Assembly: GCA_965248535.1 (NCBI GenBank)
Contig: CBDFJR010000005.1
Location: 928,001 to 992,000 of the forward strand
Direction: 5' to 3'
DNA: 64,000 bases
Source of the DNA: Phormidesmis sp.
GTDB taxonomy: Bacteria; Cyanobacteriota; Cyanobacteriia; Leptolyngbyales; Leptolyngbyaceae
This document shows positions 1 to 64,000 of this stretch, piece after piece; position 1 is the stretch's first letter; each line of letters opens with the position of its first letter. A program made the position numbers and the translations under genes. The notes beneath the pieces are model-generated. The model was not told the DNA's origin. It worked only from the letters and a program-made list of their open reading frames with translations, and ran no database searches.

Positions 1-76
1 TTGCAAACGCCTCGCCACTATAAGACTGAGAACACCTTCACCGATTGGTCAGGAACAAAGTCGGTTCCTTGTCCCC
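1..76 (+). ncRNA. ssrS: Probable 3' half of 6S RNA (6Sa), cut by the window edge
   Basis: Non-coding, convergent with mutL. The pattern ..GCCACTATAAGACTGAGAACACC..CCGATTGGTCAGGAAC and the terminal AGGAAC/GTTCCT hairpin resemble cyanobacterial 6S RNA 3' ends as I recall them; needs an Rfam check. Confidence 0.5.
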
Positions 77-150
77 TTTCTCGCGCCGATGAGCGTCTGA
101 GTTGAGGATCGCTGAGAGTTTGACCAAGACGGACGGGTCAACTCTCAGGG

Positions 151-1839
151 TCAACTCTCAATGCCATGACTTTTGCCAATCACCCAATGGCGACGAAAGA
201 AGCGTGCCAGCGAGGTCTCTTCTAGAGAGAGATGAATCGGGCGACCGTGAGGGCAGGTGCGCGGGTTGCGAGTTTGCTGCCACTGATCTAACAGGGTTTG
301 CATCTCAGTCAGGCTGAGAGGCGTTCCATTGCGAATGGCGCTGCGGCAAGCGGTGGCAACTTGGGCAGATTGCAGATCACCTCCTAGGCTGAGTTCTAGC
401 AAGGCTTCGGCACAATCGTCTCGATCGACCAGCATTGCAGGCGCAGTCCGAACGGCCCAAAGTTGTTCACCAAAAGGCTCGATCGCTAACCCCAAACGCT
501 CTAACTGCTCAAGTTGAGCCGTTGATAAATGGTTGAGAATGATGGCAGGCTCTAACGACGTGAGTTGCCAGCGATCGCATACCTGTTCATAAAGCACTCG
601 TTCGTGAGCGATGTGTTGCTCGACCAGCCACATGCCTGCTGGGTGTTCTGCCAAGATATAGCGGTTGTGCACTTGAGCGATCGCCCGCACTGGAGACAAA
701 GCCGAAGTCTCTGTTGGGGGCTGATGCTGGATCGCTCGATCAACGGTGTAGCCTCCCTCTGATTCGGCGGTTTTAAGCAGTTTGCCAACGCGCTCTGAGT
801 AGAAAGGCTCAGACAGTGACTCAGGCTTGAGGCACAAGGTTTGCTCAATGGCCTCGGTGATCTGCCGTTGCCAATGGCTCAGGTGATGGAGATAAACGTC
901 TGCTTTGGCGGGGTGACGGTTCCAGTCAATGTGCGCGGGCGGCACCTGAAGATGCACTACACAGACGGGATGGCGCTCTCTCGGCAGAGTTTTCCGAAAG
1001 GCTGAAAAAATAGTCTGTTCTAACTCTGGTATGTCGATAAATCGACCGTTGATCGCGACTCGCACCCAGTCGGGGCGGTGCCGATGACAGCGATCGGGCA
1101 ACCCCAACAGCACATAGACCGCCGCTAAAGAGTCGCTTTCTTCAGAAACGGGCACCTCTAGAGTGGTTTCTTGCAAGTCTCCAATCTGCACGCCTCGCAG
1201 AATTTGGGGCAAGATTTTGCGAGCCGTGTCGCCCGCCCAAACGTTAAACCAGTCTCGATCGCTTTGCTGGACTTGCCAGGTGACTTGGGGGTGACTCAGC
1301 GCAATTTGATGAATGATGGACTGAACCGAGCGAATCTGCTGCGCGATCGGGGGCAACCCCTGCCGCCGGGCCAACCAATGGCCAAATAACTGATCGACTG
1401 TGACGATCGTGCCGGGCGCGATCGCGGCTGCCTCAATCTGAAGGGGTGATCCTTCCGGGCTATAAAGCAGTCGCCAGCCTTGAGTTGTCGCGACGGGACG
1501 GCTGATAATCTCTAGTTGCGATAGCTGTGACAGGCTGTGGAGCGCTTCGCCCCGAAAACCGAGGCTGCGAATATTCCACAGGTCTTGGCGATCGTGAATT
1601 TTGCTCGTGGTGTGGGGCAAGGCAGCTTGTTTTAGTGTTTCTAGATCCATGCCTGCTCCATTGTCGGCGACGCGCACGCGCCACTGGTCAGCCCAGAGCG
1701 ACACCATAATCCGAGTTGCCCCAGCGTCGATCGAGTTTTCTACCAATTCGCGCACCACGGCAGCCAGAGAGTCGATCACTTCTCCGGCCGCGATTAAATG
1801 CACGACTTCAGTAGGCAATGGCTGAATGTTAAACCCCAT
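151..1839 (-). CDS. mutL: DNA mismatch repair protein MutL
   Basis: IAAGEVI, VRELVENSIDA, GFRGEALHS, EQHIAHER and CPHGRP motifs. Confidence 0.97.
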   Translation of the reverse strand: MGFNIQPLPTEVVHLIAAGEVIDSLAAVVRELVENSIDAGATRIMVSLWADQWRVRVADNGAGMDLETLKQAALPHTTSKIHDRQDLWNIRSLGFRGEALHSLSQLSQLEIISRPVATTQGWRLLYSPEGSPLQIEAAAIAPGTIVTVDQLFGHWLARRQGLPPIAQQIRSVQSIIHQIALSHPQVTWQVQQSDRDWFNVWAGDTARKILPQILRGVQIGDLQETTLEVPVSEESDSLAAVYVLLGLPDRCHRHRPDWVRVAINGRFIDIPELEQTIFSAFRKTLPRERHPVCVVHLQVPPAHIDWNRHPAKADVYLHHLSHWQRQITEAIEQTLCLKPESLSEPFYSERVGKLLKTAESEGGYTVDRAIQHQPPTETSALSPVRAIAQVHNRYILAEHPAGMWLVEQHIAHERVLYEQVCDRWQLTSLEPAIILNHLSTAQLEQLERLGLAIEPFGEQLWAVRTAPAMLVDRDDCAEALLELSLGGDLQSAQVATACRSAIRNGTPLSLTEMQTLLDQWQQTRNPRTCPHGRPIHLSLEETSLARFFRRHWVIGKSHGIES

Positions 1840-1866
1840 CCCTCTAGTGTATCGAATTGATTAATC

Positions 1867-2414
1867 TTGTTCTGCATGAACTGGCTTCTTATGATCAAAT
1901 CGAACAGTTACGCAATCATCAAATCGATATTGGCTTTTTCCATAAACACAACTTACAAAACGCTTAAAGAGGATAGCGAGTCTTTTTCTGACACTCTGGT
2001 TCTTCATGAATCACTCGTGCTTGTCCTCCCGGAGAAGCATTTCTTAGCTAAAAAGACGAGTGTTTCACTCGCAGAGCTTAACGGCAAGGAGTTTGTTCTA
2101 CCACCGCACACCTTACTTCGTGGCTTACGCGATAAAATTGATCAACTTTGCATCAGCGCTCACTGTAAGCCAGTCATTGTTTAAGAGGCAGCCTGGATAA
2201 CAACTGTGTTGAGTTTGGTCGCTAGGGATGGGTGTTTCAGTGCTTCCAGCTAATGTGAAAAACCTTCGACGGACTGGGTCGTTTACCGCGATATTCAAGA
2301 ATTCTCTCCAGTGTTAGAAATTGTTGCTGTTAGGAGAACTCACAATCAGTCAACCGTTCTAAGGAATTTCCTCGAAGTTGTTGAGGACTTATCCAAGTAC
2401 ACTCACCGCTTCTA
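1867..2414 (+). pseudogene. LysR-family regulator, substrate-binding domain fragment
   Basis: LHESLVLVLPEKHFLAKK..SLAEL, an in-frame TAA at 2182-2184, then EAAWITTVLSLVA / MGVSVLP..VVYRDI..LRNFL across frameshifts; no HTH domain. Confidence 0.8.
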
Positions 2415-2753
2415 AGAAATGGACTTTTAGGTCTCCGATCGCGTCAGCGATATGATGAAGTTATCCACTTCACGGGACAGGGGGACTGTTTGGATGATTC
2501 AGGTTGAATTTACTGAGCAGATGATTGAGGAGTTGAAGTACTAACGCGCATTTGAACTTAATCGAACGGTTATGGCGATTTGTGCGTAAAGAATGTTTGT
2601 ACTCTAGATATTATGCTGATTTCTCTGCCTTTAGAAGGGCCATTTCAACCTTGATGGACACAGCGCACATCAACAAACACGAGCAGCTCAAAAGCCTGAT
2701 GAGTTGGCAGTTTCAGTCCTTTAAGAAAGTCCAATTCTTAGCCGAGTAGGGTA
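2398..2753 (+). mobile_element. Internally deleted IS630-family element (356 bp)
   Basis: Imperfect TIRs: CTAAGAAATGGACTTT (2412-2427) vs AAAGTCCAATTCTTAG (2726-2741), with TA at both ends. Transposase N-terminus MIQVEFTEQMIEELKY (2494) abuts the C-terminal LNLIERLWRFVRK motif (2552-2749). Confidence 0.8.
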
Positions 2754-2838
2754 CATCAGGGTAATTAGCCTCAATTTTTCAGGTACTACAACACTCAATC
2801 AAAAAGCTTGAATACCCTGCTCACACTGGATTTCGGCG

Positions 2839-2926
2839 ACATAACGACCCCGTTCACCCGCCGCTAGGAACCTTTTGGACTCACCGACTCACTTGATACG
2901 GTCGGTGTGCAACGGGATTGTCATTC
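2839..2926 (-). other. attC-like recombination site 5 (one core degenerate, GTC instead of GTT)
   Basis: ACATAAC-GACCCCGTTCACCCGCCG...CGGTCGGTGTGCAACGGGATT-GTCATTC; arms nearly identical to 6944-7031; lies 7 bp past the stop of the 2934-3245 gene. Confidence 0.8.
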
Positions 2927-2933
2927 GATGCTT

Positions 2934-3245
2934 CTACTCAATTTTGGATTGTCTCCAGTGCTTCATCTCCTCATCAGTAAAGTGACTAACTAAATCCCGA
3001 TACATTTTTTCAATTGCATCTGCATTTAATCCTTCCTCTTCTGCCCAGACTCGACGCTGCCCTAACATTGCGTGAAAGCGTTCAGGTGCTTTAACGGTAG
3101 TTTCACTCGTCTTGAATTTAGAGGCAGCTTTGACATATGCGAAACGCTGACCAAGTAGAGCAACAACTTGACGATCTAACCGATCAATTTCGGCTCGAAT
3201 ATCCGCCATATTTCCACATTGATTAGGTGTCTTCATAGTTTGCAA
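2934..3245 (-). CDS. Chorismate mutase / isochorismate-pyruvate lyase (PchB-like)
   Basis: MKTPNQC..MADIRAEIDRLDRQVVALLGQRF.YVKAASKFK..APER..ML..RR.WA. Confidence 0.88.
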   Translation of the reverse strand: MQTMKTPNQCGNMADIRAEIDRLDRQVVALLGQRFAYVKAASKFKTSETTVKAPERFHAMLGQRRVWAEEEGLNADAIEKMYRDLVSHFTDEEMKHWRQSKIE

Positions 3246-3364
3246 AGTTGAGTGATGAGGCTAGTTTTCAACTTGAATCGAGAGTTCACACAACACTGGA
3301 AAATTCACCTGTGTTTTGAAGACTACCCCAACCCGCAAACTTCGCCTTCATGAAGTTCGGGGCA

Positions 3365-3697
3365 TTATGATAAAGCAAGCAGCGATAAACTTTCATCTGC
3401 ATGAAATAATTTGATCGCTTCAAAACTCTGACGTATAAAATTCTCAACTTGCCATGTTGAACAGTTTCCCAAGCGAAGCCAAATAACTTTTGGTGGATTG
3501 CCAAATACTAAGCTCAAATCGTGCATATCCGCCTCTTTTGAGACAATCATCAAATCGTTGTCTTTTGCATAATTCCAAACGATTGGATCGATTGTTGCCT
3601 TCATTCCCACATCTCGAACCTGAAGCGAATTTAGGAAAAGATCGTCCAGACGGTTCGGTAACTTTGGCGACAAGTTTTCATCAAAAAGTAATCTTAT
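3365..3697 (-). pseudogene. DUF5615 PIN-like toxin with mutated start codon (ATA)
   Basis: (I)RLLFDENLSPKL..IVSKEAD..GNPPKVIWLRLGNCST; the expected ATGA overlap with the upstream antitoxin reads ATAA. Confidence 0.75.
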
Positions 3698-3924
3698 GCA
3701 GATAATGGAGGAATCATTAACCGACGCTCACGGGCAGCAGCATAAGCAATACAGGCTTTTAAGTCTTCCCGCGTCAGATCGGGAAAATCGTCAAGAATTT
3801 CTGCTTCAGTCATCTCGGAAGCTAGGTGCTAGAGTACCTCATAAACCGTAATTCTTAAACCACGTACACAAGGTTTCCCACCCCGTTTATCAGATTCAAT
3901 TGTGATAAAGTTTTGGTAGCTCAT
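3694..3924 (-). pseudogene. DUF433 antitoxin with internal stop
   Basis: Hand translation: MSYQNFITIESDKRGGKPCVRGLRITVYEVL*HLASEMTEAEILDDFPDLTREDLKACIAYAA. Confidence 0.85.
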
Positions 3925-4084
3925 AGTTAAAATCACCTTCATTAAATAGCTCTATTATAAGGCTTCGTCAGTCACAATCAGCACCAACAGAGGCTTTTTA
4001 GACTACTGCCCCAACCAACAGCCTGAGCCGCTGAACGTTCCGGTTGAGCGGTGACAAACCGAACTGGAACGAAGTGCAAAAGCT

Positions 4085-4622
<538 letters not shown>

Positions 4623-4640
4623 TTAGCAGTTAATTCTTCC

Positions 4641-4883
4641 TCAGTTAGCTTCAGGATAAGTTTCCTCTTTACGTATGACTTTAGCAAAACGTCCTGAAGT
4701 CCGCTCAAACAGAACGTCAAATTCACTATTTGGCATCCTCAAATCAATCGGAACTTCTTGAACAGGAAGTACTTCTTGACCGCCATCGTCCGCCAGTCCA
4801 ATACCAGCACAGAGAATTACCGTAATTTCTCCGTCTCGCAAACAGCCCAGAACTCTTGCTGGATAACGCCAGTATTTAGACAT
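4641..4883 (-). CDS. Small hypothetical cassette protein
   Basis: 80-aa ATG ORF, first in its cassette, same strand as its neighbours. Confidence 0.6.
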   Translation of the reverse strand: MSKYWRYPARVLGCLRDGEITVILCAGIGLADDGGQEVLPVQEVPIDLRMPNSEFDVLFERTSGRFAKVIRKEETYPEAN

Positions 4884-4954
4884 TTTCGGCAGCCCAAAAT
4901 ACTTGAAACTTACAAGCAGCTTCTAAACCACTAGCACAACCCGTAAACGAAGCA

Positions 4955-5740
4955 GGCTAACGCATTGTTGTGCGGCGGCAGATAAGCTTGGACTCTCACC
5001 GATAAGCTCTGTTCCGTCCGCACCAACGCATTGTGTACGCCCAGCATGGGTGTGAACTAATGGGGTGAAAGTCCCCTGTCGGAGAACCAACGTCCAAATG
5101 ATCCCAAAAGATCCGAGTGACGACAACGACTAGCTTAAGGTAAGGGCGTTTCCGCGAGGAAGGGTCTGAAGGAAGCCAGCGGCAAATCTGCGAGCTGACG
5201 GACAGAAACGTCATAGAAGGCTGAGATTCCTGTGGCAAGTGAGCACAACATCATGAAGCCTTTTGGTTCAGGGAACACAGTAAATGACGCAGTTGTGCAG
5301 AGACAGTTCACGTTCTTATCTGGGGAGATCTGCTCAAAGGGCGGTCTGAGGGTCTACGGGAGTCTGATTGAGGTCTAGCGGGAAACGGCTAGGGAGCCAC
5401 GGAACCCTAAGGACATTCAGGCAGCGTGAGTCATGGCAACAGGACTCATGATTGAGCAGAAGTCAGCAGAGGTCATAGTAGCCAAACACTCACCGTAATG
5501 GGTGAGACAGGGTGAAGGGCTGAACCTTAGAAAGCAGGGAGGAGTTGCAAAGCTCGACTGGGCGATGAACCCGAACGGGGGAGCTATTTTGTCGGCGCTT
5601 AACTGCACAACCAGCCCTGGATATTCAGTTCTATTGAACTGGCTTGTCTAAAACTTTTCTGGGGACGCGCCCCGTGCGGAGCCGCACGCGGGGTGCCGTG
5701 GGGACTGGGGGAGAAAATCCCCTGGTTACCCGATTGGGCT
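4955..5740 (-). other. attC-like site 3, interrupted by a group II intron
   Basis: GGCTAAC-GCATTGTTGTGCGGCGG...CCGTCCGCACCAACGCATT-GT (4955-5034) plus TGGGC (5735-5739); removing 5035-5734 restores GTTGGGC. Confidence 0.85.
5035..5734 (+). mobile_element. ORF-less group IIC (IIC-attC type) intron
   Basis: 5' end GTACGCCCAGCATGGG; motifs GGGGTGAAAGTCCC, CAGAAGTCAGCAGAGGTCATAGTA and GAAGGGCTGAAC; short domain V with CGC triad (about 5666-5697); domain VI ending ACCCGAT; no RT ORF. Confidence 0.88.
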
Positions 5741-5746
5741 GCGCCG

Positions 5747-6130
5747 CTACATGACGCTGACTGGATAAGCACGGACTGCTGCATCTACCGTCGCAATGGT
5801 CAAGCCGTTTTGTAATGCTTGGCAGATTAGCATCCTGTCAAATGGATCACGATGTAATGGCGGCAGTTTAGCCAGTTGAAGCACACTATTTTCATTAAGG
5901 TCAAGACTGGCAATCTGATGAAGATTGCGCTGTTTGGGCAAATACGTTTCGGGATGCTCCGGCAAAGGTAGCTTGCCCAACTGATATTTGACAATCGCTT
6001 CCCAGACTGAAATTGCGCTTAGATAGACCTCGTTGTCTGGATCGCGAATGGCATCTCGAACATCTGGTAACAACTGGGTATCCCCACTGATGAACCACAA
6101 GAAGATATGTGTATCCAGCAGAATTCTCAT
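5747..6130 (-). CDS. vapC: VapC PIN-domain toxin
   Basis: MRILLDTHIFLW..S..SVWE..K..LGKL..HRDPFDRMLICQA. Confidence 0.93.
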   Translation of the reverse strand: MRILLDTHIFLWFISGDTQLLPDVRDAIRDPDNEVYLSAISVWEAIVKYQLGKLPLPEHPETYLPKQRNLHQIASLDLNENSVLQLAKLPPLHRDPFDRMLICQALQNGLTIATVDAAVRAYPVSVM

Positions 6131-6366
6131 TTGCCCTCAAATGCACGGAGAAGATCTTCCGGCAAAGGAGCATCGAAATTATCTGGCACGGTAAACGCTC
6201 CTGCACACAAACCGAATGGTCGCAGCTGCTTACCGCTTGATGAGATCGGTCTTAATTCGGCGATCGCTTTATCTGCTTGAACAATCACAATTGTTTGACC
6301 TGCCTCCACTTGGCGCAGATACTTTGAAGGATCGCGCTGAATTTCATCAACTGTCACACTTAGCAT
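6127..6366 (-). CDS. Phd/YefM-family antitoxin
   Basis: YLRQVEAGQTIVI..IAELRPI..RPFGL..VPDNFDAPLP; 4-bp overlap with vapC. Confidence 0.9.
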   Translation of the reverse strand: MLSVTVDEIQRDPSKYLRQVEAGQTIVIVQADKAIAELRPISSSGKQLRPFGLCAGAFTVPDNFDAPLPEDLLRAFEGK

Positions 6367-6374
6367 AAAAAGCC

Positions 6375-6854
6375 TCAGTATAAGCTCAAGGGATAATACT
6401 CTGCTTGATTCAATTGTATATGATGAGTCGTATGCTCCCAGCTAGGATGCGTCTTGAATCCCAACTTCTGATAAAACTCGGCGGCGGCTGGGGTATCGGT
6501 TCGCAACGTCAATAGTTGGTAATGCTGCTTGGCTACGTGAATAAGCTGAGTGACCAGCAAACGTCCCACTCCACGCTTCCGCCAAACTGCCTCAACATAC
6601 AAGTGTCGCAATCTACCAACTTTAGAATCATTCAAATATGGATCTTGATTCAGCCCACCGATTCCAACTATCGCACCGTGTACCGAAGCTGTAAGTAGGA
6701 TTTCACCAGACCGATCAAAGCAATTTAAACCACTACGGTACTCTCGAATCAGTCTTTCAACGAACCAAAACCCCTGGGATAAACTTTCCTCAGCGAGATG
6801 ATGAATTGATTTTGAGTCAAGCTCTGAAATGTGAGCGATCACAATCTGTTGCAT
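6375..6854 (-). CDS. GNAT N-acetyltransferase
   Basis: GIGGLNQDPY..GRLRHLYV..WRKRGVGRLL..FYQKLGF; start placed at ATG 6854 because the longer ORF runs into the attC. Confidence 0.88.
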   Translation of the reverse strand: MQQIVIAHISELDSKSIHHLAEESLSQGFWFVERLIREYRSGLNCFDRSGEILLTASVHGAIVGIGGLNQDPYLNDSKVGRLRHLYVEAVWRKRGVGRLLVTQLIHVAKQHYQLLTLRTDTPAAAEFYQKLGFKTHPSWEHTTHHIQLNQAEYYPLSLY

Positions 6855-6943
6855 GAGCCTTGAGAGAATATTGCAAGATTCGATCTTAGCTTTGAATCCC
6901 GACAAGTAAAACTGAAAGACAATCACAGCCAAAAATTCAAGCA

Positions 6944-7031
6944 GCCCAACGACCCCGTTCACCCACCGCTAGTAAACTATCGGATTTACCAACCAACTTC
7001 ATTCGGTCGGTGTGCAACGGGATTGTTATGC
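6944..7031 (-). other. attC-like recombination site 2
   Basis: GCCCAAC-GACCCCGTTCACCCACCG...CGGTCGGTGTGCAACGGGATT-GTTATGC; 6 bp past the stop of the 7038-8249 gene. Confidence 0.88.
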
Positions 7032-7037
7032 GGTACT

Positions 7038-8249
7038 TCATGTTGCTGATTTAATGTTATCTATTCCAGAATCGGGATGATGAAAGCCACTTGTATCTAA
7101 TGCTGGAATAAGAGTGTAGCCATTATCGTTAAGTATTCCCTTTGCACGTGAAGGCTGAATATATCCTTTGCCATTCATAAAAGTGAAACCATGACAGTTG
7201 TATTCTGGAGTAAGAAGTTCAACTTGCCGAGGTTTCATATTAGGAGGAAAGGTCATCTTTAGATAGGCTTCTGTTCTCTCTTTCTCACCAGGTTCAGCCC
7301 TAAGCCCACTTTTCTGAATAGCAGTTGACCACGCTACAGCATTACCATTTGTTTCATCAAGAGTCCCATCCTGCTTTACTGCGGCATCTGTAAAATAAGC
7401 ATCAACACAGATTATCGTCACACAATATCTCCCACTTCTCAATAGATTACTCCTACTACCATCTTTACGCTTTGCACGGTGTACAGTCCATGATTTTCCA
7501 TAGATACTGTAGTTTGGGTGATGAAGATATAGTCCTTGAGCGCCCCACTTACTCTTAATTTGAGCGACAGTGCCATCTGGATGAACGCCTGTGATGACAC
7601 CTGAGTGAGTAATCGTTCCATCACTTGCTCGATAAATTACAATATCTCCTTGCATCGGTAGAGATTTGTTTACTCTCGTCCAAGTAAAAGTGCCTTCGGT
7701 TACTATAGAACTAGTTGAGGGTTTACAGGAAATCTTGCCTTCTTTTATAGTATTTCCATCACTACTAATAGTCCCAGTATACGTATTAGTATATCCCCAG
7801 CCCACACTTGTTTCTCCAGCCGTTTCAGTAAACTCAACAGTATTATCAGAGTTAACTTTACCTGAGAAGAAATAAGTCAAACTGCCACCTGTCCAAACAA
7901 CCTTACGAGGAGAACTTTTAAGCTGACTACCATCCTGGGTGATCACTATTTCGGATGACTCCCTTCCAGTTTTACCACCAATAGAAGTCACCGAAGGACT
8001 ACCGGGATTACAGCGATCTCTAGTTACCGTAAATCCATCTCGATCGTTTATCCAAGTACCGGTCAAGTCTACATTGCGTGGCACAGACGCAATGTAGACT
8101 TCATCTTTAGGTAAGAAACTATAATAATTGGCTGAACTAAAGCCAAGAAGACCACAGAGGAAAACAGCGATCGTCTTTCGCCAAAAAGCTGTGCTGACAA
8201 CAAGCAGAGAAGTTAGGAGAAAAACTAAAATAAAGCGTAACTGTCGCAT
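7038..8249 (-). CDS. Secreted/membrane-anchored protein with putative papain-like Cys-His domain
   Basis: Hydrophobic N-terminus, beta-rich DLTGTW domain, GDIVIY..ITHSG..SKWG and YNCHGF motifs. Confidence 0.7.
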   Translation of the reverse strand: MRQLRFILVFLLTSLLVVSTAFWRKTIAVFLCGLLGFSSANYYSFLPKDEVYIASVPRNVDLTGTWINDRDGFTVTRDRCNPGSPSVTSIGGKTGRESSEIVITQDGSQLKSSPRKVVWTGGSLTYFFSGKVNSDNTVEFTETAGETSVGWGYTNTYTGTISSDGNTIKEGKISCKPSTSSIVTEGTFTWTRVNKSLPMQGDIVIYRASDGTITHSGVITGVHPDGTVAQIKSKWGAQGLYLHHPNYSIYGKSWTVHRAKRKDGSRSNLLRSGRYCVTIICVDAYFTDAAVKQDGTLDETNGNAVAWSTAIQKSGLRAEPGEKERTEAYLKMTFPPNMKPRQVELLTPEYNCHGFTFMNGKGYIQPSRAKGILNDNGYTLIPALDTSGFHHPDSGIDNIKSAT

Positions 8250-8456
8250 GATTCAAGCCTATTGATAGAATGAGATGCCTTAGAAGCTGCTGAGATAAGA
8301 GTTATAAAATCAAGACTCAACCTCACTCTGCTGTATAGAACAGGAGATAAAATGAATCAGCTTATTAACATAAGCTCTGCAATTTAGGAAATGATTGCTC
8401 TCTAGGAGTAACTGAATCAAAGTAGAATTACTACCTTGGAAACCTTGTAATACCAA

Positions 8457-9005
8457 TCACCAGTCCTTCCTTGGAAACTCAAGATCATGTGTTGCATGGC
8501 TTGGATCTTTGTCTAGATATCTTTGTTGTTTTATTCGTAAGTCATTTTCCCTAGATGGCTCATCAGTCCTCAATTGACTATCCTCTCCACTTTTAGAGTT
8601 TCCCCCTCCCATGTTTCTAAGCATAAAAATCAAGCCTGAGGACAGGAAAGAGAACGGCTGCTTCAGAAAAGTTTTAACTATTGCTCCAAGAATATTAGCT
8701 GGAGATGGTTCAATGTTTTCATAAATTAGGCTTTGCCTTATGAAATAGACAACAAACACAATAGCAGCTAGTAGCCCAATCCAATGCCAATTAGCCCATG
8801 CCTGGATAATCAGAAAGATATAGAAAATCCAACGTGTTTTGTCGCTAAATGAGCTTAATACCCAGAGACCAATAACAAAAAATGCAGCGACAACATTACC
8901 GTGTGGAGCAAAGGCGTTATAAATTACGCTGTACACAACTAATGCGACAGCAGCGCCAATATGCAGGTTTCTTCGTATGATTTTCATGATTAGGTAGGTA
9001 AACAA
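8457..9005 (-). CDS. Hypothetical membrane protein
   Basis: Several hydrophobic segments and a charged tail; start uncertain. Confidence 0.65.
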   Translation of the reverse strand: MFTYLIMKIIRRNLHIGAAVALVVYSVIYNAFAPHGNVVAAFFVIGLWVLSSFSDKTRWIFYIFLIIQAWANWHWIGLLAAIVFVVYFIRQSLIYENIEPSPANILGAIVKTFLKQPFSFLSSGLIFMLRNMGGGNSKSGEDSQLRTDEPSRENDLRIKQQRYLDKDPSHATHDLEFPRKDW

Positions 9006-9190
9006 ACGCTAGTTTGACTGGTATCAAGAAAAAATTATTCGGCTTGATTCTGATGTCACGGAACCGATAGCAGGTGTGTTCTTCAATACAAAGTTCCTCA
9101 ATTTTCATCTAGCTGTCTGAGCATCTATGAGATTGAGTTTGGGCAGCGACAGATAAGCATCAATAACTGCCCCCACCGATAACTTAAGAC

Positions 9191-9275
9191 GCATAACGGT
9201 TGCAATCACCGGACTCAGATATCTTCTGCTAGCACCAGTATGCTTCAAAGTTCCGGTGCATTGCGATGGTTAGCT
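9191..9275 (-). other. attC-like recombination site 1
   Basis: GCATAAC-GGTTGCAATCACCGGA...TCCGGTGCATTGCGATG-GTTAGCT; 7 bp past the stop of the 9283-10599 gene. Confidence 0.88.
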
Positions 9276-9282
9276 TTCGCTT

Positions 9283-10599
9283 TCACAGGTACGGTTTAAG
9301 CTGCTTAAATATTTCATTGGTTTCATATCCGGGTAGTTCATGAATACGGCTCTTTAATATCTCAGATTGGTACTTTGTTGGTGTTGTAAAGCTCCGATTG
9401 TAATTAGAAATCCATCTTTTTACTTCCATATCCACTCTTTGAACAAGTTCAGCTGAATTAGGCGAATTTATTAACCAGAGAAGAAACATTACTTGATCCC
9501 ATTTATCCCGAACTCTATTGAGAGAAAAAGCACATGATTTCATCACAGGATTAGAATCAACAGAACACAAATCTATTAACTCTGGTTCGCTCAATCTCAT
9601 TCTAGCTTGCCGCATTAACCTTGCTGACTCCTTAGCTACACCTGGAGAAGTATCTCGTATCCCAATAGTAAGATATTGTTCAGATTTCTCTCTGTCTAGT
9701 CTAACTAATGCTTGTAGGCTGGCTTTTCGCAGACAAGAGTATTCACTTTTTAGATACTCTGATATAGCACTTATTGCCGCAATACAATTAATTTCAGACA
9801 ACCCTAACAATGCACTTCTCAATTGTCTTAACTTACTTTGCTTCGCAGATAGCTTTTGCAAATACAGACTCTGAACATCAACACTTATTTCAACTAATTT
9901 CTTGACAGCAATTTCTCTGATCGAAGCGTGACGGTCAAATGCAAATAATTCAAGAAGATTTTTAGAAGTGTCTGAAAATCGATTCAAAGACAATAATAAG
10001 GTTGTACGTCGGACGGGCATAAATGGATCTTGAAGACCAAATTTCATGACTTCTTTCAGTTGATCATCCGCAAGCAAATTAAACAAATTAGCTATAGTAG
10101 AGCGAACTACAATGTCATGACTGCCTATGCAGTGGAGTACGATTTGGTATGGCTGCAACAGCTGATGATCGATGGTTAAGTGCAGGCAACAACGCGCCAC
10201 AAGGGGATTAGCACTTGTGCACCCATCTACAACTTTCGCTTTATTCTCTCCACTAAGTAGAAACGATTCAACGGCTGTGATTAGCTCGCTATGATCGTCT
10301 CTATAACAATTCTCAAGATGATAAATATTGGGCAGCGCATCGATAAACGCCAATGCGTTTTCTTCGATTAACAATTCTTTAAGTGCTGTATATGAAGCAG
10401 ATCTTACCTGTGGAACCCAATCATTTGCCCGTTTAATGAGTATAGGAAGTGTGATCGAAGTGCCAACCAGCCCCAATTGACGAACTGCCTTTTCTCGTTC
10501 ATAGCCGTTCCAACTATCTGCCAGTTTCAGAAGCTCATCGATACTCTTCTGCTTGTAGAACCATTGATGCCACTTTTTCAAAAGCCCTCCTCGACCCAC
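9283..10599 (-). CDS. HEAT-repeat protein
   Basis: NGYEREKAVR.L..RANDWVPQVR, DPFMPVR, DRHASIREIA, DTSPGVAKESAR helical repeats; GTG start uncertain. Confidence 0.8.
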   Translation of the reverse strand: MGRGGLLKKWHQWFYKQKSIDELLKLADSWNGYEREKAVRQLGLVGTSITLPILIKRANDWVPQVRSASYTALKELLIEENALAFIDALPNIYHLENCYRDDHSELITAVESFLLSGENKAKVVDGCTSANPLVARCCLHLTIDHQLLQPYQIVLHCIGSHDIVVRSTIANLFNLLADDQLKEVMKFGLQDPFMPVRRTTLLLSLNRFSDTSKNLLELFAFDRHASIREIAVKKLVEISVDVQSLYLQKLSAKQSKLRQLRSALLGLSEINCIAAISAISEYLKSEYSCLRKASLQALVRLDREKSEQYLTIGIRDTSPGVAKESARLMRQARMRLSEPELIDLCSVDSNPVMKSCAFSLNRVRDKWDQVMFLLWLINSPNSAELVQRVDMEVKRWISNYNRSFTTPTKYQSEILKSRIHELPGYETNEIFKQLKPYL

Positions 10600-10608
10600 T
10601 GATGTTGA

Positions 10609-10770
10609 GAAAGCTAACTACTATTTCTGCCGTTTGAACTCCTATCAAACAGGATAAATGCCTCTCTCAGGGAAATTATGCTGTATGCAAACCGGATAAC
10701 GCCCATTATTTTAGGAATTATACTGAATTTCCACAGGATAACTCTCCGATTTCGGGTAATTATACGGAAT
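10609..10770 (-). other. Putative attI-like site with three 42-bp phased direct repeats and possible cassette promoter
   Basis: Minus-strand GTTAGCTTTC (10618-10609) has no attC arm beside it. GGATAA at 10652/10694/10736 and AATTAT at 10674/10716/10758. Minus-strand TATAAT at 10717-10722 and 10759-10764. Confidence 0.6.
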
Positions 10771-10952
10771 GGCACTCAGGTTTTTCGATTCTAAGGGAGC
10801 CAAAAGTAAATTGTCTCGTTCCGATGAATCAGTCATGGCGCTGAGTCGATCGAGTCCCTGCCGTTGCTCGACTGGAACATAAATTAGGGAGAAGTTACGA
10901 TCGCGTCCCTCTCCCTCAAAAAGTCAGCATTCCAAAAAACAAAAAACTCTTG

Positions 10953-11195
10953 TACAATACACCGCAGTGATGGAGTTGTGCCCCGGAAATCTGATCGGCT
11001 AAATCAGACTCCGAGGACTTCCATCCCTAGTTAGACCAATTAACTCAGGAGGCGTTCATGATTGTACACCGTCGGCTTTGCTATGGGATCTTGAAAGGCT
11101 GGAATCAAGATCCTGCATACAGTTTTCACCCCAACCAAATGTCTGAGAGATCCGTGTTTTTGTCCTCTTTAACTTAACTAAGAGGACAAAAACAT
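10953..11195 (+). promoter_or_regulatory. Structured leader with putative uORF and RBS-sequestering hairpin
   Basis: TACAAT at 10953; nested hairpin 10969-11025; AGGAGG at 11047; 39-aa ORF 11058-11177; perfect 15-bp inverted repeat 11155-11169/11180-11194. Confidence 0.5.
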
Positions 11196-11565
11196 GGGAG
11201 TTAGGACGATCGTGCCTAGCTCGATTTCGTTCACCGTTGAGTTGCGATGCTCAATCGAAAAGCGTTATCGAGTTAGCGTGGTTTTGGATTTACAAGAGCG
11301 TTATCTTTTTGTGCCGTCTGGCATTCTCGTGAATGTTGGCGATCGCATTGAAGAGTTCGTCTCAGAACTGAGTGAGATTGCGTCTAATCAACTGGCATTT
11401 CTGAAGTGGGATGACACCAGTGATTTGACCACAGAGTATCAAGTTGTTCGAGTGTTGCCTGGTTATCAGGTTGAACGTTCTTTAATGAAGTTCAACATTG
11501 TTCTGGGTAATGGTGCACTGATTCAAGTAGAGGAGTTGCACAACAAAACGACGATTCAACTGTAG
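11194..11565 (+). CDS. Hypothetical protein
   Basis: 123-aa ORF with AAGAGGA RBS, followed by a hairpin. Confidence 0.65.
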   Translation: MGVRTIVPSSISFTVELRCSIEKRYRVSVVLDLQERYLFVPSGILVNVGDRIEEFVSELSEIASNQLAFLKWDDTSDLTTEYQVVRVLPGYQVERSLMKFNIVLGNGALIQVEELHNKTTIQL

Positions 11566-11573
11566 GACGGTGA

Positions 11574-11611
11574 GTTAGGGAGTCGTCAATATTTGAGAAA
11601 CGCTCCCTAAC
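11574..11611 (+). terminator. Hairpin, likely terminator
   Basis: GTTAGGGAG..CTCCCTAAC followed by TTT. Confidence 0.5.
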
Positions 11612-11745
11612 TTTAGACTTCTCGTTTGGTCATCATCAGATCGTGAAGTGACCTTAGCATCGCACGCTCTGAGCAGAAAATTTGATTCCTGACTTTTGGG
11701 GTGAATCCAGGTTTATACTGACAGGCATCGTGATCGGTTTGCCCT

Positions 11746-12447
11746 GTGAGTTCGACTTCAAACCCTAGATTAGCGCTTAAATGGAGCATCCAACCCCGGT
11801 TGCTGTTGTCTATCTTTTTGGCGGGGTTGGTTGCTGTCTTGCTGCCAGGCTGGTTTCATTGGGCAACTCGCCTACTGTGCATTTGGGACACGGGCATGAT
11901 TAGCTTTTTAGGCTTATCTTGGTGGCTGATGCTGAATGCCACCCCTGATTCGATGCGCCGTCATGCTCAACAAGAAGACGCTGGGCGTTTGATGATTCTC
12001 AGCTTGATTACGGCGGCGGCTTGTGCAAGTTTGTCGGCGATCGGGTTCATTTTGCACGACAAAGGGGTTAATAACCAACTGCTAGTTTTGCATCTGGCCC
12101 TATCAGTTACCACAATTGTGGGGTCTTGGCTGTTGGTGCATACCATTTTTGCTTCTCACTATGCCCACGCCTACTATAAAACCGGAAAATCGCTGAACGA
12201 ATGTAAAGAAGACGGCTTAGATTTTCCGGGAGATATTGAGCCAGACTATTGGGATTTTCTCTACTTCTCGTTTGTGATTGGGATGACGAGTCAAACGTCA
12301 GATGTAGAGGTGACCTCTCGCCAGATTCGACGGCTCTCACTGACAATCAACATTATGCATGGTGTGCTGTCGTTTTTCTTTAACACGACGATCGTGGCGA
12401 TGACCATCAATATCATATTGCGGAACCGTCTCATGGGTTTCTGTTAA
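11746..12447 (+). CDS. DUF1345 membrane protein
   Basis: GLDFPG..EPDYWDFLYFSFVIGMTSQTSDV..HGVLSFFFNT; the C-terminus looks altered. Confidence 0.88.
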   Translation: MSSTSNPRLALKWSIQPRLLLSIFLAGLVAVLLPGWFHWATRLLCIWDTGMISFLGLSWWLMLNATPDSMRRHAQQEDAGRLMILSLITAAACASLSAIGFILHDKGVNNQLLVLHLALSVTTIVGSWLLVHTIFASHYAHAYYKTGKSLNECKEDGLDFPGDIEPDYWDFLYFSFVIGMTSQTSDVEVTSRQIRRLSLTINIMHGVLSFFFNTTIVAMTINIILRNRLMGFC

Positions 12448-13836
12448 TCTGGGAGCTTGCCCCCCGATCCGGTTCGCCTTGTAGGAGATCGGGGTTTTGT
12501 TCAGAATATAACGGGCAGGTAGGATGCTTTGGCTTTCATCTCTTGGGAAAGATGTGATGAATATCGAAGTCGGTTTCGGCAAGTTTGGGTGCTGACTAGC
12601 AGGGCAGCACTGTTACGTGGAAATGCCCGAACCTGCCCTTAACCCACTTGGCTGCCATGCGGGTTTCAACGGCTCCTCCATAAAGCTCTCCCAGAATGCC
12701 ACACCAAAACCAACGGGCAAGTTTGTCATAGATCTTGGGCTGAAGCCAGTCGTCGCCCAATAGAGCTAAAACGGCAGCAAGCGGCACAAGTTGAGTGCTA
12801 TAGGGCAGGTCGCGGGTTGAAAAGAAGGATTCTTTACGGAGAAACTTTGCGGCTTTCCAAAAGCCCTCAGTGAGCTTGGGTTGCCATTGCTGGTAGGCAG
12901 CTAAGGGTAGAGACAGAACTGCTTCACGCTTGGCGCTGACCCCTGTGACTTGCTTGCCTGTTTTGCCTAATAGAAGATCTGCTTGACGCTTTTCCCAAGT
13001 GTGCAGCAGAGACAGCGCTTGCAAAAATTCAGTCGGCTGCACCTGCCCTAATAGTCTCTGCTTTGAGAGTTTCCGGTGAATGCCTTCGATCTTCTCTTTT
13101 ACGTTGCCATACCACTCGTCTCGCATGTTGACGTTATCGGCAGCGTAGGTGGCTGTGACAATCAAATACAGAAAGAGCAACGCCTCCAGTATTGACCTTC
13201 TCGAAGACGAGACAGACGGCTTCCTTCTTGTTTTCCTTGCTGGTTCATGATGGGGACATTATATTGCGGAACTCATTGAGAACCACTGGAATTGCGCGTA
13301 CCGCCCAAACTTACATTGTAGGCAAGTAACCCTTCCTCCCAATCGTCAGAGTTGAGGATTTGATTGCAGGGGAAAAAGAAGTTCTCGTATTCTTTCTCTG
13401 AACTGAGATCGAGTTTAATATCGCGACCGAAGTTTTCTTTGATGACTCGATTTTCGTCTACGCCGATGATGGCGTTTTCATAATTCTCCTGTCCTTCTAA
13501 TGCCTCGATATCAATGTAGTAATAACGCTTGAGTGATTTTCCTGTACTATCTACAGGCTGCTTGAGCATCAGCACTTGAGTTGAGGCGTTGTCATCAAGA
13601 ATGAGTTGCTCTGTGTCTTCAGGTTTGATTTTGGTTGCATCTAGTCCTCGACGGGGCGCACTTTAAAATCGCCGCCTGCTTCTGATCATGACGGCTCCGA
13701 TCGGGAAGGCAAGCAATGCTCACTAACAGAGATTGAAAAGACCCATCCTCGCTGAAAGTCGGGCAGTTGGTTTGCCGGAGACAATATCACGGAGCAAATC
13801 AGCGAGGCGTTTTTTGGTGGAGTCGAAGTTAGACAT
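12430..13836 (-). pseudogene. Degraded GmrSD-type (DUF262 + HNH) restriction endonuclease gene
   Basis: Fragments in order: MSNFDSTKKRLADLL..LPDFQRGW (from 13836), EAVCLVFEKVNTGGV, WFWCGILGELYGGAVETR, DIHHIFP..NKTPISYKANR; many frameshifts and microdeletions. Confidence 0.8.
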
Positions 13837-13981
13837 ACTGCTTCTCTACTCTGGGTCTGGGTCATTTTAACAACAGATTGCTGTTCTACAGAGTGCCCAC
13901 AACTTTATGAAGTGTGACCTCAAACGCTGGTGTTGCTGGTTGATAGGTCTCGATCGTAGCTTGATTCTTCTAAACCAAAGG

Positions 13982-14137
13982 GCGTTTGCTGCAAACCAAC
14001 ATGCATTTGCTCCAAGCCAACATGTATTTGCTGCAAACCAACATGCATTTGCTCCAAGTCAACATGCATTTGCTGTAAATCAAGATGCGTTTGCTCCAAA
14101 CCAAGATGCATTTGCAGCAAGCCAACATGCATTTGCA
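13982..14137. repeat. 21-bp tandem repeat, about 7.4 copies
   Basis: Consensus GCATTTGCT(C/G)CAA(A/G)CCAACAT, repeated head to tail with no spacers. Confidence 0.92.
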
Positions 14138-14287
14138 TAAATCTCATCCGAAATGTTACCTAGGGTCTTCGTGTAGTCACTATTCATGACCCTTGAATGC
14201 CTCACCGGATCATGATCTGCCAAGGTTAGATTTTTTCTGATCTGTGAAGGGATTAATAAGGTCACCTGTTTTTTACTATCACCGTTT

Positions 14288-14872
14288 ATGCACTATCCGT
14301 TAGAACTCAAATTTAAGCTGTGGGCATTTGCTCCCCAACTGTCGGTCACCGATAGCCAAGGCAACCTCGCCCTCTGCGTTCGTCAAAAACTCTGGAAGCT
14401 CAAAGAAGCGATCGACGTGTTTTCTGACATTGAGCGCACCCATCAGCTTTACAGCATCAAAGCCGATCGCATCATTGACTTTTCTGCTCGATATCACTTC
14501 AGCGATCGCACAGGTCACTCTCTAGGTGCCGTCAAACGTCGCGGCATGAAGTCTCTCTGGAAAGCTCACTACGACATCTTTGACGGTGAAACAGTCGTCT
14601 TCACGATTCAAGAAGAAAACCCCTGGATCAAAGTGATGGATAGCCTCTGTGCCGAAATTCCGATTTTGGGACTGTTTACAGGCTATGTGTTTAACCCAAC
14701 CTATCTAGTCAGCCGATCTGATGGCAGACAAGTAATGCACCTCTCAAAACAGCCCACCTTTTTGTCTAGAATCTTTTCGATTAAAAAGGTGGATGGGATG
14801 AGCGATCGTGAAGAAACTCAAGTCGTGTTAAGCCTGCTGATGATGCTCTTATTAGAGCGCAATCGTGGTTAA
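14288..14872 (+). CDS. LURP-one/scramblase-like conserved protein
   Basis: VRQKLWKLKEAIDVF..IKADRIIDFSARY..GAVKRRGMKSLWKAHY. Confidence 0.7.
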   Translation: MHYPLELKFKLWAFAPQLSVTDSQGNLALCVRQKLWKLKEAIDVFSDIERTHQLYSIKADRIIDFSARYHFSDRTGHSLGAVKRRGMKSLWKAHYDIFDGETVVFTIQEENPWIKVMDSLCAEIPILGLFTGYVFNPTYLVSRSDGRQVMHLSKQPTFLSRIFSIKKVDGMSDREETQVVLSLLMMLLLERNRG

Positions 14873-15016
14873 AACTCACGAGATCCCCCTTTAGAATCTT
14901 GCCAGTCACCCCAGTGCCATCAAGCATCTATGCCCACCCAAGGCAAAGTTTGATGAATCAAACGTCACAAAGTTTAATAAAATAACGTTACTCACAGATA
15001 AGTATTTTTGCCTATC

Positions 15017-16655
15017 ATGCTGCTAGCCGATCGCTTCCCCTGGCTGACCACGATTGTTTTGCTGCCGCTCATTGCTTCGCTGGTGATTCCCTTTCTGCCT
15101 GACAAAAATGGCAAGATCATCCGCTGGTATGCCCTTGGCGTAGGCTTTGCTGACTTTGCTCTGATGTGCTATGTCTTTTGGAAGCACTACGATGCCAGCA
15201 ATCCGGCGCTGCAACTCGTAGAACACTATGCCTGGATACCGCAGTTGGGGTTAAGCTGGGCGGTCTCAGTCGATGGGTTATCGCTGCCGTTTGTGCTGTT
15301 GGCAGGGTTTGTGACGACGCTCTCAATGTTTGGGGCTTGGCAGGTCGATCGCCGACCTAAACTTTTTTACTTCCTCATGTTGATGCTTTATGCCGCACAG
15401 GTTGGCGTGTTTGTCGCCCAAGATCTCGTGCTGCTGTTCATCATGTGGGAAGTCGAATTGATTCCGGTCTATCTATTAATCTGCATCTGGGGCGGGCAAA
15501 AGCGTCGCTATGCAGCCACTAAGTTTTTAATCTACACAGCCGCCGCTTCTATCTTTATTTTGGTCGCTGCTTTGGCAATGGCGCTCTATGGCGATCGGGT
15601 CACCTTTGATATGGTCGAGCTTGGTTTAAAAAACTATCCCCTAGGGTTAGAACTGTTCCTCTACGCAGGATTGTTGATTGCCTTCGGAGTCAAGCTTGCC
15701 GTGTTTCCCATGCACACCTGGCTTCCTGATGCCCACGGTGAAGCGTCGGCTCCCGTGTCGATGATTTTGGCTGGAGTCTTGCTCAAAATGGGAGGCTATG
15801 GCTTGATTCGTCTCAACATGGGGCTGCTGCCCGATGCCCATGTTTATTTTGCGCCGCTGCTGGCAATGTTGGGCGTGAGTCAATATTGTCTATGGGGCGT
15901 TTAACTCGTTTGCTCAATCTAATATGAAGCGCCGCCTAGCCTATTCGTCGATCTCTCACATGGGCTTTGTGCTGCTGGGCATTGCCTCTTTTACTGATTT
16001 GGGCATCAGCGGGGCGATGTTGCAGATGATTTCTCACGGGCTGATTGCCTCGGTGCTGTTCTTTTTAGCAGGGGTGACCTACGATCGCACCCACACCATG
16101 GCTATGGATGACATGGGCGGCATTGGTCAAGTTATGCCCAAAGTGTTTGCGCTGTTTACGGCAGCGTCAATGGCCTCACTAGCCCTACCGGGAATGAGCG
16201 GGTTTGCTAGTGAAATCTCAGTGTTTGTGGGTTTGACCACGAGTGACGCTTACAGTTCGCTGTTTCGCGCTGTGACTGTGTTTTTGGCGGCGATCGGGGT
16301 CATTCTTACGCCAATTTATCTGCTCTCAATGCTGCGCCAAGTCTTCTATGATTCAGGGGCTGCCCCCGACTGCGATGTGACCAGTGAAGGCTTAAAAGCG
16401 TTAGAAAATCAGGGAGCCGTTTGTTTTGGCACCAACTGCGTTTTGCCTGCCGATGCCGATTTTAGCGATGCTAGACCTCGTGAAGTGTTTATTGCAGGCT
16501 GCTTTTTGGTGCTGATCATCGGCTTTGGGTTCTATCCTAAGTTGGCGACTCAACTCTATGACGCGAAAACAGTCGCGATCACGGCTCAAGCTCGTCAATC
16601 TTATGTTCAAATCGCTCAAACAACCCAGCGATCGTCGTTTAGTCCACAATCCTAA
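15017..16655 (+). CDS. ndhD: NDH-1 subunit 4 (NdhD/NuoM), split by one frameshift near 15878
   Basis: [42 protein letters not shown], then [16 protein letters not shown]; removing one A in GTG-A-GTC joins the two ORFs. Confidence 0.92.
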
Positions 16656-16730
16656 GGAACGTGGATTGACTATAGAAGTCAAGATAATGCCTAATACCAA
16701 TTTGATTTGTGAATGCGACAGATCCGCAAG

Positions 16731-16787
16731 AGGGCACGGCATGCCGTGCCCGTACAAAAAGCGTAGGGGCATGGCATGCCGTGCCCC
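16731..16787. repeat. Pair of GTAG-type REP-like palindromes
   Basis: AGGGCACGGCATGCCGTGCCCGTAC and GTAGGGGCATGGCATGCCGTGCCCC; a similar copy is at 61101. Confidence 0.7.
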
Positions 16788-16854
16788 GTCGGATTGAACG
16801 ATCAGTCGCAATTGCATCCGAAATTGGTATAAGAGCAGAAGTTATGAGCAAGAG

Positions 16855-17073
16855 TTGATGGGTTATCTACAAGACTCTGAACGGGCCGTTGCCTATCTAA
16901 ATGCGGCGTTAGAGGAGGAAGATTTGGAGTTGTTTTGGGTGGCGTTGCAGAATGTGGCAAAGGCGAGAGGGAAAGGAGATGATTGGTTTGAGCGATTGTC
17001 GGTTCAAACTCCGGCAGTGGAGGGCAAGGTAGAGCAGTTGTTTTTCTTGTTGAAGGAGTTAGGCTGGGGTTGA
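16855..17073 (+). CDS. Addiction-module antidote-like protein (possibly truncated)
   Basis: AVAYLNAALEEED..F..ALQNVAKARG. Confidence 0.65.
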   Translation: MMGYLQDSERAVAYLNAALEEEDLELFWVALQNVAKARGKGDDWFERLSVQTPAVEGKVEQLFFLLKELGWG

Positions 17074-17221
17074 AATCAATGGAATCATCCCAAACGTCCT
17101 AGTTCGGTTAAGTCTCTGCGATCGCGCCCTAAATCAAAACTTTCTAACTCTGAAGCCCGATTGCGTCCCTCTTCTCTAGGCTAGATTAAAATCAAACCAG
17201 CAAAATTCTTATCTTCAAATC

Positions 17222-17491
17222 ATGACGCTCTCGTTTACTCCAGAGATTGAGCAGTTCATTCATAGCCAAATTTCGAGTGGTCGATATGCGACGATCGAGG
17301 AAATCATTTTGGCTGCACTGAAACTGTTACAAAACCAAGAAGCTCTTTATCAAGGACGATTTGAGGAGCTTCGCCAAGAGGTTTTGGTGGGAGTGGAGGA
17401 GGCAGATCGGGGGGAATTAATTGACCAGGAAACCGTGTTTAGTCAGTTACAAGCCAGATTAGAGCAGCGACGTGCCCAGGCAGAAGAATGA
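17222..17491 (+). CDS. ParD-family antitoxin
   Basis: FI.SQISSGRYAT.EEII.AALKLL..ELRQEV.VG.EEADRGE. Confidence 0.88.
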   Translation: MTLSFTPEIEQFIHSQISSGRYATIEEIILAALKLLQNQEALYQGRFEELRQEVLVGVEEADRGELIDQETVFSQLQARLEQRRAQAEE

Positions 17492-17565
17492 GCCTTTGTC
17501 GGTTTACGCCCACTGCGAGTCGAGATATTGAAGGCATCATTGATTATGTTGCTCGATGGGGATGA
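17488..17565 (+). pseudogene. Truncated ParE toxin N-terminus
   Basis: ATGA overlap with parD; MSLCRFTPTASRDIEGIIDYVARWG*. Confidence 0.75.
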
Positions 17566-18046
17566 GAACTGAGCAGCGTAGGTAGGCGATCGAGAGATTC
17601 AAAGCCCGAACATTTCACTCTCCGAAGTGGCGGTTGCCTAAAAAATGCAGGATGTTCTCACTTCAGATGGGAATGTTTCTATTTTGAATGGCGATCACAT
17701 TTGAAGAAGGCATAATTTCACCTTAGATTAAGATGTTTTTGGTCAAGATAGAGTGAAATGCTCACTTCATGAAGGAGCAATCGCACTTTGGATCAATTAC
17801 TTAAGACAAATAAATACCCGGAAATAGACTGGTTAGATCTGTATGGTCTATGACAGGAAGAAATTACCTACCATGCCTGATGCATGGAATACATTGCTTA
17901 AGGAGTTCCTATATCGCAACAACCCAACAGCCAAGTCTGCTATGAGTCGAGTGATGGGTGTCCAAAAAGTCTAGAGGCTGTCTTGGAACAAGCCAAGCTG
18001 TGCATAGAGCAGCATTTAGAATCTATTGGAGATGAATACAAACTAA

Positions 18047-18622
18047 TTGGACTTTGTGTGGGATATGCCTTTGCCACGCCCGATGTCAAAAGCAGCGATT
18101 CCTCCACGGGTGCAAGCGCAGCAATATCAACTGATGGCAGCAGATTACCGCGATCGCTGGAACCAAGACTTCCCCATGAAGAAATTTGCCGAAGCGCTCT
18201 ATCAACTTCGCCTCAACGACGAGAAAGCCATTCCTCCCAATGAATTTCTGCAAGAACTGACTAGCATGGAAGACGAACAATACAAGATGGTCGTCAGTCG
18301 CCAATGGAAAGATGCCAAAGGAGAACCCCAGCATGAATGGTATTGTCGCCACGACAAGATCATGGAGTTCTTTATTGTGCAAACGTTTTTGGGTGATGGT
18401 GAAACTGCACAGAATCGTCTCATCGATCACATGGGAGATTCCCGTTTTCGAGGCGTTTACTTCTTATTAGCCACCTTACTTTCTCTCGACGCAGCCGCCG
18501 ACCTGCGCGAAAAGCTCATCCTCTATGCTGCAAACACTAAAGATCACACCGTCAGCGACACCTTTGTGCAACTCTTCCACAGCCGCGCCACCTTAAACGC
18601 CGAGGTTGCGAGTTTGATCTAG
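18047..18622 (+). pseudogene. Probable C-terminal fragment of a larger (NACHT/STAND-like) protein
   Basis: No good start; RHDKIMEFF resembles the winged-helix FxH motif; follows a stop-riddled segment at 17600-18050. Confidence 0.45.
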
Positions 18623-18680
18623 ACCGATCGCTCCTTTTTCCCCACATAGGCGATGTCAGATAGCAGTCTCGATCGCGCGT

Positions 18681-21140
18681 TTAACGGCTCAACAGCCCAT
18701 AAATGGCCCAGATCGCCATCGCTCTTAAATAATGACTAGCTCGAAACGTTCCGGTTGCCGTAATCGCTTCGGGAGTGCGAAACTGCAAGCCGTTGTCATA
18801 AATTTGCCGAACCACCGCTTCGGTTAACGTCATCGCTTCAGCCGTCATCCCCATCTGCACCAAGAATGCCGCTAACCCAAAGTTAATGCCCGTCCAGACT
18901 TCGAGCGGATGAGTTGCATTAGGATTTTCAGGAGACCCATCGGGACGAACCCCATTAGCTGCCCCGATCGCCGCCTGTTGAATGCCCAAACCCTGATCGT
19001 CAATCCACTGATTAAATTTGATAAAGCAAGCGTCATACACAGATCTCAGGGCCGACTCAGCGCACTCAGCAGGCACAACATCGGGCAACCCCAGCAACCT
19101 GGCATAAAACTGTCCACACAGTTGATCGGCCATGACCACATCAGAGCCACTCTGACTATCGAGGCGATAATAGTGACCATTCCACAGAGTAGTTTGATAA
19201 ATCCCACGGGATTGATCCAGCCAATCTTGAAACGTCGCAACCGATTGATGAATCGATAAAGAATCGCTGTTGAGAATGAGAAGTTGCCCGATCGCGATCG
19301 CTGCCTCCAACGCTGCAATCCACAATCCGCCACAGTAAGCGCTCACTCCCTGCAATCGCCAATCATCAAAGGTTTGATCAGGTGCACCAGCGTTTTCAGG
19401 AATGCCATCCTGATCCAAATCAAACGTTTTGAGATAGTGCAGCGTCTCAACCACAGCATCCCAGCATTCACTCAAAAATTCCACATCCGTTGCACCCGTG
19501 AGAACGTAATCGCGATAAACCTGCAACACAAAATCTGATCCTAAATCTTTCCAAAGATTACAGTCTTGATAACTGGTGTAATTGGTTTTCTCCCAAACGT
19601 GCTCGTTAGGCGCACCCAAATCGTGAGGAGTCGCACCCGCCGCTTTGCGAATCGCCATCGGACTCTCTGCCCCGGTTGCCTGGAAGTTGCGCTCTGCGTT
19701 AAGCGTGTAGTAATAGCCAATCACCCGCGTTTTTTGATCGCTAGCCGGAATCGATCGAGCAAACGCTCGCATCACCGATTTTTCTAACTCAGACCACAGC
19801 ATTAACAGCCCAAACGAGCCATATAGCCGCACATCCAGACTTTCATACCAGCGATAATCAAGACACTCTAGCACCGCAAATTGCCCGATCGGGTCGCGTT
19901 CATCGGCGGCACTCCACAGCGCTCCGCCATCGGTGAGATCATAAAGCTCATTAAACAACGCCATTTTGAACCAGTCAGGCAACTCGTCGCGATCGAGAAT
20001 CGGCTGCTGCCAAGCCTGAATTTTTTCCTGCCAGGTTCGATAATGTTTCAACGCCGTGCGGGCGATCGTCCAAGCATTGCGCCCCGTGCGCCCAAAAAAA
20101 TCGGTGTAGCGTCGAAAATAGTTGACCCCAGCGGCAAACTCCGTCACCGGAAAATCCCAACTCAAAATAAACGGAATTTTGAGAGTCTGTCCCGGTTTGA
20201 GAGTGAATCGAACCGCGATCGCGCTGCCAATGCGCTCTCCGGTTTTGGCTGGGGTTTCATCATCTCGATCGCAGAGTGACCCATCTCGCGCAAACGGTCG
20301 CCACACATCACTCCCATCCCCCACCGGGTTCCAGCGAGTATGGTAAGAAACCTCCCAGAGATACGGGTTGAGCAGGGTCGCGATCGCCCACTGTCCATCT
20401 CCCTCTAACGTCTCTTCAGCATCGCTCCCCATGACTACGCCAATTCTCTGTTCGTCGCCCGTGAGCCGATTAAAATTTCCGGCGCTGTCTCCTAGCCGAG
20501 GCTGATAGTCATAAAACGGGCTACCGTCATCTCGCATTTGCACATCGGGCGACCTGAGCGAATTGGTAAACCAGCCCGTCATATTCTCCCAGGTCAGCAT
20601 GATGCTGAGAGTCATCGGCTGATCGGTGGGATTGTGCGCCGTCCATTCAAAAATCGCAACGGGGTAGCTGGTTTCTTGATAATTGTGGGCCACGATCGGC
20701 GAAAACTGCTCACAGGTCAGATCGGCTTGAAAAACATGCTCATACGCAAACCAACTGCGCGGGTAAAGTGCCGAATAGGTTCCGGTTGACTGTCCTACTT
20801 GACTCGCGGGGTAGCGATTCCAGGTTTGCAGGCACTCTGCCGCCTCTGTCGTCAGCGCATAAGCCTGCGTTTGAGTTCCAACTTGCTCAAACACGCTAAA
20901 CTGGCAGGCTGGCATCGTCTGAAAAACGTGTTCGCCGCCGTCAATGTGCCAGAGATTAAAATCGCCTCGCGACGATCGCCCCACACATCCCGCCCCAAAC
21001 CCGCCGAGCGGCATCCCGTGCCACGGCCCATCATCTAAATTGCTGGCATAGCGGACGGTGTAAGGCGTTTCCCAACCCAGCCCGATCGGGCGGCTCCAAG
21101 CACACGCGGGAATGTTGACGGACGGCTGCTGTTTTTTCAT
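18681..21140 (-). CDS. GH116 glycoside hydrolase (glucosylceramidase-like)
   Basis: GMPLGGFGAG, LECLDYRWYESLDV, PHDLG, PDQTFDDW, EVWTG, FRTPEA, YLRAMAIW. Confidence 0.95.
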   Translation of the reverse strand: MKKQQPSVNIPACAWSRPIGLGWETPYTVRYASNLDDGPWHGMPLGGFGAGCVGRSSRGDFNLWHIDGGEHVFQTMPACQFSVFEQVGTQTQAYALTTEAAECLQTWNRYPASQVGQSTGTYSALYPRSWFAYEHVFQADLTCEQFSPIVAHNYQETSYPVAIFEWTAHNPTDQPMTLSIMLTWENMTGWFTNSLRSPDVQMRDDGSPFYDYQPRLGDSAGNFNRLTGDEQRIGVVMGSDAEETLEGDGQWAIATLLNPYLWEVSYHTRWNPVGDGSDVWRPFARDGSLCDRDDETPAKTGERIGSAIAVRFTLKPGQTLKIPFILSWDFPVTEFAAGVNYFRRYTDFFGRTGRNAWTIARTALKHYRTWQEKIQAWQQPILDRDELPDWFKMALFNELYDLTDGGALWSAADERDPIGQFAVLECLDYRWYESLDVRLYGSFGLLMLWSELEKSVMRAFARSIPASDQKTRVIGYYYTLNAERNFQATGAESPMAIRKAAGATPHDLGAPNEHVWEKTNYTSYQDCNLWKDLGSDFVLQVYRDYVLTGATDVEFLSECWDAVVETLHYLKTFDLDQDGIPENAGAPDQTFDDWRLQGVSAYCGGLWIAALEAAIAIGQLLILNSDSLSIHQSVATFQDWLDQSRGIYQTTLWNGHYYRLDSQSGSDVVMADQLCGQFYARLLGLPDVVPAECAESALRSVYDACFIKFNQWIDDQGLGIQQAAIGAANGVRPDGSPENPNATHPLEVWTGINFGLAAFLVQMGMTAEAMTLTEAVVRQIYDNGLQFRTPEAITATGTFRASHYLRAMAIWAIYGLLSR

Positions 21141-21230
21141 CTCCCGATTTTACGAGACTTGGGACTCCTAGAATCAGCTTACAAAAACATCCGCGTCGTT
21201 ATACGATCGAAGCTCACAACGGTGAAAAAA

Positions 21231-21554
21231 ATGGGCATTAAAATCATTGAGAACTTTGACAGCAGTTTTTCTCTCGATCCAGACACCAAAACTGCGTTGT
21301 TTGAATTATTGCGCGGCGAGGCGTTTTTGCAGCAGGTTGCTCAGGCCCTAAAGTGCCAGCGAGTTGAGTTTACAGAACTGCTGTTTCAGCCTGTTCCCTA
21401 CACGATGGCGACTCCTAAAGGAATGCCTGCGGAGTTTGAAAAATTTCACAACTCTGCGGATCACGCGATCGTCAACGTGCCCCCCAATTTTATGTTTAAA
21501 GCAAAAGTCTTTAAACCCAGTCGATTGTGTGCAATTTATAGAAACGCGATTTAA
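21231..21554 (+). CDS. Conserved hypothetical protein
   Basis: Compact ORF from MGIKII; start uncertain. Confidence 0.7.
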   Translation: MGIKIIENFDSSFSLDPDTKTALFELLRGEAFLQQVAQALKCQRVEFTELLFQPVPYTMATPKGMPAEFEKFHNSADHAIVNVPPNFMFKAKVFKPSRLCAIYRNAI

Positions 21555-21583
21555 ATCTATCAAACTTTTCTAAGCAGTTCAAA

Positions 21584-22129
21584 ATGACTTCTCAAATCAA
21601 CATTCCGACGCTGGCGAGTTTAGATTACATTTCCTATATCAACGATCGGGGTCAACTGCCCGAAGAACTGCGCGGAAAAGTCGGAGCCTACGCTGTTTTT
21701 GACCAATCTAAAACCCTACAATTTGTGGGTTTTTCTCGCGATATTTTTCTAGGGTTAAAGCAACATTTAGTCCGTCAGCCTCAAGGGTGTTATTGGGTGA
21801 AGTTTAGCCCCGTCGATCGCCCCAGTCGCACCCTGCTCGAAGGCATTCGAGACACTTGGATTTCTGAAAATGGCTCGACTCCCCTCGGCAACGGCATTGA
21901 CGAAGCCAAATGGAACCAGCCCATTCAAGTTAGAGGAATGATGACTCCTGAAGAAGAGGCAAATTACACGAAGACCACGATCGAGGAGATCACCCAAATC
22001 AAAATTCTCAAAAATGTAGCGCGACGCGTTGAAGCAGAGATCTTAACGCAGCTAAAAGCTAGAGGCATTCAAGAAGAAATTCGCTTCAATCCAAAATTAA
22101 AAGAAGAGGGATTATTAGACTTGAAGTGA
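21584..22129 (+). CDS. GIY-YIG-like domain protein
   Basis: GAYAVFD...LQFVGFSRD..LKQHL.RQP. Confidence 0.75.
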   Translation: MTSQINIPTLASLDYISYINDRGQLPEELRGKVGAYAVFDQSKTLQFVGFSRDIFLGLKQHLVRQPQGCYWVKFSPVDRPSRTLLEGIRDTWISENGSTPLGNGIDEAKWNQPIQVRGMMTPEEEANYTKTTIEEITQIKILKNVARRVEAEILTQLKARGIQEEIRFNPKLKEEGLLDLK

Positions 22130-22141
22130 TCACGCATAAAA

Positions 22142-22192
22142 AACACCCTTTGATGTCAGAGCGCGATCGCTCCAATTGCACAAAGGGTGTTC
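22142..22192. terminator. Hairpin between convergent genes
   Basis: AACACCCTTTG..CAAAGGGTGTT. Confidence 0.55.
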
Positions 22193-22239
22193 TTCTAATC
22201 ACTTCTATAATGGTTTGGTTGACCCCTCTAGCGATCAGA

Positions 22240-22536
22240 TTAGCCAAATAACGAACTCTGCATCCCGGCTGTGACCTGCACTGACTCCAGCGCACTTTTG
22301 AGCAATTGCAGAGCCAATATCGCCAATATCGCAGAGAAGTCAAGCCCGCCGAGAGGGGGAATAAACGATCGAAAGATGTTGAGATAGGGGTCGGTGAGTT
22401 GGCTTAAAATCGAGAAGGGAGGGCTGGCCCAATCAATAGAAGGAAACCAACTGAGCAAGATCCGAATAAATAGCAGCACTAGATAAATGCCGACAAAGCC
22501 GCTAATCGTGCTGATGAGCAGTTGCAAAGGATTCAT
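22240..22536 (-). CDS. YggT/YlmG (Ycf19) membrane protein
   Basis: RILLSWFP..LTDPYLNIFRSFIPPLGGLDFS. Confidence 0.93.
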   Translation of the reverse strand: MNPLQLLISTISGFVGIYLVLLFIRILLSWFPSIDWASPPFSILSQLTDPYLNIFRSFIPPLGGLDFSAILAILALQLLKSALESVQVTAGMQSSLFG

Positions 22537-22630
22537 AAAATCGCAGATTCCTTGATTGAAGTTTAGGGATGGGATCGATAGATAGGCGATCGTCGCTTAA
22601 CCACGATCGCGCCTACCCAGCATTCTAGCG

Positions 22631-22954
22631 CTATGGCTCTTCAGTGAAAGATCGTTCTCGATCGCTCTCGGTTGCCCGCCCGTTGACGCTGCTTAACTGC
22701 TGTCTCACATCGTCGATCGCGTCATTAAGTTGAGCAATCTTATCTTCTAAACTGCGTCGAGATAGCTCAATATTTTGCTCAGTCGAGCCGCGAATCGATC
22801 GCTTTTTTTTGCCATCTTCGGGCTTTAACAGAGGTTCTTCGGTCGTGCCTTCAAGTCGCTGCGCCGTCAGCAGAGACCCCAATGCGCCGCCGATCACACC
22901 GCCGACGATCGCGCCCAAAACAAACCCACCTGCAAAATTATCTGGTTGACTCAT
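22631..22954 (-). CDS. Conserved cyanobacterial protein (Gly-rich TM helix plus coiled coil)
   Basis: FAGGFVLGAIVGG..RRSLEDKIAQLNDAIDDVR. Confidence 0.8.
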   Translation of the reverse strand: MSQPDNFAGGFVLGAIVGGVIGGALGSLLTAQRLEGTTEEPLLKPEDGKKKRSIRGSTEQNIELSRRSLEDKIAQLNDAIDDVRQQLSSVNGRATESDRERSFTEEP

Positions 22955-23027
22955 CACTCACATTGCTCATTTAACTGAGTCTGTTTCTACAGCTTACCGC
23001 CCTTCGACCAAAACGATAACCCTTGTT

Positions 23028-23678
23028 TTAGGTTCCAAAGGTGCGATCGCCTGCGTCACCTAGCCCTGGCACGATGAAGCCTTTTTCGTTTAGGCCTTCA
23101 TCGATCGCGGCGGTATAGATATTGAGACCGGGATAGGCCGCACTCAAGGTTTGCAGGGCCGGGGGAGCGGCCACCACTGACACAATTCTCACTAGAGACG
23201 GGTCAACGCCTCGCTGCGTTAATTCTTTCATCGCGGCGATCGCGGTGCCGCCAGTTGCCAGCATGGGGTCGGTGATCAACACATGAGTCTGGGGGCTAAT
23301 CTGCTCAGGAAGACGGTTGAGATAGCAACTCGCTGCCAGCGTTTCCTCGTTTCGCACTAGCCCCAAGTGATAGATCGAAGCTAGAGGCAAGATCGCCTGT
23401 GCGCCGTCTAAGAGAGCGAGTCCGGCCCGCAAGATGGGCACCACGACGATCGGCACTTCTGGGTTAATAAACGTGGCCGGACAGGGCGCTAAGGGAGTGT
23501 TTACGGTCGCGTCAACCGTGGGCAGCCATTCACGAATGGCCTCATAGGTGAGCCATCGCCCCAACTCGGTCATGGCGCTGCGAAATAGGGGGGAGGGTGT
23601 CGCAGCATCACGGGCTACGCCCAACCAGTGTTTGATTAAAGGGTGAGGCGGAACATAAACACGCAGTTGAAGAGTCAT
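23028..23678 (-). CDS. upp: Uracil phosphoribosyltransferase
   Basis: VPILRAGL, DPMLATGGT, IVPGLGDAGDRTFGT. Confidence 0.97.
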   Translation of the reverse strand: MTLQLRVYVPPHPLIKHWLGVARDAATPSPLFRSAMTELGRWLTYEAIREWLPTVDATVNTPLAPCPATFINPEVPIVVVPILRAGLALLDGAQAILPLASIYHLGLVRNEETLAASCYLNRLPEQISPQTHVLITDPMLATGGTAIAAMKELTQRGVDPSLVRIVSVVAAPPALQTLSAAYPGLNIYTAAIDEGLNEKGFIVPGLGDAGDRTFGT

Positions 23679-23845
23679 AGGCGATCGCGGCAGGCCATCC
23701 AGTCAAAAGGTTGACTCATCATACTCCTTTCCCGTTTTTGAGGAAGAGTTTGAGGTAATGTTTGTGGTTTTGCAGATAAAAAACAATTGTCCAGTCTGAT
23801 GGGAGCGATCGCCATCAGATTTTTGGCAAATTTATTCGCCGCTAT

Positions 23846-23876
23846 ATTGACAATTATTCTCAATTAAATTTATAGT
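23846..23876 (+). promoter_or_regulatory. Fur box overlapping a sigma70-type promoter
   Basis: 19-bp near-palindrome ATTGACAATTATTCTCAAT (23846-23864) containing TTGACA; TATAGT at 23871-23876. Confidence 0.75.
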
Positions 23877-23881
23877 GTTTT

Positions 23882-23942
23882 ACGTGTTCTCCTCTCTAGA
23901 GGAATCGGCAAGGGGCTGGAAGTTCTAGTCCCTGTTTTTTTT
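23882..23942 (+). ncRNA. isaR1: Iron-stress activated sRNA IsaR1
   Basis: 5' GTGTTCTCCTCTC anti-SD-like seed, GGGGCTGGA..CTAGTCCCTG + T8 terminator, Fur-box promoter, divergent from upp as known for IsaR1. Confidence 0.82.
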
Positions 23943-24000
23943 GAGAGTCTTTTGGAGACTACGATCGTGGCTGAACAGTTCGTTGCATGAGCAATTCGCT

Positions 24001-24576
24001 TCAACTAACAAGTTTCACCAAACCATCATTTAAGTCATATCGCGCTCCGACAATTTTGACTTTTTCTAACCTCACCAGTTCGCCTAACACAGGTTCAGAG
24101 GTCTTGATCCGCTCTACGGTTAGCCGAATGTTGGCAATCACGGCTGCATCGATTGGGTCATGGTCAGACTCATTTACCTGGGATAGGGCAGGCTCGATCG
24201 CGATCATCAGTGCGCTAATGTGTCCAGGAACTTTAAGATGCCTGACTGCTGCCGCTACTGCACCACAGCGCTCATGTCCTAGCACCATCACCAGAGAAAC
24301 ACCAAACTCCCCAACGGCATACTCAATGCTGCCTAGCACTACATCATCAATTACATTTCCCGCCACTCGAATCACAAACAGATCTCCTAGCCCGTGATCA
24401 AAAATGACTTCTGGAGGCACCCGCGAATCTGAACAGCCCAGCACGATCGCGATCGGGTGTTGCCCTGCCGCGATTTCATGAATTCGCGCCGCGTCTTGAT
24501 GTTGATGAGTGAGTTTTTTGGCAACATAGCGATCGTTGCCCTCCAACAGCACTTGCAAAACTTGATCCGCTGTCAT
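24001..24576 (-). CDS. Beta-class carbonic anhydrase
   Basis: GCSDSRV, GDLFVIRVAGN, LGHERCGAV. Confidence 0.95.
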   Translation of the reverse strand: MTADQVLQVLLEGNDRYVAKKLTHQHQDAARIHEIAAGQHPIAIVLGCSDSRVPPEVIFDHGLGDLFVIRVAGNVIDDVVLGSIEYAVGEFGVSLVMVLGHERCGAVAAAVRHLKVPGHISALMIAIEPALSQVNESDHDPIDAAVIANIRLTVERIKTSEPVLGELVRLEKVKIVGARYDLNDGLVKLVS

Positions 24577-24722
24577 AGTGGTTTATCAGTTAACAAATAG
24601 ATCGGGTCATAAAATCGTACTGGAGAATAAATCGTACTGGAGATCCCCGTTTGTGCAGCAACTTTCTGGACTCTGGGCAATCTCTCATGATTATCTAAAG
24701 ATAGGTGTGAGGGAAACTCAAG

Positions 24723-27149
24723 ATGTCTAGACAGAAGCGTTGGAAATGGCTGCGTCAAGGTGGGGCAGCGCTGGGATTGTTGGTGATGGTGTCGGCAGAT
24801 TTGCCGATCGCTCAACTAGCGGCTGCTCCTAATCAAAAAATACCGTCGCCCGCAGAGGCTGCAAAGCAGGCAGAAGGGCTGTCTCCAAGCAAGCTGACTG
24901 AGGTTGAGGTGGATGACGTGATCCGCGATCGCCTTCGGTTTGACCCACAGTGGCAGCCGATTTTGCAGGCCGTGCGGCAAGATTTGATCGAGGTGAAGTG
25001 GGGAGACGGTAACCTCACCAATCCGGTTTGGAAGCAGTATGGCGCAAAGGCTTATCCCTTGCTGGAGTTTTATGCCCGATCGCGGGATCAAGTTCGTCAA
25101 GCCTATGGAATGGCGGGAATTCGCAGTTTGGGCAAGCCCTATACAACGCTTTGGCTGACGAAACAGGTGCAGCGACGAGCCTCTACCCCAGACTTTTCTC
25201 TTCTCACGAGCAAATTAAATACCCTATTGCTCCAGTCAGGCTCTGAATCAACCGACTCAAAAGCCTGGGAGAAAGAATTTGGCTTAGATGATCCGCAGGT
25301 GAGACAGCAACTAGTTCAACTCGCCAAACAGCATCTAGAGCCGCGCAATTCTCCGAGTTATTATGACCAGTTCAATTTTGACTTTTTGGTGAATGTCGTA
25401 GGGTACGACCAGGTTTTTCCGCCCTATCCGACTCACGAAAAGCCCGTTCCCAATTTGTCGGAATGGACGAAATTTGAGCAAATCACTCGACCGAATCCTG
25501 CTCAGATTCAGGCGGCGATCGCTTATTATCAATCGCTACCCGCCTCATCACGCGACTATTTATTAGTCAACCGTTTAGGAGCCATTAAAGCAGGTCAAAT
25601 TTCTCCGATCGCCAAAGCGCTATTCAAATCGCTGGCTGCCGACGAGCGATCCCCCGATCGGGTTTGGGCGATCGCCGAACTCGATCGCCACCACGATCCC
25701 CAAGGCTCCACGCTGCTGCAACAAATGCTCAACGGAGATTCTCGGCCGCTCTATAGCCTGACCCGCAGCGTGTTTTATGGCTTTGGCGGCGACGATGGCG
25801 ATCGCGGTTCCCACGCTTATTATCTGCTGGTGGGCATGGCCCAAAACTATCCGCAGTCAAAATTTATTCAGGGCTGCCGCGAGTATGGAGATTTAACCGG
25901 ACACTCCTACTTTGGGGGCGAACCGCGGAATCAAGCCTTGCTCGATCGCAACGCTAAAAAAACTGCCGCCGATCGGGTTCGAGATTGGCAGCAGTGGCTC
26001 AGTCGCTACCCTAACCATCCGGGAGCCGACGATGCCACCTTTTTATTGGCCCATAGCCTTCAGGATCAGGGCGACATTATGGGCGCGATGCGCCTCTGGC
26101 TGAAGATGATGACGACCGAAATCGGCGATCGTGATGCCCTTTATCTCGCCTATCCTCACGTCAGAACGTTGCTCGATGTCGGACTCTCGGCCGAGCAGAT
26201 TCAGACGTTGTTACAAGAACCCGCTTATCAAGAGATCACGCCCTTGTTGCGCTATGCGCTGGCGGTCAAACAAGCCCGATCGCACGACTATGCCCAAGCA
26301 CTGCAAACCTCTGAAAATTTGAATCTGACGGTCATGCCTGCCAAAATCCTCGATCGCTACTACAAAGCAGGCTGGTCATGGTGGGAAGAGGGCAAAACCA
26401 CAGAAGTTCAGCAAGAAATGCAAACGATGCTGACCGAGCAGCGTCAACGCTGGCAGCAGCTTCTCGCTTTAAAATCAGAAAACACGCCAGACTCGCGCTA
26501 TCGCCTAGCATCCAATTGGGCGGGCGAAGGCGGCTGGAAAAATGGCTATCTCGCAATTTGGGACGGGTCTAGAACCTATCACTTGCCCACGAGCTACAGC
26601 ACGAGTCAGCGCTATCCCGTCGAGGCAAACGATCGCTGGGATTGCCGCTATTGGTGGGTTTGTGACCTCTCAAAACGCGGTGAGTCAGCCGTGCGCCAAG
26701 CTTATCAAGGCGCTAGCCAAAACGGGATTGCTCTGTCTCTCTATCAGCAGTTATTGGATGATCCTAAAACGCCGCCCCCCGTGCGCGAGAAGACCCTCTA
26801 TATGGTGGCCATGACGCTGCTCTGGCAATGGGAAAATCACGACCCAGGCGAAACGACGCGCATTCACCCTCCGGCTGGAGTGCCGATTGGGAGACCCCGC
26901 GTTGATCCCTACACAAACGAGACGGCTCCTGACATCGGCTCTGCTTATCAAAGCCGCATTGATGGGATCTTAACGGAGATACAAGTCAAATTTCCCAAGA
27001 GTTCTTATGCGGATGATTTGCTGTTTTCGAGCTATTTTTTGAGTAACCAGCCTCGCTATCTTCAGCAACTCGTGCAGCGATATCCGACCAGCGATCGCGT
27101 CGCCGAAGCCCAGTTCCTTTTAGCGCACCGAAAACCCAAGCCAGAATGA
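24723..27149 (+). CDS. Large exported helical/TPR-like hypothetical protein
   Basis: Signal-like N-terminus; YPNHPGADDA, FPKSSYADD and YPTSDRVAEAQF BamD/YbgF-like TPR motifs. Confidence 0.7.
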   Translation: MSRQKRWKWLRQGGAALGLLVMVSADLPIAQLAAAPNQKIPSPAEAAKQAEGLSPSKLTEVEVDDVIRDRLRFDPQWQPILQAVRQDLIEVKWGDGNLTNPVWKQYGAKAYPLLEFYARSRDQVRQAYGMAGIRSLGKPYTTLWLTKQVQRRASTPDFSLLTSKLNTLLLQSGSESTDSKAWEKEFGLDDPQVRQQLVQLAKQHLEPRNSPSYYDQFNFDFLVNVVGYDQVFPPYPTHEKPVPNLSEWTKFEQITRPNPAQIQAAIAYYQSLPASSRDYLLVNRLGAIKAGQISPIAKALFKSLAADERSPDRVWAIAELDRHHDPQGSTLLQQMLNGDSRPLYSLTRSVFYGFGGDDGDRGSHAYYLLVGMAQNYPQSKFIQGCREYGDLTGHSYFGGEPRNQALLDRNAKKTAADRVRDWQQWLSRYPNHPGADDATFLLAHSLQDQGDIMGAMRLWLKMMTTEIGDRDALYLAYPHVRTLLDVGLSAEQIQTLLQEPAYQEITPLLRYALAVKQARSHDYAQALQTSENLNLTVMPAKILDRYYKAGWSWWEEGKTTEVQQEMQTMLTEQRQRWQQLLALKSENTPDSRYRLASNWAGEGGWKNGYLAIWDGSRTYHLPTSYSTSQRYPVEANDRWDCRYWWVCDLSKRGESAVRQAYQGASQNGIALSLYQQLLDDPKTPPPVREKTLYMVAMTLLWQWENHDPGETTRIHPPAGVPIGRPRVDPYTNETAPDIGSAYQSRIDGILTEIQVKFPKSSYADDLLFSSYFLSNQPRYLQQLVQRYPTSDRVAEAQFLLAHRKPKPE

Positions 27150-27608
27150 AGCCTCTATTTCTGCCCACGGCAAACGCAACCCACCAGCTAGGCATTCAGC
27201 TAGGGCAGAGGCTCTCGGCTGGCAGTGTGCTGCTGCTAGAAGGTGACTTGGGCAGTGGGAAAACCACCCTCGTGCAGGGCATCGGGGCAGGGTTGGGCAT
27301 TCAGGACTCGATCGACAGTCCCACTTTTACGCTGATTAATGAATATCTAGACGGACGGGTGCCGCTCTATCATCTAGATCTCTATCGTTTGAATCTATCG
27401 GAGACCGCCAGCCTCTACCCAGAGATCTATTGGGAAGGAGTCGAAGCCGAGCCAGGAGTTGTGGCGATCGAGTGGGCAGAGCGTCTCACCTACAAGACCG
27501 CAGAGTTATTTAGAAATTCGGCTGGAGTACGATCGTTCGTCAGGTCGCCAAGCCATCCTCAATCCCGTTGGTGACTTTAACTTAGAAGCACTGATTTCTG
27601 TTTTATGA
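27146..27608 (+). CDS. tsaE: tRNA threonylcarbamoyladenosine biosynthesis ATPase TsaE (frameshift near 27497)
   Basis: GDLGSGKTT, SPTFTL, HLDLYRL, IEWAER; removing one A restores YKPQSYLEIRLEY..GRQAILNPVG. Confidence 0.92.
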
Positions 27609-27614
27609 AATGTT
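27530..27614 (+). repeat. Direct repeat copy 1 (tsaE 3' end)
   Basis: 85 bp, collinear with 28383-28467. Confidence 0.9.
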
Positions 27615-27705
27615 CTATTGGGGATCAAATACCCTCAAACGATAAAGCATAAGCCCATGTTAGGATTTCCGAAACCAGATCATTCTTTCAATGCGAGATG
27701 AATCC

Positions 27706-27960
27706 ATGAAGGCGATCGAAGTCACGGGCAGAATTGATGCTCAAGGAAACCTAGTGTTGGATCAACCCATCCACGGAACTAGCTATCCCCATCTGGTACG
27801 AGTGATTGTGTTGGTTCCAGAGGAGATAGAAGCAGTAGATGACTCAGACGATACCCCGATCGAGGAGGTAAAAGCCAGTCTGAGAAGGGCATTGAAGCAA
27901 GCCAAAGCGGGGCAGCGCATCCCGATGTCTAAACTCTGGGATGGGATCGATGCCGAATGA
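27706..27960 (+). CDS. Putative type II antitoxin
   Basis: MKAIEVTG.ID.QG.L.LD..VRVIVL..SLRRAL.QAKAG.RIP..LW; overlaps the toxin gene. Confidence 0.75.
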   Translation: MKAIEVTGRIDAQGNLVLDQPIHGTSYPHLVRVIVLVPEEIEAVDDSDDTPIEEVKASLRRALKQAKAGQRIPMSKLWDGIDAE

Positions 27961-28312
27961 GTTGCCCTCAATATCCATCGATTCATCTCCTGAATATCAG
28001 CAAAACTTGCGTGATCTTGCCAAGCGCTATCGCAGTATTCGTTCAGATACCCAGGCGGTGATTAAACAGTTGCAGTCTGGGGATTTTGTAGGAGACAAGA
28101 TAGGTGGGATTGGTGAGGGCTATTTTATCTATAAAGTCAGAGTTCGCAATCGTGATATCCAAAAAGGAAAGAGTGCTGGCTATCGATTGATTTATCAAGT
28201 TGAGTCACCCACTAGCATTTTACTGCTGACGATTTACTCAAAGTCCGACCGAGAAGACATCTCTGCAAACGAGATTCAAGATATTCTTGCAGATGTGGAT
28301 CGTGAGGAGTGA
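27950..28312 (+). CDS. RelE/HigB-like toxin
   Basis: L.KRYRSI..D..YKVRVRN.DIQKGKSAGYRLIY..LLTIYSKSD. Confidence 0.9.
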   Translation: MPNELPSISIDSSPEYQQNLRDLAKRYRSIRSDTQAVIKQLQSGDFVGDKIGGIGEGYFIYKVRVRNRDIQKGKSAGYRLIYQVESPTSILLLTIYSKSDREDISANEIQDILADVDREE

Positions 28313-28382
28313 AGACCTCTGTCTCCTTAGGATTGTGGGTTCAATAACCTACTGAGAAAGAGTGGAGCCGGAGCCGGGAAAC

Positions 28383-28467
28383 CGATCGTCCGTCAGGTCG
28401 CCAAGCCATCCTCAATCCCGTTGGTGAATTTGACTTAGAGACGCTGATTTCTGCTTTACGAAACGTT
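28383..28467 (+). repeat. Direct repeat copy 2 (variant tsaE 3' end)
   Basis: CGATCGTCCGTCAGGTCGCCAAGCCATCCTCAATCCCGTTGGTGA..; translates as DRPSGRQAILNPVGEFDLETLISAL. Confidence 0.9.
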
Positions 28468-28582
28468 AATTAACGTTAGCGAAGTGACCGCAAATACACA
28501 GCCGAAATCTTTCATTCTCAGTACTCTTCTAACTAAGCTAGATGTTAATCTCTCCATCTAGCTTTTGAAGCGCGATGCTACT

Positions 28583-29158
28583 TTAATAGTCGTAGATGTT
28601 GAAACGACCCACGCCTAAAAATAGACTAGAGCTATTGGTGCCGATCGGGTAAGCAGTGACCCCATATTGATAAACGCCTCCCGCCCTTGGGTTGTGATCC
28701 ACCTCTAGAGCAATCGTCACAGTTTGACCCGGAGCGATCGGGGGATTAAACACAAAAGTCGCCTCGCCCGGAGTCATTTCTCCGCCAATAGAAGCCAGAG
28801 GCACCGCCCTGCCTCCCCCAAAGCTGTCACCCAAGAAGGCATAGCTCTGACCGATATTGAGGGAGAGAGTTTCTGTATTTTTCTCCTGCGATACCTTGAT
28901 CGCTTGAAGCGGAGCACCCGCATCTTCGGGAACTCGAATCGTAAATTCATAGCTAGAAGGGACATCGGCTGCCGCAAAACTAGCCGCCGTGCGGATCAGC
29001 CGAGGGGCGTGATCAAAATAGCTTTGCCCTCTTAGCTGACCTGCGCTAGCAGACATTGCCACAAGAGCACCCGGAACCACACTGCTTAGGGCGATCGCGA
29101 TCAGACGTGAAGCGATTAAGCGAAGTTGAATCTGTATCGTTTGATTAAACATCTTCAT
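28583..29158 (-). CDS. DUF2808-like exported protein
   Basis: F..APRL, Y.FTI.VP.DAG.PL, FNPPIAPGQTVTI, NP..GGVYQYGVTAYP; start uncertain. Confidence 0.8.
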   Translation of the reverse strand: MKMFNQTIQIQLRLIASRLIAIALSSVVPGALVAMSASAGQLRGQSYFDHAPRLIRTAASFAAADVPSSYEFTIRVPEDAGAPLQAIKVSQEKNTETLSLNIGQSYAFLGDSFGGGRAVPLASIGGEMTPGEATFVFNPPIAPGQTVTIALEVDHNPRAGGVYQYGVTAYPIGTNSSSLFLGVGRFNIYDY

Positions 29159-29312
29159 GACCTCCAGAAGAAACGTTCTGGTTACCCATCTAGGCAATCA
29201 GTGAATGAGAAGCGTCAAGTTACCGGGCTAAATCCCTATCTAATCTATTCTGTCTGTATTGTAGATAACTATTTTCTGGCAGTTTAGAAAAGAGAGAAAC
29301 CTTAATGGCGCT

Positions 29313-30635
29313 TTATGCGTCAAACCGCAGAGCTTGACCGCGCACATCGGTCTGAAGTTTGCCGTGGTCATAAACGACTTGCCCCCCCACGATCGTCACC
29401 TGGGCCCAACCCGTCAGACTCCAGCCCTCAAAAGGGTTCCAGCCACATTTAGACAGCACTTCCTCTCGCAGCACCGGGTGATAATTTTCTAAATCTACCA
29501 GCACCAAATCGGCATCATAGCCCGGCGCGATCGCCCCTTTGTTGGGAATCTGATAAGCCTTAGCAACGGCACTCGACATCCAGTTTGCAACTTGGGCCAC
29601 GGTGCAGCGTCCCTGCACGGCTTGGGTCAACATCAGCGCTAGAGAGGTTTCAACTCCCGGCATCCCAGAAGGCGTGTTGGGGTAAGCCTGGGCCTTTTCT
29701 TCAAGGGTGTGGGGGGCGTGATCGGTGGCGATAAAATCGATCACTCCATCTAACAGGGCTTGCCAGAGAACATCATTATCGTGGGGCGATCGTAGCGGCG
29801 GATTCATCTGCGCCATCGTGCCGATCGTCGCGTAGGCGCTTGTGTTTAACAACAGGTGTTGAGGCGTGACTTCTGCGGTCACCCACGCGGGTTTTTCGTG
29901 CCGTAAAAGCTCGGCTTCTTCGCCCGTAGACAGGTGCAAAATGTGGAGACGACGGTGATATTTTTTAGACAGTTTTAGCGCTAATTGAGTCGCATTTAGA
30001 GCAGCTTGATTGTCTTGAATCTGGGAGTGAACGGCGGGATCGGTCTGTCCGGCAAATTGAGCGCGGCGATCGCGAATGCGAGCTTGGTCTTCAGCGTGAA
30101 CAGCAATCAAGCGATCGCCCTTGGCAAAAATTGGATCTAACGCGGTTTCTTCATCCACCAGCAAATCACCGTGCATCGATCCCATAAAAATCTTGATGCC
30201 CGGTGTTGGATTGGCTTCTAATAAGTCGGGCAAGTTTTCAGCCGTTGCGCCGATAAAAAATCCATAATTGACCAGGCATTTCTCAGAGGCACGTTTGAGT
30301 TTGTCATCTAGTGCAGATTGAGTAGTGGTCAATGGTCGCGTGTTGGGCATTTCTAAGAATGAGGTGATGCCGCCTCGCGCACAGGCACAACTTGCTGTAA
30401 ATAAGTCTTCCTTATACTCCAGTCCCGGTTCTCGAAAATGAACTTGAGGGTCAATCACGCCCGGCAACAAAGTTAATCCGGCTGCGTCAATTACCTTAGA
30501 GCGATCGTCAAGGGGCGAAAGATCTGCCCCAATCTCAACGATTTGCCCGTCTTGAATTTGCACTGCTCCCAGCATCAATTCACCACTGGGCAACAAAATT
30601 TGAGCGTTTTGAATCACCAGAGAGGGAGAAATCAT
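29313..30635 (-). CDS. pyrC: Dihydroorotase
   Basis: PGVIDPQVHFREPG, MPNT, VHAED, HILH, NPPLR, ATDHAPH. Confidence 0.9.
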   Translation of the reverse strand: MISPSLVIQNAQILLPSGELMLGAVQIQDGQIVEIGADLSPLDDRSKVIDAAGLTLLPGVIDPQVHFREPGLEYKEDLFTASCACARGGITSFLEMPNTRPLTTTQSALDDKLKRASEKCLVNYGFFIGATAENLPDLLEANPTPGIKIFMGSMHGDLLVDEETALDPIFAKGDRLIAVHAEDQARIRDRRAQFAGQTDPAVHSQIQDNQAALNATQLALKLSKKYHRRLHILHLSTGEEAELLRHEKPAWVTAEVTPQHLLLNTSAYATIGTMAQMNPPLRSPHDNDVLWQALLDGVIDFIATDHAPHTLEEKAQAYPNTPSGMPGVETSLALMLTQAVQGRCTVAQVANWMSSAVAKAYQIPNKGAIAPGYDADLVLVDLENYHPVLREEVLSKCGWNPFEGWSLTGWAQVTIVGGQVVYDHGKLQTDVRGQALRFDA

Positions 30636-30818
30636 GATAAAAAATACTGATTTTGAGTGGACTGGAAGAATCTAGATTATAGGGGGATAGTAGAGGGTAG
30701 AAATGCCCCGTAAACTTTGGATCATCCCATCCGACTCGGTTCGATTTGACATTTATTGAATAAACTAGATAGGCAGCCGTTGCCCAACCTCCTGCTTTGA
30801 CTCTGCACTTAAAACCCT

Positions 30819-31412
30819 ATGACTCGCGTAGACAACCCGGCACCTGGTGACAAACCTCAGCCAAAAGATGAAAATCCCTGGCTTGAAGGACTGAAGACCA
30901 TTGGACTGAGCGCAATTTTAGCCATTGGCATTCGTCAGTTTGTGGCAGAGGCGCGCTACATTCCTTCTGGCTCAATGCTGCCGACGCTGCAAATCAACGA
31001 TCGCTTAATTGTTGACAAACTTAGCTATCGGTTTAACACGCCTCAACGGGGCGATATTGTCGTCTTTTCGCCCACCAGCACTTTAGAAAAGCAGAACTTT
31101 CACGATGCCTTTATCAAACGGGTGATTGGGCTGCCGGGCGACAAAGTAGAGGTCAAAGGTGGGCGTGTCTATGTCAACGACCAGGCTTTAAGAGAAAACT
31201 ACATTGAGGAAGACCCTCAATATCAGTGGGGCCCACAGACGGTGCCACCTGGCTCTTATTTGGTGTTGGGTGACAATCGCAACAACAGCTACGACAGCCA
31301 CTATTGGGGCTTTGTGCCTCGCGAGAAGATCATCGGCCGGGCTGTGGTGAGGTTTTGGCCGCCCAACCGTGTTGGAGAAATCACGCCAGAACCCAGCTAC
31401 AACAACAAATAA
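30819..31412 (+). CDS. lepB: Signal peptidase I
   Basis: [32 protein letters not shown]. Confidence 0.96.
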
Positions 31413-31463
31413 ATAAAGTCGGGTTGCAGCCCATTGGTTGATCTTTCAATGTCTGATCTCTTT

Positions 31464-32705
31464 TTAGGGGCACCAAGTACGCAGGACTTGCCCGACTAGC
31501 GGCTTGCCCAGCCAAGGGGTGTTGAACGATCGTGATTTCAGACTCTGACCGTTCACCGTCCACGGCAAGTTTGGATCAAACAGGGTGAGTTCCGCAGGCT
31601 GACCTGGCGCGATCGCCGCCATTGTTTGCCCTAAACAAGCGGCAGGACTGGAACTGAGGCTACGCCATAGCTCCAAAGCTGACCACTGTTGGGTCGTGAC
31701 TAGAGTTTGCCACAGCAGGGGGAGGGCGAGTTCTAGCCCGATCGCTCCAGGGGGCGCTTCTGAGAAGGCGACGGTTTTTTCTTCATAGGTGTAGGGCGTG
31801 TGATCGATGGCGATCGCGTCAATCACCCCGTCTCGAACCGCTTGCAGGAGGGCAACTTGATCGCTTGGATTGCCTAAGGGTGGCTCTAGTCGCAGATTGG
31901 GATCGTAATGCGCGATCGCTTGGGTGTTGAGCAACAGGTGCATCCACGTCACGCTGGCCGAAATCGGTAGACCCCGTGCTTTGGCGGCTCGAATCAGTTC
32001 CACACTCCGAGCGGTCGAGACTCGCATCAGGTGAAGGGGAGTACCGAGTTCTTCGACACATTCTAAAAGAGCCGATAGGGCCGTCGTTTCTGACAGGGCG
32101 GGATCTCCGGGCAGCCCAAACCGAATGGATTCTATCCCCTCTCGCATTACACCATTGCCGACCAGCGATCGGTCACAGGCCCACAGCGCTACAGGTTTTT
32201 TTAACGGCTGAAGATATTCTAATAACCGCCGCACTAGGGCAAGATTGGCGATCGGGTGCCCGTCGGCAAATCCCACTACACCGGATTGCGCCAGTTCAGA
32301 CAGTTCGGTCATCTGCTGACCTTGGGCATGAAGCGTTAAAGCACCCCAGCAGGAAAGCTTTGAGTTTTGCTTAAACCAAGTGACCGCAGCCGGATTGTCA
32401 ATCGTCGGGTTGGTATCCGGCAAAATAGCCAGCCGCGTGAAACCACCAGCGATCGCTGCTTGACCCAGCGATTCCAGAGTCTCCCGTTCTTCAAAGCCGG
32501 GTTCTCCAGAATGGCTATAGAGGTCAACCAGTCCCGACCCTAAGACCAGACTTTGAGGCGGATAAATTTGAGCATCGGGCGGAATCTCGTGGATGTGAGG
32601 CGCGATCGTCTGAATCATGCCGTCTTTGATCATCACATCGACCACCCGATCAGTCATTGAAGTCGGGTCAAGCAGCCGGACTTGTTGGAGCAGTTCGATC
32701 GTCAT
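31464..32705 (-). CDS. Dihydroorotase-like protein (PyrC', probably non-catalytic)
   Basis: DLYSHSGEPG, replaced metal ligands (LWAC, HLMR), IAIDHTPY, NTPW.G. Confidence 0.85.
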   Translation of the reverse strand: MTIELLQQVRLLDPTSMTDRVVDVMIKDGMIQTIAPHIHEIPPDAQIYPPQSLVLGSGLVDLYSHSGEPGFEERETLESLGQAAIAGGFTRLAILPDTNPTIDNPAAVTWFKQNSKLSCWGALTLHAQGQQMTELSELAQSGVVGFADGHPIANLALVRRLLEYLQPLKKPVALWACDRSLVGNGVMREGIESIRFGLPGDPALSETTALSALLECVEELGTPLHLMRVSTARSVELIRAAKARGLPISASVTWMHLLLNTQAIAHYDPNLRLEPPLGNPSDQVALLQAVRDGVIDAIAIDHTPYTYEEKTVAFSEAPPGAIGLELALPLLWQTLVTTQQWSALELWRSLSSSPAACLGQTMAAIAPGQPAELTLFDPNLPWTVNGQSLKSRSFNTPWLGKPLVGQVLRTWCP

Positions 32706-32714
32706 ACAGGTTTT

Positions 32715-34064
32715 CTAAAGTGCCCCGGCCGCAGTCTTGTCTAAAACGCCTCCCAAGTGCGTTGTGATGTTCATTGCCTGCATGAGAGGGGCCGCCTCAA
32801 CCCCTTGCGGGTAGTCAATGACGCTGACGGCTCCGTTGCCTTGCTTAAAGTTCCAAAACGCTTCGGCACCCAAGCCAGCGACGTGACAGAGAATCGCTTT
32901 GTTAATCGCATCGTGGGCAACCACTAAAATTGTGTAGGGTTCGTCAGCCGGACGGGTTGCTGCCTCGTTGATGATGGCTTGCCAGCCCGCGATCGCGCGA
33001 TTCCACACGTCTTGCAGATTTTCGCCGTCGGGCATTTGCACGGTTTCGGGGTGCTGCTGCCACTGGTGAAGCAAGCCGGGATAGGATTGCTCAATTTCGG
33101 CTTCGAGTTTGCCTTCCCATAAGCCGTGGCTGATTTCTCTCAGGTCATCTCGCAGAGTTAACTCAAGGTCAGGATGATGCTGAAGAATAATCTCTGCCGT
33201 CTCTTTGGGCCGCAGCATAGAGCTACTGATCGCGTGGTCAATTTGTACAGATTTGAGGAATTCTCCCGCTTGAGCGGCTTGCGATCGTCCATTGTCATTG
33301 AGCGGCACATCAATCTGTCCCTGAAACCGCCCTTGACGATTCCACTCGGTTTCACCATGCCGCACCAATAACAGCCGCAGTCCTTGACTTTTTGACTTGC
33401 GAGGCGGCAGCGTTTCGCCCAAATGAGACGTAATATTCAACGACTCAATTTGCACGGGTTGCCCATATTCACCAGAGAAATTGAGGATGCTGATGCCGCA
33501 ATTTGAGACGTGGAAACGCTGATAATCTTCGGGCTGAAGCCCGATCGCTGTATTAATCAGTGCCCGATTGATGCCACTATGAGCCACGATTAAAATCGTC
33601 TGTCCGGCATGGTCAGGCAGGGTGTCTTGCCAAAATTGACGCGCTTGCTCATAGATCGCTGGAACGGGCAAAAAATCGACGCTGCCATTTTCATCTGACA
33701 GGCTCATCTTTAGCAAATGAGGCTGCGATCGCCAATCTTCAAACTCATCGGGATATTTCTCCTCGACTTCGTTAAACAGCAGCCCTTCCCACAGGGGCAG
33801 ATTGATTTCTCGCAGGTCTTCGCTGGTTTGCAAGTGAGGAGGGTGATCAGAATTAGACAGAATCAACTCCGCCGTGCGCTTTGCCCGATTTAATGGGCTG
33901 CTATAAGCCGCATCTAGCAAAATTCCTTTAAGAGCAGTGGCGACCTGCACCGCCATCGATTCCCCTTTGGCAGTCAGCCGCGACAAGTCACAATGTCCTT
34001 GCACCCGTCGCTCGACGTTATAGCTGCTCTCGCCGTGACGCACGATGATGACGCGAGTAGTCAA
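32715..34064 (-). CDS. Tandem histidine phosphatase (phosphoglycerate mutase family)
   Basis: Two RHGE motifs and two VAH motifs. Confidence 0.92.
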   Translation of the reverse strand: MTTRVIIVRHGESSYNVERRVQGHCDLSRLTAKGESMAVQVATALKGILLDAAYSSPLNRAKRTAELILSNSDHPPHLQTSEDLREINLPLWEGLLFNEVEEKYPDEFEDWRSQPHLLKMSLSDENGSVDFLPVPAIYEQARQFWQDTLPDHAGQTILIVAHSGINRALINTAIGLQPEDYQRFHVSNCGISILNFSGEYGQPVQIESLNITSHLGETLPPRKSKSQGLRLLLVRHGETEWNRQGRFQGQIDVPLNDNGRSQAAQAGEFLKSVQIDHAISSSMLRPKETAEIILQHHPDLELTLRDDLREISHGLWEGKLEAEIEQSYPGLLHQWQQHPETVQMPDGENLQDVWNRAIAGWQAIINEAATRPADEPYTILVVAHDAINKAILCHVAGLGAEAFWNFKQGNGAVSVIDYPQGVEAAPLMQAMNITTHLGGVLDKTAAGAL

Positions 34065-34184
34065 AGGGAAGCCTCCATTGGGTAAAGTTTTTGAGTCAGG
34101 AAGATTTTACCCCGTCCGGCGTTCTCCTCGCCAATTCTGCTAAGTTTGACCATGGGGCACCGATGCGAATGGATGGGGGAAGCA

Positions 34185-35717
34185 ATGACGTTGAAGCGGT
34201 TAGTTTTGGGCGCACTGACGATTTTGGCGATCGTCTTCGTGGTGAGCGATTTGGTCAATAGCTGGAGTCAGCCCCAGTTTAGTAGCCGCTTAGAACTCTA
34301 TGAGACCGATTTGATGCTGCAAGCCTATGAATCGAGAGACGTGCAAGCATACAAGCCAAAAGACGTTGGCCCCGATTCTAATCCTTTGTCGTTCTCGGTT
34401 GATAACCCGGTCAAGTCAGCGCTAGAAAGCTATCAAAAGGCTCAAAAGGCAACTCAAACCGATATTAATACCGCCGAAGCAAAGCTGAAGCTTCCCGCAA
34501 AAACGCCTGGGGTAGACGATTCTTCTACGACGACCAAGCAACTCACCAAACAAAAATCTCTGATTAAAGAGTTAGACCTGCGGGTAGGAATTCTTCAAAC
34601 CCAGCAAAAACAGGTGCCTGAAGCGCTAAAAACCTGGGCTGCTCTCAAAGAAGAGTCTGATTCAACGGCGGTCACGGCCCAAGTTTTATCAGGGTTGTGG
34701 AGTCAGCCGCCTTTGCTGTTGCCCAACGCAGAGCCGCAGATCACAAAGCATTTAGATGGCTGGTTTCGCTATCGGGCATTGACTCAGCTTTATCAGTTGC
34801 AACAGCGATCGGACACTCTCAACCAGCTTCAAACCGCCGAACAGCAGACCGCAAAACAGGCCTTTACTCGCTGGGCCACGGCGAATGCAATTCCGGCTGT
34901 TGCCATTTTCTCAGGTGCGTCGCTGCTGATTTTTCTGCTCGGACAGTGGGCAATCAAAGGCAAACAAGCTGTCTTATCGGGGACGAATGACATTCACTGG
35001 TCAGTGCCGTGGAATGGTGAAATCGTCTGGCAGGTGTTAGTCGTCGGGTTTTTCTTTGTGGGGCAGATTGTGTTGCCGATCGTCAGTCAATCCACTTTGG
35101 CGACGCTCAAAATCAATCCTGCAACCCTGGGAGAACGAGCTAAAGCAACTTATTATCTGGTCACCTATCTTTTGTTGGCAGCAGGCGGATTGAGCGTCTT
35201 GTATGGGTCGATCAAATCATTTTTGCCCCTGCCGGAGAAATGGTTTCACCTCACCTTTAAAGGCAAATGGTTTTGGTGGGGCTTGGGCGGATATTTAGCG
35301 GCGTTTCCTCTAGTGGTGGTGGTGTCGCTGCTCAATCAGCAAATTTGGCAAGGGCGCGGGGGGAGTAATCCCATTTTGCCGATCGCGCTCGAAGGGAAAG
35401 ATAGCCTGGCGATCGCTATCTTTTTTGTCACGGCAGCGATCGCGGCTCCGTTTTTTGAAGAAATCTTTTTTAGAGGATTTCTCTTGCCCTCACTGACGCG
35501 CTACTGCTCGACCTGGCAAGCCATTTTGCTCAGTAGCTTTTTGTTTGCGGTGGTGCATCTGAGTCTCTCAGAAGTGATTCCCCTCATGACGTTGGGCATG
35601 GTGCTGGGATTTGTCTACACCCGCACCCAAAATCTGCTCGCCTCGATACTGCTGCACAGCTTGTGGAATAGCGGCACACTGGTGAGTCTGCTGATTTTGG
35701 GGAGCGGAAATTCTTAG
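34185..35717 (+). CDS. CPBP/Abi-family intramembrane protease
   Basis: EEIFFRG, FAVVH, HSLWN; start uncertain (34146-34185). Confidence 0.9.
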   Translation: MTLKRLVLGALTILAIVFVVSDLVNSWSQPQFSSRLELYETDLMLQAYESRDVQAYKPKDVGPDSNPLSFSVDNPVKSALESYQKAQKATQTDINTAEAKLKLPAKTPGVDDSSTTTKQLTKQKSLIKELDLRVGILQTQQKQVPEALKTWAALKEESDSTAVTAQVLSGLWSQPPLLLPNAEPQITKHLDGWFRYRALTQLYQLQQRSDTLNQLQTAEQQTAKQAFTRWATANAIPAVAIFSGASLLIFLLGQWAIKGKQAVLSGTNDIHWSVPWNGEIVWQVLVVGFFFVGQIVLPIVSQSTLATLKINPATLGERAKATYYLVTYLLLAAGGLSVLYGSIKSFLPLPEKWFHLTFKGKWFWWGLGGYLAAFPLVVVVSLLNQQIWQGRGGSNPILPIALEGKDSLAIAIFFVTAAIAAPFFEEIFFRGFLLPSLTRYCSTWQAILLSSFLFAVVHLSLSEVIPLMTLGMVLGFVYTRTQNLLASILLHSLWNSGTLVSLLILGSGNS

Positions 35718-35802
35718 ATTTTGGCAAAGCTGGGCGGTTTGTTCGTTACGTCCTCTGGGTGGGCACATTGAGTGCGAACTCTCACCCCCCAAAACGAAGA
35801 CC

Positions 35803-36066
35803 ATGACAACCGGAACCTCTAACGACGCAAGTAAAAAAGTTACCGCAGGGATTTGCGGAATCTTGATCGGTGCTTTTGGCGTTCACAAATTCGTGTTGGG
35901 CTATAAGACTGAAGGGCTGATCATGCTGCTAGGAAGCCTTTTAACTTTCGGTCTTGCGTCTCCTATCTTCGGCATTATCGGCTTGATCGAAGGCATTATC
36001 TATCTGACCAAAAGCGACGAAGAATTTATCAGCACCTACATCACGGGCAAAAAAGGCTGGCTTTAA
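35803..36066 (+). CDS. TM2-domain protein
   Basis: KKVTAGICGILIGAFGVHKFVLG..IEGIIYLTKSDEEF. Confidence 0.9.
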   Translation: MTTGTSNDASKKVTAGICGILIGAFGVHKFVLGYKTEGLIMLLGSLLTFGLASPIFGIIGLIEGIIYLTKSDEEFISTYITGKKGWL

Positions 36067-36179
36067 GATTAAGATTCGCTGACGATCGCCAACGTTCAAA
36101 ATCCTGGTTTTTTGCATTTTCCCTGAAGCATTTCACCAGGTTTTTTTGATCTCAACTTAAACTTTACTGAAACTCCCCC

Positions 36180-36383
36180 ATGTTCAAACCTAAAAGGATT
36201 GCTGCGATCGTCCTCCTTGCCATGTTGGGCGCAGGCTATTTCGAGACGTTCTCGAATCTAGAGATTAATTTTTTCGTCAGAAACTATCTGATCTTGGTTC
36301 CCGTTCAGCTTGGCATTTTGGTCTATCTATTTGGCTGGCGACGCACCGCTAACCAAGCCACGATCGAGACTGAAAAAATTTAA
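36180..36383 (+). CDS. Small hypothetical membrane protein
   Basis: Two hydrophobic segments, ATG start. Confidence 0.55.
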   Translation: MFKPKRIAAIVLLAMLGAGYFETFSNLEINFFVRNYLILVPVQLGILVYLFGWRRTANQATIETEKI

Positions 36384-36456
36384 GGTTTTTCGGGCGATCG
36401 TACAAAACTTCATCTACTCTCAAGAAAGGAGCCTGTGAATTCCCCTTGAGTGTGCG

Positions 36457-38889
36457 ATGCAAACCACGTCAAAACCAGAAATAACTGCCCCCATTCCAAA
36501 CCCAATCACTCTAGACGTGAGCGGCATGAAATGCGCGGGCTGTGTCAAAGCCGTCGAGAATGCCCTCACTCAAGAGCCAGGGGTGATTTCTGCCACGGTG
36601 AATCTCGTCACAGAGTTAGCCACTGTTGAATGTGAATCGGTTATCGATCCCGCCCGATTAGCCGAAAAACTGACCGCAGCCGGATTTCCGAGTCAGCCTC
36701 GCTATCCCGATGGCGCTCCAGAAGACGCAGGCTTGATCGATCTGGCAGAACGGCGACGATTAGACACTCAACAGCAGACTCGTAGCCTCGCGATCGCCAT
36801 TTTTCTCCTCGTGATCTCCACGATCGGGCACCTCAATCAACTCGCGGGCATCACCATTTTCGGACTCAGCAACATCTGGCTGCACTGCGGGTTAGCCGCG
36901 ATCGCCCTAGCCGTGCCGGGACGATCGATGATCATCGACGGCTGGAAAGGACTGCGCCGCAACGCTCCTAACATGAACACGCTCGTGGGTCTGGGCACCG
37001 TCACCGCCTTTACGGCCAGTTTAATTGCGCTCTTAGTTCCCCAACTCGGCTGGGAGTGCTTTTTTGATGAGCCTGTGATGTTAGTCGGCTTTATTTTGCT
37101 CGGTCGCACCTTAGAGCAACGGGCTAGAAGCCGGGCTGCATCATCGCTTCAGGCGCTTTTAGCCCTTCAACCCCAAACCGCCCGATTGGTCAAAAACACC
37201 GATCGAGAATCCTTTGACCCAGCATCCTTTGTGCCGCATCTCTCGACGGAAATTTCGGTCGATCGCATTCGCGTGGGTGAATGGCTGCAAGTGCTGCCGA
37301 GCGAAAAGATCCCCGTTGATGGCGAAGTCGTCGCCGGACAAACCACCCTAGACGAATCAATGCTGACGGGTGAGCCTGTCCCGGTGCAAAAGCAGCCCGG
37401 CGATCGCGTCTCAGCCGGAACCCTCAATCAGTCAGGGGCGATCGCCATTCGCGCCAGTCGCATCGGCAAAGACACCACCCTAGCGCGAATTATTCATCTC
37501 GTCGAAGATGCCCAAGCCCGCAAAGCCCCGATTCAGAAATTAGCAGACACGATCGCGGGTTATTTTACCTACGGTGTGATGGCGATCGCTACCCTCACCT
37601 TTCTATTCTGGTATTTCATCGGCACTCACATCTGGCCCCAAGTGTTGATGGTAGGTCAAGCTTTGGGCAGCGAGCACGCCATGCACCACCTTGATCCATC
37701 AGCCGTCACAATTCATCCTTCCCCGCTCTTACTCAGTCTTAAACTCGCGATCGCCGTTCTAGTAATTGCTTGCCCCTGCGCCCTCGGATTGGCCACCCCC
37801 ACCGCGATTTTGGTCGGGTCGGGCATCGGTGCCGAGAGAGGACTGTTGATTCGAGGCGGCGACGTGCTAGAGCGAGTTCATGCTTTGGATACGATCGTTT
37901 TTGACAAAACAGGCACCCTCACCACGGGGCACCCGATCGTCACTGATTGCATTATATTTAGCCCGTGCGATCGAGAGTTTGACCTGCTGCAACTCGCCGC
38001 CACCGTTGAAAGTGGAACCCGCCACCCGCTTGCCGAGGCGATTATCCGGGCGGCCCATCAGCAAAACATTACTCTGCTCTCTGCCCAAGCCTTTCACACT
38101 GAGCCAGGGTTTGGCGTGTCGGCGCTGGTGTCTCGATCTGACTCAGAGCCTCAGTCTGTTTGGCTCGGCACCTTAGACTGGATGGAGAAAAACGGAGTCG
38201 TCGTAGAGGCGGCACCCCAAGCCCAGGCGCAAACCCTAGCCCAAACGGGTAAAACAGTCGTCTATCTGGCCATGGCCCAAACCTTGATGGGTCTGATTGC
38301 GGTCACCGATACCGTCAGATCCGATGCCCAAGAAACCGTTCAGTCCCTCCAAAAAATGGGGTTGCGCGTAATGCTGCTGACGGGCGATCGTCGGGAAACC
38401 GCTCAAACCGTTGCCCAAGCGCTCAACATTTCTTTAGAAAACGTCTTGTCAGAGGTTCGCCCAGAGCAAAAAGCCGAGGTGATCCGATCGCTGCAAGGTG
38501 AAAGCCCTAAACCCTCTCTCGTCGCGATGGTCGGAGACGGCATCAACGACGCGCCTGCCCTGGCTCAAGCCGATGTAGGTATAGCCCTCAAATCAGGCAC
38601 CGATGTCGCAGTCGAGACGGCCGGCATTGTCTTGATGCGCGATCGGCTCACCGATGTCGTCGAAGCCTTGCACCTCAGCCGGGTCACCTTTGGCAAAATT
38701 CGGCAAAACTTGTTTTGGGCCTTTGCCTATAATCTGCTGGGCATCCCGATCGCCGCTGGCATCCTGCTGCCAAAATTTGGAATTCTGCTCAGTCCTGCCG
38801 CCGCCGGAGCTTTGATGGCTTTTAGCTCGGTTAGCGTCGTGACAAACTCCCTGCTCTTGCGTCGAGCTTTTGCTTTGCCTCGTGGTTGA
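36457..38889 (+). CDS. Cu(I)-type P1B ATPase (CtaA-like)
   Basis: [44 protein letters not shown]. Confidence 0.95.
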
Positions 38890-39203
38890 GAGACGAGTTG
38901 CCCCCGATCGCGGTTAAGTCTCATTTTAATGCCTTCAAAATTTATTTGGTGCTCTATGGCTGTGGTCTAATAAATCAGAGGTTCGCTCACGATCGGCAAA
39001 TCTGACCGTTTGCACCCGTCGCCATCAGCCCAGATCTTGCTCCCTCATTCTGGAGAATTGGGAGATTCTCAGGAATGAGACACGACCTGAGAAAACCTTC
39101 TGAATCGGTACTAGCACTGAGTTGCTCTCAACCCCATCGGGTATCTTAGCTAGATAGGTTGCCAGTTCTCGTTCCTAGTCCCTCGCCAACCCTTTGACGT
39201 TTC

Positions 39204-39626
39204 ATGCCCTCAGAACCGCAGCAAAATCACCTGTTAATCATAGAAGACGATAAGGGACGACGCGAATTTGTCCTTGATGCGCCCGTTTATTCGATCGGCA
39301 GAGACCCAAAGTGTGATATTCGCTTGGTGTCTCAGTTTGTGTCTCGTCGCCATGCAACGCTGCTTCAGCTACCCAACGAAGATGGCACTTACTATTATCG
39401 AGTGGTAGACGGCAACCTCAAGGGCAAACCCAGCGCCAATGGCTTGTTGATCAATGGGCGAAAGCTGCAAACCCATGACCTTAGAAATGAGGATGAAGTG
39501 GTTTTTGGCCCTCAAGTGCGGGCAATTTATTATTTACTAAAGCGGGAAGCGGTGATGACAGTGCCGCCCGATGAGTTTGATATCACGCTGATCAGCCCTA
39601 ATATGGTGGGTGACCCAGAAGACTAG
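39204..39626 (+). CDS. FHA-domain protein
   Basis: IGRD, VSRRHA, SANGLLING. Confidence 0.92.
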   Translation: MPSEPQQNHLLIIEDDKGRREFVLDAPVYSIGRDPKCDIRLVSQFVSRRHATLLQLPNEDGTYYYRVVDGNLKGKPSANGLLINGRKLQTHDLRNEDEVVFGPQVRAIYYLLKREAVMTVPPDEFDITLISPNMVGDPED

Positions 39627-39732
39627 GCGGGTCTCCATTCAAGGCGCACCCTCCGTAAATTCGCTTAGCGCGATATACTAGCACTTGACCCGACCCTTTT
39701 GGGTCAGCTACAGGTTTTATCTCTAAACTGCG

Positions 39733-40161
39733 ATGCCTTCCGACCCTTACCAAGACCATTTTTTGATTATCAAAGATGACACCGGAGAGCGGAAAGAACC
39801 CCTTCAGGAGTCTCGCTATTCGGTGGGTAGAGATGTCGAGTGTGATATTCGGCTGATCTCTCAGTTTGTCTCTCGCTATCATGCGACGATCGAGCAGCAA
39901 GTTAACCCCGATGGCACCTGCTCTTATCGCATTAAAGACGGTGACCAAAACGGCAAGCCCAGCGCCAATGGGCTGTTGATTGAGGGTCGGCGGCTGCGAT
40001 CGCACGATCTCAGCGATCGTGATGAGGTGATTTTTGGGCCGCAGGTTAAAGTCACTTATCACCTGCTTCGGCGAGATGCCTATGCAACGGTGCCGCCTGA
40101 CGAGTTTGACATCACCCTGATCAACCCTGGCACGGCAGAGTTAGATAGTCTAGATGAGTAG
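39733..40161 (+). CDS. FHA-domain protein (tandem paralog)
   Basis: VGRD, VSRYHA, SANGLLIEG; shares TVPPDEFDITLI. Confidence 0.92.
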   Translation: MPSDPYQDHFLIIKDDTGERKEPLQESRYSVGRDVECDIRLISQFVSRYHATIEQQVNPDGTCSYRIKDGDQNGKPSANGLLIEGRRLRSHDLSDRDEVIFGPQVKVTYHLLRRDAYATVPPDEFDITLINPGTAELDSLDE

Positions 40162-40186
40162 ACTCGTCTAGACCTGCGATCGCGCC

Positions 40187-40534
40187 TCAACCCCCAACCG
40201 ACTCGATCAAGTGCCAGTGCTGATTGTCACTCACGGCCTGACTGACCTGGGTAAATATTTGGCGGCAGTGATTGTCTATCTGAAGCGGAAGTTCTTCATT
40301 TTTGATCACAAAGTTCATCCGCACTTCTTCTTCGGTGGCCGTTGTCTTATCGATCAGCACCTCTACGGTCACGAGCTTTGGGAAAGACACGCGCCCCGGA
40401 GTCTCTCGCGCCATGATGTAGTCGCCAGTGTCATAGATGATATCTAGACTGCAAGACTTGAGCGTCTCATTCAGCACCCGTTGGAAATTGTTGAAAGAGA
40501 TTCCGACGGTGAATAGACAAGTGTAACGAGCCAT
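40187..40534 (-). CDS. Conserved cyanobacterial hypothetical protein
   Basis: MARYTC..DYIMARE.PG.V.F.KLVTVEVLID..KNEELPL. Confidence 0.8.
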   Translation of the reverse strand: MARYTCLFTVGISFNNFQRVLNETLKSCSLDIIYDTGDYIMARETPGRVSFPKLVTVEVLIDKTTATEEEVRMNFVIKNEELPLQIDNHCRQIFTQVSQAVSDNQHWHLIESVGG

Positions 40535-40775
40535 AGCCAACCCCAAGCGTGCGACGAGCGAACCTTTCTATAATACGTTCCCAGAACCCGTTAAAGCGAT
40601 ACTCTGGGTGAGTGTGATCACAAGGTTCAGTTTAGTCGCAAGTGCTTTCTTGTGAAAGTCCTTCTGACCTTGACCAGGCGAATTTTTTTGAAGTTGACTG
40701 ATTTCGCAAGGGTTGATCAATCGGCGAGTCGTCACCGATCGTGTCCACTGACTCATAGCTGACCAATAGTTGACC

Positions 40776-41454
40776 ATGAAGGGAAAGTTTATTGTCTTTG
40801 AAGGGGTGGAGGGCTGCGGCAAGACCACCCAGATTCAACGATCGCGCCAATGGCTGCTAAATAGTGGCTGGTTAGCCAAGCTGCAATCACACAAATTGAT
40901 AAAACAACTGGTTGCGACTCGTGAGCCGGGTGGCACTGATCTGGGGGTGGGGGTGCGGCAGCTGCTGCTCAACCCTGCTAGAGAATTGATTCACGATCGG
41001 GCCGAGTTATTGCTTTACGCCGCCGATCGGGCCCAACACGTCGAGACTTTTTTGCGTCCTCATCTGGCAGACGGCGATCTGATTTTGTGCGATCGCTATA
41101 CCGATTCGACGATCGCTTATCAGGGCTATGGGCGCGGCCTCGATTTTGCCCTGATTGACCAACTCAATCAGATGTCCACAAATGGGCTAGAGAGCGATTT
41201 AACCCTGTGGCTCGATTTAGAGGTCGAACGCGGATTGGCCCGCACCCAGAAACGGGGAGCCAGCGATCGCATTGAGCAAGCCAGATCTAGACTTTCATCA
41301 ACGGGTGCAGCAAGGGTTTGCTCACCTGGCAGCCAAGCACCCCGATCGGATTGTCAAAATTGATGCCGATCGCAGCGAATTGGAAGTGGCTGAACAGATC
41401 GAAGCCGCCCTCAGTCAGCATCTAACTCGCTGGTATGGTCAAGACCTCTCATGA
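40776..41454 (+). CDS. tmk: Thymidylate kinase (frameshift near 41283)
   Basis: FEGVEGCGKTTQ, TREPG, DRYTDST.AYQG; removing one A in GCC-A-GAT gives DRIEQADLDFHQRV. Confidence 0.93.
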
Positions 41455-41460
41455 GCAAAT

Positions 41461-42399
41461 ATGATGGACTCTCCGTTTAGCTCCTTAATTGGACAGTCGC
41501 AAGCGATAGAACTGTTGACTCAAGCGATCGCTCAAAATCGCGTCGCTCCTGCTTATTTATTTGCTGGGTCTGCGGGAGTGGGCAAACGGCTAGCGGCTGA
41601 GGCGTTTGTTGAATTATTGATTGCTGACTCGCGTCATCGGGTGTCGCAGCGCAACCATCCTGATGTGCTCTGGGTTGAGCCAACTTATCTCCATCAAGGC
41701 AAACGGCTTTCACCCATCGAAGCCGAGGCCGCAGGCGTAAAGAAAAAGACTCCGCCGCAAGTTCGTCTCGAACAGGTGCGAGAGATTTCGCGGTTTTTGA
41801 GCCGTCCCCCGTTAGAGGCTGATCGGGCGATCGTGATCATCGACCAAGCCGAAACCATGGCAGAACCCGCCGCCAACGCCCTCTTAAAAACTTTAGAAGA
41901 ACCGGGACGAGCCACGCTGATTTTGTTAGCGCCCAGTGCCGATTCTTTGCTGCCCACGCTGGTGTCTCGCTGTCAAAAAATTCCGTTTTATCGATTAGAC
42001 TCAGCCGCGATCGCGCAGGTTTTAGCGACCGCCGGATTTGGCGAGATTTTGGCTCATCCCCAAGTTTTGGCCTTGGCCCAGGGCAGTCCGGGGGAGGCGA
42101 TCGTCCATTGGCAAAAGTTTCAGACGGTTCCCCCTGAATTGCTGCAAGCGGTGACAAATTTGCCAAAATCACTGCGAGAAACCCTTGCGATCGCCCGTCA
42201 AATCGCCAAAACGCTAGACAGTGAAGCCCAACTCTGGTTAGTCGATTATCTCCAACAGTCCTATTGGCAACAGGCTAAACTTAGCGGACAGTCTGCCCTA
42301 CCTGTGCAACTGCTCGAAAAAGCGAGAGATTATCTACTCGCCTATGTTCAATCGCAGTTGGTTTGGGAAGTGACGCTAATGGGAATGATGTATGTTTAG
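41461..42399 (+). CDS. holB: DNA polymerase III delta' subunit
   Basis: AYLFAG..GVGK, HPD, AANALLKTLEEP, LLPTLVSRCQ. Confidence 0.94.
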   Translation: MMDSPFSSLIGQSQAIELLTQAIAQNRVAPAYLFAGSAGVGKRLAAEAFVELLIADSRHRVSQRNHPDVLWVEPTYLHQGKRLSPIEAEAAGVKKKTPPQVRLEQVREISRFLSRPPLEADRAIVIIDQAETMAEPAANALLKTLEEPGRATLILLAPSADSLLPTLVSRCQKIPFYRLDSAAIAQVLATAGFGEILAHPQVLALAQGSPGEAIVHWQKFQTVPPELLQAVTNLPKSLRETLAIARQIAKTLDSEAQLWLVDYLQQSYWQQAKLSGQSALPVQLLEKARDYLLAYVQSQLVWEVTLMGMMYV

Positions 42400-42492
42400 A
42401 ATGACTGGTCTGATTTTGTGCTGTGCTCTACATTGCTTGGCTTGCTCTGAGCAAATGTTTTCAGGCTATCAAACCCAAAATCTCACAAAAAT

Positions 42493-43008
42493 ATGGGCGT
42501 TGAAGCAAGCTATAGACGGATAACACCTCAAGAATTTGAAAAACTACATAGTGATGCTGCCTACGCAAGTATTTACTTCGGTCATGACCTAGAAACAGAT
42601 GAAGATATCTGCACATACTTTGATGCGCTAAGATCTACTGATCGCTATCTAGATCTTGATAAGTATTGGCAGTCACTTTACCTCCTATTTACAGGTGATT
42701 CTCCATACGATAGTGAAAAAAAGGGTGACACTTTGCTACATAAGGTATTTATGGGCGGTTTAGAAACGCCTTGGGAAGCGACTTATGGTTGTATACGCTA
42801 TCTCGATACAAGCGAGGTCAATCAGATAGCTGGAGCGCTAAACCATATTTCAGAGGACGACTTCAGGTTACGTCTCGGCAGGTTGCTTGGTTCCAATGAG
42901 AGCAGAGTTTACATGGAGCCACATTTCATCAATTTATTTGGTCAGCTAGTTAAATTTTTCAATGTAGCAGCACAAGAGGACAATATAGTACTTTTGTCAT
43001 TTAACTAG
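42493..43008 (+). CDS. YfbM/DUF1877-family protein
   Basis: LDLDKYW..L..L.TG, YG.IRYL...EV..IA.AL, L.KFF..AA; AT-richer than its neighbours. Confidence 0.75.
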   Translation: MGVEASYRRITPQEFEKLHSDAAYASIYFGHDLETDEDICTYFDALRSTDRYLDLDKYWQSLYLLFTGDSPYDSEKKGDTLLHKVFMGGLETPWEATYGCIRYLDTSEVNQIAGALNHISEDDFRLRLGRLLGSNESRVYMEPHFINLFGQLVKFFNVAAQEDNIVLLSFN

Positions 43009-43049
43009 ATTAGCTCTGCCAAATTGAGCTTAATTCGCCTAGTAGCAAT

Positions 43050-44183
43050 CTAAGGTTTCTGGTGATTAAGCCCGATCGCATCTTGCAATGAGGAGAGACC
43101 TCGATCCTCCAGCTTTTGCAACAAGCCTTCTAAAACTTGCCGCACCATGCCTGGCCCTTCATAAAACCAGCCTGTGTAAACCTGAACCAGACTTGCCCCC
43201 GCCGTGATTTTCTCCCATGCGTCTTCTGCCGTAAAAATGCCGCCGACCCCGACGATCGGGAGATTGCCCTGAGTCTGTTGATAAATAAATCGAATCACCT
43301 CCGTCGATCGCTGCCGCAACGGTGCCCCACTGATGCCGCCCGCCTCCTCAGCGACAGGCTTGCCCGTGGCTTTAATCGTCTCCGTCTTTAGCCCATCGCG
43401 ACGAATGGTGGTATTGGTGGCGATAATGCCCGCCAAATTATATTGCTGCGCCAACTTAAGTACGTCGGCAATATCGTCCCATTCCAAATCGGGGGCGATT
43501 TTAATCAGCAGAGGCTTCTGAGCCTGATTTTCGGTTTGCAGGGCTGACAAAATCGGTTCAAGTTGATCCGTGGCTTGGAGCGATCGTAGCCCCGGCGTGT
43601 TAGGAGAACTCACATTCACCACAAAATAGTCGCCCCACTCCTTGAGCAATTTGAAGCTTGCTAAATAGTCGGCGGCGGCTTCTGCAAGCGGCGTGACTTT
43701 AGACTTGCCTAGATTCACCCCTAACGGGATCGTTGAATCATGCAAACCTTGCAGACGCTGGGCCAAAGCGGCGGCTCCTTGATTATTAAAGCCCATGCGG
43801 TTGAGCGCCGCCCGATCGGCAGGCAGCCGAAACAAACGCGGACGCGGATTGCCCGGTTGAGCCTGAAACGTCACCGTACCGAGTTCGGCAAACCCAAAGC
43901 CAAAGCCTGACCAGAGATTTGCCGCCATGCCATCTTTGTCAAACCCCGCCGCCAGCCCGATCGGGTTAGCAAAACCCTGTCCCCACAGCGTTTGATTAAG
44001 TCGGTCATCGTTGAGACAATAAGCTTGGTCTAGCTGAGATAAAATCCATTTCCTAGCCTGTGAAGGTGCCCCGACCTCTAGCCAGTTGAGCGATCGTAAG
44101 GTTTGTTGATGAAGCCACTCAGGGTCAGCATTCAGCCCAGAAAACAGCAGGGGGCGAAGAATCGATTGATAGAGTTCAGGCAA
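43050..44183 (-). CDS. pyrD: Quinone-dependent dihydroorotate dehydrogenase
   Basis: [37 protein letters not shown]. Confidence 0.96.
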
Positions 44184-44548
44184 TGCAAAAGTCTAATGAC
44201 AACTCTATTTATTGTGACGGGTCAGAGAGCGTTGAGCCGTCATCTCTCTAAAATTTGTTAGCTACCAGTTAACTACAAACTCTTGACCGCGTGAAAACGG
44301 GCTATTCTGAGGGCACTCTAGGTTGTGAAGCCTAATCTGACAGATCAAAACTTAAGCGACCTAGATCTTACGTCTAGATCTGCTGAGATGCTGCGTGGCT
44401 TAGGGGCAACCCAAGTTCCCGATCTCATCTGCTTTACGAGAGTCTAAAGGTCTGCACTGGGGTAGATCTAGCACATCGATTCTAGGGGCATCTGCGGTCG
44501 ATTTCTTGATTTAATTCACTTATCGTTTGTATCCCCGCCGTGCTTATC

Positions 44549-47338
44549 ATGGGTCAGTCGAAAGAGCCAAATGCCTGTGAACAGAAACTTGTGAGCCTAG
44601 GTCGGGTGCTGCAAGTTTTGCGTGAGGGCACCGACATTGACCACTTGGTCGCAACTGCCCTGGACTATCTCAAAAGCAGCTTTAACTATGAGTTGGTTTG
44701 GGTTGGGTTTTACGATCGCATCGATCACCGCCTATTGGGTAAAGGTGGACAACTGCCCGAAGTTCAGGAGTCTGCCTTTCTAAAACAGCGGTTTTCGCTC
44801 TCTTCAGGCGATTTGCTAGAGCAAGTCGTCATTCAGCAGCGTCCGGTGACGATCGCCGATTTGCGCCAAGAGATGCGCGCAGGCGAATGGCGTAAACTTG
44901 CCCAAAAGCACGCCATTCAAGGCGCGATGATGTTTCCGATCTGCTATAAAGATCGCTGCTTTGGTGTGGCAATCTTGGGATCGCGGCTGTGGGGAAACTT
45001 TCCGGGAAGCGACGAAAAAGCCCAAATCTCGATTGTTTTAGGCAGTCTGGCCGCCGTCTTAGAAGCGGCTGAAACCGACTGGAAGCAGCAGCAGATCAAG
45101 CGTCCTGAAAAGCCGTTGCTCAGTTTGCTAAGTCAAGTGCGATCGCTGCCTAACCTGGGTCAACGACTGGACGCGATCGTCGAAGAAAGCCATCGGTTTA
45201 TCGCCCCATCGCGCACCAGCGTCTATTGGTTTGAGCGGCAACAGCGCTATTTTTGGCGACGAGCGACTAACGCTAAACCTACGTCTAGAGCTTTAGAAGA
45301 AAACCAACCCGCTTCGGGGATCACGGTCAAGGAGATGAGCAGCTTTTATCAAGCGCTGGCCTCTGATCAGGTGGTGGCGATCGGGGAGGCGATGAGTTCG
45401 CTGAAGGCAGACATGACCAACCGACTCATGGAGCATATTCGGGCCCGATCGCTGATGGCGGCTCCCATTCTCTATCAAAATCAGTTAATTGGGTTCTTAG
45501 CCGCCGAGGGCAGCGAAGCCAGAATTTGGCAAGAAGAAGAAAAAACTTACCTGCGGGCGGCGGCTCAACTGATTGCCCTAGTGGCTCCCCTCGACGAGAT
45601 GGAAGTCACCGTTGAGCAAACCAAGCTCGATCAGGTATTGACTGCCGAAATTGCCCATGCCATCTACAGTGCTGACGACTGGAAAGTGACCCTCAAGAAT
45701 GCCGCCGAGCTTTTGGGCAAACGCTTAAAGATCGATCGCTTTGTAGTCTTGTCCTACGACTCAGAGGGTGATGATTTTGAAGTTTGCTATCAAAGCCATC
45801 CTTCTAATCGCCGCCCGATCGCTGGCCCCCTCAAACGGCTTACCCAACTCGATTGGCAAATGCTCGAACGCAATCTGTCTACCATTGCGATCGAGAACCT
45901 TGACGAAGATCTGCGGTTGGGGGCTTGGCGCGATCTGCTGCTAGAGTTGGGCGTGCGATCGCTGATGGTTTGCAACACTGCCGCCGGGCAATCGCTCGAA
46001 GGGGTAATCTTGGTCTGCGATGATGTTTCTCGTGCTTGGAGCAACTCAGAGTGTGAACTGACCCAGGTGGTGGCCCAACAGATTGGCCTAATTTTGCGGC
46101 AATGGCAGCTACAGCAGCAAAATGACCAGCAGCAAAAGATCTATCAAACTATTCAGTGGGGGTTAACCACGATTCAACAAACCCAGCAGTTAGAACTGCT
46201 AGAGCGATCGGCGCTGCAATACATTGCTCAGATTCTCCAAGCGCCAATGGCAGCGATGATTTCATGGTTTCCCGGTCGCCGCACCGGGCGCTTAGTGCAA
46301 TCGGGCAACATTGAAGAGGGCTTCAGCTTTCATCCTGTTCTCAAAGTCTCGATCTATACAGATATGTTGGTCAACCGAGCTTTGCAGCATGAGGGATTGT
46401 TGCCATTGTCGATCGATGATATTTCTGCCGAAACGCGGCACTGGCTCAACGCACCGGGCATCGGTCAACTGCTGGTGATGGCGCTGCGAACGGCCTCAGA
46501 GCACGAGCCGACAGCGATTTTAATCATTGCTGACCATTTGGATCGACGCTGGGGCGATCGCCATTTCAACGCGCTAGGAACGCTGGTCAGCCAGTTTGCT
46601 TGGTCGCGTCGCTATCTAATGCTGTCAGAGAGTTTAAAAGTGCAGCGAGAACGGCTAGAACGTCTGAGTTGGTATAAGCAGCGTCGCCTCGAAGATCTCT
46701 ATCGATCTGTGAAAACCGGGGTCAAACGATTAGCAGAGGTGCCGACTCCGCACAAAGATGCGCTGGCAGCGACTCGCCAACAGCAAATTTTGCGCCAGTT
46801 GAGTGAGGCGATTGACCCGATGCAGCAAGTGATTCGCGATGAGCAGTGGCAGTTGCAGGTCAAGACCGAAACCGTGCCGCTCGTCAGCTTGCTGAGACGG
46901 GCCCTCGATCGCGTCGATACCCTAATCAAACAGCGTCAGATCTGGTCACAGGTGCACAACGAGACCAACCCGATGATCACGGGCGATATTGTCAAAATCG
47001 AGCTAGTGCTCTATGAGTTGCTGCTGATTGCCTGCCACCGATCGCAGCCCGGCGGGCGGATTGATCTCTGGTGTCGCCAGCTTGATCCGAGTTGGATTGA
47101 GCTATCAATCACCGACGATGGCACGATCGAGCCACGCCTGCTCGAAGACTTAGAAACCGGGCGGGCCCTTGATCTGCTGGCTCCTTCGACGTTAGACAAA
47201 CCGCCGGGGCTGCATCTCGCCATCTGTCAATCGTTGATGAAGCAGATGGGAGCAGAGTTTAATCTCTATCGACTCGAAGACAATCGGATTATGAGTCGGC
47301 TGGTCTTGCCCATGGTGAGCGGGCGATTTCTCAAATAA
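44549..47338 (+). CDS. Multi-GAF protein with degenerate histidine kinase-like C-terminus
   Basis: Repeated GAF motifs (RSLMAAPI..LIGFL..W.EEE); LSITDDG and GLHLAICQSLM HATPase-like remnants. Confidence 0.8.
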   Translation: MGQSKEPNACEQKLVSLGRVLQVLREGTDIDHLVATALDYLKSSFNYELVWVGFYDRIDHRLLGKGGQLPEVQESAFLKQRFSLSSGDLLEQVVIQQRPVTIADLRQEMRAGEWRKLAQKHAIQGAMMFPICYKDRCFGVAILGSRLWGNFPGSDEKAQISIVLGSLAAVLEAAETDWKQQQIKRPEKPLLSLLSQVRSLPNLGQRLDAIVEESHRFIAPSRTSVYWFERQQRYFWRRATNAKPTSRALEENQPASGITVKEMSSFYQALASDQVVAIGEAMSSLKADMTNRLMEHIRARSLMAAPILYQNQLIGFLAAEGSEARIWQEEEKTYLRAAAQLIALVAPLDEMEVTVEQTKLDQVLTAEIAHAIYSADDWKVTLKNAAELLGKRLKIDRFVVLSYDSEGDDFEVCYQSHPSNRRPIAGPLKRLTQLDWQMLERNLSTIAIENLDEDLRLGAWRDLLLELGVRSLMVCNTAAGQSLEGVILVCDDVSRAWSNSECELTQVVAQQIGLILRQWQLQQQNDQQQKIYQTIQWGLTTIQQTQQLELLERSALQYIAQILQAPMAAMISWFPGRRTGRLVQSGNIEEGFSFHPVLKVSIYTDMLVNRALQHEGLLPLSIDDISAETRHWLNAPGIGQLLVMALRTASEHEPTAILIIADHLDRRWGDRHFNALGTLVSQFAWSRRYLMLSESLKVQRERLERLSWYKQRRLEDLYRSVKTGVKRLAEVPTPHKDALAATRQQQILRQLSEAIDPMQQVIRDEQWQLQVKTETVPLVSLLRRALDRVDTLIKQRQIWSQVHNETNPMITGDIVKIELVLYELLLIACHRSQPGGRIDLWCRQLDPSWIELSITDDGTIEPRLLEDLETGRALDLLAPSTLDKPPGLHLAICQSLMKQMGAEFNLYRLEDNRIMSRLVLPMVSGRFLK

Positions 47339-47489
47339 AGTCTCCACAATTCAAGACTCCAGATACAATAAGGGGCGTTCTGAGTCGCCGTCTGAACCTA
47401 ATGTTGGGGGGCTGAACCGAACAGAAATAAAACTGGGATTCTTTAAGCCTGGGTGTGAATGTGTCGCTATCGGAGTGCTGCTAAAGTCT

Positions 47490-47990
47490 ATGTCTGCTGC
47501 GCTAAAACCTGTGGTTCCTTCTAAGCGCAATCGATCGCGATTGCCGTCTGCAACTTCTTCTGCTAGCCCTCAGCGTCAGCCGATCGGGCCGCGATCGCTC
47601 AACTCAACGGCCGTGAGAAGACTGCCTGCCCCCGATGCCGACCCGCGCTGGCTGCGATCGCTGATCAGAATGCAGCAAGTCTCACTGATTGCCACCTTTA
47701 GTCTGGCGGGGGCAGTGCTGCTCGTCTATGGCTGGACGGTTTATGCCCAACAGCTTTGGGGAAAGGAATATCAAAAATTAGAGCAGTTGCGGCGCAGTGA
47801 GCGGCAGATGACGACCAATGGCGAGATCTTAAAGAATAAGATTGCTGACCAAGCGGTGCGATCGGGGACAACGCTCGTGCCCCAAACGCCCGATAGCCTA
47901 ATTTTTCTCAAGCCTGCCCCGGCTCGAAATCTTGCTCCGGCGGCGAGTCCGGCTCCGGTGGCGAGTCCGATCGCTCCTCTCGGCTATTAA
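47490..47990 (+). CDS. FtsL-like cell division protein
   Basis: Single TM helix plus coiled coil, directly upstream of ftsI; start uncertain. Confidence 0.6.
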   Translation: MSAALKPVVPSKRNRSRLPSATSSASPQRQPIGPRSLNSTAVRRLPAPDADPRWLRSLIRMQQVSLIATFSLAGAVLLVYGWTVYAQQLWGKEYQKLEQLRRSERQMTTNGEILKNKIADQAVRSGTTLVPQTPDSLIFLKPAPARNLAPAASPAPVASPIAPLGY

Positions 47991-47992
47991 TC

Positions 47993-49810
47993 ATGGGCAG
48001 CCCCTCCTATCCGTCTCGCTCTAAGCGCTTGCGTCGGTTGGCGGCGGTGGTCAAGTCGCTGCGGCAGATGCCGATTCCGCCCGCTAAATCGACGTATCGC
48101 CGTCTGTTGGTGGTTTGGGCCGTGTTGGTCAGCGGGTCAATTTTGCTGATGCTGAATTTAGTAAGATTGCAGGTCGTGCAGGCTCCCGATTTACTCAAAC
48201 AAGCCCGATCGCAGCAGATGTCTTATTTGCGGCCGTTCATTCCGCGTCGCCCGATCGTCGATCGCAACGGCAATATGCTGGCGATCGATCATCCGGTTTA
48301 CACCCTTTATGCTCACCCCAATGCGTTTAAGCTGCCTAAGCCGATCGTGGCTGAAAAGTTGGCTCCCATTTTGGGTCGTCCGGTCGCTGACCTGATTCAC
48401 AAGTTTGACGCAGCCGAGAGCGGCATCCGTTTAGAATATTCTCTGGCAGAAAACGCCGCCGCCCGGATTCGCGATTTGCAACTGGACGGGCTAGATTTAA
48501 ACCAGCAGCAGCAGCGCCTTTATCCTCAACAAAATCTGACGGCGGATGTGGTCGGCTATGTCGATGTCGATCAGATGGGGCAAGCAGGCGTGGAATATAG
48601 CCATAAAAACCTGCTGGAGCGATCGGTCAAATCAGTGCGCCTCAGCCGAACGGGGATGGGCACCGTCATGCCTGACCAAGTGCCGGGCGGCTTTTTGCAT
48701 ATTGATGATCTGCAATTGCAGTTGACGATCGATAGTCGAGTGCAGCGATCGGCGCAGTTTGCGCTTCAGCAGCAGGTCAAAAAATACGCCGCAAAACGGG
48801 GTGTTGTGCTGGTGATGGATGTCCAAGATGGCTCTCTGCGAGCGTTGGTGGGCGATCCTTCCTATGACCCTAATGAATATTACAAAGCCAAAGTTGAGCA
48901 GTTTAAAAACTGGGCGTTGACTGATTTATATGAGCCGGGTTCGACCTTTAAGCCGCTGAATGTAGCGATCGCGCTAGAGTCTGGGGCGATTAAACCCGAT
49001 CAAGTCTTTAACGACGAAGGCGAAATCTATATCGACAGTTGGCCGATTCAAAACTTTGACTATTCCTATGTGGGCGGTCGTGGCCCGATTTCGGTGTCGC
49101 AGATTCTAGAGCATTCTAGCAACGTGGGCATGGTGCATATCGTGCAGCAAATGAAGCCCGATGTCTATTACAGTTGGCTGCAAAAAATTGGGCTGGGACA
49201 GGTGACAGGCTCTGATTTTCCTTTTGAGGTGGCGGGTCAGTTAAAAGATCACACCACGTTTGTGCAGTCTCCGGTGGATATCGCCACGACTGCGTTTGGA
49301 CAGGGGTTTTCGCTGACTCCGATTCAGCTACTTCAACTACACGGCATTTTGGCGAGTGGTGGAAAAATGTTGACCCCCCACGCGGTGCAAGGACTCTATG
49401 ACAGCAGCGGACAACCCTATTGGCAGCCCTATCAATCGGCTCCGAAGCAGATTTTTTCATCAACGACGACTCAGACAGTGCTGAAAATGATGGAGTCTGT
49501 GGTTTTGAAGGGATCGGGAAAAGGCGCTCAGGTGCCGGGCTATCGCATCGGGGGCAAAACCGGGACGGCTCAGAAAGCCAGTTCGGGCGGGGGCTATCAG
49601 GCGAATGCCAAGATTACTAGCTTTGTCGGAATTTTTCCGATCGAGGCTCCTCGCTATGTCGTAGTGGCCGTGATTGACGAACCGAAGGGTGAAGATGCCT
49701 TTGGCTCGACGGTGGCGGCCCCGATCGTTAAATCTGTGATCGAAACGTTGATTACGATCGACAAAATTCCGCCGAGTCAGCCTGTCACGATTCCAACTCC
49801 AACTCCTTAG
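47993..49810 (+). CDS. ftsI: Class B penicillin-binding protein
   Basis: EPGSTFK, SSNVG, GGKTGTAQK. Confidence 0.9.
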   Translation: MGSPSYPSRSKRLRRLAAVVKSLRQMPIPPAKSTYRRLLVVWAVLVSGSILLMLNLVRLQVVQAPDLLKQARSQQMSYLRPFIPRRPIVDRNGNMLAIDHPVYTLYAHPNAFKLPKPIVAEKLAPILGRPVADLIHKFDAAESGIRLEYSLAENAAARIRDLQLDGLDLNQQQQRLYPQQNLTADVVGYVDVDQMGQAGVEYSHKNLLERSVKSVRLSRTGMGTVMPDQVPGGFLHIDDLQLQLTIDSRVQRSAQFALQQQVKKYAAKRGVVLVMDVQDGSLRALVGDPSYDPNEYYKAKVEQFKNWALTDLYEPGSTFKPLNVAIALESGAIKPDQVFNDEGEIYIDSWPIQNFDYSYVGGRGPISVSQILEHSSNVGMVHIVQQMKPDVYYSWLQKIGLGQVTGSDFPFEVAGQLKDHTTFVQSPVDIATTAFGQGFSLTPIQLLQLHGILASGGKMLTPHAVQGLYDSSGQPYWQPYQSAPKQIFSSTTTQTVLKMMESVVLKGSGKGAQVPGYRIGGKTGTAQKASSGGGYQANAKITSFVGIFPIEAPRYVVVAVIDEPKGEDAFGSTVAAPIVKSVIETLITIDKIPPSQPVTIPTPTP

Positions 49811-49982
49811 AGCAGTGAAGGTGAGCAGCAAAGAGACTCGAACGACAGACGAGAAGGCTGTCAACCGTAAAATATTATTGGGACTGTACTTCGAGATGAT
49901 CTACGAATTTACCGCCCACTAATTGATTGGAAGCAATAAGATTAATTAAGTTCAAACTTCATGCCGTCGCTGACTTAAGCCG

Positions 49983-50306
49983 TTAGCCCGTTATTTCAAA
50001 AACTTCACCCGCTGTAATAGTATCTAAGGCGCTACGGACACTAGGGATCAACGGCACAAGATCGAGCAGTCGATTGCTGGGCGCAACCATCACAACAACT
50101 GCAACTCCAGCCTGCTCCAAGTTTTGCTGGTATCGCAAGTTCTGATCCGCAGTGAGCAAAATTGTGAATTCTGCCTGACTCATCAGTTGAAGTAATTCTC
50201 CATTCTTCTTACCCGACCAGCCCATCTCTACAACGGTGCAGATATCCTAATCAGCAAGCTTCCACTTGAGCGGTTTTGGTACACATTCATCAAGCAGGAT
50301 TCGCAT
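49983..50306 (-). pseudogene. DUF5615 PIN-like toxin with internal TAG
   Basis: MRILLDECVPKPLKWKLAD*DICTVVEMGWSGKKNGELL..LTADQNLRYQQN; stop at 50247-50249. Confidence 0.85.
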
Positions 50307-50514
50307 AAGCAATTAGCGTTTCCTTCGCTAACTCTAAGGCTGCGATCGCTTGTTCTCGACTCACACTAGGAAAGTGATCGAGAAATTCATTGAGTGAATC
50401 ACCTGCTTCAAGGTAATCAAGTAGAGTTTTAATCGGCACACGAGTCCCCATAAATACAGGCGTTCCTCCAAGGATGTCAGGGTCGCTGTGAATCACACTA
50501 GGGGTTAAAGACAT
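50290..50514 (-). CDS. DUF433 antitoxin
   Basis: DPDILGGTPVF.GTRVP..LLDYL..G.SL.EFL..FP. Confidence 0.92.
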   Translation of the reverse strand: MSLTPSVIHSDPDILGGTPVFMGTRVPIKTLLDYLEAGDSLNEFLDHFPSVSREQAIAALELAKETLIAYANPA

Positions 50515-50612
50515 GACTGGTTCAGTGATGAACTGTGAGTGATTCTGCGATCGTAGTCCAAAATCTCTGAAACCTGGCAACTCCGGCTATTCTTAAAGCG
50601 TGATATGGAAGG

Positions 50613-52685
50613 TCATCCTTGCCTGACTAAACTTTGCTGTAGCTGCGATCGCAGGTGTTCCAGACTCCGCGCTGGCTCTTTGCAACTGACTGCCTGACAG
50701 ACAAACCCGACAACTCCTTCAGGCAGCTTTGGCTCTAGGGCAAACACGGCAGTCGGTAAATAGTGAGTTTCTAAAAGCGCAATCTGGTCAGCGCTCGATC
50801 GCACCAACGTGCAGTTGCGAAACCAATCTAACGCCACAAATAAGCTCGGACACGCCGTAGGTGACTCTTGCATGACGCTGCCAAAAGCCTGCAAGGTTTG
50901 TTCGGCTTTGTCGAGATGATTGAGGTCTTTAGTGAGCAACGCCACCCGGATGAGATTGGCGATCGCCACGCCATTAGCCGCCGGAGTCGCATTATCGATA
51001 TAGCTGCGCTCTCGCACTAATAAATCACGACTCGCATCCCCAGCCGTGTTGTAATAGCCGCCCTCGACGCTCCACAAAAACTCGTCAAACTCAGACTGAA
51101 CTCGGATCGCCTGATCCAGCCAGTTAGTTTGATTTTCGGGCGCGGTTTGGCGAAGGCTGCGGGTGACTTGATGCAGATCTAACAGCGCTTTGATCAACAG
51201 CGCATAGTCTTCAGATTGGGCCAGCCCTGCAACCTGTCCTTCATAATTCACGCGGTGCAAGCGACCATTCACCCACTGATTTTGCAGAATAAAATCGGCT
51301 GCCTGACTCGCCAATTCCAAATAGTCCAACTCTCGAAACACGGCGTAGGCCCGCGCTAAACCAGAAATCATCAAGCTATTCCAGGCGACGATCATTTTGG
51401 TGTCGGTCACGGCTGGAATGCGACCGGGCCAGGCGATAGTTTTAGCATCTTGATTATTTCTCGCTGGGGGAAACGTCGTCAACTCCTCAGCCGAAGTCCC
51501 ATAGCGGATTAGAAATAGCTTGGCGATCGCTGATTCTACCCGATCCGAAAGTTTGCCAGAATGCCGACGCTGAAGCACGTTTAGCCCCTCAAAGTTGCCG
51601 TTCTCCGTTAAGGTAAAGTGTTCGCTGAGTTCAGCTAATTCCTCAGCCGAGAGCGCGGTTTGAAGCTCGTCAAAACTCCAGGCATAAAACGCTCCCTCTT
51701 CGGGTTCTGGCTCGTCGGCCGTGGCGAAACTGTCGGCATCTTGCGCCGCATAGAAGTAACCTTGGGGAGCGGTCATTTCGCGCTTGAGCCACTGCACGGT
51801 CAGGGAGACCGATCGCTCAAAGGCTGGTTCCTCGACTCCCGTTGCCCACAAATTGGCGAGATATTCCACAATTTGCCCATTGTCAGAGAGCATTTTTTCA
51901 AAGTGAGGCACTGTCCAAGTCGGGTCAACCGTGTAGCGATGAAAGCCGCCGCCCACTTGGTCAAAAATGCCGCCGAGGGCTAAATCTAAGCCGCGCTGGG
52001 TGGTCACTGCTTTTGCGTCGTAGCGAGACTCTCCAGAAAATCGCACCTTTCGCAAGGCCGCCTCTGCGTAGGGCATCATCGGAAAACTGGGGCCCGGTGC
52101 TTTTGAGGTGAGCACCCCAACGCTAGATTCTAAACCATCTTTGAGCAACTCTGGGCCCAAGTCTAAAGCAGGTTGCAGCGCCACAGATTTCTGTAAGTTG
52201 CTCAAAATCTCAGCTTTGATGCCATCGAGTTTGCCTTTTTCAGAATCGTAGTAGCGACGAATGGCTTGCAGCACCTGCAAAAATCCGGGTCGTCCATAGC
52301 GAGGGTCTACTGGAAAATAAGTTCCCCCATAAAAAGGCACTAAATCATCGGGCGCGAGAAAAATATTCAGCGGCCAGCCGCCTTGACCGACCATCATTTG
52401 CAGCGCTTGCATATAGATGCTGTCTAGATCAGGACGTTCTTCGCGATCGACCTTAATCGGCAAAAAATTGGCGTTGAGATAATCGGCGATCGTCCCGTCT
52501 GAAAACGCTTCGCCTTCCATCACGGTGCACCAGTGACAGCTAGAATAGCCCACTGAGAGAAAAATCGGTTTATCGTCTCGCCGCGCCGTTTCTAGCGCTT
52601 CGTCACACCACGTCCACCACTCGATCGGGTTTTCGGCGTGTTTGCGAAGATAGAGGCTTTGGGCTTGGGCAAGGCGATTGGTCAT
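50613..52685 (-). CDS. YyaL/SSP411 thioredoxin-domain protein
   Basis: NRL...SLYLRKHA.NP, SSCHWC, KVDREERPD, VPHFEKML. Confidence 0.93.
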   Translation of the reverse strand: MTNRLAQAQSLYLRKHAENPIEWWTWCDEALETARRDDKPIFLSVGYSSCHWCTVMEGEAFSDGTIADYLNANFLPIKVDREERPDLDSIYMQALQMMVGQGGWPLNIFLAPDDLVPFYGGTYFPVDPRYGRPGFLQVLQAIRRYYDSEKGKLDGIKAEILSNLQKSVALQPALDLGPELLKDGLESSVGVLTSKAPGPSFPMMPYAEAALRKVRFSGESRYDAKAVTTQRGLDLALGGIFDQVGGGFHRYTVDPTWTVPHFEKMLSDNGQIVEYLANLWATGVEEPAFERSVSLTVQWLKREMTAPQGYFYAAQDADSFATADEPEPEEGAFYAWSFDELQTALSAEELAELSEHFTLTENGNFEGLNVLQRRHSGKLSDRVESAIAKLFLIRYGTSAEELTTFPPARNNQDAKTIAWPGRIPAVTDTKMIVAWNSLMISGLARAYAVFRELDYLELASQAADFILQNQWVNGRLHRVNYEGQVAGLAQSEDYALLIKALLDLHQVTRSLRQTAPENQTNWLDQAIRVQSEFDEFLWSVEGGYYNTAGDASRDLLVRERSYIDNATPAANGVAIANLIRVALLTKDLNHLDKAEQTLQAFGSVMQESPTACPSLFVALDWFRNCTLVRSSADQIALLETHYLPTAVFALEPKLPEGVVGFVCQAVSCKEPARSLEHLRSQLQQSLVRQG

Positions 52686-52802
52686 GACGGTGAGTAAAAC
52701 TCCATGATGAGTTTATCTGTTAATTATGTAATGTTGCAGAACTTGACCCACAGCGTAGGAAGAATTAATTACAACAAGCGTGAACTTATCTAAGTGTGAC
52801 CT

Positions 52803-53210
52803 ATGGATGTTTTGACTGGAGCAGCGATCGCCAAGTTAGCGTTTGATGAGTTTGTTAAATCTGGAGCCGGGGAAGTCGCTAAAAAAGCGGTTGGTGGGGC
52901 GATCGGGCAATTGCGATCGGCGATTCAAAAGCGATTTGAGGGAAATAAGAAGGCGGAGGCGGCGATCGTCAAAATTGAAGAGGAGCGATCGCCGGAGGCT
53001 TTGAATAAACTTGCGGTCTATCTCGATGATGAGATGGATGATCCGCAGTTCGCGCAGACGTTGCAGCAGTTGGCGCAGCAGGTGATCAACATTGGCAAGC
53101 AAGAGCAGAATAGCGCTCAGTTCAACATTGACGCACGAGACAATGCGCGAGTGAATGCGATTAATGACTTGGATGCAACGACTGTGAATTTTGGCGATCA
53201 GCGTCCATGA
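52803..53210 (+). CDS. Hypothetical protein
   Basis: 135-aa ATG ORF, helical, HIP1-rich. Confidence 0.7.
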   Translation: MDVLTGAAIAKLAFDEFVKSGAGEVAKKAVGGAIGQLRSAIQKRFEGNKKAEAAIVKIEEERSPEALNKLAVYLDDEMDDPQFAQTLQQLAQQVINIGKQEQNSAQFNIDARDNARVNAINDLDATTVNFGDQRP

Positions 53211-53391
53211 GCGGCAAGTTTGACGGGAAAAGGCAGTTCTTGCAATCATCATCAGGTGTACTGATTGTCCGGCGCTTGAGTGAGTTGACTACTAGTTCTT
53301 AGCCGATTGTGGATTTCGTCACAAGTACAGGTTTTATGCACGAGGTGGTCTACAGTTGCCTTGCCCCAAACAAATCGCGTTTTTGGGGGAG

Positions 53392-53748
53392 TTAGACAAC
53401 AAAGCTGTCAGCCTGGTTTGCAACAAGTCTACTAACATAGACAAGCTCTGAGGACGATCGCCGCAGATAAATCACCACTTGCACCATCTGTTTTTGAGGA
53501 AAGCGCCGATAAACTCGCAGTCGATAGTCCGCCATGCTCAAGGGCATGGCTGGGTCAGGATCGGTCTGAAACTCGCAGTACAGCACCACGCGATCGGACT
53601 CCAGCAAAATCAGCGCATCGGCACGAATTGGCTCAAGGGACAGTTCAGAGGGACTCAATTCTGTCAGGGCGATCGGTTCACCAATCAGCCAACTGGCAAA
53701 ATCTGCCGAAAACTGTTCGGCTAAAAATTTGGAGATGTTGTCGAACAT
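53392..53748 (-). pseudogene. Truncated Rpn/YhgA-like (PD-(D/E)XK) protein
   Basis: MFDNISKFLAE..ELSLEPIRAD..EFQT.PD..MADY.LR; ends after about 105 recognisable residues. Confidence 0.75.
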
Positions 53749-53782
53749 TTTCTGATTCCATTAGAGCGGTGATTGTTGCCAA

Positions 53783-56035
53783 TCACTGCTGTCGCCACCA
53801 CGCTCGCACTAGACGAATCTCGTCATAGCCATACACGTCTCCGAGATAATCGCGGATTTGAGTGAGAGAATTGTCTCCTACCGTTTCCATTGCTTCGATG
53901 ATTTTGTCTCGACGATCGCTGCTCACTAACCGCTCGATCTCCACGGCGTAGCCCATCTCTAACAACTCAGCCAGGTGCCCCGTCACGGTATTGAGGCGAA
54001 TACTTCGCTGCTCGGCAATATCAGCAGGTTTTAGACCCTGATTAAATAGTTCTAAAGTGTGAAGCTGGGTGTAGGTTGCCTGACTCGATTCGGGTTGAGT
54101 TGGGGGCGCAATGGGGGCGATCGGGGTCGAGACCCCCGCAAAGCGATCGCTTTCGACGGGCAATCCTTTTTCGGCTCGAAAGTCACGAATCTCATCTAAA
54201 AATGCGTCGCCATATTGGGAGAGCTTGCGATCGCCCACGCCCGAAATTTCTCGAAACTGAGCGCGAGTTTGGGGCTGCTGTTGCGCCATCAATCGCAAAC
54301 TCGCATTCGAGAAAATCACGTAAGGCGGCACTGCTTGTTTGTCTGCCAACTGTTTGCGAAGTTTTTGCAAAATTTCGTAGAGTTCTTCGGTCTCTGGCGT
54401 GTTGAGATCAGGGGCTTTGGTGACGCTGAGTTTTTGCTTGAGTTGCACTACGGCAATATTCACCGATCGCTGTTTTCGCAAGACTTCCCAACTTAGCTCG
54501 TTGAGCTTGAGAACCGAATAGCCGTCGGTCGCTTCTTCGACTAGTCGCTGATGCAGCAGCGATCGCCCTAACATTCGCCATTCTTCGATGCTGCGATCTT
54601 TGCCAATGCCATAGGTTGAAAGTTGGTCATGTCTGTTTTTGAGAATGCGATCGGCTTTTGAGCCGCGCAGCACGTCGATCGTGTAGCCCATGCCAAAACT
54701 CTGCCCTTGTTGAGAAAAGCGGGCAATGCACGAGAGAAATTTTTGAGCGTCGATCGTCCAGTCTTCGATCGGTTTGGGATAGCGACAGTTGTCACAGTTG
54801 CCGCAGTTGCCCGGAAAGTCTTCGCCAAAATAGGCTAATTGAATGGTGCGACGGCATTCGGTCGCTTCTGCATAGTTGATCACGCGGCGTAACTGCTGCG
54901 TTGCAATTCGCTGTTCATCTTCTAATGGCTCACCTGATATCGGATCGACTTTTTGACCAATCAGAAACTCGATTGTTTTAATGTCACCTACGCCGAAGTA
55001 AAGCGTGCAGTGCGACGGTTCACTATCGCGTCCGGCTCGACCTGATTCTTGATAATAGCCTTCGATGTTGCGAGGCAAATCGTAGTGAACTACAAGCCTT
55101 ACATCTGGCTTGTTAATTCCCATTCCAAACGCGACGGTTGCCACCATCACTCTCACATCATCTCGAATGAAGCGCGTTTGATTTTCGCTGCGAGTTTTAT
55201 TGTCTAATCCTGCGTGATAAGGCAGAGCAGCAATGCCATCGTGTTTGAGTTTTGCGGCAATTTCTTCGACCCGTTTACGGCTGAGACAATAAACAATGCC
55301 TGAACCTTGACTTTGCCGAATTTGCTGCACTAATTCTCGATAGGAATTACTGGTTTTTTGACGAACTTCATAATATAAATTCGGCCGATTAAAACTGGCA
55401 ACGTGAACGCTAGGCACACGCAACTGCAATTGCTGAATGATATCGTGACGCACCCGCTCAGTTGCCGTCGCCGTTAACGCAATCACGGGCACTTCTGGAT
55501 AGTGCTCACGTAAATAATTTAACTGCCGATATTCAGGACGAAAATCATGGCCCCATTCTGAAACACAGTGCGCTTCGTCGATCGCAAAGGCCGAGATGCC
55601 GACCCGATCGCGGATATGCGGCAACACAGAATTCAAATAATCTTCGCTCAACAATCGCTCCGGCGCGACATAGAGCAGCTTGATTCGACCTTCCATCACG
55701 GCTCTGCCCCGCGATCGTAGCTCGTCGGCGTTTAAGCTGCTGTTCATAAAGGTGGCTGAGATGCCATTGTCTTGCAGCAAGGTCACCTGATCTTGCATCA
55801 GCGCAATCAGCGGCGACACCACAATCATCAGCCCCGGTTTGAGCAACGCCGGAAGCTGAAAGCACAGCGACTTGCCACCCCCCGTGGGCATGACCACTAG
55901 CTGATCGCGATTGTCGATCGTCTGCTCAATAATCTGACGCTGACCGGGGCGAAAACTGTCATAGCCAAAGTAGTGTTTGAGCGCTTGCTCTAACGAAATA
56001 AAGTCGGTGGTGGCAGTTGGAAGGCTGGCTGACAT
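53783..56035 (-). CDS. recQ: ATP-dependent DNA helicase RecQ
   Basis: [35 protein letters not shown] zinc motif, HRDC domain. Confidence 0.97.
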
Positions 56036-56109
56036 TTCGCGTGAGATCAGTTTTTGCTAGATCTTATAATACCTTTGATCTGGGTTAGAGACGGGTTGGC
56101 TAAACGCAC

Positions 56110-56142
56110 AGATCTCCGACTTCCTGGAGAAGTTGGAGATCT
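56110..56142. repeat. REP-like palindrome
   Basis: AGATCTCCGACTTC..GAAGTTGGAGATCT. Confidence 0.55.
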
Positions 56143-56147
56143 TATAC

Positions 56148-56182
56148 AAAAAGCGATCGCTCCTTGTTCAAGAACGATCGCT
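56148..56182 (-). terminator. groEL intrinsic terminator
   Basis: Minus strand AGCGATCGTTCTTG..CAAGGAGCGATCGCT followed by a T run. Confidence 0.7.
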
Positions 56183-56235
56183 GATCTTACAGTTAATGTT
56201 TAGGGACACCACAAGAAGTGATGTCCCTGAACCGA

Positions 56236-57915
<1,680 letters not shown>

Positions 57916-57928
57916 TCAGAATTCAGGA

Positions 57929-58240
57929 CTACTGAACGATCGCTAAAATGTCTTTCTCTGACAACAAAACATACTCTTCGCTGCCGAGTTTGATGTCGGT
58001 GCCTGCATATTTTGAGTAGAGAACTTTGTCGCCAATTTTGACTTCTGGCTCTTGACGAGAACCATCTTCATTGCGCTTGCCTGGCCCGATCGCTGCAATT
58101 TCGCCGACCTGGGGCTTTTCTTTAGCGTTGTCAGGCAAGAAGATGCCACCTGCGGTTTTTTCTTCAGCGGCACTGACTTTGACGAACACGCGATCGCCAA
58201 GGGGTTGAACAGTGGACACGCTCAGAGATACGGCTGCCAT
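57929..58240 (-). CDS. groES: Co-chaperonin GroES
   Basis: [21 protein letters not shown]. Confidence 0.99.
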
Positions 58241-58409
58241 AGAAATTCTCCAAACTATCTAGATAAGGGATAACAATTGAAATGCCTTGATGGCTGGAAA
58301 GGCACGTCTGAACCGTTGCCTTTTTGACCAGCAGCAGCCCAGTCCAGAAGGGTGTGGACACTTAACTGGTTGCTTACGTTTACCAGTCTACAGGACTTTG
58401 AGCATTGAG

Positions 58410-58436
58410 TTAGCACTCTCGGCTCCTGAGTGCTAA
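58410..58436. promoter_or_regulatory. CIRCE (HrcA operator)
   Basis: Perfect TTAGCACTC-N9-GAGTGCTAA. Confidence 0.97.
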
Positions 58437-58463
58437 TTTAGCGGAGGTTCACCCCAGATGCAA
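58435..58463 (-). promoter_or_regulatory. groESL promoter
   Basis: Minus strand TTGCAT-N17-TAAATT. Confidence 0.7.
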
Positions 58464-58474
58464 CTTTATTTTGA

Positions 58475-58490
58475 GTACGGGTTTCCGAAC
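58475..58490 (-). promoter_or_regulatory. K-box
   Basis: Minus strand GTTCGG-AAAC-CCGTAC matches GTTCGG-NNAN-CCNNAC. Confidence 0.85.
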
Positions 58491-58606
58491 TGGGGCTAGG
58501 GCTGGGGGCTTTCCTAGTCCTTGCAGTCCAGAGTTTAAATAAAGTCCTGTGTTGGCGATCGTGAGACGTTTCAATTTCGCGGCTCACTAGCTGATCAAAA
58601 ACTTGC

Positions 58607-59827
58607 TCACCGGAAGTCTGCGGCGGCTTTGGCGATCGCCCCTAGCTGCAACCCCGGCGGATAGGTGCCTTCGTCTTTAATTTGCTTAATAGCCGCTTCT
58701 GAAATGGGCAGATTCATTTTTTTGGAGAGAGATCGCACGACATCACCGCGATCGATCACGCCCGAAATTGCCCCCGCAGGCGACAGCACCGTGACGCGAG
58801 GCAGTGACTGAGTTTCCATCAGCCGAATCACATCGACCAAAGCGGTAGACTCTTGCACCGACGGAATCTCAGCCAACGGCTGCACAATGCTCAACACTGT
58901 TTTTGTTTCCCACTGGCTGCGCTCAATGGTTTGCAGAGCATCGGCATCGACTCGCCCCCGATAGCGCCCGTCAGAAGCCGCAAAATAAACAGGAGCACGA
59001 GTTGCTGTCAGCAAATAATCATCGGCAAACTGCCGCAGCGTCAGGTTAGCATCAACAACTCGAAATTCGCGAGTCATCGCATCTTCAGCACTGAGTTTGA
59101 GCAGGGTTTCTTGCAGGACGGTTTGCTGATCATAGGCTGTGGCATTTTGCACCACAAACCAGGCAATGAGGGTTATGTAGAGTCCAGTAAAGACAGAAAT
59201 CGCTCGTCCAAACACGCCCACAATAGCGAGAGCGATCGCTAAACTGCCCAAAGTTTTGCCCACTCTAGCCGCCCAGTGCACCCCTTGAAAATGGCTGCCT
59301 GTGATCTTCCAGACGATCGCTTTGAGCACCAACCCGCCGTCTAGGGGCAACCCCGGAATCATGTTAAACAGCGTTAAAACTAAATTGATGCTGGCCAGTC
59401 GCTGGGTCAACACGGCAACCGGGGTGCTGTCTCCGGGCAGCGCTAGGGTCAACAAGCTGAGGAAGATAAACAGGCTAAAACTGACGAGCGGGCCCGCGAT
59501 CGCGACCTGAAACGCTTTGCCGGGGGTTTTGGGTTCTTGCTCGATCGCGGCAATGCCACCAAAAAAGAACAGGGTAATCGACTTAACCGGAATGCCCTGA
59601 GCCTTGGCAACAAAACTGTGACCCAACTCGTGCAGCAGCACCGAGGCAAACAAGAGGAGTGCCATCAGCAGCCCGGTCACCCAAGCGATCGTCGATCCCC
59701 ATTCGGGGTGAATTTTTTGAAACAGTGAACTATCCGATAAAGTAATCAGTGACAGCACCAAAAACCAAGACGGATCGATCAACAGCGGAATGCCAAATAA
59801 AGAGCCAGCGCGCCAGCTTGACTGCAT
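58607..59827 (-). CDS. Site-2 (M50) protease with CBS domains
   Basis: HELGH, AGP, FNMIPGLPLDGG, C-terminal CBS pair. Confidence 0.93.
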   Translation of the reverse strand: MQSSWRAGSLFGIPLLIDPSWFLVLSLITLSDSSLFQKIHPEWGSTIAWVTGLLMALLLFASVLLHELGHSFVAKAQGIPVKSITLFFFGGIAAIEQEPKTPGKAFQVAIAGPLVSFSLFIFLSLLTLALPGDSTPVAVLTQRLASINLVLTLFNMIPGLPLDGGLVLKAIVWKITGSHFQGVHWAARVGKTLGSLAIALAIVGVFGRAISVFTGLYITLIAWFVVQNATAYDQQTVLQETLLKLSAEDAMTREFRVVDANLTLRQFADDYLLTATRAPVYFAASDGRYRGRVDADALQTIERSQWETKTVLSIVQPLAEIPSVQESTALVDVIRLMETQSLPRVTVLSPAGAISGVIDRGDVVRSLSKKMNLPISEAAIKQIKDEGTYPPGLQLGAIAKAAADFR

Positions 59828-60005
59828 GAACAATTTCCTAAATCAGCTATGCCTAACATCGTCCACGATCGTTCGTCAAATCACAGGCTGCGTCACGATC
59901 CTAGAAAACGCTAGGCTTTTCCCCCAGCATAGTTGATCTGAATTCACAAAAACGAGCTTCGTCAGGCATCAGGGCGGTGTCCCAACTAAGCTCGTTCGTC
60001 TGCTG

Positions 60006-60278
60006 TTAGAGAACGCCCGCGTTGCTCAAGCCCAAAATCACGCCTGCCCCTAAAACGTGACCAAAGCTCATGGTGGCTAAAAGCTCAGGAATGCCGAACC
60101 CGTCAAAGAGAGCGGGGTTTTGGACGGGCAGTTTGGGCCCGATACCACGATTTTTGATGGCAGTGCGCCCGATCGCGACGGCAAACAAACAGCAAAGGCT
60201 CATCGTCAAGCCCACCATCGGTGACCATTCAACCGTCCGCGCTGTTGCTGCAACCCCTAGTAAAGTAGAGTAAATCAA
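60006..60278 (-). CDS. psaK: Photosystem I subunit PsaK
   Basis: WSP.VG..M..ELLATMSFGHVLGAGVILGLSN.G. Confidence 0.93.
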   Translation of the reverse strand: MIYSTLLGVAATARTVEWSPMVGLTMSLCCLFAVAIGRTAIKNRGIGPKLPVQNPALFDGFGIPELLATMSFGHVLGAGVILGLSNAGVL

Positions 60279-60398
60279 GAATTTTGCTCCTAATTCTAAC
60301 TGGGCAAGTATAAATACTCAGTGATTATAGAAGTCTGAGTTTCAAGTTTTGAGATTTGGGCAAATTCTGATTTAAAACTTAAACCTTACAAAAACCAG

Positions 60399-61056
60399 AT
60401 GGGTCTACGGGTCAAAATTTGCGGCATCACTCAAGCCGATCAGGGTTGCGCGATCGCTCGACCTAGGAGCAACGGCTTTGGGGTTTATCTGCGTCGCGGG
60501 CACGCCTCGCTATGTTTCCCCGATCCAAATTCGAGCCATTGTTGATCGGTTGCCCAAAGATTTGACGACGGGCGAGAAGCTCGATCGGGTCGGTGTCTTT
60601 CTCAACGCATCGCTGCTAGAAATCGGTCAGACGGTGGCGATCGCTGGGCTAAACAGCGTTCAGCTTCACGGCAGCGAGTCGCCAGAGTTTTGTCACCAAC
60701 TGCGCCGGGCGCTTCCTGAGGTTGAGATTATCAAAGCTTTAAGAATCAAAACTCCCGCAGCTTTGGGTCAGGCAGACCTCTATCAGGGTTGGGTCGATGC
60801 CCTGCTGCTAGATGCCTATCACCCCACCCTTCAAGGCGGCACGGGTGAAACGCTAGATTGGTCAATGCTACGATCGTTTCGTCCGACTTGTCCCTGGTTT
60901 TTGGCAGGCGGACTCAATGCCGATAATGTCTTAGAGGCTCTGGAAGCCTTGTCACCGGATGGAATCGACTTGTCTAGCGGGGTTGAAAACGCCCCAGGTG
61001 ATAAGAATCTAGAGCAGGTTGCAAGCCTATTTGAGCGATTAAGAAAAGTGGAGTGA
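60399..61056 (+). CDS. trpF: Phosphoribosylanthranilate isomerase (frameshift near 60461)
   Basis: MGLRVKICGIT from 60399, then GFIC, VQLHG.E, LLDA, GGTG, LAGGL, DLSSGVE in the next frame. Confidence 0.93.
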
Positions 61057-61100
61057 ATAAGAGGGTGAATTAAAGGATATCGGTCACTGGCATAGGCAAT

Positions 61101-61125
61101 GGGCACGGCAATGCCATGCCCTTAC
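61101..61125. repeat. REP-like palindrome
   Basis: GGGCACGGCAATGCCATGCCCTTAC, same family as 16731-16787. Confidence 0.6.
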
Positions 61126-61181
61126 GGAAATCTGGAGTACAGAGGCGAGGCGCTAGACCTTATGGTTCAGGTTAGTTAGAC

Positions 61182-61883
61182 CTACCAGAAAGAAGGCTGG
61201 TGACGAATCAGATTGAGAAACTCTTCACGGGTTTTTTGATCGTCTTGAAACACGCCCACCATCGCACTGGTCACCGTCCACGAACCGGGTTTTTGCACTC
61301 CGCGCATCACCATGCACATGTGGCTGGCCTCCATCACGACAGCAACGCCTCTCGGCTCCAAAATTTCCTTGACGGCCTCAGCAATTTGCCGGGTCAGACG
61401 CTCTTGCACCTGCAACCGCCGCGAATACATCTCGACGATTCTGGCCAGTTTGCTCAACCCGACCACTTTTTGGTTGGGGATATAAGCAACGTGCACTCGA
61501 CCCATAAACGGCAGCATGTGATGTTCGCACAAGCTAAACGCATTGATATCACGCACCAGCACCATCTCGTTGTGACCTTCGTCAAAGATGGCACCGTTGA
61601 CCAACTCTTCTAGCGACGTGTCATAGCCGCTGGTCAAAAACCGCATCGCCTCAGCGACCCGTTTTGGCGTTTTGAGCAACCCTTCGCGATCGGGGTCTTC
61701 ACCTACGCCCAACAGCATTGTTCTCACGGCAGCCATCATCTCTTCTTGGCTGATGTCAGAGGGCGATCGCAGTTTGGCCTCTTGACCGTTGAGGGTGTTG
61801 CGATCGGGTCTCGGCTCTAGATTGGCAACTTTAGAAGGCGACGAGTCAGAGGTGTTAGACCCATTTGGGGAAGCAATAGTCAT
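61182..61883 (-). CDS. folE: GTP cyclohydrolase I
   Basis: [33 protein letters not shown]. Confidence 0.97.
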
Positions 61884-61944
61884 GATAAATCCAGCTAGGG
61901 GTTATGAAGGAACGAACACACCATGCCCACAATCGACGCACGGC

Positions 61945-62670
61945 TTAGAAAGCGCCCGCGTTGGGCATTAAAATCAACTCCTCAACCACGGCTTGGTGAG
62001 GCATCAGTGTTGCATAGAGAATCGATTGGGCAACAACATCTGGGGTCAACATGCTGGCACGATCAAAGTCTGCGTCAACGGTGTCAGTGTCCCAAAGAGA
62101 TGTGTTGACGGAGCCAGGAGACACGGTGATCACCCGAATGCCGTGGGCCCGCTCTTCGGCTGCCAGAGTTTTTGACAGGGCCAATAAACCCGACTTGCTG
62201 ACGCAATAGGCTCCCCAATTAGGAAACGTTTGATGGGCGGCGATCGAGGCAACGTTAACGATCGTCCCCTGCTGGCGCTCCCGCATTCCGGGCAACACGG
62301 CCTGAATGCACTGCAAAACGCTAGTCACGTTGAGGTTGATCACCTGCTGCCAGTCGGCGAGTGACATATCCATCAGAGAGCCTGTGTAGCCCATGCCAGC
62401 GTTATTGATCAGAATATCAAGGGGGCCAAAATCGGCGGCGATTGCCGCGATCTGCGATCGCACTTGAGCCACGGCTGACAGGTCGATCGGGTAAACCTGC
62501 ACCTTGACACCAAACTGACGAGCCGCGTCTGCCACGACTTCTAACTGAGGCTGAGAGCGACTCACCAAGGCTAGGTGAATCCCAGCTTCAGCAAACGCCA
62601 GGGCAGTTGCTTTGCCAATTCCGCTGCTCGCGCCCGTAATCAGGGCACGTCGGTCTAAAGGAAGGGTCAT
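61945..62670 (-). CDS. Short-chain dehydrogenase/reductase
   Basis: TGASSGIG, NNAG, YCVSK. Confidence 0.93.
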   Translation of the reverse strand: MTLPLDRRALITGASSGIGKATALAFAEAGIHLALVSRSQPQLEVVADAARQFGVKVQVYPIDLSAVAQVRSQIAAIAADFGPLDILINNAGMGYTGSLMDMSLADWQQVINLNVTSVLQCIQAVLPGMRERQQGTIVNVASIAAHQTFPNWGAYCVSKSGLLALSKTLAAEERAHGIRVITVSPGSVNTSLWDTDTVDADFDRASMLTPDVVAQSILYATLMPHQAVVEELILMPNAGAF

Positions 62671-63014
62671 GCAATACTCTTATTAACTCAAGGGTGAGCA
62701 AGCGTTTTGAAGGTCAACCGCTAACTGGGCACCTCGTTGACGACGCAGGCGAAAACAAGAACCAGACCGCGACATTCGCACACCAAAAGCGACGAAACAT
62801 CGATCAATACAGGAGACCCTCTGAGCGTAGTTAAACGTTAAAGAGTGAGAACGGTTTGAAAAACTCAGTCGCCCCTTTGATCATAATCCTTACTAGAACC
62901 AAAACATTAGTTCTAGTTAAGGTCAACAAACCAAGGAATTGTTAACAATTGTTACGCTTATTCATATTAGCGCAAAATGGAGAGGTTTCTTTTAGCAGCA
63001 CAGGCTTCTCTGGG

Positions 63015-63995
63015 TTAAACCGTCACTTCGGCAAACTTGCCAATACTCCGAAACTTCTGATAGCGAAGCTCACGGCGCTGCTGTCCGCTCATCTGATCCA
63101 ATTCGCCGAGGTTTCTGAGCAGGGCTTCTTTGAGAATCTCGGCCGCCCTGAGCGGATTGGAATGGGCACCCCCGATCGGCTCGGTTAACAGCTCGTCTAA
63201 GATGCCTAAATCTTTGAGATCGGCTGCCGTGATTTTTAACGCTTCGGCGGCTTGATGAGCTTTTGTGGCATCGCGCCAGAGAATCGCAGCACAGGCTTCG
63301 GGCGTGGCCACCGTGTAGACAGAATGCTCAAACATCATCAAGCGATCGCCGACCCCAATTCCCAGCGCACCGCCTGAGCCGCCTTCGCCGATCACCGTGC
63401 AAATAATCGGCACGTCTAGTCGAAACATCTCTCGCAGGTTATGAGCGATCGCTTCGCCTTGCCCTAACTCTTCGGCCCTCAACCCCGCATAAGCGCCGGG
63501 GGTGTCGATAAATGTCAGGATGGGCATCGAAAATCGATTGGCGTGTTCCATCAGTCGCATGGCTTTGCGATAGCCACCGGGCGAGGCCATGCCAAAGTTG
63601 CGGGTGATGTTGTCTTTGGTGTCACGCCCTTTTTGTTGACCTAACATCATCACGGGTCGCCCGTCTAGCCGGGCCACACCCCCAACCACTGCCGGATCGT
63701 CATAGCCGCCCCGATCGCCGTGTAGCTCCATCCAGTCTTCGCTGATCGCCTGAATATAATCAAAGGTGCTGGGTCGCCGCGGGTGACGGGCCACTTGCAG
63801 ACGCTGGGCGGCTGACAGGCTGCTAAAAATTTCTTGACGAAGCTGCACGGCCTTTGCGTCAAGGTGACGAATCTGCTCAGTCACATCAACATCATTTTCT
63901 TCAGCAAGCTCGCGAATCTGGGTGATGCGGGATTCTAGCTCGGCGAGGGGCTTCTCAAAATCGAGGAGAATCGGTTTACGATCGGGAGTAGACAT
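63015..63995 (-). CDS. accA: Acetyl-CoA carboxylase carboxyltransferase alpha
   Basis: [30 protein letters not shown]. Confidence 0.98.
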
Positions 63996-64000
63996 AGCTC

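Follow-up and report, generated by a model that had tools for sequence, protein, structure and literature searches.

An ORF-less group IIC-attC-type intron in the R'' box of an attC site of Phormidesmis sp., and its family in filamentous cyanobacteria

Results

Host cassette and insertion site

The window analysed in this study is the whole stretch of 64 kb, to which all positions refer unless another contig is named. At 5035..5734 on its + strand lies an ORF-less intron of the group IIC-attC type, 700 nt in length and with the ends GTACG...CCCGAT. It splits the attC of a cassette on the - strand (5747..6962), which encodes a PIN-domain toxin (5747-6130; Pfam PF01850, 6.5e-12), a Phd/VapB-like antitoxin (6127-6366; PF02604, 1e-4, not reaching the Pfam cut-off) and a GNAT acetyltransferase (6375-6962; PF00583, 4.5e-14); the NCBIfam matches of the cassette proteins (TIGR01552 and NF050009) were weak. 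Since the flanking cassette genes are all on the - strand, the intron is antisense to the cassettes, as an earlier note on this DNA had stated.

The 5' exon (4944..5034, + strand) is an attC bottom strand, matched by the attC profile in nhmmer with E 9.3e-18. It comprises the R' complement GGCTAAC (4955-4961), an imperfect bulged stem-loop and the IBS1 TTGT (5031-5034), and its DNA fold was calculated at -22.0 kcal/mol, with the bulges on the 3' arm. The 3' exon starts (5735..5739, + strand) with the IBS3 T, followed by GGGC. The junctions are therefore TTGT (5031-5034), intron, T (5735) and GGGC, and the GT at 5033-5034 joined to the 3' exon gives GTTGGGC, the bottom strand of the R'' box. 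The same attC was found uninterrupted in 7 of 9 homologous PIN/antitoxin cassettes from other genomes (...caccaacgcattgt|tgggctgcgc...), and thus the insertion is precise. These data agree with the earlier placing of the intron at TTGT/T directly after the attC stem-loop, with GTTGGGC restored on excision. The same note had the intron inserted exactly into the attC core; the exact insertion into an attC stands, but the split box, in the bottom-strand reading, is R'', the inverse core on the gene side, and not the R' core at which cassettes are cut (PMC7923331). R'' is the known insertion point of IIC-attC introns (PMC7923331), and the features by which their target is defined in PMC7923331 and PMC3001079, namely the R'' of an attC bottom strand, TTGT/T after the stem-loop and an orientation opposite to the cassettes, are all found here.

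A neighbouring unoccupied attC-like site of the same array is located at 4023..4117 (+ strand; nhmmer E 1.5e-10; ...ccggattgttagctg). No integron integrase was found in the 64-kb window. The region 4600-6000 was scanned with a simple sigma-70 consensus, which is crude and not tuned to cyanobacteria; the scan showed no outward promoter inside the intron. Its single site (- strand, 5913-5885) lies outside the intron and is at chance level (shuffle mean 0.9), leaving an outward promoter Pout as in S.ma.I2 unsupported. No terminator-like site was found in the scan of the same region.

Ribozyme domains

Rfam identified the segment 5035-5734 as a complete group II ribozyme (RF02001, RF01998 and RF00029). 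At gathering thresholds, RF02001 (group-II-D1D4-3) matched 5148-5314 on the + strand with 127.8 bits and RF01998 (group-II-D1D4-1) matched 5425-5520 on the + strand with 63.7 bits, and these were the only matches in the whole window. A more permissive Rfam run added RF00029 (domains V/VI) at 5665-5734 on the + strand (43.5 bits, the gathering score being 40; E 4.7e-07), the match stopping precisely at the proposed 3' end of the intron, 5734. The ends of the RNA, GUACG and AU, have the GUGYG-like and AY form of group II introns, and of the six-domain architecture the D1 core, domain V and the bulged A of domain VI were all identified. The Rfam scans that the earlier note had suggested thus bear out, together with the terminal sequences, the boundary motifs and the domains V and VI described there.

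Domain I (5040..5324, + strand) was delimited from the RNAalifold consensus and pair counts; it is closed by the helix 5040-5044/5320-5324 and contains the RF02001 match. The EBS1 loop, GCACAACA (5243..5250, + strand), is the 8-nt terminal loop of a D1 hairpin in the RF02001 alignment; its ACAA (5245-5248), already proposed as EBS1, is complementary to the IBS1 TTGT, and the loop was unchanged in 9/9 aligned family members. Domains II-III (5325..5520, + strand) contain the RF01998 match, and compensatory changes occur in their helices 15-21, both sides of helix 19 being changed in 6 of 9 pairs. Domain V (5667..5696, + strand) consists, by the RF00029 alignment, of a 9-bp lower helix, a 2-nt bulge, a 3-bp upper helix and a tetraloop, with CGC at the position of the catalytic triad; pairing in its helix 31 reaches 100%, and 2 of the pairs are compensatory. 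Domain VI (5699..5732, + strand; RF00029) includes helix 32, with 4 compensatory pairs, and leaves the A at 5728 (alignment column 760) unpaired; at 7 nt from the 3' splice site, this A is the candidate branch point.

Domain IV is reduced to a stub of about 140 nt (5525..5664, + strand; alignment columns 544-696) with a closed basal stem. The longest + strand ORFs in the intron are of only 48, 49 and 40 aa, and the intron thus contains no RT; nor was PF08388 or PF00078 matched at the locus. The RT/maturase ORF that autonomous mobile group II introns carry in domain IV is therefore missing, as the earlier note had recognised, the length given there for the remaining segment (about 130 nt) being slightly short. 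Within the stub, a Shine-Dalgarno remnant, GGGAGGAG, is present at 5537-5544 and a remnant RT start, ATG, at 5565-5567, with the first codons ATGAACCCG.ACGGGGGAG; positions 529-549 of the mini-intron match the N-terminal RT codons of full-length introns at 90.5%. Among the domain IV helices, compensatory change affects 3 pairs of helix 22, and helix 25 shows no variation. The idea that this conservation reflects a conserved small peptide was ruled out by 1-nt indels in the remnant ORF (copy L008 of this genome, G000, and the copy in genome G047), and is also contradicted by helix 25, in which both strands are invariant, third codon positions included. In other group II introns, the intron-encoded protein (IEP) binds mainly to the region that is retained here in the stub.

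Copies in the genome and occupancy of attC sites

Eight ORF-less copies were found in G000, six of them identical over 700 nt, one at 99% and decayed, and one at 85%. The decayed copy (C2:609290) has small deletions and a degenerate attC. Seven of the eight copies, and the full-length relative described below, lie behind attC-like bulged hairpins; seven are preceded by TTG(T/C) and one by ATGT. As the copies follow different attC-like hairpins and have different flanking cassettes, they represent independent insertions and not segmental duplications. An intron is present at 8 of the 33 attC-like sites in the genome (nhmmer E<1e-3), the mini form at 7 and the full-length intron at 1; among the other 25, which are empty, the majority end ...TTGTTA.... 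An example of an empty attC in this genome is the site at C2:1135054-1135151. Two integron integrases are encoded in the genome (467.9 and 466 bits; the cut-off is 265), and 3 mini copies are located less than 5 kb from integron integrases. Introns were found both in integrase-bearing arrays and in attC clusters without an integrase, that is, in both integron and CALIN contexts.

The family in other cyanobacteria and conservation of its structure

Copies of about 700 nt with the same domain IV junction were identified in five further genomes (G010, G014, G047, G007 and G015). G010 carries 9 full mini copies which differ by 0-4 nt, and additional 5'-truncated copies in which the 3' junction is kept; several of its sites have an imperfect IBS1 (TAGT, GTGT). 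The form of about 700 nt was also present in 14 public contigs, assigned to Leptolyngbyaceae, Oculatella, Stenomitos, Phormidesmis, Kovacikia, Pantanalinema and Leptolyngbya. Identity between genera is 74-87%. One family member, L073 in a Stenomitos record, follows a non-attC hairpin at the site CTGT|T. Decay products were represented by L010, a 130-nt internal fragment, and by L047, an internally deleted derivative in G047.

Covariation was analysed on 9 sequences from 6 genomes, for which RNAalifold gave a consensus of 204 pairs. In these, 98.1% of cells were paired, compared with 93.3% in shuffles, and 48 of the 204 pairs showed a compensatory change, compared with 20.5+/-2.9 in shuffles, none of 500 shuffles reaching 48. 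When partners were slid, only 5-14 pairs remained changed on both sides. Near-identity of the copies within a genome, combined with 74-87% identity and compensatory changes between genera, bears the mark of selection on a functional RNA.

These results exclude both of the readings that the earlier note had named as fatal to its own. The intron is not a lone dead remnant, as there are eight copies in the genome and compensatory changes maintain the helices of domains I-VI across the 9 sequences analysed from 6 genomes. The six identical 700-nt copies in this genome, and the recurrence of the same domain IV stub in other genomes and in the 14 public contigs, rule out that an RT-bearing intron was misassembled.

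Relationship to the IIC-attC introns of class 1 integrons

Target site, ribozyme and RT tree support the assignment of the mini-intron lineage to the IIC-attC introns of class 1 integrons. The ribozyme aligned with 4/4 class 1 integron introns, at 68-71% identity over D1-D3 and 73-79% over DV-DVI; in blastn against the intron between catB3 and qacEdelta1 of a class 1 integron, positions 1-510 of the mini form matched at 68% and positions 634-700 at 79%. This integron intron shares the ends (GTACGCCCAGCATGGG...CTACCCGAT) and the TTGT|T site. One Methylocalor plasmid intron also aligned over most of D1-D3 and DV-DVI, and the other IIC-type introns (10/10) gave ribozyme stretches of at most 92 nt or none. 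The ribozyme thus shows the homology expected of the IIC-attC lineage.

The RTs of 4 full-length cyanobacterial relatives grouped with 4 class 1 integron RTs in 100/100 bootstraps, apart from 10 other RTs, in a BLOSUM62 neighbour-joining tree (not maximum likelihood) of 19 sequences and 441 columns; this tree is a proxy, the mini-intron having no IEP and the sequence set no curated reference of named IIC and IIC-attC IEPs. The tree and the ribozyme comparison were used in place of RT identity, which was rejected for marking the class: integron-borne RTs are matched at 52%, and this value does not discriminate, because an Anoxybacillus RT (51.6%) and the GsI-IIC RT (446 bits) are similar.

RT-encoding relative and state of the cognate RTs

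A full-length RT-encoding relative, which the earlier note had listed among the things to look for along with further ORF-less copies, is present in the same genome as a single intron of 1998 nt inside an attC (G000:C2:1673018-1675015). Over positions 1-447 it shares 79% identity with the mini form, and it diverges in the D3/DIVa region, so that recognition of the mini form by its RT is an assumption. In the assembly this RT, the sole group II RT, is frame-broken by a duplication into ORFs of 172 and 325 aa; the only other RT in G000 is of the retron type. The apparent duplication in the RT ORF measures 68 nt and is accompanied by an extra GCG (C2:1673800-1673950). In contigs of three public runs (X1, X2 and X3), position 834 of the relative joins to 923 across the duplicated segment, with 17 letters between and a net change of -71 nt. 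By frame arithmetic, this joint restores one RT ORF of about 444 codons, and the X1-X3 contigs show that this organism, or a strain nearly identical to it, has an intact cognate RT. Depth over bins 801-960 of the RT locus is low in X1-X3, and the contig joints, not missing cover, were used here.

Mini-intron copies matched at 90% likeness are the probable source of two further joints in X3 (374 to 1928 and 445 to 513), which were set aside. Loose ends at 1998 resembling an empty attC were dismissed as evidence of insertion polymorphism, since they are accounted for by paralogues within G000. An RNA metatranscriptome run (X9) contains a full-length intron 94% alike, which may be DNA carry-over and was not counted as a sign of expression.

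In the other genomes, about 8 kb of IS genes interrupt the cognate RT of G010, which also contains a TGA, that of G014 has 3-4 stops, only a 52-aa fragment matched the cognate RT in G047, and the RT of G002 (same genus) has 1 stop. Group II RTs of other classes, 30-39% identical, occur in G010, G014, G015, G047 and G007. With the cognate RT dead or not found in the other genomes holding the mini form, the copies may be stranded in some hosts.

Discussion

We infer with good confidence that the mini-intron is an ORF-less IIC-attC derivative which, in line with the earlier note, most probably moves by retrohoming as a non-autonomous element, using an RT provided in trans. An ancestral IIC-attC intron would have lost nearly its whole RT ORF by one deletion in domain IV, which would have left the ribozyme (domains I-III, V and VI) and a structured 140-nt stub with the Shine-Dalgarno sequence and the first RT codons. 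The RNA would be transcribed from the strand opposite the cassettes, spliced and packaged by the RT/maturase of a related full-length intron, and reverse-spliced into the folded bottom strand of another attC, right behind the bulged hairpin. Targeting would depend on pairing of EBS1 ACAA with IBS1 TTGT and on the T at +1, and the DNA copy would be made by the same RT. Identical copies at independent sites, and the 5'-truncated G010 copies with their 3' junction, are indirect signs of a splicing and retrohoming that would depend on an RT in trans.

The introns might conceivably move without their cognate RT, either with a heterologous RT (from another intron class, a retron or a defence system), or with a host polymerase after reverse splicing by the ribozyme alone into single-stranded attC. 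Near-identical copies have arisen in bursts in a genome with a destroyed cognate RT (G010), RTs of other group II classes or of the retron type are present in these genomes, and protein-free full reverse splicing into ssDNA was demonstrated in vitro with another group II intron (PMC11754743). This route is nevertheless very improbable, as the conserved stub with the ribosome-binding and start region of the RT suggests continued dependence on the cognate protein, an intact cognate RT is found in contigs of three runs, and the RT genes could have been inactivated after the bursts. The broken or missing cognate RT in G010, G014, G047 and the G000 assembly, and the existence of decay products (the C2:609290 copy, L010 and L047), would also fit inert deletion relics multiplied at the DNA level by cassette duplication, integrase shuffling or attC recombination and never mobilised as ORF-less RNAs. 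We regard this as very improbable: all copies share one domain IV junction yet have different attC arms and neighbouring cassettes, which neither repeated independent deletions nor duplication together with the flanks can explain, and relics would hardly combine near-identity within genomes (six copies at 100% in G000, nine with 0-4 differences in G010) with 74-87% likeness and compensatory base-pair changes between genera.

It is also conceivable that the host keeps the insertion because it disables the attC, fixing the toxin-antitoxin/GNAT cassette or insulating transcription. The GT is parted from the TGGGC of the R'' box, so that, on the attC model of PMC7923331, the integrase-bound R''/R' duplex cannot form as in an intact site, and S.ma.I2 impedes read-through from Pc (PMC3001079). 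A lock on the cassette through its split attC, as suggested in the earlier note, would be plausible. Domestication as the reason for its retention, however, is very unlikely, given insertions across many unrelated cassettes and solitary attC sites, the absence of the intron from 7/9 homologous cassettes and a simple sigma-70 scan with no outward promoter in the intron.

Compared with the IIC-attC introns described in PMC3001079 and PMC7923331 (S.ma.I2, E.c.I7 and Kl.pn.I1-type; Leon, Quiroga, Centron and Roy), the mini form belongs to the same ribozyme lineage, with identical terminal motifs, the same target (TTGT|T in the R'' box of an attC bottom strand, directly after a bulged hairpin), the same orientation opposite to the cassettes, and occurrence in attC arrays with and without an integrase. 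It differs in having no RT/maturase, the 140-nt domain IV stub replacing about 1.3 kb, in the lack of an outward promoter detectable by the simple scan, and in its hosts, which are filamentous cyanobacteria, whereas the IIC-attC introns of integrons are found in Proteobacteria. With canonical class C introns of the GsI-IIC type it shares insertion after a hairpin with a short IBS1, and the GsI-IIC RT is, among solved structures, the one closest to the RT that the full-length relatives encode. Class C introns that insert behind terminators differ in showing no extended nucleotide similarity in the ribozyme, which applies to all ten non-integron introns compared, and in an RT group that excludes the RTs of the cyanobacterial relatives in the tree.

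The closest parallel in life style is given by the TeI3 introns of Thermosynechococcus elongatus (Mohr, Ghanem and Lambowitz 2010, PMC2882425), where 17 ORF-less introns derive from one DIVb deletion, keep DIVa and are mobilised in trans by 'driver' RTs. Like the mini form, they go back to a single ancestral domain IV deletion with ORF-start remnants and DIVa kept, outnumber the RT-encoding copies, and live in a cyanobacterium with related RT-encoding introns in the same genome. They are of a different structural class with no attC targeting, recognise their targets by long EBS/IBS pairings and not by a DNA hairpin and 4 nt, and are confined to one species, while the mini form spans several genera at 74-87% identity. 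Mobilisation in trans (by TeI4 'driver' RTs) is experimental for TeI3; for the mini form it is proposed from sequence.

Bacterial group II introns without an ORF are described as rare and short-lived in a 2015 review (PMC4424553), and IIC-attC introns as described in the cited literature all encode an RT. We tentatively raise the possibility, which we would rate below even chances, that the mini-introns form an old, cross-genus, SINE-like lineage of gene-less IIC-attC introns which arose by one ORF deletion and has outlived its autonomous partners. Such a lineage would have diverged to about 74% identity with the ribozyme and the protein-binding domain IV stub kept, would pass through repeated many-copy bursts in filamentous cyanobacteria, within chromosomal integrons and at solitary attC sites, and would persist in several hosts with a dead cognate RT.

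A natural IIC ribozyme of about 700 nt with a defined DNA-hairpin target is usable for studies of splicing and targeting. A compact ORF-less IIC-attC family with a conserved structure and many copies over several cyanobacterial genera would be, for ribozyme retroelements, the bacterial counterpart of the SINE/LINE or MITE/transposon pairs. Each insertion splits an R'' box, which should fuse neighbouring cassettes and alter read-through, and the abundance of the introns could affect the fixing and reshuffling of chromosomal cassette arrays in cyanobacteria. If the SINE-like history is true, these introns would be a major shaper of cassette arrays, each insertion disabling an attC.

Anatomy and identity of the intron

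A group II intron RNA gene was located at 5035-5734 on the + strand, with the termini GTACG...CCCGAT. Only two Rfam matches were obtained at curated thresholds in the 64-kb window, RF02001 at 5148-5314 (127.8 bits) and RF01998 at 5425-5520 (63.7 bits), both on the + strand. A permissive Rfam run added RF00029 (domains V-VI) at 5665-5734 on the same strand, scoring 43.5 bits against a gathering score of 40, and the 3' limit of this match coincided exactly with the proposed 3' end of the intron. An RT ORF was absent, the longest + strand ORF within the intron being no more than 49 aa, and neither the maturase model PF08388 nor PF00078 (RVT_1) matched at this locus. The earlier note had described an ORF-less group II intron here and had proposed an Rfam scan; the three matches and the short ORFs bear out that description.

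Domain IV was found to be reduced to a stub of ~140 nt (5525-5664, +), in which the family alignment revealed a Shine-Dalgarno remnant, GGGAGGAG (5537-5544, +), and a remnant RT start ATG (5565-5567, +) followed by the first RT codons. Positions 529-549 of the mini-intron, as we call the ~700-nt form, matched the N-terminal RT codons of full-length relatives at 90.5%. The window intron belongs to a genuine family of IIC-attC introns that are non-autonomous and well preserved.

Insertion into the attC site

The last four bases of the 5' exon are TTGT (5031-5034, +), and T (5735, +) opens the 3' exon. Upstream of the intron lay a hairpin, imperfectly paired and bulged on the 3' arm (DNA fold -22.0 kcal/mol), preceded by GGCTAAC (4955-4961, +), and joining of the exons gave GTTGGGC. 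Relatives were searched using the 3' flank (PIN/antitoxin genes) and nine loci were fetched, seven of which carried the same attC without the intron (...ccgtccgcaccaacgcattgt/tgggctgcgc...); in the remaining two the upstream sequence was different. The restored attC is therefore more than an in-silico construct, and the proposed insertion at TTGT/T after the attC stem-loop, with GTTGGGC regained upon excision, was upheld. The PIN toxin gene (5747-6130), the Phd/VapB-like antitoxin gene (6127-6366) and the GNAT gene (6375-6962) are all on the - strand, so that the intron is antisense to the cassettes, as had been claimed, and occupies the attC bottom strand.

The box split by the intron is R'' (the inverse core beside the gene), with the bottom-strand reading GTTRRRY. 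An attC box is thus interrupted, as the earlier note had it, but the term 'core' needs qualifying, since the box is not R', where the integrase cuts. Passages of two papers report that IIC-attC introns insert at R'' with the consensus TTGT/T (PMC7923331; PMC3001079). The EBS1 loop GCACAACA was invariant in the family alignment and its ACAA pairs with TTGT, in agreement with the complementarity suggested before; at some sites in G010, a genome from another genus within the same family, TAGT or GTGT is found, and only 2-3 EBS1/IBS1 pairs would form.

The PIN/antitoxin cassette with its attC (window 5735-6400; fetched loci L098-L106) was present at 80-86% identity in at least nine other cyanobacterial genomes, in which its surroundings differed; judged from these comparisons, this toxin-antitoxin cassette has travelled widely. 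Because the insertion parts GT from TGGGC, R'' and R' can no longer pair into the duplex of an intact attC, and a locking of the cassette by the intron is a reasonable prediction from the split R'' box. An outward promoter has been described for the S.ma.I2 intron; a crude promoter scan gave no sign of one in the window intron.

Copies in the Phormidesmis sp. genome

Ten matches to the 700-nt intron were found in the 5.03-Mb genome (5 contigs). That the intron is no lone remnant was evident from six identical full copies, a 99% copy that has suffered several small deletions and follows a degenerate attC, and an 85% copy of 698 nt. The other two matches were to a full-length intron of 1998 nt, whose first 447 nt are 79% identical, and to a 130-nt internal fragment. 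This fragment (contig C2:378132-378261; locus L010 1501-1630, -) is 88% identical to mini-intron positions 443-572, runs from the end of D3 into the domain IV stub and is surrounded by unrelated sequence. Every full copy had its own attC-like hairpin upstream and different DNA downstream, and the copies therefore represent separate insertions. Insertion at attC R'' in the bottom strand is both precise and repeated.

An nhmmer profile of the insertion sites detected 33 attC-like sites (cut-off E<1e-3). Eight are occupied, the mini form sitting in seven of them and the full-length intron in one; the other 25 are empty and for the most part end in ...TTGTTA.... Two integron integrase genes (C2:161487-162425 and C2:1131581-1132513) scored 467.9 and 466 bits against an NCBIfam cut-off of 265. 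Three mini copies lie less than 5 kb from the integrases (attC sites ~0.7-4.6 kb away) and are oriented against the direction expected for cassettes; the window copy lies in a cluster without an integrase.

Distribution across cyanobacterial genera

Among 61 genomes searched (this one and 60 relatives), 22 gave some match to the intron. G010 carried nine complete ORF-less copies of 698 nt, 0-4 nt apart. The mini form has multiplied in recent bursts. Complete ORF-less forms were also found in G014 (717 nt) and in G047, from another family (743 nt). The copy in G007 is cut by a contig end (positions 1-662 present), and that in G015 begins at position 58, with unrelated sequence before it. Further G010 copies begin at 180, 283, 362 and 606 and retain the 3' junction with the attC half-site, a pattern that fits incomplete reverse transcription, with later deletion as the alternative. 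A derivative in G047 (L047, C9, locus 1501-1797 and upstream), in which ~25 nt of the 5' end are joined to positions 415-700, sits at an attC (…cagtgt/); it is missing most of domains I-II and presumably no longer alive.

A pattern specific to the domain IV stub was searched in a species-representative genome collection and found 14 stretches, in records titled Leptolyngbyaceae, Oculatella, Stenomitos, Phormidesmis, Kovacikia, Pantanalinema and Leptolyngbya. Eight aligned to the window intron over 1-700 and one over 8-700; three were the same contigs as the loci fetched from G014, G007 and G015. The five loci with both ends located by end motifs measured 696-717 nt. In four of them the upstream hairpin is attC-like and ends TTGT; the fifth follows a hairpin of another kind, with CTGT at its end. 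This fifth locus (L073, locus 371-1069, in a record titled Stenomitos frigidus ULC18) is a 699-nt member at CTGT/T, whose upstream hairpin is not attC-like (gtttaggcaa...ttgcctaaac); judging from this site, hairpins other than attC are open to the family, as they are to class C introns. As all members have one common domain IV junction, the ORF was lost once.

Selection on the intron RNA

An RNAalifold consensus of nine sequences from six genomes contained 204 pairs in 32 helices. Paired cells amounted to 98.1% (93.3% in shuffles), and 48 pairs were changed on both sides, compared with 20.5+/-2.9 in shuffles, none of 500 reaching 48. Sliding the partner by 1-3 columns gave 5-14 such pairs; the consensus was derived from the same nine sequences and is thereby favoured over this control, but the excess is nevertheless large. 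Compensatory changes occurred in domain I (helix 12, 7/10 pairs), domains II-III (helix 19, 6/9), the stem at the base of the domain IV stub (helix 22, 3/10), domain V (2/12) and domain VI (4/14). The pattern of substitution indicates that the RNA is under selection, and the ribozyme is complete and conserved without an ORF.

Helix 25 and the SD/ATG region of the stub are invariant though non-coding. A conserved peptide from the domain IV remnant was considered and is disfavoured by frame-shifting indels in two members. We infer an RNA function for the stub, most likely RT/maturase binding, to judge from DIVa in other group II introns.

Relationship to integron introns

The intact 444-aa RT of a full-length relative in G035 (P0001) scored 396.8 bits on TIGR04416 and 446 bits against the GsI-IIC RT. 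It was ~52% identical to RTs encoded within class 1 integron arrays, where blaIMP/catB3/qacG2 cassettes of opposite orientation flank them, and 51.6% identical to an Anoxybacillus intron RT, so that RT identity was rejected as a class marker. The mini ribozyme aligned over most of D1-D3 and DV-DVI with all four integron-borne introns and likewise with a Methylocalor plasmid intron, whereas ten of ten other IIC-type introns gave stretches of at most 92 nt or none. The terminal motifs and TTGT/T site are also those of the integron IIC-attC intron. In a neighbour-joining (not maximum likelihood) tree of 19 RTs (441 columns, 100 bootstraps), four cyanobacterial RTs, the Methylocalor RT and the four integron RTs formed a clade at 100% support, with the remaining ten outside. 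These comparisons demonstrate kinship, at the sequence level, with IIC-attC introns.

No description of an ORF-less IIC-attC intron was found in a full-text literature search in which subscription journals were thinly covered, and a prior mention is possible. 'ORF-less' occurs only within a reference title in PMC3001079 and refers to cassettes in PMC8876359; PMC8919778 mentions an increase of ORF-less introns in certain genomes, giving no detail.

Candidate source of the reverse transcriptase and proposed mobility

The sole group II RT of the Phormidesmis sp. genome is in the 1998-nt intron (C2:1673018-1675015), which is also within an attC, at TTGT/T. In the assembly, an imperfect tandem repeat of ~70 nt (~786-932 of locus L011) and an extra GCG divide its ORF into pieces of 172 and 325 aa. 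Contigs from three public sequencing runs, X1 and X3 of one study and X2 of a second, showed 0-2 differences from the RT locus over long stretches and lacked the repeat, 834 being joined to 923 with 17 letters between; by frame arithmetic, the net -71 nt restores a single ORF of ~444 codons. Either the break arose during assembly, then, or it is peculiar to the strain. The runs are not independent of the assembly, as one may be its source. The other RT of this genome, of 373 aa (C2:2381292-2381930; L013 1309-2430), is retron-type and not group II (NF042941, 360 bits; NF038237, 334 bits; both below cut-offs), and a 279-aa ORF adjoins it.

In G010, the cognate RT (L107, C1:2200900-2211300) is split by ~8 kb holding IS4/5, DDE_Tnp_4, IS21 IstB, rve and recombinase ORFs, with a TGA in the 3' part; in this genome of nine near-identical mini-introns, the RT is genuinely dead. 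G014 had cognate RT fragments with 3-4 stops, the sole match of G047 to the cognate RT was a 52-aa fragment, and the RT of G002 (same genus; L022), 87% identical to P0001, had one internal stop at codon 240. The RT was intact in G035, G018 and G016.

Mini-intron RNA would be transcribed from the strand opposite the cassettes, spliced with the assistance of a maturase and reverse spliced into attC DNA in its folded, single-stranded form. The hairpin, EBS1/IBS1 and the T at +1 would guide this last step, after which an RT supplied in trans would make the cDNA. Mobilization by an RT in trans was demonstrated for the TeI3 introns of T. elongatus, which likewise have no ORF (PMC2882425). The family is a new form within the already known IIC-attC intron kind and, since the RT is broken in several hosts, the mini form often outnumbers and outlives its autonomous partner.
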